A stretch of DNA of 53,267 bases, filler included, from Circinaria calcarea (taxonomy: Eukaryota), in assembly GCA_051942165.1 (NCBI GenBank). It is 3 parts of 3 records of this genome, joined end to end, with 100 filler letters (N's around TTAATTAATTAA, not from the genome) between each part and the next. Parts side by side here need not be neighbours in the genome. Positions count along the whole stretch, not along the records: positions 17,798 to 35,483 come from JAVECS010000260.1; 2 more parts are not named here. One strand, given 5' to 3'. Made by a program: the position numbers and the translations under genes. The first letter of the stretch is position 1. Each line of letters opens with the position of its first letter. The notes under the pieces are model-generated. The model made no database searches. It had not been told where the DNA came from and saw only the letters and a list, made by a program, of their open reading frames with translations. Of this stretch, positions 1 through 53,267 are shown in pieces.

Positions 1-3
1 CCC

Positions 4-1568
4 TCAAGCTTCGGTGGCCCTCTCTTCCTCCCGGCCTCTGCTTTCCCCGTTAGCCTGGCTTCCGTGCGCAGCGTCCTCCTCATCTTCTTCCTCTTCGTCC
101 TCGTCTTGGTATTCACGGTGCGCACCGGCTGGCACCCAGAGTCCGCTCTCACGGTCCTTTGATGACATGGGCTGGTCTTGACTGGCAAGGTCGACACCTT
201 CTCCCTGGTTTCGCTGACCGCGGTTCTGGTGGCGGCGTTGGGACAGGGTACGGGCACGGGTGCTAAGTTTCGAAGAAACCGCTGCATTGGCAGACACCCA
301 ATTGGTAAGAGCGTCTTCACAGTCTTGGATAATGCTGCGAGTAGAGTTAGCTGGCTTCAGAGAAATGAGACCGCACAACATACGCCTTGCTCGCTTCATA
401 TCCATCATACGCATTTCTGGTCTCGCCAGGTGTTACCGGAGTATCGTCGACAAGTTCCAGAAGATGCTTTCCGTATCCGGCAATTATAGCAAGCTTCTCG
501 CTATGTTCGCGTAGGGCGTCAAACTGATATGTAAATGCCGCCTTCAACTTCTCGCGAGTAATGTTGGATAGCTGCGCTTCTGCCACAAGAGATTCGGCTT
601 CAGCGCGGACAAGTTCTTGCTCAAGAACCACAATCCGTGGGCTGTTAGGTTCTTTGTACTTGAGTTGCGCAATTTGATCGGTGATCTTCTGTTTGCCTAT
701 GTGGAGCCGATTAGTGACACCTTCAACCAAAAACCCTAGGCTAATCACGTACGGTCTCTGCTGGGTTGTACCGAGGCCTCAATGTTTCGAATGCTTTTGA
801 TGGTCACACGATATTGATCGTAGCGATCAACGAATTGGTCTTCCAACTCGCCGACTTCGTAGATCAGAACCCCAAGCTTATCCGTCACATCGGAAACATC
901 ATCGTCGCACCCTTCACCCCAGATTGAGAGTTGTTGCTATACTACTTTTTAGTGTCGTCGCGTCGAAGGTATACCGCTGCAAAGCTTACTGCAACTTCCA
1001 TTCGCTCCCTCCCAACGAGTTCCATGCTGCGCATAACATTCTTCTCCATCTTGACCAACTGCGAAAGCTTCTTTGCAAGGTCCGGGCCAAAGGCTCCGGC
1101 GGTAGACTTGCGGAATGCATGACCTGCACCACCTCAAGAAAGGGTAACTATGTTAGCCTGTAACGTCGCTTCGATGCACCACGTAGCGATTGTAGACGAC
1201 GACTTTGGAGAATTGCAAATGACCGAGTGAGGAGATTATGAGGGATAAATGGACGGCGTGCACTGAAGAGTTGATCTGGTGCAAAGATCACAGCGCAGAA
1301 AGGGATGATTCCAAGTCATGCCAACTCTCTTGTAAATGGATGCTTGAAGCAGTAGCAACGAACGCAGACAGTATCGCAGCGCGCCAGAAGAGAGCAGATC
1401 TCGATTGGCCGGAATGTCATCGCCTTCTGTGGTACGGAAGATAGACTCACCAATGCTAGCTTTTCCAAAGAAGCGGCCTGACTTCGTCGTCGAAGATGGA
1501 GGGGGTGGGTTCTGAATCTGCGACGCCGTCGGAGCGCGCGACTGGCGCATAGAGTATGTGCGATGCAT
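4..1568 (-). CDS. PIL1: Eisosome core BAR-domain protein Pil1/Lsp1 (multi-exon)
   Basis: N-terminus MHRTYSMRQSRAPTASQIQNPPPPSSTTKSGRFFG (ATG at 1568). Internal peptides KITDQIAQLKYKEPNSPRIVVLEQELVRAEAESLVAEAQLSNITREKLK and LLELVDDTPVTPGETR. Acidic C-terminus ends at the stop at 4. GT-AG introns are visible. Pil1 versus Lsp1 paralog is not strictly resolved. Confidence 0.93.
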
Positions 1569-2432
1569 CTTGGACAACGGCGGTGTTGTTTGTTCTGTAC
1601 TGGTTCTGTAAGAGAAGTAAGAGCGCTCTGGAGATGACTGGTAAGTTTCGGTTTGAGAAGTAGAAGAGTAAATTGCGTATGTATGAACGAGGGAGAGAGA
1701 GCTTGTTGTGGTGGAAGAATGGCTATGACGTTCGAGGCTTGGCCCGAGCTGAGCCAGCCCTATGATGAGAGAACAAGGCTTGAACACTCTACTCCGCAAA
1801 GTAGCTGCGGGAGAGCAGTGAAGGTAGGACTTACAGATCACTTTTAAGGGTAAATCAGTATATGTACGTAGCACGCATTCAGAGAGATACCGAGTATGCA
1901 TGAGCTTCGAGTAACGATTTCTTGTATTCTCATATGCCGTCTCGACACGTGACTTGTTGCCGTGGGAATTTCCTCTCGCGACGGAGTAAGCCTACCAAAT
2001 ACGTCTTAGCGCGGCACTTACGCCACAAATTGAGATCAACAGCACCAATGACGATCAGACATTGAACGGGCATGTGAGAGGAATAAAGGGTTAAAACAGA
2101 CGGCGGGTTTCATACCCATTTCTTTATCATCTTCACCAGAAGATAACAACTATCAGTTTATCGAATGTACTGGTCATTGCTTGGCCTAAAGACTCGATGA
2201 GAACTCAAATAATTGTACATTCTCCCCTTGAGGCCACCGCTCAACCTCCCCAGAAAGAACGCCACACGTTATCCTGACGGGTGTGCCTGCGTCAAAATAT
2301 TTACACGGTCCAAGTCATCGGCATATCCTGCAATACCCGTAATGCCCTGCAAAGCCGCAGTTATATACATGACTCCCAACGTTAGCCGTTGAGCCGTCAA
2401 GCAGAAATCAGCAGGCCGATACAGCAACGCGA

Positions 2433-4822
2433 CTAAGCTCCGGTGGGTAGGTTATCATCTTTGATGACGGTAGGAGCGATTCTCCTCCTCTTTGGGGCAG
2501 TCTTGTTGTCCTCCATTTCTGACTCACTCGTGCCGCCAATGTCCCTCTTACCCAGTAGGCCGCCGCTGACCGAGTTTGGGGCACTCACAATCGACATAGG
2601 GGTCATAGGAGGGGTACATAGAGGCAGGCCGGCGGGTGCAGAATTTGTCGCGGCCACGCTTGGAACGTTGCCAATTGTAGGAGTCGGGTTGCTGGCAATA
2701 ATGCCTGCTGGGGTTTGCATAAACGATGACTGTGTTGCTATCGACGAGTTCGAGTTGGATCTGCTTGGACTGACCGGACGTGCGGTGGCCGCCGGGGAAG
2801 GTGAAGGTGCAAGGATGGAAGAGGAGTGGGGTTTCACCGGTGAAGCAGCTGAGGCCGCTGTCGGTGTAGGTACTGGCGACGGCTGGGACGATCCTGAAAC
2901 AGATATCGACAAAGTCGGATGATGAGCGTTTGGTACTTGGCCTGTGTAGACTTGCCCGAGCTCTCCAGGCGCGAAGGCGATACTAGAACAATACCCATCT
3001 GAGGAGCTCATAAGGAGAGTGAGGCCATCATGCGACCTTGTACACGTCAGCTTCGTTGTTGGGCAGGGAGATCCTGAGCGCTTACCAGGTCAAATCCGTG
3101 AAAGTGGTGAAATGCAGATTGCTCACGACGCACAAAGGTGTAAGCTGCTGCGTATCATATACAAGGATAGAGTCTTGTGTGGCCACTGCATACACTATTC
3201 GGTATGGTAATACGAAAGCGGGAGATGGTCCCGGCGCGCTAGAACCCGTCTCGGCGTCGACCGGCCTTGGTGATGATGTCGGCCTGCCGAGTTCACCAGG
3301 TGATGGCATGGTCGTGCTTGAAGGTGGAGGCGGATCCATGGAACTACTATATAAACTAGGGAGAGATGAGGGAACAGCGGGGCCAGGCAAAGCAGGAATA
3401 GCTTCATCTGCAGACGAAGTATCCACCGTAATGTGAACGGTCGTCTTGGTAGTCGGACGGTGCGTGTAAAATATGGGAGAGCACTTGACTGCAATTGAGG
3501 GCTTCTTATGTCCTGGTAAATGTGCAATTGGTGGCTTGTTGAAGCCTGCTCGAGTATAAATGTACACGGTATTGATCACGTCGTCGGAAGACTTGACCCC
3601 ATCCACGGCGATAGGGTGCGATGTTTTATACTGCCCTGCGGGAGTGAACAAAAGGCTTCCGTCTGGGGCAAAGGTGAGCCTTCGGAAGAAAGAGGTGTAC
3701 GTTTCATTGGCGTAGAGGTTTGCATTCTTTACTCCCAGGCCGCCATAGGGATTCGGCGAATTCTCCATAGGTCGTACCGCAGGAAGTGGCATTGACGGAG
3801 CTGGAGATGCAGATCGCCTAACAGATGGCGATGAACCAAATGAGGACCGCCTGCTGTGTGAAATCGCTGGAGGATTCATCGGCAAAGCCAAGGATGTTGG
3901 CGTTCCGGGTATTGAAGGTGAAGGCGCAGGGGAAGCGGGTGCTATCAGGGAACCATCAGCGAGGAAATAGGTACGTGATCCGAGGTCTGGAGGCGCTGGA
4001 CTGCTTGAAGATATACGTCTAGCTGGTAAGTCCATCTTCGCTACCTTGTTATGCTGGCTGAGTGTAAATTGACCGTCCTTCGTCTTTAAATTGTAGATGT
4101 GGACTGAACGGTCTGATGATTGGGTTGCAACAAATTCATTCAGCGGATCCCACGCCACTCCTTGCACGTAGTGGTTATGCTCGGCAATCTGCCGAACCAT
4201 TTGACCTTCTAGTATTCAGCATTCTCCACACAACGATAAGCTGGAAAGACCTTACCAGTCTGAGCATTGTATATGCGGGCGATATTATCCATGCTGCCAG
4301 TAATGAAGAATACCCCATCCGGTGACCATGCCAGGTCGTATATCTCAGAGCCGAAAGAGCGACACATATGCTTTACTCTCCATGTCTCCTTGTCCTCCAA
4401 CCCGTCTTCCCCGAACGCCGGCATATTGCTGTGGGTTTCTGAAGGTACCCAGAGGAGAGTATTGCCGTCGTCTCCAGCTGTAGCGAGCATTTCTCCTGGC
4501 ATATATGAGCGGAATACACGATGGGGTATGTACGTGATGATCTACCTCTAGGAGCAAACCGTACGACATTGACTGCTTGGGTATGCTGTAAGTCTGGTCA
4601 GCGTCTGACGACTTGGGATGATAGACATGGAGTTTCTACCTTGATCAATGTCGTCAAATAAGTCACCTTCCTATCTTCTCCCTCGGTCTCGATCCTCCAG
4701 AGCCTGACGTTATTGTCCCCTCCGCTTGTGGCTAGGCGTCCCTTCCCATTAGGTTCGAAGTGAGCTGAGTAGATCGGAGCATTGTCGTTGTGCCATGCGA
4801 TCAGCAGAGGAGAAGCCTTCAT
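2433..4822 (-). CDS. CAC2: Chromatin assembly factor 1 subunit B (WD40 repeat), multi-exon
   Basis: MKASPLLIAWHNDNAPIYSAHFEPNGKGRLAT; EIYDLAWSPDG; EHNHYVQGVAWDPLNEFVATQSSDRSV; FFRRLTFAPDGSLLFTPAG; SSSDGYCS; C-terminal Asf1-binding-type KRRRIAPT motif. Confidence 0.93.
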
Positions 4823-5578
4823 TTTGTCCTCCACTGGCGGTGTTTCCGGACAAATGATGTAGCTTTGGATTGGTATATGAACGACAGGAACGTCAACTAG
4901 CTACGTGCTCTCGATGTTGAATACCCCCCGAGGCCCCCTTTGGGCTACGTAGACATTGGAAGCCCTCCAATGGATCAGACACGAGGATAGGTTTCTGGAT
5001 TATAAGGCTCGATGATGGGACTCTTCAAAAGTAGCAGATGATGAGTTGCATCTAAAGCAATGATTGTTAGAAAGGGTGCTCAATAGATTTGCATCAGCCG
5101 GTAGCCGTATATCGCTGACACTGTTCCGCGTTTCGCACTTAGCGCTTGGTGGATCGGAGGTGATTTTTAGGGACGGTATTTAATCATGATGTTATTATTA
5201 TATTATTTATCCATCCCTATTCTGATGACCTTGGGTAATTCAACTATTTATTGTTGTAATCTGGAGCTTTATTGTTGACGCAATCATTGATGATCATCTG
5301 CTCAATCGTTACGATTGTGCCAGGGGTCGAATGATGGTCTTGAAGGACTATCACTGATATCAATCGCATCAAGCTTGATGTAGAGGAGTTCAGGTATGAG
5401 TCAAATGTCACAATGGTTGTTTGAACATACAGGTGGAGTTACGAAGGTCATTTGTGGTATTTCTGGAACGACTATACAAGAAAGCAGGCTGGCTGAAAAC
5501 TATATACACAACAGTACACCACAGCTCCATTACATGTTCGTGTTTGATGTCCTATCCATGCCTATCTCCGCCTAAAGT

Positions 5579-7686
5579 TCAGAGAAGTAGCGAGCCGAGA
5601 ACCAAAAGCAAGAATGAAACAGGGGCTACCAGTCCCATTGACGACGTCTGACTAGCTCCAGAAGTTGTCGAGTTGGTCGAGTTGTTCGAGTTGTTTCCTG
5701 AGGAAACGGACCCAGACTTCTTTTGCTGTCCAGGGCATATCTTCGAGCCGGAAAGTGCTGTTGCAGGATAAAACACCTAGAATGTGCTGGTCAGCATTGA
5801 ACATGCTCAACCAAACTTGTGGGGACTAATGGCGTACTTTGGGTTGACCATCCATAGGAATGGCCAAGGACCCTTTATCTCCAGCTGTTACCACCGAACA
5901 ATCAAAGAGTTGAACAAGCTGTTCATTCGAAGTATAGTTTGTGCTTCCAACGTTTAGGGTGTAATTGTTGACACTGGCGCCCTTGTTGGAAGCTACAGTG
6001 AGAAGTTGACTGCCATTAACACCTTTCATCATTACAATGGTTGACGTATCATTGTAAATGATTGATGCTGGCGTGGTCGTGTAATTTTCAGATTGTCCCA
6101 TCGCCATCTTGCGGATAGCATTCAAAGAGGTGATGTAGGTATATAACTCCGAGGTTGTAGAGTACTTGGTGAGCCAGATAGCTTCGCGATTAGCAGGGTC
6201 TGTACCACCAGCGAGATGTTGCTCGAGCCCTTGATAGACTGAAGAAAATCTAGTTAGACAACTGCTTCTTCTACTTTCTGAAAGTGCGCGTACCGGAGGG
6301 AATTCCGTCGGATAGCATCATGAAGGCAACAGCGTTCTTGGCAAGCTTTGTGCAGTATTAGCATACGCAGCAAGCCAATCACAATGTTTAGGCATGAGCT
6401 TACTGCCATATCACTCGTCAATGACGCAAATCTTACAGTATCATGGTTCTCGACAAAGTTAAGAAGCAGGGATGGATCCTGTCACTATTAATAACTTTGC
6501 TCCAATCTGTTGACTGTTTCAGCCTTACTTTGCAACTTTTCTTGATGCCTTCGAACTCAGTCACCAGATCGTTGGTACTGCCGTTTGTCGCGTTGAATGC
6601 CCGAACCAAAGGAAAATGTCTAGTGAGCTGGTCAGCTTTGGTTTCAACCATCTCGAAATCAGGGCCTTACACTGGGTAATTTGAGACACCGCTGAGAACG
6701 TTCTGAAATTGACATAGCGTCGATGAGTTGCCATCAAAAACCTCGCCAGCAGAGTAGACGCCGGCAGCATTTTCAAATGCTGGCCAAAATTCGGACTGTA
6801 TGTGCTTGGCAGCATCAACGCGTAAGCCGTCGACTTGTAGAGTATGTGATTAGCTAAGGTAGTGCCGAGGGACTCGAGACAAAGCTTACTAGAAAAGTTT
6901 GCCACGAGGTCCTTAACCCATGAATTGAGAATATCCGCGACCTGCTTATCATCCGTCTTTAGATCAGGTAGACCAGCAAGCCAACACTTTTTCAAGGTAA
7001 GCGTCAGTGAAGGTCGGATGTACTAGTCTAAATAAGAGGAAAGTATACCTGCTGAGAGGCGGTCTGGTTGCTGAAATCTGTGATGGTGCAATCAGGATGG
7101 AAGTATTTTTGGTCGTTGAAGGGATTATAATCAGCAAAGTCCATGGCTGTGTCGGTCCCAAGGTATCCCATGGCATTAACGGCGACATCTACCATGAGAG
7201 ACTGCAAGTTGTCAGTTGCTGCTTGCATCAATGCCGAGGGCTGTTACCTTACCATCTTGCGATCATGAAGCGCTGCAGACAAAGCCTTCAAGTCGGCTGC
7301 AGTGCCGAATTTGGAATTCTCGGCATAAAAGTCTTGGGTCCAGTAACCATGGTAGCCTTTTGGTGTGTTTGCATTGACGGGCGAGATCCAAACCTATTCA
7401 GCATACCGGTCATTAGTCTACCATCTGGAAGTTAAGGATTCACTGACGGAAAACCAACCGCATCAAACCCCATTCCCTGAATGTAGTCTAGATGATTGAT
7501 TATACCTTGCCAGGTACCACCGCAATAGTCCACCAGGCTTGTATCACAAGCCGCCGTGGTCGAGTTGTCGGTACGACCGAATCGATCAACCATGACTTGG
7601 TAGATGGACATGGACCGCCATTCTGCAGGTGTCGCTGCGGAAGTGAAGCTGGCAAGCAGCGAAACGATGGACAAGAGCGTAATCAT
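5579..7686 (-). CDS. GH13 fungal alpha-amylase-like protein with signal peptide and probable GPI anchor (Agt/AmyD-like 4-alpha-glucanotransferase), many introns
   Basis: Signal peptide [17 protein letters not shown] then [19 protein letters not shown] and [23 protein letters not shown]. Catalytic regions [16 protein letters not shown] and FVENHD. Ser/Asn-rich tail plus hydrophobic C-terminus [21 protein letters not shown]. Confidence 0.9.
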
Positions 7687-9057
7687 TTTCCTTGATAACG
7701 AGGAATCCACCCTCCACGGGGGAGTCAAATGAGAACTTCAGGTATACTGAACGGTGGAGGGTACGGATCAGATGGGCGTTGTTAATATGTTTTGATGGGT
7801 ACAAGGCGCGAATGAATGGATTGAGGTTAGTATGTGTAACCCGATGGGATGAGAGCCTGAACGAGTGAATTGGACACAACGTCTTGATTGCACGACGGAA
7901 GTAAAGGAGAGGCAGAGTACTGTACGGTGGCACGTACGAAACACGCAAACAAAGAGTGTAGATGTGGTCGAAGATTTTGCAAAGAGATCGTCTGTGGCCC
8001 TCCTTTTGTTTTCTACATCGGGAGTTGGGCGCATTAAGGTTCTAGTCATTAGTATAGGCAGGTACTACGGAGATCTTATTGGTGCGTGTCCGCATTGCCA
8101 ATCAACATGTAACAGGGGGGAAAGCCGGAGGGGCCAGTCGAAAACAGATGGAGCTACCAGTAGGTGCGAGTACCGCGACGGTCAACTGCATTCAGCTTGG
8201 CCATATTCGCCGAGCAACGATTAGTCGACTCGAGAGCACAAGATAGCCTCTTGGTGATCTTCGCCACTGCTACGCCTTTACTTCGCATGCTTCCTTTATT
8301 CTTCTTCTCTTCCTTCCTTCGGCATAAACAGTGCATGCCCAACATTCAACGGGCGCTTGCTGCAGGGGCTTTCTGGGAAACCGCATACGCCTCCCCCGCT
8401 GTGCTGCGAAGGGGGTCATGTTCAGAAGAACCAATTACAAATCGAATCACGTCGGGAGTTCTGCAGTCGACACTGGAATCTGGGGAAACACAGCAATCGT
8501 TGGGTCTAGGTACCAGTCTACCGGCGATCCCTGGTGGGATTGTACTACCGCATTGTGGTGATAGGTACTCTGTAGTATTCTGAAGAATCGCATCGTCGGA
8601 TGAAACGACCACCCCCGAAATCCTCATTTGCCGTTAACTTCAATTTGAACCTGCCTGTACTTTCCAGCTAAGGGCCTGATTTAATCAAGCAACGCATGAC
8701 TTCTACAAAGAGTAGTTGGATCATTGGGAAGTAAATCTATGGTAGGGTTTATGAAACCTTTTTTTTTGGCGGTTACGGCAGGGTGAGTGCCCGGTATATG
8801 CGTTAAGACACGGCACACAACATGAAGCTCTACGCAGTAACCACTGATTGCATGTCACCCAAACGCATCCATGGTGCATTGGTGCAACCCGGTTATTTCC
8901 GCCAACGATCTAAGCTCTGTACTAGCGCCAAATAACTGCCGTTTCCACCACCATATTCTTGTTTGTCTTGTGACCTGGGAGTGTTGAGTCCTTCATCTCC
9001 ATCCTAATTTCAAGATCGGCGCAAGGCGAAACCCCCAGTGATGCCTGGGGAAATTCT

Positions 9058-9720
9058 TTAGAACTTGTTGAACGCCTTCACTTGCTTGCCAGTCCGGGGT
9101 ATGATTCGGAGGACATTGAATCGGACCTGAAAATAATTCGGGTGTTAGCATTGACAAGCAGTATGTGCTATAGAAACACAACATCCCCAACTGATGATAA
9201 GATACAATGGGCAAGTTCTGCTGCATACCGTCTTGCTTAGTGGTCTGCACTGGCCGACTGTGACCTGGTCGCCTTCTTCGACACGAAACGCGGGGGAGAC
9301 ATGCGCAGCCAAGTTCTTGTGGCGCTTCTCATATCTCGAATACTTAGGGACGAAGTGGAGGTATTCACGGCGGATGACGAGGGTTCGGTGCATTTTCGTA
9401 GAGACCACGGTGCCTGTGAGGATACGTCCACGGATAGAGACCAGACCGGTGAAGGGACATTTTTTGTCTAAAGCATCCATATCAGCCATCCGTATCCATA
9501 ACGAATTTAGATGAGATAGTTTTGCTGTTCCTTTCGTACCGATATATGTGCCCTCAATCGCAGTTTTGGGTGTCCGGAATCCTAACCCAACGTCCTTGTA
9601 GTATCTTCGTCCTTTCGTCCCCGCCCGTGTGCTCTTCGTGGACTTGTTCTTAGCATTCAGGAAGATGTGAGGTTGCTTTTGGAACGCACGTTCCGATTGT
9701 ACAGTCAGCTCAGTCGCCAT
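9058..9720 (-). CDS. RPS11: 40S ribosomal protein S11 (uS17), 2 introns
   Basis: [57 protein letters not shown]. Last exon [22 protein letters not shown] ends at 9058. Confidence 0.97.
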
Positions 9721-10004
9721 GATTGCGGTCGGTCTTCAAACTGGAGTCGCTGAATTCAAAATACAAAATCCCTGATCTGTGGAGGTTTGAACTTTAGCGC
9801 GTGTATTAGCGAAGCATGTCGGGCCGCTGATTATCCCGGCATGGTGGTTCTGTGTTTACATCGCACGGCGCGCCCTCAGTATCAAACGATGAGGAGCAAC
9901 CATTCAGACTGATTTGGCCACTACAATGACACTGATAAACCGAAATCGAAATTCTTTAGTAAAATAAATCAAATCTGTGAAATAACATATCGGTGGCAGT
10001 CAAG

Positions 10005-13000
10005 ATGTCGCCAACACAAAGCCCAAAGGGTCCCAATGCACTCTCGCGCTCTCGAAAATCCATTACGCATATACCGTCGATGGTGATAAACGACGAAAAC
10101 GAGGATCCTACAACACGGCTGCTTGAAAAGAATGATGTTGGAATGTCGAAAATGCGAAAGACCAGAAGCAAGAGTCTAGGACCCGGTGGTTTGGACACCT
10201 TGAGAGAAGGCACTGGCAATCAGCAGAAGGTAGCCTAGTCGCAGGCTTCATTTCTCTACCACCTTCCACAAACTGACTTCATAGTCTGACCTTTTCCCTA
10301 TCGTTCGATCAATCCTGAAACCGGCCGTACCTCTATCACCTCCGAAGCAAATACCACCCCACCATACTCTACGAAAGAGCAGTCCTAGCAAGACGAAACC
10401 TCCGCTTTCGCCTAGGAAGCGGTTACAAGATGACTTGTTGGTCGACGTTTCCATACCGTCGCCCAGATCCGGACAATCAGGACTCGAGAATGTGCCGAAT
10501 CCTTTCGAAGATCTGCGCGCCACGAAGGAGCCGTCACAGGAAAATCGAGTTTCTCTTCGTACAGAAGAGGAGCAACAGACTGCTGCGAAAGAGCGGGAAC
10601 AGAGAGCCTTGGTCGAGCGTCGTGATGCGCGACGAAAGTCTTTAGGTATGTCAAAGTCTTCACATCTATATACAACAGCAACCAGCATGCTGTCTTAACT
10701 TGCATCGTCTACATAAATCAAACATCTCAACATTTAAATACTTTGAAAAACATGATTACTAATCTGATCAAAGCCAACCGGAGAGTCTCATTTGCCCCGG
10801 AGGCTACTTTACATACATGGGACGTTATTGAGCTACCCGAGGATGCCACAACCTCATCGGAGGCTACAAATTCTACGCGACGTGCTTCCAATGGTTCTGC
10901 TCTCGCCACGTCTCCGCATCCATATGTGCCAAGCCAAGTTCCTGGCTCTGATGGCATTGAACCTCCTTTAACACCTCCAGCTCAGGTTGAAGAAATTCAG
11001 GTGACAGTATCCCCTGCTCATCAACGAGATATGCATCAAAAGAAGCGTCGGCGAAGCTCAGGCATTCCGCCAATGAACTTTAACGATCCAAACGAGTTCT
11101 CTTCCAGCCCGTGCAGCTCGACAGTCGGTGATGAGGCAGACAATCAGAGCTTAACAATACCAGACGAAGACATTGACTCATGTGACTCTGACGATAACGA
11201 TTTGGTGGAAGGTAGTGGTACTATTATGGAGATAGATGGGGATGACCTGACCACTCGTTCAGTTGCTTCTGCTCGATCTGTGGAAGGATCCACCACCAGC
11301 TCTAGCGATCGACTTGAAGCAGCTCTTCAACAAGCAGCCAAGCAAGCAGGTACTCAAGGTATTGATTTTGACGAACACGGCGATTTGACAATGGAGATGG
11401 CAGATGATGAGATCACTGCATCATTCAAACCCTGGGTGAAGCAAGGCATCTACAAGTCCACTGGTGTGGGAGATTTGACTTCTAGACAAGACCAAGAGAA
11501 TTTGAATCCCTTTTCTCCTGCGTTTAAAGCCAATCTCAAATCTTCTGGTGGAAGTGACGATGATGAAGAGCAGACTATGGATTTTACCCGGGCCGCTGGG
11601 GCAATTTTACCCTCGCTACCCGTTGATCAAGTCTTCTTTAAGCCTGGGCGTCGAAGTCTGGTACCCTCAGCTCGACGAAGGAGTGGTGTCAACCGTCGTC
11701 GCTCTTCTGGCGAGAGTTCCCTGCTTGAGGATGAGACAATGGACCTTACCACCGCCTTTGGGGACATACAGCAACGAGAATATCAGCATCAAGCAAACGA
11801 GGATAAGTCGGACTCTGTTAATGATGACGAGGAGCTGACCATGGAGTTTACGTCCGTCTTCGGTGGTGTGATAGATCGGAAGAGTTCGCACACTTCAAGT
11901 GCATCTAACGTTATAAAAGGGGATGACTCGGCCAATCAGCAGTTACACGAAGAGAAATGTGGGTATGCCAGAGTTTCCTCGGCCATGGACGAGGCAGGGG
12001 CAGACATGGAAATGACTAAGGCTATTGGTGGCATTCTAGAGGCCATCACCGAGCGCACTGAGCCTGATGAAGTAGACCAGACGGTTACAATGGACATGAC
12101 CACTGCTATGGGTACAATTCTGCCGGATGGCCTTAATACAAGCGATAAGTCTTTGGCTAGGAGATTGATGGAATCGGAAACAGATGTTGGACAATTGGCT
12201 AGCTCTCCTTTCCAATCTGGACCTCTTGAGGGACACCCAATCGCTACACTCTTAACTACTCCCGACTCCGCCAATATGCTACCTTCTGAGACTACAGATA
12301 TCGCCAGCCCAAGTATGGTTACCGCAAAAAATCGCTCTAATGCTCGCAAGAGCATGAGCGCGGGACCCTCAATCGTATTAGAGCCCGGCTCACGTCCGTC
12401 AACTCCCCTCAAAAAACCAAGCACTCCGTCAAAGCAGCTTACTCCTAAACCGTCACGACCAACTACACCCGGAAAAACCCCGCCATCAAAGAATGTAACT
12501 CTTAGAACAGGCTCCCCGAAGAAATTATTCAAGGCCGAAATTAAAAGATCCGTTGGAACTCCAAAGCTCTCTGCGCCTCCACAAACTTTTGGGACAAAGG
12601 GTTTTGCTAGTGCAAGTACACATAGTCTATTGCTTACACCTCAGCTTCGCCGTACTTCCGGCTTGGGAATCAACAGAGAGGGATTAGGATCTCCAAGGTT
12701 GGCAGCTCTGCTTGATCGACGAGGTTCTATTGGAGAGAAGGCTGAGACGTTCACTCCTCAAGGTCCTGTTCTGTCTGGTTTACGCTTCGAGGATCCGCGG
12801 GTAATGGAACAGGCGTTAGAAAGTGAACGTCTCGAAGATGAAAGGCGGGAGAGTGCCAGATGTATCATGCAGATGGAGGCCGATATTCAGGATGACGAAG
12901 AGAAGGACGCTACTACCAATCTTAGGGGTATGATAGAAAGCCTGACGCCCAAGAAGGATAAGCTCAAAGGCCGCAAGAGTCTACACGTCGGGGCTGCTCG

Positions 13001-15079
13001 AGGTTTGCTTGGTAAGAGACCAGCAGAGCTTGACCAAGACGAAGACGATGATGAGTCCACACCAAAGCGTCTAAAGGGCCATGAAAAAAGCCCCATCAAA
13101 ACCATCAGACTTCCTGCCCCGCCGTCCAAAGAAGAAACAACAGGCAAAGCGATAAACCCACCAAGGTTTAGCCTTGGCGAAACAGTTGGTAATGTTCTAG
13201 TGAATACTCCAAGTTCCAATGACTTTTTCTTGAGTAATGAGACAGTTACGACTCCGAAAGACCAAAAAAGATTCAAGGACGTGGAACTCTTGTCCAGCGC
13301 TGCAAAACCGACAACTTCGTTTGGTGTCAAGCTTGATGGGGCTGCTCTGGAAGCTGTAGAACCTTTTGACGAGGAAGATCGCATCCATCTTCAAGAGTTT
13401 CTGAACATGACAAGCATTCGGTTCATGGAACTTACTACGACAAAGCGAAGGCATACCGTCGCACCAAACATGCTTTCTGAGGATAGTATCAGAGTCGATG
13501 CGCGGAACCCTAACAGCGACATTCATGGAGTAAATGATCGTGATTTGGAGAGTTGCGTAGTCGCAGGTGCTTGCACGGTACCTATGCTTGAGCTATATCA
13601 ACATGTATGTTCTTTCCGTGGCTGAAAATAATGATATCTGCCTATGCTGACAGCAAACTAAAGTCCTGCCGCGAACTCAAAAAGTATATATCCGAAGGTC
13701 GTAATATAGTTCGTGAAATCGAGGCAGATACTTATGAAGAGAATCCGCCGTTGTTCCGCGAGTATATTTCTGCCGCCCCGGATGTAAAGTCCATCATGGA
13801 CAGCCAATTCAAAAATGTCAAAACACACGCAAGGCTCCTGAGTAAAGCTATGTGGTACGAATGGCGAATGAAGTTACTGGATGGTTTGAAAGAAGGTCTT
13901 TTGAGAATCAACGACGGGTTTCTCGAAGATGCTGAGATTTTGTCTCAACAAGAGGAATTACTCCATCCGGTATTGCCAGGACTCATTGAAAAGCGTGACA
14001 CGTTGGCAGCAGATGCTCAACTTCTCCAGGCTCAAGCAGATGAGCTAGCAAGTTGTGATCAGGAGGAGCTTACCGATGCCCGGAAGCAGCTTTTAGAAGT
14101 CAACGAAGCTCTCGAAGCAAAGCGGAAGATGGTTGCAGATATGCAACAGCAGCTTAGAGAGCAAGAAGACAACATTGAATGTGTGGTAGAGAGGAAGCAA
14201 GAGTGCCTTGAAGAGATTAAAGAAGCGGAGAAAGTCCGCGAAGATTGTAAAGGATGGAATGCCTCAGAAGTCGCTACATTGAAAGGTATTCCCTCTTCCC
14301 TTTGTTCCGTTGTTCAGCAGTTCCACTAATATTTATTGAAAGCCAAGGTCGACGCTCTCGCCCTGTCCACTGGCTGGTCCATCGTCTCCGCCTCTGGACC
14401 CTCCCTAACCCTAGCCTACCTTTCCACACTCCAACTCTTCCTCGCACCTTCCTCCTTCTCCAATCCAATCACTCCACCAGAAAAAGAAGACAAGGAAAAC
14501 TCTCCCATCAGCCTCACCTACATCGCCGACTCGGACCCCCATCACCCTATTCCCCTCTCCACGGAAAAGCGCTTCTTCCTACAAATCTTGCGTGCGCGTT
14601 TACAGTGTTTGCGGCAGTCGCGAACGAAGGTCAAGGATGTACTCGCCTTTGTCAGTGAAGGGTGGAAGCAAGCCTGTCTCGTCGCAGAGGAGATACGGGC
14701 GTTGAAGTTGACGCAGGTCACGGATGTGGGGATTGTGGGGGATGAAATGCTTTTGGTAAAAGCGACCATCTTGCAACGGGAATCGAAAACGAAAATGGAG
14801 GTTGTTTTTCGGGTGTGCGTGGGCGGCCCTGACTGTGAAGGTAAGGATTCGGGGGAGTTGGGCTTGCAGGTGGATGTGAAAAGGGAGGTAAAGCTTGTTT
14901 ATGGAATGGACTGGGGTGACAGGCAGGTGAAGGAATTTCTGAACGGTACGGGGAAGGGGAATGGGCAATGGGGTTGGGATCTTGCGGTTAGGGGTTTGGA
15001 GAAGGCTGGGGGTGGGAGTGGGAAGGGCGAGGGAAAAGGAACGGTACGGAAGTCGGTTAAAGGGTCAAAGGCTCAGTAA
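10005..15079 (+). CDS. SPC105: Kinetochore scaffold Spc105/Spc7 (KNL1), multi-exon
   Basis: N-terminal KTRSKSLGPGGL. PP1-docking SILK (IVRSILKP) and RRVSF motifs. MELT-like repeats (MDFTR, MDLTT, MEFTS, MEMTK, MDMTT). Spc7-domain peptides IHLQEFLNMTSIRFMEL, PMLELYQH/SCRELKKYISEGR and KAMWYEWRMKLLDGLK, followed by a coiled coil. Confidence 0.92.
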
Positions 15080-15835
15080 GGGGATGAGAAGGAATGAAAT
15101 TTTTGGGGGGGAGTTTTGCGCCTGGAGTCTTGCCCCGCATTTGCTTTTGGCAGGTCTGCAGCGAATGCTTAAACGGGTTTGCTGAATGCCATTTTTGGGG
15201 GGGGGAGGGGAGCTGCTATTAGTTCCACTTTGATTGAAAACAATAAAACGCTTGCCGATGACGGGGATATCCTTCCGTGGGTACGTACCACTTTTGTCCC
15301 CCCCCTTTTCCTGGGCTTGACAACTTTTAACGCAAGAGCTACGGTTTACATATACATATACCAGGACTAGATTAGTTAGGTACCGGAAGCGTTATTCCCC
15401 CCTTATCTGTTTTAGGTCTCTCTGGCAGTTAAGTATCAACCCTAAGCCTAAGTCTAAGCCTAAGCCCGGGGCTTTATTTACCCAAAGGCTTTTGGTTCGC
15501 TTCATGGAAATTGCTCCCCAAAAGTGTAAAAGTGTAAATAAAAACCCGTTTTCAAAAAATGTTTGCTTTATTCGAACCTTTCTCCGTTGCTGCTCCCTCG
15601 TTGCTCCCCTCGCATTCCAATTCTCGTTCGGCCAGGTATAGCAAGTGTTAAACGATGGGCTGACAGGCATCCAACTCGGACTGAAGAGGCAGCCAATATG
15701 GTGCTGATCGAGGCAGACAGACTTGCAATAATGATAGAAATGTATCTGTAAATGTAGCCGGGAGTATGTGCACGCCCTGAGTTCTCTCTCTCTCTCAACC
15801 TCCAGCTTTCAGGCTTTCAAACCCAACTACTCGAG

Positions 15836-16170
15836 ATGTAGCTCTACCTATCTTCTCTGCTCCTCGCGGCAACTGCTGTCTCCGCAGTACCCTCACTTAC
15901 AGCGTCCGCATGTCCCTTCAAAAGGTACAGTCAAGTACGGCCACCCAGTACCGAACAGCCTCACTACTCCTTTCCCTTATGACTCAAGTAGATCTCTGCT
16001 ACACCCGAAACCTCGATTGAACATTACCTTTACCGCCTACAACGAAACCAATCTCTTCTACAATTCCAGTTACGGAACCAATGACCCGATGTACGAGTAT
16101 GAAAGTAATGGAAAGTTCGATCAACCGCGGGGACATAAAGATTCCTAGATTTTATTTCAAGTTTGAAAGT
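15836..16170 (+). pseudogene. Probable decayed small secreted protein gene
   Basis: ATG at 15836 is immediately followed by TAG, then LYLSSLLLAATAVSA (signal-peptide-like) and VPSLTASACPFK. A plausible intron (gtacag...tag) leads into the frame SLLHPKPRLNITFTAYNETN, which stops at 16148. Confidence 0.4.
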
Positions 16171-17207
16171 TTATGCCGAATAAGGTAACCTTCAACATAT
16201 TTATTAATCACCCTTCTAAAGTTCGACGCGAAGGGAACGCCGTTTCGATGGTGCGTATATTCGGAATCCTATTGCGAATGGGATAACGGCCAAGACCACG
16301 TTTGGATAGACCAGGGAAAAGTTTGAGTTTCGGAGGCCAAATATTCCCTTGGAAGTGTTTAATGTTGATGATGGTCAAGCGTAGCGGGACCACCGTGAAA
16401 GATAAATTTCTTTAGGACCGTGGTGGATCCGAAAACGTTACCGGGACCATACGTTGGGTGCGTGGAGTTTCCGCCTGATGAGCCGAGTTCTCATAAGACG
16501 CCCGGTTTTTGGGGCCATGGGTCTTTTTGTATAGGGAGGGTAATGCTTAAAGGGTTGATAACGGTCTTCGAAGGATGCGGTGACCATAGGGTGGGAACAT
16601 CGTGTATAGTAGTGTACCAATCGACGCACTAGAAGAGTCTGTGTTGGGGGTTGAAAAAGCCGCCGTAATTGGTATACTAAATAGGTTATCGAATGTTCTA
16701 ATGGAAACGTTATGGATTCATTCCAAAAGCTCTGAGTGGAGGGTTCCACAATCCTTCGGTTTTCCTTCTCGGCAGTCCAGGAAATTTGCGTGAAAGTTAT
16801 CAAAACAAATTGTGCTTCTCGAATCTTGTTATCATTGCACGGACAAGAGCATTGATCCTGAAGGGTCGGAAAGGTGGTTTCATCATGAAAGTCGTTTCGC
16901 TTCCTCGTATAACCGACCTGTTTTGTAGACTTCGCGCAGCTACAGTATTGAAAGAGAACACATAGAGATGGCGACCCCGGCTGAGATAGTCATTCGGGGA
17001 AATGAGTTACTTTCTGTTCGATCGCTCGTGATTCAAGTAGATAATCATCATTGAAGGTCTAAAAATCAAATCAAGTTAATGCTTGTCCGTGTGGAGTACT
17101 TGCATTACAGAGTTAGGTCTCAGCATCAAATGCCACGCTGTACGGATGACAAGGTCTTTCTAACAAGTTTTAGACAATGTATAATTTAATAAGAAGCCAA
17201 ATACCAT

Positions 17208-17297
17208 CTCCAGGTGGTCTAGTTGGTTATGGCACCCGGCTGTAATTGCTTAATATTGATTACCGGGTTGTCCCTGGTTCGATTCCAGGTCTGGAGA
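17208..17297 (+). tRNA. tRNA-Tyr(GUA) with a 16-nt intron (17246-17261)
   Basis: Acceptor stem CTCCAGG/TCTGGAG plus discriminator A. A-box TGGTCTAGTTGG. Anticodon stem CCCGG/CCGGG with CT-GTA-A and intron after position 37. T-arm CCTGG-TTCGATT-CCAGG. Confidence 0.93.
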
Positions 17298-17697
17298 ATT
17301 AAAGAATCACCTTTCTGGGGCCCACTCCGGAAAACCGCAGACACCTTTTTTTTTCTTTTTCTTTTTTCGTCTTTTCTTTTCATTCGAAAGCAGAAAAACG
17401 AGTCCCTCCTGTTTGGAACATTAAAGTTGATTATCTACTTTTGGTTTTGCGTGGAAGCGTAGAAGAGGAGGTGCTGCGAACAGAATGACAGGGGTCGTGT
17501 AGGCAGGTAAAGTGCAACTTGGCAAGTGAAATAACGTGAGCAGCTATAGTCCGAGTATCAGGTAGTCAGTTTCAGGCTCCTATCTGCTGCGCCCTTGCAT
17601 TTGTCCCCATAGGCTCCCTTTGAGCTCCTTATAGCTCACTCGGGGCTCCCTCAATACTATACTTTTCTTCTAAAAGCGGCCCTGATCCCTCCAACGG

Positions 17698-17797
17698 NNN
17701 NNNNNNNNNNNNNNNNNNNNNNNNNNNNNNNNNNNNNNNNNTTAATTAATTAANNNNNNNNNNNNNNNNNNNNNNNNNNNNNNNNNNNNNNNNNNNN
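17698..17797. other. Artificial contig-joining spacer (N44 + TTAATTAATTAA + N44)
   Basis: Exactly 100 bp with a six-frame stop linker in the centre, identical to the spacer at 35484. Confidence 0.97.
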
Positions 17798-19234
17798 TTC
17801 TTGAAGCATATCAATTTCTCTCTCCCTAGCTTGTCCTTTCTCAAATCTTCTCATAATCTGTTCGGTCCACTTGCTGCCTTCCCGACAAGGTGTGCACTGC
17901 CCACAACTCTCGTGCCTGTAAAAAGTGCTAAGTCTGGAGATGGCTCGGACAACATCCGTGCTCTTATCCATCACGATGACGGCCGCTGTACCTAAGCCGG
18001 ACTGACTATCCTTAAGAGCATCGAAATCCATTAGTTGGTCCTCACACATTCTCGCCGGTAGAATAGGTGTCGATGAACCACCAGGGATGATAGCCTTGAG
18101 ATTGTCCCATCCACCACGAACACCGCCGCAGTGCTTTTCAATTAACTGTTTCAGCGGAATGCTCATCTCTTCCTCAACCGTGCATGGATTGTTGACATGG
18201 CCTGAAATGCAAAACAGCTTTGTGCCGGAGTTTCGTTCTCGACCAAAAGAATTGAACCAATTTGCACCGCGACGGCAAATTGTGGGAGCAACGGCTACAG
18301 TTTCCACGTTGGCAACTGTTGTTGGGCATCCGAAGAGACCGACTGCAGCGGGGAAGGGAGGCTTTAGACGAGGCTTTCCAGGCTTGCCCTCCAGGGACTC
18401 AATTAGGGATGTCTCCTCACCACAAACGTAGGCGCCCATCCCACGATGAATGAAGATGTCAAAATCATAGCCGGTACCACAAGCATTCTGCCCAATCAAG
18501 CCCTCTTTATATGCCTCCTGAATTGCCCGTTGAAGAACTGTTGCCTCGTGATAGAACTCGCCTCGAATGTAAATGTAGGCAGCGGTACAGTTCATTGCGC
18601 GACCTGCAACTAGACAACCTTCGACAAGTTTGTGGGGATCTTTACGCATAATCTCGCGATCTTTGCAGGTTCCTGGCTCTCCCTCATCGGCATTGACTAC
18701 TAGATACCGCGGCTTGTTATCTTTCTCCCAGCCTTTGGTGTTCATAAATGACTGTTACGTTTAGCATAGTTCAGACCACATAGCAGCTTTTGACATACCC
18801 ATTTCATCCCGGATGGAAATCCAGCGCCACCGCGGCCACGGAGGCCAGAGGCCTTAATTTCTGAGATGATCTAACAAGCCATCATCAGCAGATAGACCGT
18901 GAAAGTCCAGTCTCCCATGACTCACCCAGTTGTCTCCCTTCAACACAATCTCCTTAGTCTTGTACCAGTCCCCGTACTTCTTTGCACTTTTCAGATCGGT
19001 GCCATGACGGCCATAGAGATTTTGGAATATCCGATCCTGATCTTTCAGTCCCCCAAAATGTGTTCTCTTAGGCGCTGCCGGCGTCCCATCCTGCACCGTC
19101 GCAAGCCCACGATGCTGCTGTGACGAAGGGCTCGATATTTGCGCCGGTATTCGAGAAGCGGTCGATGTGGCGGGAAGAACGCGGTGTGAGAAAGCACTGA
19201 TTGTTTGGGCTGAAGGAGGATGCCGTGAAATCAT
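17798..19234 (-). CDS. NDUFV1: NADH:ubiquinone oxidoreductase 51 kDa flavoprotein subunit, 3' end lost in the gap
   Basis: Mitochondrial presequence; [67 protein letters not shown]; Fe-S motif [13 protein letters not shown]. Truncated at REIDMLQE. Confidence 0.97.
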
Positions 19235-19680
19235 TTTGATATGTGGAAGAATGGCTTTAGTTCACCAAGAGGCCAGCCAGAAAGAATTCAAAACTGTTGG
19301 AGTTAGATGGCGAGGATCAAAGACATCATGTCCGTCATGTCCGTAAGCGAGAGTACTAGCGCTGTTTTCTCCTCCATAGCGGTGACTATATATTTACAGA
19401 TTAGTACATTACTGTCTCGGAGGGCATCTGCTATAATCACCACTTCAATGAATCTCATGGCAGATTGTACACTACGCAGGAATATTGAGTTGCCGTCAAA
19501 TCGCTTCCTCTGTCTACGGTACAATGTGCGCTGCCCTGTCGGCATTCATAGCTGTTTTCGAATGATTGTCTTTAATTCATGTTCTAAGTCCACACGACAA
19601 GTGAATTTATCCATGGCCTAATGACCTATCTAGTGCGCCATCATATTAAGATCTCCCCACGGTCATCTACCAACTAATCC

Positions 19681-22600
19681 TCACTTCCCACCAGCCATCA
19701 GAGCCTTGTAGTACCGCAGGCTCAAATCCTGCGTATGCTTCAAGTATGAATTCTCTGTTTGGGGGAGTTGCATAACCCTCAGTCCTTCAGCTGTCTGTAG
19801 ACACGTTAGTATCTAACCAAATGCCAGACCTCAGAATACTTACATTCTTCTTATCTTCCAAAACAGCCAACCCCACCGCCGCACTCATCTCTTGCACCGC
19901 TACCAGCTCTGTAAATCCCAGTCTCCTTGGATGATCCTTTACCATGACAGGCAGTGCAGCCAAGAGACGTCCCAAGAGCCTAGCTTTTTCGCCATTGCTC
20001 GGACCCTTTATCAATTGAAGATAATCCTCGTAAACTTGCCCTCCCAAGCCCCAGTCAGAAACCTTATCTCTTCCACCAAAGTTGTCGAGGAGGTGCTGTA
20101 AGGTGCTGTAATCCTGTTCGACTATGGTTCGGGGTGCCACGACACGGCAGAGAGTGTTGTGCGCCTCATTCCAGTCTTTGGCTCTAAGTAGGTAGTCAAC
20201 CTCCTCCACAGGGTTTTGGCTGACAGATCGAGCATACAAAGCCTTTGCTTCCCAGATCCAAGCATCTGGAATCCGGAATTCATCGACCAGAGTTTGGAAG
20301 CTTTGTGAACCCAAGCCCTCAATGTCAGCAGCGTGGCGTGCAATCAAGCACTGCAGAGCTTTCTGGCGTTCATTGCTGTGAGACATATGTAGAAGCACAA
20401 AAGCAGCCCAGAGCCACTCCCCACCAGAGTCAAGCTGGGTTGCAAAGTCGACATTAATGCGGTCTGCCTTGGAGGGTTCTGTCCTGGAAGGGAACCGGGT
20501 CTTCAGAGCATTGTAGAGCTGAAACGAGAATCGCGCGTCAACAGGGTTCTCTGTCAAGTTTTGCGGCATTACCACTGCTACGAGCTTCGTTGTATCCCCG
20601 TTGTCTTTTGATTCTGCGTAAAGCTTCAAAAGTCCCCAGAGTACATCTTCTTTGTCCGTCATATATTCGCCTTGCTTGATGTCATTTTCGGCGAAGGGGG
20701 GGATTGGCTTTCGGGTCTCTCCTCGTTCCATGTCGAGGGCAAAGCGTCTCACTGCTGCTTCGATAGGCTCCTCCGCTAAGATCGAATACCATAGCCTCAA
20801 TCCGAAGGCTCTTTTCCAGTCAAGATTAAAGCGGTCGCTAATCAAGAAGGTTTTTGCTCGATCCTCTATTGGACCTTTCTTACCCTCGCACGCACAGGAA
20901 TTTCCAGAGAGAAGTTCATACAGAGCTCGAATTGGTTCCGTCATCTCTGATAGTACATTCAAGCGCCGCCATTCCTCGAGCTGGGTAGCCATATCTTCCC
21001 GCATGATCTGATCACCTCCTATTTGCGCTACGAGCGTTGCCAATCGAAAGTCCTTTCCTTCCACGAGGACATCACAGGCCTCAGCAACCCTGTGCATGGA
21101 TAGATGAGCGATCGCGCGTTCCTCAGCGGTGGGTGCCGAGGCCACGGCTTCTTGACCTCTCTTTGCACACAGATTTGTCCAAAAGTTAGTCAAGCGATCT
21201 TTGCGTATACGATGCTCAAAGACTACTCTCTGAGCAGCGGGGACGCTCTCGGAGATCTCATCATCGCAATCATCGAAGAGAATACCTGCAAGCTCCCACA
21301 CAAAAGATTCGTTAGCTGCCTTGTAGGAAACACCTTCTGCAAGTGATTGGAATGAAACTGGTTGCGCTATGGCGTATGGTACACCCTGATCTATCGCAAT
21401 TTTAGTCCACGCGCGTTGCGTTGACAGGTTTTCTGAAATCATCTGTGCGATATTAGCATCAGCTTCAAGGCCGTTAGAAAAGGAGGTCCTACGTTTGCCG
21501 TGATTGCGAATTTAGTTACTCGAATGTCTCGTCCCTCAGAAACGAGTGCGTTTTTGGTACCTTGAAGAATAGAACCAGTTTGCACAGATATGTCGTGGGC
21601 CATGCCCGTGTCGCCCGAAATTGCGTACAATAGAGTGTTTGCGGGTCCCCAATTTGGCTTGTAGGATTCGTGGAATGCTTGGTCGATTTCGGTCATCTCA
21701 GATTCATTACTGTCATGAGTTTTCGATTTTTTGTGATAAGGCCACTATGAACAACACAATTTCAGCCCCTATTTTGCCTTGGCACAATTTACATACAAAG
21801 CAGATGTCAACACAACCAAATGCGAGACTCGCCCTAGAATAGTCCAATTGCACGCCAAGTCGGATGGGGATAGTGTCAAACCTCAAAGTCTTTGCCTTTA
21901 GCTCCCTGCTTCACCCCTCGGCTGGTATTCCGTCTCTCATCCTGCCCAAAAAGAGAATTCATCAGATCAATGCTCGTTACCAGTCCCGCTCCACCTCTTA
22001 AGCTAGTCCCGGCTTTTGGCGTCTCTGGGTGATCGAATTCGTAATCGTTATCCAAATTTGCCTGGCTTTCTCTTAACGTGAATCGGTCTTGCTTTCTAGG
22101 GCTAACGGTTTGTTGTAGTTGCTCAGCCCAATCACCACCAATATCCATTACTGTCTTCCCTGGTGTACCAACGCCTGCTGGAATGGGTGGCTTATTGATT
22201 TTAAGTATTGACTTCGGTTTAAAAATACTCTCTGTAGGGAACAGTCCCTCGGCCTCACCATCGGCCTCGGGCTGTGGATAGGATCCAACCATGTCTATCT
22301 CGTTGTTAGGAATGACTAGAGAGTTGTCTGCAACGCTCTCTGCATCCTCGTTGAATTCGCTCGGCTCGCCGTCACCGTTCTCGCATGGTGAAGCGACCGA
22401 GCGCTCGCCTAAAAAAGACTCCCCACTGTTTTGAATCTCCTGCATCTCTTGATCATTGTCGAAAATGGGAGCATCATCGAATGCTCCCGGTAACAATCTT
22501 TTCTTCTTGAACTCGAATGTATCATCAACACCTGAGCTGACCTGAGAAGACTGCTCCGATAACATCGAAGATTCCTCCACTGATTGTGTAGGCATCGGAG

Positions 22601-25600
22601 TGTAGCGGCTTCTTGGCGTTCGAGATCTGGGGGTAGGTGTATCAGGAGCCTCACTTAGAACACTTGTATGAAGACTATCGCCTTCGCTCCCGTTGTCATC
22701 GAAGTCTAATGCATAAGTCGTAAAGTGAGGCACTTTGAAAACCCACTCTCCAGTATCTTTATCGTATTTTACAAACTCGGTACCGGCTACTTTGCTTAAG
22801 CGATCCACGTGCCTGGAGAATTTCAGTCCACTCTTCTCGAATGAAGGCGTTTTCCTATCTCGCCCCCTTGGCCAAGAATTCGCAAGAGTGATTGTGGCAG
22901 GAACATTCAAGCCGTGTCCCAAAGGAGGTTTCGAGGCGGCATGAGGATATATAGTGAGAGATCGAGTAGTAATCACAGCAATATTATCGAAAATGTGGTC
23001 CAAATCGACAGTAGTAAGATCCACTGGCTCATCAAAGTGGACGAAGCCACATTGTTCCCGACCAATGATGAAATCAGGAAATTTCTTGAGCATATCGCGA
23101 GACACCTTTCTGAGTTCTTCTCGTGATGGCTTCATGTAATAATTTCCAGGCTCGGGATCGGTTTGGTCTACCCGGGGGCGCGGTTGAGAGCTGGAAGCAT
23201 TTGAGGGTTCTGGAGGACCGTCTTCATGAACAATAGCTAATTCATTCCCCTTCACCTGCTCCATCTCTGATTGTGCAGAAACTCCATTCGGCCGGGTCCC
23301 ATTTGGCCTCGAGTTACCGCGGGAAGATCTGAGAAACCCTTGTTCTTGAGCGCTAGGAGTGGCGCTGCTGGATGAGTTCTCTGCCGGCTCGGAGTCACCA
23401 TTTTCATGATTGGCTCCACTGCTGTTTCCGCCAAATGTGTTGGTATCGAAACTTACCTTTTTCTTCAGTATTCCTGGCTGACGGGATTGGTCGGACTTGT
23501 CGGGACTTGGTAAAGCTGCGACAGCTTGACTTCCGAAAAGATCTGTACGAAGGTTTCGGTCGATTGTCAGCTTCTTCAAGCTTCCGTGACCGGAATAGCG
23601 AGTGCTATCGGCGGAGAATGCGCCGGGTGAAAGAATACTATCACCGTCATTGTCAAAGGTGCCACGAAGATTGTAGGCTGAAAGGCTTTTTCCAAGGCCT
23701 CGGCCAAGGCCCCGACTGATACTGCTTCCTAATAAGCTGCTGCTAAGTCCTCCTGGTGTACTAGCGTTGCTGATGGCACTAGAAGGCGTGCCGTATGTCG
23801 AATATGAGAAACCGTAACCCCGCTTTTGTGGAGTGGTATACCGAGATGACATGATCGGATTAATCTTGTGTTGCGGAAGCGGTGCCTGCTTTCTCGCTTT
23901 GTACCCTGCGGAAATCGGAGTTGCGATTGGGCCAGGGCTGGCCTGAGGTGGCGGCGGAAGACCATTGAAGATGGACGAGCTGCCGTACGGGTTACGGTCC
24001 AATATCGAAGCAGTCATTGCCTGAGGAGGTTGAAGCGCATTAGACTGAGTATTTCCAAACAGACTTGACCCGTTATTGTTGTTGCTTGCACTGTTACCGA
24101 ATAGACCTCCAGGCTGCTGTTGACTTTGGTTGCTGTTCGTGTTGCCGAACAAACCGCCCCCAGACTGCTGAGCATTGTTATTGCCAAAGAGACCGCCACT
24201 AGTACCTGAATTACCAAATAAGCCAGGCTGTTGATTATTGCTATTGCCAAAAAGATTGTTACCCTGATTTTGCTGATTCTGATTGCCGTTGTTGCCGCCG
24301 AAGCTACTGCCAAAAAGTCCCCCCCCACCTAGCCCAGAGGTATTTTGGTTGGTTGGGTTGTTACCGAATAGGCCTGTTCCAGTTCCTGTGGTAGCGGCTG
24401 GCTTCGCACCAAAGAGACTGGAGGCTGCAGGTTGAGTAGTACCACCACCAAAAGGATTCGTACTGGACGATTGTTGGTTGTTATTCTGGCCAACGTTGCC
24501 AAATAAGCCACCTCCGGTCGAGGATGAATTAGTGCCGAACAAGTTACTTTTCTGTGGAGTAGTCCCAAATCCCCCAAAGGCAGACTGAGTCTGGGCTGGT
24601 TGTGTCCCAAAGGGGTTGGATGCCGGGGTCTGTTGCTGACCGAATGCAGAGTTTCCCTGGTTGCTAGAACCAAAGAGACCGGTGCCGCCTCCAGCTGCTC
24701 CGAAACCTGTTGTACCAGTGCCAGAGGTGGTGCCTGTTCCGAATGAGAAGCCTGACTTTTGTGGTTGCTGTGCGTTATTACCGAAGAGGCCCCCACCCGT
24801 GGTGTTGCTGCCGAATCCAGTGCTTTGTTGAGTTCCAAATCCTGTCTGACCCGAGGTTCCGAAGAGCCCACCGCCTGATTGCGTAGATGTGGTGGCAGGA
24901 GTGGTGCCGAAAAGGCCGGTTGCTGGTTTCGCGGCGCCAAAAAGGCCGCCTCCTGTACCGCTACCAAAGGCACCAGTAGTCTGCGTAGTAGTTCCAAAGG
25001 GAGACGAGGACGCTGCCGGCTGTGCGCCGAAAAGACCAGTACCCGTCGAGGTACCAAAACCAGAGCCAGTATTCTGCGTGTTTTGGGTCCCGAATCCTCC
25101 AAAGCCAGTACTCGTGCCAAATGCTCCAGCTTGCCCACTACCGTTACCGTATCGTCGACCTTGGTTGTAATCCGCTAGTCTCAACTCTTCAAAGGAAAAC
25201 TTGTTGTACGGCGCCATAAAGCTTATGCTTTGGAAGTGATTCGTATGGGAGCTGTTGGGCGCATCCCTTTCCGTAAAAGCCTGGAAGGGAGTACTTCCTG
25301 TTCCTTGGCAGTCCCCGGGAATTGTTCCTAGCGATGTACTCTGTGGGGCCCCGAAAAGACCTGTTTGAGTATTTGACTGACCAAAGCCGGTTCCGGTACT
25401 TCCACCACCGAAAAGGCCACCGCCTGTGGAAGAACCTGCTCCAAATGCTGGCTTGCTAGCACTTCCGAATAGGCCCCCCCCGGATGAGGCGGCCCCACCA
25501 AACGGGGTGGCGGCATTGCTTGTAGTGTTGTTATTTCCAAATCCACCAAATCCAGTACCACTAGCGGTCGTAGAACCTCCAAAGAGACCGCCTCCAGTAG

Positions 25601-26218
25601 TAGCCGTATTGCCGAAGCCAGGCTTTGACCCGAAGCCTGAGGCAGTCGAAGCACCAAATCCGGAGCCTGTAGGTAACGCGCAAGTTAGCGAGGACGCAAT
25701 ACTCTGGGATGTGTCATCGTGACTGCCACTGCTGGATTCCATGATCGACCAGGAAACTCTGAAATGGAATAAAAATGTACGATTCACTCAGTCAACGGAC
25801 AGTATTTGTGGACCAAGCAAATGTTCGATGTTATGCAAGACTCTATGTAGAGAAAATATTCCTGCAGAGACTAGAGGCTTCGCAGTCCATCAAAGTGTAG
25901 ACGTACCTCCTGAGCCAAACAGGCCGCCACCGGTGTTGCTCGCTGCACCACCGAAACCAGTATTCTGCGGCGGCTGACCGAATCCTAGAAGACACCAGAA
26001 AGGTGATAATTAGAGGATGGCTTCTGGGGTTACTCTGACACTGCCATGGGAAACGACAAGATCGCGGCAGACCGAGATCTAAGTTGAGAGGAGCCGCAGA
26101 GGACTTGCTAACACCGAGAGAAAGAGCCAAACCTACCTGCACCTGTGTTCGATCCAAAACCCCCAAACCCAGTACTCTGCTGGTTATTATTGCTAGACCC
26201 AAATCCAAACGACGACAT
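19681..26218 (-). CDS. NUP98: Nucleoporin Nup98-Nup96 precursor (Nup145/Nup189 type), multi-exon
   Basis: Start MSSFGFGSSNNNQQSTGFGGFG at 26218. Many GLFG/FG repeats. GLEBS motif (HFQSISFMAPYNKFSFEELRLADY). Autoprotease domain ending WVFKVPHF/TTY. Nup96 region (FRLATLVAQIGG, LDWKRAFGLRLWY). Last exon ends YYKALMAGGK* at 19681. Confidence 0.95.
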
Positions 26219-27120
26219 GCTGCGCGAATAAACTCAAGCTATCTGAGATTTTGTGTATATTATTGTCGTTGAAGTATGTCGGCCCAGTGAAGGTGTTGAG
26301 TCGATTGCTCGCAGGGTATCTGTAACCGTGATACTTTCACTGCGCAAGTAGACAGTGAGGCATCGAAGAAGCTTTACTAGTATACACAATGTGTATGGAC
26401 AAGAAGTGAAGAAGAAGAGCGAGTTGCGCTCTGCTCATGTGAAGGTAACCTTGAGATGGTCTCCAGGACGCGCTCAATGGGGGCCGTTAGGATATCAATG
26501 ATTCGGTTAACAGCGGCGCCATTCCGGAATGGGAGTAGCCGAGCTCTAGGCATCAGCACGGACCAAAGGGAAATCTGATATTCCATCCCACAGAGTCATA
26601 TCTACGCAATGAATGTCGTTCCATTGTGCTCGTGATTGGGAAAGAGGTCCATTCATAGGAAGGGTCACTGTCGTGAGATTTTTCAACACACCGCTTGAAT
26701 CTTGAAATGCTTGCTTCAACCTTTGAGAACTGATCCAAGTGCACAATCACTTCTCTTCTGTTAAACAACCTCCCTGACATGACTTCCCGCACTCCATGAC
26801 ATCAACCACACACGAGTTAAACTGCTACCTGAAGAACAGCTCCGGGAGGCACCGATATTGTCATACTCTTAGGCAGACACTCTTCAATAGCTGCAGCCTA
26901 AATAATCGACAAATTACCCGCATTCCCTGTATCCATCCTCATATGTACCCTCTCTATCCTTGACTTTTATCATACCATCGTAAAGTCATTCACCTCTATG
27001 CGCCATGACTCCTTGGTCACGGATCACACTACGCTCAAAGCCAACTCAGCACCTTCTATCCCGTTAAATAGGAGACTTTTTCGGAATCCTTATCCCCTCG
27101 ATGCGTACCTTGATGGATCT

Positions 27121-28064
27121 TCACCAAGGTAGCTGCAGGGGTGTCGGAAGACCCTTTCCAAGAACAGCTTCAGCAGTACCAATATCTCTGTAGTTGACAC
27201 GATTTAGGGTTTCCCTACATGGCAAGAGGTGGAAGCATCTTACCTTGGCCCTCGAGGCGCCCAATATTCTCCGGTCATACTGAGATCGAACTTGTCGATG
27301 AATTCTACAAGGGAGGCTGCAGCCTCATCGGGCGTCACCGCTATTATAGCTTAGCTATAACCTCTATATATCAGGGGGATGCTTGGCTGGTGCCAATCAA
27401 GAATTCTTACCTCCGCCGTCATCCCAGAACTTGTCAAAGCCGACACCCTTGGTCATCTCAGTTCGCATAAATCCTGGCTGATTCCGAGTCAGTCGGTCCC
27501 CCCCGATGTAATCTGTGGAGGTTTGGAACAGACATGAACTATCCCAACCGCAACCCTTTTTTCTTTCAGGTCTAAACTTAGCAACTTCCCGACCATGTTA
27601 AGAGCGGCTTTGCTCGCATGATGACCGTAGTTACCGCCTCCTTCGTTTTCATGCCTCAAGGTAATACTTCCGCTCTCAGAACTCACGAGGATAATTTTCG
27701 CCCCTTTTGCGAGAAGCTTAGATCTAACTAGATGATGTACGAGAAAAATCGGTCCGATGGAACTCGTAGTATACATTTTGACTTCATCTTCCCAACTGGG
27801 CTCGTCCAAAGTCTCCGTAGCAAAGTAGCCCGCGGTGGTGATGACGACGTCAAATGGCCCCAAGCTCTTGGATGATTCTGCCAATTTCCTACCAGCATCC
27901 GGGGACGCAACATCAATACCGGTGATCCATTTCGTCTTGTCAGACGAGGCTTCCGATTTGTCCGAGCGACTCGTACCAACCACCGTGTTTCCTTCTGCAG
28001 CGTACTTTTTCATGAGCTCATTGCCGAGTCCACGGGACGCTCCTACAATCAATACGGTGGACAT
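27121..28064 (-). CDS. Short-chain dehydrogenase/reductase, C-signal/CsgA-like, 3 introns
   Basis: Rossmann motif VLIVGASRGLG; LVSSESGSI; YGHHASKAALN. Spliced exons read PGFMRTEMTKGVGFD, AVTPDEAAASL and DIGTAEAVLGKGLPTPLQLPW* (stop at 27121). Confidence 0.88.
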
Positions 28065-28760
28065 GTTTCTCGATGGAAACCGATGTTGTTGACTGTATCA
28101 GCCCAATCAGACGAAGCTTTCTCTTCCCTTTGTCTCAAGAACACCACTTTTTCGATTCACACGGCGCCTCGGAAAACCACCTCGAAACTTGACGAATTAT
28201 TTATTTAATCCACAACCACTGGTTATAAATTAATAAAACTTCCATATATTCTCGATTATAATGTATTCTAGCAGATCTACGATTTTCAGATAGTTCCTGC
28301 CGATACGGGGTGGTGGAGTTAATAAAATTTAGAACTTCTACTGGCTGAAAAGCGAATGTGGCTTAAAATTTTAAGGAATCACGAATTACTTTCCACTCTT
28401 AAGATTGAATAGGCTAGAATCTTAATATATTATAGATTGTTTCTAGATCTAGTACGTATTGAATTTTTAATAGAAAAGGTGTAGAGGAATAATAAAACTC
28501 GTGTTTTCGAGGCCTCGTGAATTCAAAAAGTGGTGCTCGTTTTTGGAACAGTTAAATTTAAGGTTATATGTAAGTAGACCATCATACACTCTAATACCTG
28601 ATAAACACGAAAAGTCGCGTTCCCCCACATCGATAATCCAGTTGATGCACACCGAGTAACATTCCCACCACGATAGACCTTCCCAACCTCCGATCACCAG
28701 TGGTCTCCAACACCAATCCAGAACTCCGCCTTCGTCGCCCGAGTTTACACCCTTCTCTCA

Positions 28761-29520
28761 ATGGCATCCTCCTCCGCACCCCTCCGACCCTACAGCTCCG
28801 CCCTCGGCAAATTCCCCGATCGCTCAGGCGGCGCATTCGGAGCCCCAACGACGACGGCGCAGCAACGAGAAGCTCAGCGGCAAGAGCGGGAACGGGAGCG
28901 TCTGGAGAAAGAACGCCTGGATCGGGAGGGGCAGGATCCGATGAATCAATTGACCGAGGAGCAGAAGGAGGAGATTAACGAAGCCGTGGGTTTTCTTCCC
29001 TCCCGAAACCCCTCGGGGCGGACCTTTTTTTTTGGTGTGATCCAAAGGGGGGGACCTTTTGCTAATGGGGGGTGTTCATGGCGTTTAGTTCGGCCTCTTC
29101 GACCTCGACAAGGACAAAAAGATCGATTACCACGAACTCAAAGTCGCCATGCGCGCCCTCGGCTTCGACCTGCCCAAAGGCGACATCGTCGCCATCTTAC
29201 AGGCCCACGGCGTCCCGACGGAACCGTCGGCCAACTCCTCCTCCCACCCCACCCGGCTCCTCCTTCCCCTCCAGCAGTTTCAAGCGATCATGGCGCAACG
29301 CATCCTGGCGCGAGATCCGAGAGACGAGATCTTACGGGCGTTTGAACTGTTCGACGAGGGGGGCAAGGGCAAAATCGACCTGCAGGATCTGCGACGGGTG
29401 GCGAGGGAGTTGGGCGAGGGCTTGGGGGAGGAGGAGTTAGCGGCCATGATTGACGAGTTTGATCTGGACAATGACGGGGCGATCAACCGGGAGGAGTTTC
29501 TGAGCATTTGTTTGCAGTGA
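28761..29520 (+). CDS. CDC31: Centrin (spindle pole body EF-hand protein), 1 intron (~28986-29088)
   Basis: [81 protein letters not shown]. Confidence 0.95.
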
Positions 29521-30376
29521 TGGAGAGGTATGGATGGAAGGTGGTCACTTGGCGTTTATTCGGAGCGAGCATGGTCGATTGGGCGTATGGGAGGTGTGAC
29601 GGGATGGTTAGTATCAACTTTAAACAAGTGAGTATTTCCTTTTTCAAAAGCCGCCTACGTTGAAACGATCGCATACATCAACTTTGGGCAAGATGCAAGC
29701 ATTTCTACCTCCCGACGCTTCCAGCAAATAAACCTTCCCAAGGCCGGATCCCCCCCGAAAATAGCATCTAGAAATATCCCAATCCGCCAACACTTTTCCT
29801 TCCCAACCCATCCAAAATTGCCCCCTTTACCATTCCATCCCAGCACCCATCTCACTGGAAGCTATTCTATCTATACGCTACTAACCTTGACAGTGCAGCC
29901 TCATCACCAGCAAAACGGGCTCACCCCCATCTATCTAAACCTTCCAAACTCTCCCACCTTTATCGTCGATTTCCCCCGGTTCCCGGTTCCGGGCTGAAAT
30001 GGGACCAAGCGTGAAGGCAGCGCCTCCTGTATAACCATTTATGACCAATGGATGCAAAGCTCTGGTATGGAGGGATTGGAAATTCTCCCCTTTCTTGTAA
30101 GGGAAACCCCCCCCCCCACAAAAACTTTTATGATCCGTATCAGGCCCCCCCAAAGCAAGAATAGGCACACCTAGAGGAATATATTCTCCGTTGAGTCTCC
30201 AGTTTGTTAGTTCGGTAGGCGATTCCGTATACCCCCGATACATATAAAAATCAACCATTCCAGCGCATACATATATATACCCCGTACTTGCGCTAACCGA
30301 TGATATTTGGCTGATTAATGCATCGCCGCTTTGCCTCGCGCTAATAACTTTGTGAGCTATCTGCTTGCCTTTTGCT

Positions 30377-30434
30377 CCCCCATGCTCTCCCTTTATTCCC
30401 CCATGCTTTCCCTTTATTCCCCCATGCTTTCCCT
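30377..30434 (+). repeat. 21-bp tandem repeat (CCCCCATGCTYTCCCTTTATT, ~2.8 copies) in a pyrimidine-rich tract (~30365-30535)
   Basis: Units start at 30377, 30398 and 30419. Confidence 0.85.
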
Positions 30435-30553
30435 CTGGTCTCTCCTGCTCCCTTTTGCTCCCCCTAGCTGCTCCCCTACCTGCTCGCCCTCAGCCTCTTT
30501 GTGTGTTTTCTCGTTGCCCGTTTCCCCCGTTGCTACTTGATAACTTTAAACTC

Positions 30554-31990
30554 TCAGCTAAGTGGCGTCAGTGGATATGCGCCTAGCGTTGTGTGCTCTC
30601 GTTGCCGATTGTCTTCCGGAGACCTGTGTCTTGATCGGGGGTTGGATGGTTCCAATTGCCCTTCAATATTTTTGCGCTTCCGAGATGTTTGTGCCTGTCT
30701 CCACCGTTTCCCGGATCGTTTCGCATAAGCAAGCGCTATTCCTGCATCAGCGAAAACCGTGTCTCTCTGCGGATAATGTAGTCTTTGCCAATCTATGGAT
30801 CTGACAGGGGCTTTAGACTTTTTGGCCGCGTTACAGAGAGCTTCGGAGAGTGTATTGATTTGATTCTCATTAAGGCAGTCAATAGTTAAAGAGAAGCGCA
30901 GGTCAAGAAAAGCACGTGCTTCATCATGGCTGAAATCTTTTTTCCGTTCATCGAGCGTACGTTTGAGTGGTGCCCATTCAATCGAGCGGTGGTATTGGTG
31001 ATTATATCGCCAGAATCCACACGGGCGTTGACTTCTTTCGGGATGAAGATTAATTTCCTCGCAGAGCTGACTTGTTACGAACGGTATATCTCCGGACTCA
31101 CCTAATAACTTCTTTAAAGAGCTAATCAAGGCTGTGGTGAATGATCGTGGGCCTGGTCCTTCGGTCGGCTTGTTGAGTGTACTTGCACAGAGAAGCTCAT
31201 ACACTCTAGAATCATCTTGCTGTGGGGCTTTGATAATATTACTAGCGAAACAGGCATCGGCGATGAAAAGCACGTCGCCTTCTGCGTCTTCCGTCAGAGG
31301 CTTCTCAGCATTCGTCCAGCTGGCGGAAGCTTTATATATGTTATCTCTTCTAATTGGTTCTGTGCTGGACCTAAAGGAGGATTGTATTAGTTTATGGAGA
31401 CAAAGGCAAGAATAACAACCAGGTGCAACATACGCATGGAATTCATATTGCCTCGTCACCTCGTTATACCATCCATGCCCTGTATAGTATACGATTAATA
31501 GATTGTGTCGCCCATTGTACTTGTAGACAAAGTCCAAAACAGCCTTTTTTAGCTGAAGCTTAGGAGATGTAGTAATATCTATCTCGAAAATTTCCGTGGA
31601 GTAATTGAAGTTTTGGCGAAGTAGTTCGTCGAGTTCTTTCACCTGTTACAAGATAAGCTCGTCTTTACAGTTCAAGTCGTTTCAGATCGAGAGACTAACC
31701 TCGTCGGCGCTCTTCAACTCGTCCAGCTGTTCCGTCCATTTAACTATCAGTACTGCGACGTTCTGATAGCCTTGCGGAACCTCCATTGCTTTACACATGA
31801 CACTGTTCCATTGCGCCCTCATCTTCGATTGGCTTTCGTCCGTGACGCTTTTTGGAGACATTACTTGAGCTTCTTCGATGCGGCTACTAGAGCCACTCTG
31901 GAGTTCGGTATGAATTACCGCCTTGCCCTCGAAATTGACCAATCTGTCGCCAACGTGAGGCTCCATCTTCTGCGTTGTCATTACCATCAT
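30554..31990 (-). CDS. Caspase-like (clan CD/C14-like) cysteine protease, 2 introns; start at 31990 or 31966
   Basis: GYQNVAVLIVKW...LDEL...|VKELDELLRQNFNYSTE. Catalytic-His strand LLIVYYTGHG (~31470-31500) and catalytic-Cys strand VLFIADACFAS (~31245-31275). Later ELLCAS and GPRSFTTALISSL, as in caspase-fold proteins. Intron 31644-31699 (gttagt...taacag). Confidence 0.75.
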
Positions 31991-32173
31991 ATTGAATAGG
32001 AAAGACGCTCATTCGCAGAGGTTGAAAAGAGCCATAGCCTGACTTTATGGGTGGAAATACGGAATCGTTGATTGACGAATAGGTAGCTTTGCGATTGGGG
32101 GCCAGAGGCCTTTCATGCCGAGCCTCCAGTCTGATTGATCCGATGAATATTCTAGACCCAAGGTGGAGCAAGC

Positions 32174-32292
32174 TTCAGCCCAGCCTTGCATTCAGCCCAG
32201 CCTTACATTCAGCCCGGCCTTGCATTCAGCCCAGCCTTGCATTCAGCCCAGCCTTGCATTCAGCCCGGCCTTGCATTCAGCCCAGCCTTGCA
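32174..32292 (+). repeat. 17-bp minisatellite TTCAGCCCAGCCTTGCA x7
   Basis: Seven head-to-tail copies. Copies 3 and 6 carry CCCGG instead of CCCAG, and copy 2 has TTACA. No spacers. Confidence 0.95.
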
Positions 32293-32857
32293 TTCCGCCT
32301 CAATACATAGCCTCGTGAGCAGATCAGCGTAGCCAAAAGTGTGCGGTGTGTCGCTTCATTGTACCAGATATAGTTAGTGTCTAGGTGATTGACGGTCCAT
32401 TGTTGTTTGTGTATATTACTATAAGATTCCGGTTAATATGACACACAGATAAGAATGTAACCCCACTTTCCCCAAAGCGTACTCACCGCCTCCTGTATAT
32501 TATGCTGTATCACCGCACCGATGATCACTCGAGGAGCCAGTCTGCATACAGCCAATGAACTTGCCAATAAACATATTGTAAAAGCCGCCCTAAGTTGGAT
32601 TACAGCGTACGTTGCTGAGTTGCTCCATGTGTTTTTCCATAGCAGCGCATATAATAAAGGCTTCGGGCTCCAGGCAGCATTCTAGTTAAGGGTAGAAAAG
32701 TTATCATTTGTATATCTGCAGCAGATTGACGACGAAAATCTATCGTGATAGTAAACTACTTAGCATTCATACTAGAATCCATTAGTTCCTTTCATCCCTT
32801 ATCTGCACCGAATTAAATTGATTGCGCCGATTCACAAAGCTTAGTGCAAGGCAAAAT

Positions 32858-33290
32858 ATGACAGATAACTCAACAGTAAGTGAATCTGCCTCGAGCGATT
32901 AGCGTCATACAATGCAGGAGCTGAAGTGTTCAGTCGGGCAATCTTACGCCTGAACAGCAACCAGATATTCACAAATCGAAGTACGACCCACGCGGTGCAG
33001 TTCAAGAGATGGTAAAACCAGAACTAGTTAAGGATTAATTTGATCGCAGCTGACAGAGAAACACAGAGTAAAGCAGCATTCAGAAAGAAAGATAAAGTTT
33101 TGCTCGCTGTCAAAGAGAATGGAATTCAGAAAATGAAACGGATGGAGATCATATGGGCGGAGAAACGTGGGGACACTTTCGTGTATCAGGTTAAGCCTGA
33201 AAATAGCGGTAACGACACGAACTTGTATAAGGATGAGAAAGGCAATAATTGGTTCGAGGAAGACGACCTTGTCTGGGCGCCAAAGGAGTA
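32858..33290 (+). CDS. Small (~105 aa) hypothetical protein, possible SH3/Tudor-like beta-barrel; proposed introns 32876-32933 and 33012-33066
   Basis: ATG at 32858 followed by GTAAGT donor; branch sites gctgaa and gctgac precede CAG acceptors. Spliced product MTDNST|SGNLTPEQ...AVQEM|SKAAFRKKDKVLLAV...FVYQVK...NNWFEEDDLVWAPKE*. The F-xx-D-x-V ... Y-x-V ... W-x-x-E-xx-L pattern suggests an SH3-like barrel. Confidence 0.6.
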
Positions 33291-33311
33291 GCCTTACACA
33301 CCAAAGTCTTC

Positions 33312-33354
33312 TTTGCAAGGGTTCAAATGCCTAAGGCATTTGAACCCTTGCAAA
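33312..33354. repeat. Perfect inverted repeat, 21-bp arms with 1-nt spacer
   Basis: TTTGCAAGGGTTCAAATGCCT-A-AGGCATTTGAACCCTTGCAAA. Confidence 0.95.
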
Positions 33355-33455
33355 ACTATAGCACATGCAGAATTAATATATTATGATTTCTCCTTCGCTT
33401 TGATCGTAGTTCCTCTCAATACCACTTCGTTAATATCTTGACTAAATGGTATGCA

Positions 33456-34740
33456 ATGGCGGCTGTCCGATCATTTATGGAAAAAGTATCGGAGGTTACT
33501 CCAGATTCACCCAGCACTCTCGTAGCCACACATGCTTCCGACTGTGAGGCTGTAGTAGATCAGTCAGGACCGCAAAAAGGTTGTAACCCGTTTTTCCTAT
33601 CAAATCCTTATCTCGAGCTGACGACGCAACAGGAATATGGCGAAAAAGACTGGCACGACTGAGGACTAGAAGATCAACGCCTAATGACGGTCTAGAAGCT
33701 CCCCCTTCGTCCATTATAATTCGCAAATGTAAACCGCCTCGATAACCCCCAGGGAAATCTATGTCGTTACTAAACTACAGATAGTGGAGGAATGCCCGGA
33801 AGGATACCCTCGATTAGCTGCATTTCTGTCTTCGGAGCATAACTTCAGTATCTATCGTGGTTTCACCTACCTCCATGCACGAGTTCTTCTGGGCCTTCAG
33901 GACCAAATTGCAGCATTAGAAAGGGAATTAGATAAGAAAGATCAGCTGGACACGAATAACGGCTTTGGAGACCGATTATATTCAAGAGCAAGAGACGAGA
34001 TTGAGGACACGGACACAAGGTCGAGGTTGAAAATTTTAAATGATATTCGATCAAAACTTGGGGAGTACGGTATGTTTCTTTCAAAATCCTAGAATAAGTT
34101 AGTTGATCTAAGTAATTGGCAGATGATTTTCTCGTCAAAGCTAGGGATATGGTCTCCTTCCATAAGCCGTCCGGAAGGGATTATGGAAGTGTGAGCGATT
34201 GGATAGGAATAAAAAATCCCTTAGTAGCTAAAGAGCAGGCATTTATCAAGCACAAAGAGGACCTTCTCACATTGCATAGCGGGCGTGAATGGTGCGGATT
34301 CGACGGATTTATCGAGACAATTCTTCTGAAGCTCGATTGCCGTCTTATTCAGGTAGTGTCGTCGTGGAATTTTGATTGATATCTAGGCTAATGACCTGCA
34401 GAAACTATTCGTCGCCCCCGAGCTGCGTGATAAGACACTGGATAAGAATATGCATTACTATACAAGGTCGAGAGTGGATAAGCTCATCGGCCTCATTATC
34501 ACAACCATCGTCTTTGTGCTACTAATCCTTCCAGTCGTTGCCATGTATCAACTTAGGGCAATTAAACAAACCCCACAATCGACCTTCAGCGCGGTTGGAG
34601 TGTTGATAGTCTTTACACTCTTGTTCTCTGCTACGATGTCGTTCGTCACAAAGGCACAGAGGCATGAGCTCTTCGCCTCCTCGGCTGCTTATTGCGCGGT
34701 TTTAGTGGTCTTTATTAGCAACTTTGGTAACCTTTCATAG
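33456..34740 (+). CDS. DUF6594-like protein with ~3 C-terminal transmembrane helices; introns ~33580-33632, 33729-33784, 34070-34122, 34353-34401
   Basis: Family signature recalled from memory: EECPEGYPRLAAFLSSEHNFSIYRGFTYLHARVLLGLQDQIAALERELDKKD. C-terminal hydrophobic segments LIGLIITTIVFVLLILPVVAMY, AVGVLIVFTLLFSATMSF and ELFASSAAYCAVLVVFISN. Splice phases are consistent. Confidence 0.8.
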
Positions 34741-35483
34741 AGCGAAAGGGACACAGTGCATCGAGAGGAGCTCGACTGACTGAGCTTGCAAATAAAGCGG
34801 GGAAGTAAACGATTATTGTGCAGTAACAGAAGAAAGAAGAGCAAACCTGAAGAATTTAAGTAAACTAAGAGGTATGAGATCTTATGAACAAGTAAAAGGC
34901 CGGCTTTGTTGAACATGCAATAATGTGTGGTGGCATTCGTGCTATGTACGAGTGTGTAACTTCTAAGCTATCTATGCAACGAAAAAGTGTTTTTATGGTG
35001 TGTGTAGGAAGTGTTGAGCATGGACCTCCTATGTAATACGTGCCTCGGTAAGCCCTATGACTTCCAACAGGCTTTCCATAATAAGGACAGGCGTATCCCT
35101 GCGTACTTTCTCTTGCTCCCGTGCTGCTCCCTCGTGCTCTCCCCTGCTCCCTGCATGCTCCCTCCAAAGCGGCCATGCTCCCTTTCGGGAACGAAAACGG
35201 TAGTTTATGAACGCAAGTTCTGGGAATATGTTATATATATTTTTAGAAAAAAGTCCCAAAGTTCCATCTTCTGAAATTCCCCCCCCTTTTCCTTTTCCGC
35301 TTGCAGCTCCCTTTGACCCTTAGCCTGAATTTGAATTTCCTCCACCTCCCTTTTGCTCAGTAGGTAGGTAGGGCAGGCCCATCTGCAACCATCGACTACC
35401 CTACCCCTCGCTAAACATTATAGGGGGGAGGAAAAGAACTGGCAAACTATTACCCCCCGTTTGTTTCTTTTTCCCCCGAAGCC

Positions 35484-35583
35484 NNNNNNNNNNNNNNNNN
35501 NNNNNNNNNNNNNNNNNNNNNNNNNNNTTAATTAATTAANNNNNNNNNNNNNNNNNNNNNNNNNNNNNNNNNNNNNNNNNNNN
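35484..35583. other. Artificial contig-joining spacer (N44 + TTAATTAATTAA + N44)
   Basis: Identical 100-bp structure to 17698-17797. Confidence 0.97.
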
Positions 35584-36439
35584 GGAGGGGGGGTGTAGAC
35601 GAGGATGGGGGGAGAAGGGGAAGTGGGAAGTGGAAGGATAGGATGGTAATAGGGGGAAGGGGAAGGATATAGAATGGAGTTTTTTCGGTTGTGAATGAAT
35701 TCAAGGGTAGGTAGGGATGAATTGAGATGTGCACACATGAGTTGAATTGTAAGATTTTCAAGCAGAAAGTAAGGTTTCACCTGCGCCGACGTGGGCTCAG
35801 ATCTCCTAGTCGTTGCTCGTTCCACTATTCCCATTTTTTCTTTTCTTTTCTTCCGCGGGGAAGCAGTATAGATAACAGCAATGACATCCTGTGCATTACA
35901 GCGCTATCAGCAAAAATACCCATAACCCCATTTTTACCTCCCTGAAGGCAGACGAGTTCGTAAAGGAGTGCCAGCATTATACACAATGGTGATGGAATTG
36001 CTGAGTTCCATCTATTGCCCGAAGGCAGGCTTTAGGGGCCAAAGGCTTTGGTTAGCTAGCTAATTTGCTTCTTTCCTTTGCATGACAAAGACTGTGACGG
36101 CTACTGCCAGTGGATCTAGGATGTGAGTCATGTAACATCTTGATTCTAGCACATATATGAGCTGGAAGACCTAGTGCTGACCATTTCAGCCAAGTAATTG
36201 CTGGAGCCTAGGTGGATGGCTGTTAGACATTCTTGTAATCTTGCCCATCGAATTCAACACAAGGCTTTTGGGAAGTCCTCACTAGATCAAATCGGACCTT
36301 TTTGATCGAAGAAGGTTTGTAAGATCTGGTAAAGTGAAAAGTAGAGAAGACCGGTGAGGTATCTCATCACTCATATCGCCTGTTCTGGCCAGTAACATCT
36401 CCCAGTCGACAGCCATTACGTTCGACCGGATCTACCGCC

Positions 36440-38348
36440 TCAATCGTCAAACGGCCAGTTCTCCTCCCAGAGCCTCCTCTCGTGCTCGCTGCGCACAAAC
36501 ATCTTAATGACCTCTTCCTTCATCTGCCGTAGCGCATCTTTGCTCTCTTCGTATTGCTCAGCCCGTACAATACCCCGTTCAGGAAAAAGGTCCGCTAATG
36601 TCTCCCGGACCCTGCCCATCAGTTCCATGCCGCGCATCGCTCCGCTGAAGTCGGTCTCTATGATTGCTTTCTCCTCCTCCGAGAAACAAAACGGGTACGC
36701 GGGACTGCCGTGGGCGAGAACGCCCGGAATTTCCTTCCAGGTTCTCTCCAGCTCGACAATCTGCGCCAGATAGGTGGCCTCGCCGTCAACAAGCAGGTTC
36801 CGGGCGAAGACCAGAAGATCAAAACTTAAGGTCTCTTGAAAATCCATAGCGCGGTAGAGGCGGGGAATCTGTTTGTGTAGGAGCGCTCGATAGAGCGCGC
36901 AAAGCGAAATGTTCAAGTACAAGGTTGTGGCTTCCTTTTGGGCAGATAGATCAAGCTGCGCCAGATTCTGTGGGAGGCGGGGCCGCTCAAGGCCGTGGAG
37001 AGGCGGCCCTTCATAGTTCAAAAGATTTGGTTTCCGGGCGTGGAAGAAGAGAGGAGCGAGCTCGCTCGATTGCCAATCTATAATTCCGATAATTTTTGGG
37101 GGGTTTTCGGGACTGACGAATATGTTCCCAATATGGAGATCGCTATGCCACAGGTATGACGATGTAATAGATAAATCGGTTGGAAGGAGATACTTGACTA
37201 TCGTGTGGTAACATTGTAAGGCCTTGAGCTTCTTTTCTCGGCTTGGTTGATATGTTGTCGGGCCCCGAAGTGTAATTGATGACTTTGGGAGGCGAGGTAA
37301 ACTCTTAACACACGCTTCTTCTCGATGGCCGATGGCCGATAAAAAATCTTCCAACGTGGCCCCTAATTATCATCAGTAACAGGCATTGAATTTGAGATGC
37401 TCGTCTTACATGGGCCTCTATCGAAATTAACATCCAGTCTTCCTGCATCAATAAACTCCCGACCTGTAGAAGGGCCAATAGCATATTTTGGGTTAGTGAC
37501 TTCAACATTATACTGATCTATATACAGCGGGCTCTGTGGACTGTGTTCTTCATCTAGATCCTGGGCATAATAAAGACTTCCAAATTTGGTAAAGGAAACC
37601 GACATCCAAGCTTTTTGATAAAGAGCAATCGCCTTGACAATAGTAAACCGATCTCGGATATCCATCTTTGGCCATACCTCGTCTAATGAGATGCCTGGAG
37701 GTTTCTCCATAATGATGTACTCGGCACCTACAGGGTTATTTTGCGCCCTGGAATTCCATGCGAAAACTTTAGGCACTGGGGTTCCCAGGATATTTCGCGC
37801 CTGCAAACAATTAGCGAGTCAGTTGGGGTTGAACAAGCTCAGTAACCCATACAAATTCTAAGGTAGCCACTTCGCTTGCTATCGTAAAATGAGCACGTCC
37901 AGCGTTGGGATTAGGCACTTTGGCGACGACCTGTTTTCCGTCTTCCATTGTCATAAGTAGGGCTTTATTATACATGCCGTCAGGATATTTTTGGATGGCA
38001 ACACAGGACTTTGAGCCCACAGCTTTTGCAGCAAGAGAAGCCAGCTCGGTGACATTAAAGCGGACGTATCGTTGAGACATTTCGTGCACTTCATTGCAAA
38101 CAAATCGACCTTGTGTGAAAGAGAAAAGTTCCTCATTATGATTCCAGCCTACTTAACATGTATGAGTAACAAGTTAATGAATGCGGGGCCGGTATTCACA
38201 GCTTACTTAAAAACGAGCTATAAAGTGCCCTTTGTATTACAGTTGTCACGAATGTTCTGGCGGTCTCCTTTGGCGCGAAGAGACAAGTGTGGATAAATTT
38301 GGATAGTGTAGCGCGTCTTCTCAATCTGCACAAATGACTAGCAACCAT
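36440..38348 (-). CDS. APH/choline-kinase-like phosphotransferase (Aim9-like fungal family), 3 introns, possible mitochondrial presequence
   Basis: Arg-rich start MVASHLCRLRRRATLS (ATG at 38348); LFSFTQGRF; DGMYNKALLMTMEDGKQVVAKVPNPNAG; ASEVATLEF; VGAEYIIME; Brenner-type LWHSDLHIGNIFV and IIGIIDWQ; C-terminal WPFDD*. Confidence 0.85.
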
Positions 38349-39559
38349 AGTCTCAGTGCAGCAGTGATGCCAGACGTTTTTCAGTGAATGAGGTTTGAGA
38401 AACGCCGTGCTTGGCTAGCGCTATTACGCGCCTATATTATATACTAGAATGATTCTTACCAGCCCTTTCCCCAAATTCTGAATGAGGGGACCGCGAAGCT
38501 AAATCCTCGGAATCCGTTATGGTTTCCCTGCTTGCTACGTTGGCTGCCAAATCAATCACCGGTACCGGCAAGGATTTACCTACATACCCAGCTAGCTGCC
38601 TAATTGCGATATCGAGCAGATATTTAAGGATCTGGACGATAATATCGGGGAGCAATAATAAATAACAAAATGCAACTGGGAGGTTTTTAATTTATTATTA
38701 AAACGTTATAGTGCTAACTGTAAATAAAATATGCTTCTACAAATCACGATCTCATTGCAGTCAGATATTTAGAATCAGCTATTTATCAGCGGAGGTACTC
38801 TACAAGCTTAAAACCTAAGAACCCTACCTATCCAATATCTCCATCAATACTTGTTATTCGTGAGAACATGCGCGCTATTTCGACCCCATTTGCCCTCCTC
38901 CCGTTGCCTTAAAGGCTTAGCCCACCATCTTTTCTTGGAGGATATAATAAGAATACTTTTGCCTGAAAATAAATCAATCGTCTGACAGATAACCTTTCTT
39001 CTATTAAAAAAGCACTTGAAAGCGCTGCTAGAACAATCTGGCAGGCAAAAAAGGATAGGTTACACCTTCAAGTAATATCCAATGTGAGTGCTTAATAGAA
39101 AGGGGCCTCCTTTTAATAACGAAACCAAAATAACTTCTAAAACTGAGGCCCTTAGCAAGGAGAAAAAGGCAAGGCTGTGGCCATGACTTACTGGAGATGG
39201 TCGGAGTATCCGCTATAAAAAAGGGATACCGAGTGCTCAGCTCCGGCGGTACGGAAGGGAAAGGGAAAGGGATGATATAAGCTAAACGCTTGAATTAGTG
39301 AAAATAAGTAGTTTTTTTACGGCTTGTGGAACCGATTGTTCCATCTGGAAAATATAAAAAGCTTCCTATCTCTGGAATCTATATTCGCACATGCATCAGC
39401 ATGCTTTCTAAAATTGACCTTCCTTTCTCTAATACAGTAGGAGTTCTAAGCTTCCACCTTCCAGTTCCGCGGAGCCCCTCCGCGTTATTCTATCCTAATC
39501 GCCTGCTTGCACGCCTCTACGAATGCTCGAAACTATTTGATCAAGTTGTGCCAATGGCA

Positions 39560-41494
39560 TCAAATACTGACTATGGTGGTATAGGTTGTGCCGTCCCTGA
39601 GGACACCCGCACGCTCTTCGAGCCGGCGACCACGCATTCTTGGGAGAAGCCGTCCCCATGTATACCAATAGATGGCGGCGCCGCATATGCTATATAGGGA
39701 ATGATTAGATCAATCACCATCAAACGCTAGATTAAATATTCTTCAGAACGACAAGATAGAGAGATATGGTCAGGGTGTAAATCAGGGAAACGGGTACTTA
39801 CATGGCTATACCAACCAAGGCATACGTCCCGTGCCACAAACCCAGGTATTCTTTGCTCTTTTTTGTTGCTGGTATAAATGGCGCGGCAATAAGTGCTATG
39901 CACATGAGTAAACGTAAGACAACGACGGGTTTCCAAGCCTTAAATGGGCGGCGAAGCTCTGAACGGTGGCGCCGGAGCCATAGCAGCCCACATGCGAGGG
40001 CAATTGCAAAAAGTTGCGAGGAATATCCCTCAATGGCCAGTAGAAACGAGAAAATATCTGTAGAAGGAAGGCAGAATATGACGAGTGCAGTAGGAACAAA
40101 ATTCACCAAAACTCCTCGAAAAGGTGCGTTCCGGGGGCGTGAAGAAGCAAGCAGAGGCGGAAGGAAACCTTGACGCGCAATTTCTTGATTAAGACGTGAC
40201 TGTGAAAGGCCGGAGATCAGTGATTGCTATAATCAAATCACGCAAATGCGGTTGAGGGTGGAATGAAGAGACTTACCAAACTGAAAACGGAAACCATGAC
40301 ACTTCCAGCAACGGAAACAGATATAAAGAGCGGCAGCACATGGCCTCCAACGTTCTCACCAAAAACCCGCCGGAAGAAGAGTACTGCCGCCATTTCTCCA
40401 CTCCGCTTTAGTTCGTCGAGCGGGATGACAAGGAAGAAGGCAATATTTACTAACATATACAATAAACACACCGTGAACAGGGACAAAGGAATGACTCGCT
40501 TCAACATCCCAGCTGGATTTCTGACTTCGTTCAACACATTGTTCGCATTTTCGATGCCCGAGTAAGCATAATTCACCTTAAAGAAGGCTAGTGACATAAT
40601 TTCCCAGCCCCAGTTGGAGCCTTCCCAGATAATGTCCCATTTATGTCGTTTGTCGGTGTGTAGTGCCTGTGGCGTCCCATTGTCTTGATGACCTATGCCA
40701 GTGGTAATAACGACAATGGCAGTAAAAACCATGGCGAGCATCATACCAATCTTCATCCACCCCAAAACATTCTGTACGAAAATACCAGATCTAAGGAAAA
40801 AGCCATGTAGGATACCAACAGCCAAAAGCATTGTTATAGCAGATAACTTTCGAGCAAATCCGGTAGGCCGTATAGGCAAACCCAAGACAAAATATTCGCC
40901 AAACACGATACAAGAATTGGCGGTGGATACTTGAAGTACAGCCTTGGTAGCAAAAATCGTTGAGGCGAGGAAGCGTGGATTTCGGTAAGTATATTCCAGA
41001 TACACCTTCTCGCCGCCACTCCGGGGTAGCATGCAGCCGTACTCGAGACTTACGACGACCCCACAGGCAGTAACGACAGCACCCAGCACCCAAACACACA
41101 TGGACAGACCAATACTGCCGGCAGACTGCACAACGACGCCAGGAGTTGCAAAGATGCCCGATCCAATCATGCACGATATAACGAGTATATAGGCTGAAGT
41201 CCAAGTTACGTTTTGCCCATATGTTGCCCTCTCTGTGAAGATATCGTTCTCAACACTGCGCGGATCACCCTCGACGGCTGGCTTTCGCTGAAGGAGGCTG
41301 TCCCTGTCCCCGGCCTCTTCATCCTGGTTTTCGTACATCTCGCCATCTCCAACATGATCGCTGAGAGCTACCTTGGTATTGGTATGAGGTGATTGAGCGT
41401 CGTAATCGTAAAGTTGGCCCATGGGTTCGGGTGGTCGAGGCGAATCGGCGGAGGTATTAGTGGGGGGGCTCGGTGTAAGCGGCTGTAGCTCCAT
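39560..41494 (-). CDS. APC-superfamily amino acid permease, methionine permease (Mup1/Mup3)-like, 2 introns
   Basis: MIGSGIFATPG; LEYGCMLPRSGGEKVYLEYTY; YAYSGIENANNVLNEVRNP; LRRPFKAW. Last exon IYWYTWGRLLPR...LRDGTTYTTIVSI* (stop at 39560). Multiple TM segments. Confidence 0.9.
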
Positions 41495-42083
41495 ATATAG
41501 AGAGTAGAGGAGGAGTGAAAGTGCATCTGATAGTCAATCAGGCGCAGGGTGATTTCGGAAAAGGGTGGTCTATAGGTGGCATGGTGACTGAACTGTTGGG
41601 CATGCGGGAGATAACCTTAGCAGCGGTAGTAGCATCTACTGACTGATCTGGATCCATCAAGTAGGTATCACGCGTAAGCGGTGAGATTCTTTGTCCAGGA
41701 GTGCACGGGACGAACGGAGGGGAATGACATGGGGAGGTATATATTAGAGTTGCCCTCTCTTTTGAAACAGATAACAGGCACGCGCGTGTGATTGTGATAA
41801 GCTCCTCGGGCGGCAGATGGCTCTCCCGAAGGAAGCGTCAAGTCAGTACTGGAGTTACCCAACTGATCTGGCGCGCGGAGATACTATACTCCTAGCGATA
41901 CCTCAATATACGCCTTAAGCCGCGATGGGGAAATCGAGTCTTTTGCTTAGTGTACGGAAAGTCTATGTCACATTCCAGTCCTGCTAAAACACGCCTCGAT
42001 CTGCGTTCTTCCAAGATCATGCCCCCTAGAAAATTCCAGAGAGTGGATTCGATCATCCTGAAGTTCTTCCAGGCAGACTTGCA

Positions 42084-42257
42084 GGGACTGCTGTGGGCGA
42101 GAACACCCGGCACCTCCTTCTAGGTTCTTTCCAGCTCGACAATCTGCGCCAGATAGGTGGCCTCGCCGTCAACAAGCATGTTCCGGGCGAAGAACAGAAG
42201 ATTAAAGCTTGAGGTCTCTTGAAAATCCATAGCGCGGTAGAGGCGGGGAATCTGTTT
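42084..42257 (-). pseudogene. 174-bp duplicated fragment of the APH-like gene (copy of 36701-36874)
   Basis: Manual ungapped alignment gives 12 mismatches in 174 bp (~93%), including a TGG(W)->TAG stop. Confidence 0.92.
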
Positions 42258-42757
42258 AAACCCATCCTGCAATAATGTTAGCGTTCTGATTATAGCTTTG
42301 CCATGCACGGGGCGGTCTCCTGGAGACCAATCAAGGTAGTTAGTCATATTATCTGATAAGCATAATATGTATTTGAAGTCGTATTGTAGGAGAAGAGGGT
42401 TGTCTTGGTTTCGTTATTGAAAGAGCCACCCTTCCAATAAGTACTGACATTGGACACCACGTGAAGGTGCAGCCCATCGTCCAACGCCCCTATCACCATG
42501 TGGTAAATCTTCGGAGGTCTCAACCAAGGATTACTCCTGGTCTTGTGCAGCGAACTGCTCCTGATAGTTGACGTTCTTGCGTTCCCGGAGCCTGGTCGAC
42601 GAGCGACTTGGGACGGGGGGGCAGAGTCAATACCAGATTCAGCAGACTCTTCTGCAATTGACTCCTCTTCCCTGACGGGCGGGACATCAACATTAGAGGA
42701 GCTTGCCACAGCAGTTGTGGATAAGCTTGAGGCTGCAGGGCCACTTCCAACCGGGCT

Positions 42758-43260
42758 CCGCGAGTTTCGCTTAACCAATGCAGTCGGCCAGGAGGTTGAG
42801 AGCGCTGATCTGCTCGCTCAAGGGCCTTTATTGGTCACCTTTTACCGCGGTGAATGGTGCCCTTACTGTAACCTCGCGCTCGCCGCGATGCAAAAACACG
42901 TCGACGAGTTCACGGCAAAGGGCGTCACACTGGTTGCCATCTCCCCGGAGCTTCCCGATCAGGCCCTTACCACCACCCAGAAGCACGACCTGAAGTTCCC
43001 CGTCCTCTCTAATGTGGGCAACCGGTTCGCCAAACAGTTGGGCATCGTCTTCCCACAGCCCGAGGCCATGCGCCCCGTCTTTGAGATTTTCGGCCATGAT
43101 CTGAAGGCATGCAACGGCGACGATTCGCTTGAGGTCCCTGTACCGGCCACTTTTCTGATGGATCAAAAAGGCGTTGTCCGCAATGCCTACATCGAGGCCG
43201 ACTACTCTCAGCGGCTTGAACCCTCAACGGCGATGGAGTAGATCGAGGGCTTAAGGAGCG
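42758..43260 (+). pseudogene. AhpC/TSA peroxiredoxin-like (redoxin) gene remnant, 5'-truncated with premature stop
   Basis: EFRLTNAVGQEV...LLAQGPLLVTFYRGEWCPYCNLAL (CxxC); LVAISPE; PVPATFLMDQKGVVR. No ATG start upstream of the domain (ORF opens on GTG in unrelated sequence). Ends EPSTAME*IEGL where W is expected. Confidence 0.7.
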
Positions 43261-46200
43261 AGCTATGTTATAGGTTCTTGATAGCTGCGTATCGAGTAAT
43301 CGTACGGAGAATGAGACCAATAATATCAATGGACTTCTCGTTGCACGCTGATAATTCATATAGCAGGTGGGCATTATGACCATATCTTTTCCCGCTAGTC
43401 AACATTCTGTGTGAATTCAGCATTGTTTTTACTATCCCATATCCGACATTGCGTCCAAACGTGAAGCTTTGCTTAGATATTGCCTATAGCCTCTCGATTC
43501 CCTGTTAGGTGCCCCTACGCCACCAGATATCTCCCCTCCCCTCTAACCTTTAGGGGCCTTAACGCCATATAAACGAGGGTTATTTACCCCTGATAGCAAA
43601 ATCAGCTGCACTGGTGGTGTGCTCTATTCGTGTAGATAGGGTAACACTTCCCAACACGGCTAAAGACTTAGCCGTCACCGTCCTCAGCTCAGCTGTCAAA
43701 CAATGGCGAACAGACCTGGTACGGCTGGAAAAACACTCTTCTTGAGCCAGCTTCCGGTGAAACGCAAAACTAATTACCACGAGTATCTCTGTTCCATATT
43801 TCTTAATAATAAGCGAAATGTAAATACGCATATTGGGGGGCTTACCTGGAAGGAGGGAGAGCAATTAGGATCTGCAGATGGTACGATGCTGCCAGAACCA
43901 GTGGCGTAAGATTTAAACCTGATTACCCTAGAAACCGGGAAATGCCATGTTGGCAGGAACGTCCTTGAAGTCGTCAGACATTTGGTATTAGTTGGGGGAC
44001 TACTCTGGTGCAGTATCCATTCCCTATTATTAAGTGACAGCTGTCTGGCGAAGCCGGCACAAATTAACAAAACCGCATTGATGGTTCGGTAGTCGGTTAC
44101 CATATATGGCATCCAGTACAACGTGAAACGAAGCAAGTGTACAAGAAACGCGCAAGAAGCAGCAAGAATAACAGAGCGAACCTGTTCCCTACCTACCCAC
44201 ACACATAGGCAAGGAGGCTCATGCCACGCGAAGCACCATAGGGACAAGATTAGCGAAAGAGAGCATGGAAAAAGCTAGGGCCTTTTCCATCCAGTGGAAA
44301 GGAATATTGATCGGAAGATACTCCCTGCAAGAATATATTGGTGATCGGCAGCGTGAAAAGGTCTCTTTGTGTGAGGGAAATGACGGATCAAAAGTTAAAT
44401 GGCTGGGGCTGCTGTCGTGGAGAAAAGCTGGGGGGTGTGGGGAGTTGTAGTGGTAATCCAGAAATCGGAGTGGATTCCAAGAAATAATCTTTCTGGGCCC
44501 AGAACGCGTATAATAGCAGGGATTTAGATATGCCCGGAAAGGTCCCACAGACTCGGTTTCGGGACATCGATAATCACGCACTATACCCGCTATCAACAGC
44601 AGTAGTGGGAAGATGGTGAGATGACGTTTTTGTTTAACCTTGTGTCTGCCAAATGCGGAAAGCTTCGATGAAACATTGCAAGAGAGGCTGAAGTTTGATT
44701 CAAAACCCAATAGAATGCCAACCACCTCTGCTGTTGAAGTAGTCAAGTAGATGAGTTTAATGAAATAGTACCTCCTACTCACGTTATGAAAGCCAACGAG
44801 TGCTTGCAGGCTAGATCATCCTGCCGTCACATGTATCATGCGATTCAAATCTGGATCGAGCAGGTTCCAGCAAACTTAGCGCCGAGATACTCCGTACATG
44901 CGAAAGTTCGGTACCATGGATCGCAGCTAAGAAAACGCGTCAGCAGTGGTGTCTGACGTATCGATCTAGACCTTTGACCAAACTTGGACTTAACAGGCCC
45001 ACTACTCCGCTTTTGGTGCGGAACTATCAGCGCGCGTCTGATAGCGCCTCTAGAAGTGGATTAGCTTTACTTAGCTGGGAAACAACGTTTCTGCGGGGAA
45101 AATAGACCCCCTTTAGCGAATTCACTAAGGTTTCCTCCAACGACAGCCCTTCGAGGCGCGACACTATGGCCGTTAGTCCGTAGTTTACTTGCTCGATAGC
45201 CATGATCACATACGCCCCTGTACAGAGGTACGCAAATACCAATCGCTATTTGTTGCCCGAGTCTGTTTCAATCTGAGATGGTTGCAGCTGGAAGGCCAGC
45301 GGACCTCAGAGTGAGGAACAGCCATGTGTTATTGTGCCCTAGTCCTGCCGGGCGACATGAATTGCATTATAATCATGGCATCTCGCATGGATGATCTCTT
45401 CAGCCTTGTTTTCAATAACGATTAAGATGGCGCCATACGCAGGCAGCCACTTTGGGAGCACCATCAACCAAGATCGACATTACGGGGTAGTCCTGCTTCG
45501 ATTAGAAATAGCCCAGCTTCATACACTTTACCTCGAACCGCCTCTGACCGCTGAGTTAGCTGCAGCGGATACATCTCCGTGTGGAGTAATTTAAAAGCCA
45601 CGTTCTGATGACTTGGCTAGTGTTACGGGAGATGTGCAATTATGGCGCATGCAAGAGAGATCGAGTAGTCGATCAAGCCCTGATTCGGCCTACCATAGTG
45701 GCAACACAACATTCAAGCTTTCGGTGACCGATTTGGCATGTCGAAGTACGCCGTTACCAAACGTAATATCAACAAGGATTATGCTGTAACCTCGTGCTGG
45801 GACTAACTAATGTTACAGCCCACGGAACCACCAGCTCATATAAGCTTTACCGAGCAGTAATAACCTAGCTGCACAGGACGGGCGATGCAATACCATAACA
45901 GGGAAAGGTGGGCTAAACCGCACGGCAACGAGGCTCTCTGCTGCGGGCTATCACAACGTGGCTTCGGTTATCCTTGCCATACCAAGAAAACTCCGACTTG
46001 CTTTCAGCTTTCTAAATATCTACCTACGCACGTTCGCCGCTGAAAATTCCGCGGTACACCAGTGCACCGATGGCTGGAAAATACGAATATAATGGAGATG
46101 GCCATACAGGATTCTCATTATCGACATGTCTAGGCTCAATATTATTATGGCGATTTCAAAAGATCTGTAAAAGAGCAGGGTAAGGCCAGAAGACCCAGCA

Positions 46201-47266
46201 TGAGGGAATGCCTAGATCCAACCCTCTAGTACGGTACCAGCCATATACAGGCCTTCTCGAATCCTTGGAATCCAGGGATCTGCTGGATCGCCAGGAACAA
46301 AAGTGACGGTTACCTATTAGTAGTCGATTGACATGACAGTAAGAGCTTGGTGGTTGCGTCCACTTTTGGTAAAGCAGGGTTCACTATTCAGTGAAGCTCC
46401 TGTTCACTTAGTTTTATTGGCTTAGCACCAAACTTGTTCGTGGGTAGAAGTCTCTTTGTTTCCATCGCGGGTAAGATCCACCTAACAAACCTCCATACCT
46501 TCCCTTGCTGATGATCAGCGAGGATGATTCCAGTTGATGTACAGCTGTCTGCATTACAATGTTTTTACTCGGACTGGATTGTCCTTCAACACGATGCAAG
46601 AACAATTGTCGGGGGAGTTAGATACTTTAGAAAGTCTAGAACGCTAGGCAGAAATAACAAAATATGTTCTCGTTAATATGTTATTCCCGAAGCCGAGGTG
46701 TGGAGAGGTTGCAGTTTCCGGGGTGCTATTCAATCATGCCGGTATTAAATCTGGACGTATTGTTGATCGCAGCCCCAATCACACGTCACCATAGCCACAC
46801 AATCCCTAACTTACTATCAACAAGGTTCTGTTTGAATGCACGGCACGTTTGTCTGACCCTACTGACCTCATATGCAAGACGTATTGAAGAGCCAAGGTAG
46901 GTGTGGAGTACCTAAAAACTTCAAGCCCTGATGGTGTCGATGTGGGTGGTTATTCCTAACTCCTGTGCGGGACTTTTGTCTTTGGTTGTTTTCTAGTGTT
47001 GACAGCCATATACGTTTATGGCTTGGATAGCTATCGAACCGCTTGCCCTTCCATTGAAGTTCACCCCCTGAAGGAGTCAAAGCTAGCATGATACGAGGTA
47101 GTCAACGAGAATCAAGGATTATTAGCTTGACTAGAAATCGGCTTGGGTAGTGATGATGCTGGTTGGAGAGGCAGGAGAGTCAATAGTCCTGATCCAGACC
47201 CATTAGAGGTACGGGCAACTCCAGAAGCTTTATCGTGATCGGGTTTAGGCCGTGGACAGTTTCCTT

Positions 47267-47272
47267 TATAAG
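47267..47272 (+). promoter_or_regulatory. Candidate TATA box (TATAAG) ~155 bp upstream of the secreted repeat protein
   Basis: CCTTTATAAGGG followed by a pyrimidine/CA-rich leader and a CAAAATG start context. Confidence 0.4.
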
Positions 47273-47426
47273 GGCCTATGAGGCCCTTCTCAATCTCGTC
47301 TTCATCGCACATCACTCTGGATCACCTTCAACTACTCAGTCAAGGCCATTCTACATCGAAGTCAAAGACTTTATAGTATTGAGGTCTTCCCTTTGACCTA
47401 CAATAACTCAACTATACTATTCCAAA

Positions 47427-48396
47427 ATGAAGTCCGTCGCAACTTCAGTGCTCCTGGCGCTCGTTGGTAGCCTCCAAGCAGCTTCAGCAGTGGTATATTG
47501 TTCCCATTGAACATATTGATATCCAACAGCTCATGATTCCATAGGCTCTGGTTTCTCGCGCTCCTCTTATTTACGTCCCCATCAATGTCTGCGCTGCTGT
47601 GATCGGTCAAGTAGCTTGCGACCAGCAGACTCCCAATGCCGACGGTCTCGTTTCCATCCCCGTTGACGCATGTATCGCCGCGATCGGTCTCGCCAAGTGC
47701 TCGGAATCATCTGCACCAGCCCCAGGGTCCAAAGCAGACCCTAACCCGAATGCATTGATCAGTGTTCCCATCAGCGTTTGCGCTGCTATCCTCGGTACTG
47801 CTGAATGCAATACTCGCCCATCCACCGGCAGTGGTACCGTCAACGTCCCGATTGGCATCTGCATCGCAGTCCTTGGAAATGCTCAGTGCAAAAACAACGG
47901 TGGTAGCAGCACCTACACAAGCATGAGCCAGACAAACACATATTCTTCCACCTCCAGTAAGCCCACTTCGAGCTCCACCAAGTCTAGCTCTACCCAGTCC
48001 AGCTCCACCAAGTCCAGCTCCACCCAGTCTAGCTCTACTCAGTCCAGCTCTACCAAGTCTAGCTCCACCCAGTCCAGCTCTACCCAGTCCAGCTCCAGCC
48101 AGTCGACTTCCAACAAACCTACCTCCACCTCCAGCAAATCCAGCAGCAGCTCCAGCGAATCCACTTCCAGCAAGCCTACCTCCACCTCCAGCAAATCCAG
48201 CAGCAGCTCCAGCCAATCCACCTCCAATAAGCCTACCTCCACCTCTACCACCAGCAAGCCCACTTCCACCTCCACCTCCAGCAAATCCAGCACAACCTCC
48301 AACCAGCAGACCATTACGTCTTGCCCACCGTATGCTACGGTGACTGTGACGGTCACCGAGAAGGCCGACAAATGCACCAAGACCAAGGATGATTAG
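47427..48396 (+). CDS. Secreted 305-aa protein with four hydrophobic Cys-pair repeats and a Ser/Thr-rich stalk; intron 47493-47544
   Basis: Signal peptide MKSVATSVLLALVGSLQAASA. Phase-0 intron gtatat...catag joins in frame to the long ORF. Repeats LIYVPINVCAAVIGQVAC, LVSIPVDACIAAIGLAKC, LISVPISVCAAILGTAEC and TVNVPIGICIAVLGNAQC. SSSTQ/SSSTK stalk. C-terminus TITSCPPYATVTVTVTEKADKC. Confidence 0.85.
47960..48300 (+). repeat. Coding tandem repeats (15-bp TCYAGCTCYACYMAG units, then longer degenerate units)
   Basis: Encodes (SSSTQ/K)n and STSNKPTSTSSKSSSSSS repeats. Confidence 0.85.
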
Positions 48397-49166
48397 AATT
48401 GCCGAGTCTATTCTAGGCTTTGGGGGGTGTTGGCCTAGGGAGGTTTATGCGTGCATCGACTAGGGTTGAATAAGAAAAGAAATTGATGGAGAGAGGAGAG
48501 GAATGGTAAGGGTGTGATCTGGTACAAAAAAGGATAAAGATTGTCAAACTCGGAGATTATTTGGAAATTTTTGTTTCTCTCGTCTCTCCTTAAAGGCACA
48601 GTTTCTCTGGAAAATTCGAATGAAGTATGAATTTGGATATGAAGGCATGAAATGGATGGGGATAGTACATAGTCATGAGTTTGTGTGGAGTAGAATAGTC
48701 AGTTAGAATTATCGATATATACTACTATCCTTGAAAACTTTCTTATACCCACGTTTTTTTCTTCACGGTGTGTATGTTGTATATGAGAAAAGTCTTGCAT
48801 ATATATTCCCCCTTTTTTTACCTTTTATAATGATATCCCTCCTCCTTTACATAAGCGTGTTTATTGGATGGGCTTTTGAAATCTTATTTTTCTGGGGAAA
48901 TCTGAGATGAATTTTTTTTCTTTTTTTTTCTTTTTTTTTCTGTTTTTTTTCGGATCAAGTATATAGAGGAGCTAAAAGCTAGTGGGTAGTGGCTAGAGGT
49001 TAGAGGCAAAAGCTGAAGCGGTTCGGTTGCGGCATGTAATCTAAATCTGGTTTTCCTTCTTTTTACTCTTCTTTTCTCCTTTCTCTCTTTCTCTCCCCCC
49101 CCAATATCCCTTTCCCTTCGCGTCTGGCTAGCTGGCTGGCTAGTTATACGGGTTCTGAATATCACT

Positions 49167-49210
49167 TATGCTGATATCCCCCCTATGCTGATGTCCCCCC
49201 TATGCTGACA
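49167..49210 (+). repeat. 17-bp tandem repeat TATGCTGATRTCCCCCC (~2.5 copies)
   Basis: Units start at 49167, 49184 and 49201. Confidence 0.8.
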
Positions 49211-49743
49211 ATTCCACAATACAGAAGCAGCCGTAGCTCTTGAGCGTCCCGGGGGGTCGGGGGGTTCATGGGGCTTTATATGCAAAAGATGTGAATATCC
49301 GGTGTTCGGTCTAAAAATCCCGGGTTCCCGGGAAAGGTATTGGTGTTCTCCGTACTGATGTGTGCCGCGTGGGGAGTGAGGGCATTGGAGATCGGTTTTG
49401 ACGGTTTGTGAAACTTTGTGGGTAAGAAATGGGCAAGGGAATCCCCCCGGGGGGGGGAAGGATTGGTTTGATTTGGGGAAGAGGGGGAGTTTTTTTTGGA
49501 TTTAAGGCGGAAGAATAGGATTTTCTGACCGGGGGAGTGGAGCTGTGTGGTTTTTCATGGGTTGAAGACCGAAGGTAGTTTTTGCTGGTAGGGATGCTGG
49601 GGTTAGGAACGGGGGGGTTGGAACTCTTAGCTCAAGTAAACATGAAGAACACCGACGGTCTGGATTGAAGGTAAATCGACCTAGGTGTGATGCAGAGTTT
49701 CGAAACGTTACATACTTCAAACGCCGAACATGGGGTGTCTATC

Positions 49744-50856
49744 TCATGGTACGTTGAACCACTCATCTCCCAGAAGCTCTTCTGCTGTAGGCCTATCTCG
49801 TGGGTCGAGCTTCATGATCTTACAGATGAACTCTCGGTCTTCTTTTGTAAGCTCTGGATCTTCAGCCGTAGAGAAAGGTTTCCGCGGTTCGTTCGCCTCG
49901 AGATAGTTCATGGCAAAGGTGAGAATACTCAGTCTTTCTTCATCCGCAATCTCCTGGTAGCTCAGTGGAAACGGCCCAAAGAAATTGGCTTGTTTCAGTA
50001 GCACATGGTACGGGTAGGCTTCGTCGTCTGGTTTTAAGTTTTTAGGTTTAAAGATATGAAAGCTTTCTCCCCAGATCAAGCTTATCAGCTACGCGGAAAA
50101 GGTCAGTAGGCACAAACAGTAGGCATGGATCATTGGGCGAGTATCTAGTCACTTACAGTGGCGCCGAAGGACCAAATGTCGGTAGGAGTCCCCCACCTCA
50201 GGTTGAGCATTGCTTCCGGGCTACGGAAGATTGCTGCCCCAATTATGTGTCCATCTTCATTAGGGTCTCCGTTCGGATCTACACGAAAAGTATCCCCACA
50301 GTCACCTAGCTCTACTTCACTGAATCGATTAGGCTCGGTGCCATAATTGACGAGTATGTTATCCGGTTTAACATCTGTAATGAACTCGGCATTAGTATTG
50401 ATACGAGCATAAATTGACAGAACTATGGGCCGGACCTGTATGAACATATCCACACTCGTGAAACACTTTCAAAGCCTTAAGAACACTCTTGGCAACGACT
50501 TTGACATCTTTCCTCTCCAACTTTTTCGAATTCGATGCATTCAACAGGTTGTCATCAAGGTGTTTCAGCACCAGAGATGGCGGATCCTGGATCTCATCGA
50601 CTAGTTGACGAATGTATGGCTTGCCACGGAAAGTTTTGAGGACCTCACGTTCGTTGTTCAAGCGATGCTGTGGAGCAGTTTTGACGATGACGGTCTTATT
50701 TCCTATACCACTAAAGTGTGTCAAAAAACACAAAGATCCTAATAACGGGGGATTATCTCACACTGCAGTCCAAACCTCTCGATGAAGTTTCTCAGATATC
50801 CTATAAGTTCCAAGTTTGCCTTGAAGATTTTGGCCAATACTTAATTTACTAGTCAT
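49744..50856 (-). CDS. Ser/Thr protein kinase, divergent CMGC/SRPK-like fungal family, 3 introns (alternative in-frame ATG at 50877)
   Basis: MTSKLSIGQNLQGKLGTYRISEKL; VIVK; HT|DVKPDNILV; ELGDCG (DFG position); FRSPEA; TDIWSFG; MKLDPRDRPTAEELLGDEWF. Confidence 0.87.
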
Positions 50857-51234
50857 ATCTAGCAGTTTCTGTCGCATAACTAGGGCAGCGTTTATGAGAA
50901 ACGAAAGAGAAATTGAATTACAATCATGATTTCACGTGTTAAAAAGTAGCCGTCGCTTACTCCAGCTGAAATTTAATTGCTATTAATAAAATCGCTAGCT
51001 GTTATTTATTCCCGTAAGCTATCTCGCGAGCTGTTGCCTGTTTTCGCGAAGGGTTGCCTATTTTCCTATTGATACTATTTAATTCATATCTTAATATATA
51101 ATTCACTGACCCTTCATTTTCATTGATTTCCCACGGATTTTCAATCCTTTTAGCTGTACTTTACCATCCATTTTAAAGCGAATATATTCCATTAACCTGC
51201 CGGTTCGATTTCAAGTTACAAGCCCACTCCAAAA

Positions 51235-51597
51235 ATGGCCACCAATCGAATCTTACAAAGCAAGACTTTCATGACCGTTATGAAAAGCGGTAAGGAAGTG
51301 ATTCTCGCAGCCGCGACCGAGACACAAAACTGGAAGAGACCCGAGTCGATCGCTGATGCACTCGCCCCTGGCTTCCGAAAGGCCGTCGAGAAACGTAAAG
51401 CACCACTCCCTGATGGCACCGCGAAACTCATCGTCCGGTTAGTATCAACCCGACCATAAATAAGGACAAATACTAACTGCTAGCGTAGAGAGGGTGAACA
51501 CTCTAGTGATAATGATACGAAGGATCATTACACTGCAGTTTGTGTGGATTCAAACGGAAATTACATTTCCACTGAGCATTTTCCCATCAATGAGTAG
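51235..51597 (+). CDS. Small hypothetical protein (~100 aa), intron ~51438-51488
   Basis: AAAAATGG start. Donor gttagt, branch tactaac and acceptor tag give ...KLIVR|EGEHSSDNDTKDHYTAVCVDSNGNYISTEHFPINE*. Confidence 0.7.
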
Positions 51598-51832
51598 AGG
51601 GGAATGGACCACCAGGTAGTAGTGAGCCAGATTGCGGGGTTTGGTGGAGCCTGTCTGTGCGAGAGCTCCTGCTTTTTGTCCACATCCTTGGATATGGTCC
51701 TTCGTGCAGATAGAAAATGCGCCATAGCATAAACAAGTGAACACTCTTCCCATGCTACATTTCGCTTTCGACCTCACACACTGGGATGCGTTTTATATTT
51801 TGATAGGCTAAGACGCTCGAACCCATACCAGA

Positions 51833-52598
51833 TTACTGAATCTCACTACTCTTCACGACGGTGCCGAATGCATCCGCAAGTTCCAAAAGTACGACCTGCA
51901 AAACTCATCAACACCCTCATATGGTGGAATTTTTCGTTACGGCTCACCTTGGTAAGCTCTTCTCCACCAATGCCCGGAATGTCTCTATCACCAATGGCAT
52001 CCCCCGCCAGAACCACATCGTACCCCAGTTCACTTGCCTGCCTAGCTGTGGTGGAGACACATACATGCGCCTGAGGACGTCAGTACCCGAAAGACGATTT
52101 GGTGTACGTGTAGTTGTACCATATAGCCAGTTAACACCACCTTCTTGATCCCCTCTCTTTGCAGAAATTCGTGAAGATCTGTGTCTTTGAAGGACCCCGG
52201 GTGGCGTTTTTCGATTACCTTCCTCGGTTCAGCATGCCGGATAAACCCTTTCGTCCTCCACGCCTCGATTGGCCAAAAGACCTCCTGCAACTCACCTTCT
52301 CTCCCTGCTGAACCTCCAGCTCCTCAAACTCCTTCCCCACCTCCTTCCCAGTCGTAAACACCGGGGCCTCCTCCGATGTTTTATGTACCACATGGATGAT
52401 CTTTCCTCCTGCACCTCTATATCTTTCCAACAATTCTGCGATAGCCTTTCTCGTGCTAGACACATTGGCGGTCGTCAGCAGGCCAGTTGCATACTCATTC
52501 TGGGCATCGATGATTATAAGGGCGCAGGTAGGATCAGACGGGGAGGCGGTTGACGGGGAGACGCCGATGAGCTGGCGGAAAGATTTCGGGGAAGTCAT
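51833..52598 (-). CDS. Isochorismatase-family cysteine hydrolase, 3 introns
   Basis: [68 protein letters not shown]; ends [15 protein letters not shown]. Confidence 0.9.
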
Positions 52599-53267
52599 TG
52601 TGTTGGGGCGAATTGAATCGAGGTGTAGTAAAGGAAAGGCGAGGGTTAGGATATCGTCGGGTATATGGTGTCTTCTATGGCTAGTGGCATTTTCCGCATG
52701 GGCTATCAGACTTGAATGAAGAAACAGTTGATGCGGGGTCCCATTCGAGCGAAAAGAGAGGCAATTCACCCTTCTCGCACCACCCGAACCACACAGCCAT
52801 GGGCAAGTATAGTTAAGGGTGCGTGGGAATAAAATATTCTACAATTTAGGGACGGGTGGGCGTAACAGAAAATGAGGGGGCGTGGAAGTAGGGAAAAGGT
52901 GAGTGGGAGTAATGAATAGCATCTTCGGGGTGCGTGGCAGATATTCAGCGTAAAGAGAGATAGAATTCAGCAACTCTATTACTATTTTGCATGGTGCAGC
53001 CCTCCCGTTAATCATCATCGTATTATATTATTTAAGTACGTTATGTTCTTGATGGTTCAGCAAATGTATGGGAGATAGCTAATTCAAGATATCAAACAGC
53101 TTTTATTGGATCAGCTATGGTAACAAAACGCTAACCTTCTTCAAGGCCCTTGGCGTACCCCGCGGCATATCCTTTTTCGTATACCGCCTGGAATTTCTCT
53201 TTATTAGTTTTTTTCTTCTTTTTTTCACCGGGGGCGTCCCCCCCCCCAACATTCCCCTTATTCTTCC

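Follow-up and report, generated by a model that had tools for sequence, protein, structure and literature searches.

The analysed window (53,267 nucleotides of DNA from Circinaria calcarea, GenBank assembly GCA_051942165.1) consists of three contigs joined with N...TTAATTAATTAA...N linkers at positions 17742 and 35528; true adjacency ends at ~35484. As shown in Table 1, it contains three packed genes, encoding a caspase-fold protease, a small protein and a DUF6594 membrane protein. All three, predicted earlier from the nucleotide sequence, are present and intact: the spliced models translate, those of the protease and the small protein reproduce database proteins P0001 and P0043, respectively, and the DUF6594 model has no internal stop. 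The gene adjoining the block on the left was correctly named as CDC31/centrin (best PDB sequence match: yeast Cdc31, 2doq_A, E 6.8e-38), and the neighbours of the module in C. calcarea are housekeeping genes.

Table 1. Position of the identified genes and other features within the window.
Feature	Position	Strand	Basis
CT-rich tandem repeats beyond the 3′ end of the protease gene	30362..30490		TRF
Caspase-fold (Peptidase_C14-like) protease gene	30554..31990	-	splicing as in P0001, Pfam, AF2/Foldseek
Divergent intergenic region between protease and small-protein genes, 867 b	31991..32857		gene models
Tandem array (17-mer x 7.4) inside this intergenic region	32174-32299		TRF
Small-protein gene	32858..33291	+	splicing as in P0043
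Gap between stop of the small-protein gene and DUF6594 start codon, 164 b	33292..33455		gene models
DUF6594 membrane-protein gene	33456..34740	+	Pfam PF20237 on three exons, orthologue alignment
Three hydrophobic stretches, predicted transmembrane, in the C-terminal part of the DUF6594 protein	34468..34728	+	Kyte-Doolittle
Short CT-rich repeats beyond the 3′ end of the DUF6594 gene, near contig end ~35484	35114..35163		TRF

The pyrimidine-rich repeats that had been reported to bracket the block were also found on both sides of it, but they are not conserved: TRF detected no matching bracketing repeats in the 19 related loci described below and, since they have no equivalent there, these repeats are no part of the module. 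The 17-mer array of the intergenic region has no counterpart in the related loci either (TRF).

Products of the three genes

The protease gene comprises three exons (31990..31700, 31642..31434 and 31370..30554, minus strand) separated by introns of 57 nt (GTTAGT..TAACAG) and 63 nt (GTATGT..CTTTAG), and its spliced translation (438 aa) is identical to P0001. The caspase-type dyad, expected to be intact, was recovered as His153 of the YYTGHG motif (codon 31477-31475) and Cys207 of the D-A-C motif (codon 31252-31250). Cys207 and Asp205 (codon 31258-31256) are invariant in 28/28 aligned relatives, and His153 and the following Gly154 are retained in at least 90%. In the AF2 model (mean pLDDT 67.7; most 10-residue blocks within residues 71-310 above 75), H153-G154 is placed after a predicted strand at 144-151 and C207 after another at 199-204. 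The best Foldseek matches of this model were MALT1 paracaspase (3v4o_A, E 7.8e-8), caspase-7, metacaspases, CED-3 and caspase-9, and 295 PDB chains matched it at E<=0.001. Judged by its model, the protease has the caspase/haemoglobinase fold.

The match of Pfam Peptidase_C14 (PF00656) to P0001 is marginal (21.8 bits, with a cut-off of 21.4). This cut-off was reached by four of six members of the protease family (P0022 scored 20.5 and P0008 gave no match), and the unspliced ORF obtained only 15 bits. The protease-family profile gave no match to PDB sequences at E<=1. The protein is a stand-alone C14-type domain without sensor repeats, an NTPase domain or an NLR module; on its C-terminal side there are a conserved ~100-aa extension and a basic tail with conserved Ser/Thr-Pro motifs. 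With 42 relatives (E<=1e-3) identified among the 1705 candidates of a word-indexed search, the family is apparently a small one, restricted to certain lineages. No relative of the protease was retrieved when 185,579 prokaryote genomes were scanned with a pattern.

The small-protein gene (exons 32858-32875, 32934-33011 and 33067-33291, plus strand; splicing exactly as in P0043) encodes 106 aa. The N-terminus of the product is disordered and carries a conserved Lys-Ser motif; a five-stranded beta-barrel follows at residues ~35-106, where the pLDDT of the AF2 model is about 90 (79.2 overall); strands are predicted at residues 42-49, 52-66, 69-76, 94-96 and 100-102. The original prediction of a ~105-aa beta-barrel-like (SH3/Tudor) protein agrees with this model, which resembles SH3-like Tudor/chromo-barrel domains (Foldseek probability 1.00, E 0.04), namely the MRG15 chromo-barrel 2f5k_A (Z 8.8, rmsd 2.4, 63 residues) and the Tudor domain 6if4_A (Z 8.2). 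Since Z values of 8.2-8.8 are common for small barrels, they indicate a shared fold and not a shared function. Tyr72 and Trp94 are conserved. The protein has relatives in 25 representative clusters (phmmer, E<=1e-3), and is therefore no orphan. Pfam gave 0 families for P0043, and none was matched by more than one of the 35 aligned small-protein members (E<=0.1).

The membrane-protein gene was modelled with five exons (33456-33579, 33633-33728, 33785-34069, 34123-34352 and 34402-34740) and four GT..AG introns of 53, 56, 53 and 49 nt, and encodes 357 aa. Its product aligns unbroken to orthologues (72%/293 aa to P0048 and 65%/317 aa to P0050); the public model P0044 (271 aa) is without two segments that the orthologues retain. 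The families initially suggested for the protease and the membrane protein were both recovered, the former as Peptidase_C14/caspase fold (Pfam, Foldseek) and the latter as DUF6594, with PF20237 matching three exons at profile positions 1-91, 88-155 and 156-238, together 1-238 (80.6, 36.9 and 83.7 bits, with a cut-off of 30; E 2.2e-22, 4.7e-9 and 2.5e-23). The domain is preceded by an N-terminal extension of ~79 aa in which Lys, SP and Arg-rich motifs are conserved, and the three hydrophobic stretches lie within residues ~268-354 (Kyte-Doolittle 19-residue windows >1.6).

The possibility that the membrane protein is a gasdermin was ruled out: Pfam gave DUF6594 alone, with no signal of gasdermin, HeLo or another known pore-former, and an Atlas structure search with orthologue P0050 retrieved just DUF6594 clusters above TM 0.3, the next match being CorA (TM 0.29). 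The terms “DUF6594” and “PF20237” were absent from the papers in a full-text literature search, and the family has no described function.

Conservation of the three-gene arrangement

A metagenome scan seeded solely with the peptide pattern of the protease catalytic Cys yielded 35 loci; as detection relied on the Cys motif, family members without this Cys would be missed. A DUF6594 HMM built from database orthologues alone (alignment A2) matched all 19 loci in which 2279 b or more lie upstream of the protease. Each match lies on the strand opposite the protease, at a distance of 1622-2320 b from where the protease match starts, and no DUF6594 match was found elsewhere in the 35 loci. In each of the remaining 16 loci the upstream sequence (<=1732 b) is too short to reach this position. 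The 19 DUF6594-bearing loci represent 12 distinct DNA clusters, some of which may be close relatives, all 35 loci being metagenomic. The summed scores of the orthologue HMM ranged from 228 to 430 bits in the 17 loci holding the whole DUF6594 domain; in L023 and L033 (91 and 88 bits) the domain is cut by the contig end. Recurrent linkage, whose absence had been set as a refutation test of the original prediction, was found in 19/19 informative loci.

The small-gene HMM (35-row alignment A3) was applied to the 24 loci whose upstream sequence is 946 b or longer. One ORF per locus, located inside the spacer on the DUF6594 strand, was matched in 23/24 loci (in L022 the gene is cut by the contig end), a count that is partly circular because 16 of these ORFs are rows of A3. 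An HMM constructed from 19 database small proteins alone matched the spacer ORF in 14 loci (E<=0.034) and gave no other match in the whole set of 4872 ORFs, not even with the threshold at E<=10. The gap between the small gene and the DUF6594 gene is similarly short in L006, L009 and L030 (about 180-430 b; approximate values, obtained by hand from coordinates).

The linkage is also seen in public records: P0006 and P0046 (tags MMC17_010264 and 010266) are encoded on one 11605-b contig, P0008 and P0047 (tags MMC17_002850 and 002852) on one 295993-b contig, and P0016 and P0049 on one 13095-b contig. Xylographa soralifera carries two protease/DUF6594 pairs, placed on two different contigs. The hosts named in the records belong to three classes, going by the classification of their names.

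The layout is fixed, with the protease gene read one way and the genes of the small protein and then the DUF6594 protein read the other way; their order, orientation and spacing are kept despite unrelated flanks, in which ORFs are common solely to closely related loci and the Pfam content varies. The locus is best read as one copy of a conserved three-gene module, inherited together in filamentous ascomycetes. Since the genes are co-located in every related locus that could be checked, they very probably work together, and we regard their functional coupling as highly likely.

Among the loci compared, the DUF6594 protein is the most conserved partner (34-60% identity to the window protein, and 30-49% for the protease); with tblastn (E<=10) the small protein was detected in two loci only (26-32% identity, 69 aligned residues). 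The module shows no hypervariability, its variation not exceeding that of the flanks: L006 and L008 are uniformly 92.8% identical along 11 kb, and between L009 and L026 a single 4.4-kb match covers the module at 74.3% identity, with 68-73% for the flanks. In the related loci, neither an NLR gene nor one with sensor repeats recurs next to the module. One HET-domain ORF was noted, 5 kb away, in a single locus.

Relation to known systems and predicted specificity

The module resembles the fungal gasdermin clusters (Podospora HET-Q1/HET-Q2, CHAT- and S8-protease partners) which, in passages of PMC12881547 and PMC8851545, are compact sets of genes for a protease and a membrane-targeted protein, some of the partner proteases being caspase-like. 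In contrast to these clusters, the module encodes a membrane protein of the DUF6594 family, which is helical and has three hydrophobic helices at its C-terminus; the protease is without repeats or an NLR module, and there is a third conserved, Tudor-like gene. Of the hallmarks of gasdermin clusters, recurrent adjacency to a protease gene was found (19/19 loci) and a gasdermin-fold effector was not. As the membrane protein does not belong to the gasdermins, the analogy to HET-Q1 is functional at most.

In the type III-E CRISPR Craspase (TPR-CHAT protease, substrate Csx30, partner Csx31), a caspase-like protease is likewise encoded beside small partners, one of them a substrate controlling the downstream response; however, this bacterial system is RNA-guided and its partner folds are unrelated to those of the fungal module.

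The protease shares the caspase fold with metacaspases and MALT1 (C14, subfamily B), MALT1 being its best Foldseek match, but differs from them in its marginal Pfam score, the lack of a sequence-level PDB match, the ~100-aa C-terminal extension and the basic tail. Metacaspases are not known to have fixed gene partners. The membrane protein matches the full length of the Pfam DUF6594 domain, and its subfamily is distinguished from DUF6594 at large by the conserved N-terminal extension and the fixed protease and small-protein neighbourhood. The modelled five-strand SH3-like barrel of the small protein is similar to those of the Tudor/chromo-barrel “royal family” (MRG15, MRG2, RBBP1, 53BP1 Tudor), from which this protein differs in having no Pfam family match, a stand-alone ~70-aa domain and a conserved N-terminal linear motif.

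The S1 residues of MALT1, TbMCA2 and caspase-7 were placed relative to the catalytic Cys using what we take to be the Cys numbers of these enzymes. Asp205 of the protease (Cys-2) occupies the same loop-L4 position as the S1-pocket residues Asp462 in MALT1, Asp211 in TbMCA2 and Gln184 in caspase-7 given in a passage of PMC4357240, in which the first two enzymes are Arg/Lys-specific and caspase-7 is Asp-specific. The protease shares the His-Gly and Asp-x-Cys signatures with metacaspases and MALT1, and its residue at Cys-2 is acidic, like that in the S1 pockets of MALT1 and TbMCA2. From this invariant Asp and the conserved Lys motifs in both partners, which serve as a lead, we infer that the protease would prefer Arg/Lys. 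The Lys-Ser motif of the small protein is present in 12/15 distinct loci and in 9/11 database proteins with an N-terminus of at least 30 aa, and the [DEH]K..SP[STA] motif of the DUF6594 partner in 10/12 distinct loci, the window protein and 4/5 orthologues. These motifs could equally well be binding or modification sites.

Possible roles of the module

As a whole, the observations are tentatively best explained by a co-inherited module in which an Arg/Lys protease acts on the N-termini of its partners and controls the membrane protein. The products of all three genes would act together: the protease, a putative soluble clan-CD (C14) cysteine protease of the metacaspase/paracaspase type directed at Arg/Lys, would act on Lys/Arg motifs that are conserved in the disordered N-termini of one partner or of both. 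Acting at these motifs, it would control the DUF6594 protein, the small protein being a possible pseudo-substrate, inhibitor or adaptor. Motif conservation and one pocket residue suggest that the protease may quite possibly cut a partner. Candidate outputs are death, stress signalling and membrane remodelling; a cell-death or defence output is unlikely.

The original prediction proposed a cell-death/non-self system, analogous to fungal gasdermin/protease pairs, in which the protease would cleave the DUF6594 protein, for example in its first ~70 aa, and the small protein would be an adaptor or inhibitor. Read in this way, loss of this N-terminal part would turn the DUF6594 protein into a membrane-damaging effector, otherwise restrained by the small protein. 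Such a role would be consistent with the tight conserved linkage and retention of the module while the flanks change, the protease/DUF6594 pair on two contigs of one Xylographa genome, the seemingly small and lineage-restricted protease family (42 relatives among 1705 candidates), and passages of PMC12881547 in which fungal death pathways are encoded by clusters of two or three genes, with a protease and a membrane effector. However, we consider it improbable: the DUF6594 protein has no known pore-former signal (Pfam; Atlas search of P0050), the protease is without sensor repeats or an NTPase, and no recurring NLR is found nearby, while the absence of hypervariability (L006/L008, L009/L026) and the housekeeping neighbourhood in C. 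calcarea also weigh somewhat against a role of the allorecognition type. It is somewhat unlikely that the genes form a co-regulated membrane complex or signalling pathway whose partners are not substrates, since the N-terminal Lys motifs shared by the partners are simpler to explain as cleavage or pseudo-substrate sites, given the predicted Lys/Arg protease. This arrangement accords with the observations as well as the substrate model does, and it would fit the purifying conservation on all three genes (strongest for DUF6594), the lack of excess variability, the Ser/Thr-Pro motifs of the DUF6594 N-terminus and protease tail (suitable for kinase control), and the typical use of Tudor/chromo-barrel folds as reader/adaptor modules (per structure entry titles). 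In such a complex, DUF6594 might anchor the protease at the membrane, the Tudor-like adaptor might read modified Lys/Arg or a peptide, and the protease might cut other cellular targets, e.g. in a stress or developmental response.

Some loci may come from related species, and microsynteny by descent could keep three unrelated genes adjacent with no functional link. This is extremely improbable, as order, strand and spacing are the same in 12/12 distinct clusters whose flanks share no ORFs, the partner always belongs to the same DUF6594 subfamily (228-430 bits in the 17 whole-domain loci), and DUF6594 is matched nowhere else in the 35 loci.

Little is known about which proteins the caspase-like proteases of fungi cleave directly and which partners they have. 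The module could give a caspase-fold enzyme a substrate, DUF6594 a function and a new small Tudor-like family a role. If its output is cell death, it would provide a new effector class for fungal regulated cell death; if not, lichen-forming and dothideomycete fungi would still share a conserved membrane pathway under protease control.

It is distinctly unlikely that the module constitutes a third, undescribed type of fungal protease-gated membrane executioner, in which a cut by the metacaspase/paracaspase-like enzyme after a conserved Lys/Arg in the DUF6594 N-terminal extension would unleash or relocate the protein, and the Tudor-like mini-protein, with the same Lys motif, would be a built-in pseudo-substrate inhibitor. 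Such an executioner would be set beside gasdermins and HeLo/MLKL-like proteins; it would supply the first function for the large DUF6594 family, and fungi would gain a caspase-type death/stress switch with a defined substrate.

Gene models and contig setting of the module

The module is found at the right-hand end of the middle contig, which spans about 17.8–35.5 kb, and the coordinates of its genes and of the neighboring repeats are collected in the table below. In the source records, the protease (P0001), the small protein (P0043) and the public model of the DUF6594 protein (P0044) correspond to Q9187_002035, 002036 and 002037 of Circinaria calcarea (MAG), respectively.

Coordinates of the three genes and of repeat arrays in the window
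Feature	Position	Strand	Details
Protease gene	30554-31990	-	introns of 57 and 63 nt; exact translation to P0001, 438 aa
Small-protein gene	32858-33291	+	three exons; exact translation to P0043, 106 aa
DUF6594 gene	33456-34740	+	five exons, four GT..AG introns of 49-56 nt; 357 aa
CT-rich arrays	30362-30490; 35114-35163		present in the window
17-mer tandem array	32174-32299		7.4 copies, 93% matches; divergent promoter region of the protease and small genes

The public DUF6594 model P0044 (271 aa) lacks two segments that are present in the orthologues, one covering the Arg-rich portion of the N-terminal extension and the other approximately 77 aa from the central part of the domain. The 357-aa model gives an unbroken alignment with the database orthologues P0048 (72% over 293 aa) and P0050 (65% over 317 aa), and contains three hydrophobic stretches, all within residues 268–354. 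The five-exon model, together with this alignment and these stretches, therefore bears out the anatomy originally predicted for this protein, i.e. a disordered basic/acidic N-terminus of about 79 aa, a helical core and three C-terminal helices. Only 164 b separate the small gene from the DUF6594 gene, a distance that would fit joint expression.

The remainder of the middle contig carries housekeeping genes, encoding the 51-kDa subunit of NADH dehydrogenase, the Nup98-96 nucleoporin, a short-chain dehydrogenase and CDC31/centrin, the last having yeast Cdc31 as its top PDB match (E 6.8e-38). The joins within the window are formed by N...TTAATTAATTAA...N linkers (17742-17753 and 35528-35539), where TTAATTAATTAA is a six-frame stop linker. 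Since the window consists of three contigs placed end to end, genes lying on opposite sides of a linker are not neighbors, and the gene to the right of 35484 was ruled out as a neighbor of the module, given the contig join in between. A 308-aa open frame of the next contig (36440-37366, minus strand) shows a weak match to Pfam APH (phosphotransferase enzyme family; E 1.1e-5); this frame lies beyond the same join and is therefore no neighbor of the module.

No counterparts of the CT-rich arrays or of the 17-mer array were found in the related loci. The arrays are therefore treated as local low-complexity DNA, and the proposal that the bracketing repeats delimit the module, as a mobile or a defining boundary, was rejected on the same grounds.

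Linkage of the three genes in metagenome loci

A scan of JGI metagenome contigs, for which a peptide pattern around the catalytic Cys of the protease was the sole seed, yielded 35 loci. An HMM of DUF6594, built exclusively from the database orthologues (alignment A2), was used to search all six-frame ORFs of these loci. This search revealed a DUF6594 gene in each of the 19 loci whose sequence extends at least 2279 b upstream of the protease, in every case on the strand opposite to the protease and at a distance of 1622–2320 b from where the protease match begins. In the 16 loci that gave no DUF6594 match, the upstream sequence is at most 1732 b long, and the HMM produced no further matches elsewhere in the 35 loci. 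DNA similarity reduces the 19 linked loci to 12 distinct clusters. The original prediction depended on such linkage being recurrent, which is what was observed in all the informative loci.

The spacer between the protease and DUF6594 genes contains a conserved small ORF, encoded on the DUF6594 strand. Spacer ORFs were compared by position, after all-against-all clustering proved to be dominated by the DNA-level similarity of related loci. An HMM of the 35-row small-protein alignment (A3) matched exactly one spacer ORF in 23 of the 24 loci with at least 946 b upstream, a count that is partly circular, as A3 includes 16 of the spacer ORFs it recovers; the lone exception is a locus whose contig ends within the small gene (L022). 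The search was therefore repeated with an HMM of 19 database proteins alone, which detected the spacer ORF in 14 loci (E≤0.034) and matched nothing else among 4872 ORFs at E≤10. When P0043 itself was compared with the loci by tblastn, only L011 gave a clear match (E 4.9e-5), and L030 gave a weak positional match.

The pairing is also visible in the public annotation of Xylographa soralifera, where two protease paralogues are each accompanied on the same contig by a DUF6594 gene at a distance of two locus tags; the pairing was seen again on a JGI contig. Taken together, there is strong evidence for the linkage: the three genes stay together as a unit. No ORFs outside the three genes are common to divergent loci, and the Pfam content of the flanks is mixed; it includes neither a constant fourth gene nor an NLR. 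A HET-domain ORF located approximately 5 kb past the protease (L012:15752-16156, plus strand) is confined to a single related locus and does not recur. Several related loci have in common an ORF immediately downstream of the protease match (L009:11667-12122, L005:4653-4997, L026:11882-12220 and L019:5318-5698); this ORF probably represents the C-terminal exon of the protease itself and not a fourth gene.

Properties of the encoded proteins

The spliced protease barely reaches the cut-off of Pfam Peptidase_C14 (21.8 bits, cut-off 21.4), which was attained by four of the six relatives tested. Its AF2 model (pLDDT 67.7) has a well predicted core and matches MALT1, caspases and metacaspases (best E 7.8e-8; 295 chains at E≤0.001). 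Cys207 and Asp205 do not vary among 28 aligned protease relatives, at least 90% of which retain His153-Gly154. A search of PDB sequences with the profile of the protease family gave no matches at E≤1, so that the family represents a divergent branch of the caspase fold. A pattern scan of prokaryote genomes with the protease alignment returned 13 stretches that fit the pattern, with no relatives among them. At their C-termini, the protease relatives have a basic segment rich in Lys and Arg and, after it, a conserved Ser/Thr-Pro motif (columns ~570-640 of the protease alignment A1; ~30557-30700 in the window), which could represent a nuclear-targeting signal and a phosphorylation site.

The small protein matches no Pfam family. 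Its residues ~35-106 are modeled by AF2 as a five-strand barrel (pLDDT around 90), which is most similar to chromo-barrel and Tudor domains (Foldseek E 0.04, probability 1.00; VIA-align Z 8.8 and 8.2). Since Z values of 8.2–8.8 are common among small barrels, the claim is limited to the fold. A word-indexed search with the small ORF retrieved only the ORF itself. Exhaustive phmmer analysis of 1.84 billion representatives identified 25 clusters of relatives at E≤1e-3 (four at E≤1e-10), mostly of 50–135 aa; these rule out that the small protein is an orphan and, by sequence similarity, place it within a family. In a language-model feature search, the nearest proteins to P0043 were cyanobacterial hypothetical proteins of ~115 aa (score 0.92; 185/256 features in common), and R67-type DHFR, likewise a small barrel, scored 0.86. 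Both are regarded as leads only.

The membrane protein matches DUF6594 across the entire Pfam profile. An Atlas structure search with the orthologue P0050 retrieved DUF6594 alone, the similarity to CorA (TM 0.29) not being meaningful. The 1443-aa public model of the Xylographa soralifera protein P0047 (MMC17_002852) combines an RRM domain (PF00076) with DUF6594, which may reflect a fused gene call and not a real fusion.

Relation to known clusters and predicted mode of action

No mention of "DUF6594" or "PF20237" was found in about 8.4 million full texts, and none of the 10 titles listed by a wider search of the metacaspase/Pezizomycotina literature was relevant. Known fungal protease/membrane-protein clusters are of the same general kind as the three-gene module. 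A compact cluster of a protease and a membrane protein resembles the fungal death clusters described in PMC12881547, more than one copy of the module is present in a single genome, and the protease family seems to be small and lineage-restricted; these features favor a cell-death or non-self role. However, such a role is considered unlikely: gasdermin or HeLo signals, a sensor domain and a recurrent NLR were all absent, and the variability of the module does not exceed that of its flanks. Loci L006 and L008 are 92.8% identical, uniformly over 11 kb; between L009 and L026, identity amounts to 74.3% for the module, which aligns as one 4.4-kb match, and to 68–73% for the flanks. Moreover, the DUF6594 partner is the most conserved of the three gene products.

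According to PMC4357240, loop L4 of the S1 pocket carries Asp462 in MALT1 and Asp211 in TbMCA2, both Arg/Lys-specific, and Gln184 in the Asp-specific caspase-7. By the catalytic Cys numbers of these enzymes, the three residues occupy position Cys-2 relative to the catalytic Cys. The Cys-2 residue of the present protease family is an invariant Asp, from which basic residues are predicted to be preferred at P1. The N-terminal disordered regions of both partners contain a conserved Lys-containing linear motif. In the small protein this is a Lys-Ser motif (present in 12 of 15 distinct loci, as well as in 9 of the 11 database proteins whose N-terminus is at least 30 aa long), and in the DUF6594 partner it is [DEH]K with SP[STA] following within 12 residues (10 of 12 distinct loci, the window and four of five orthologues). 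An Arg-rich stretch, also within the N-terminal extension, directly precedes the DUF6594 domain. On the simplest reading of these sequence features, one or both partners would be substrates or pseudo-substrates of the protease.
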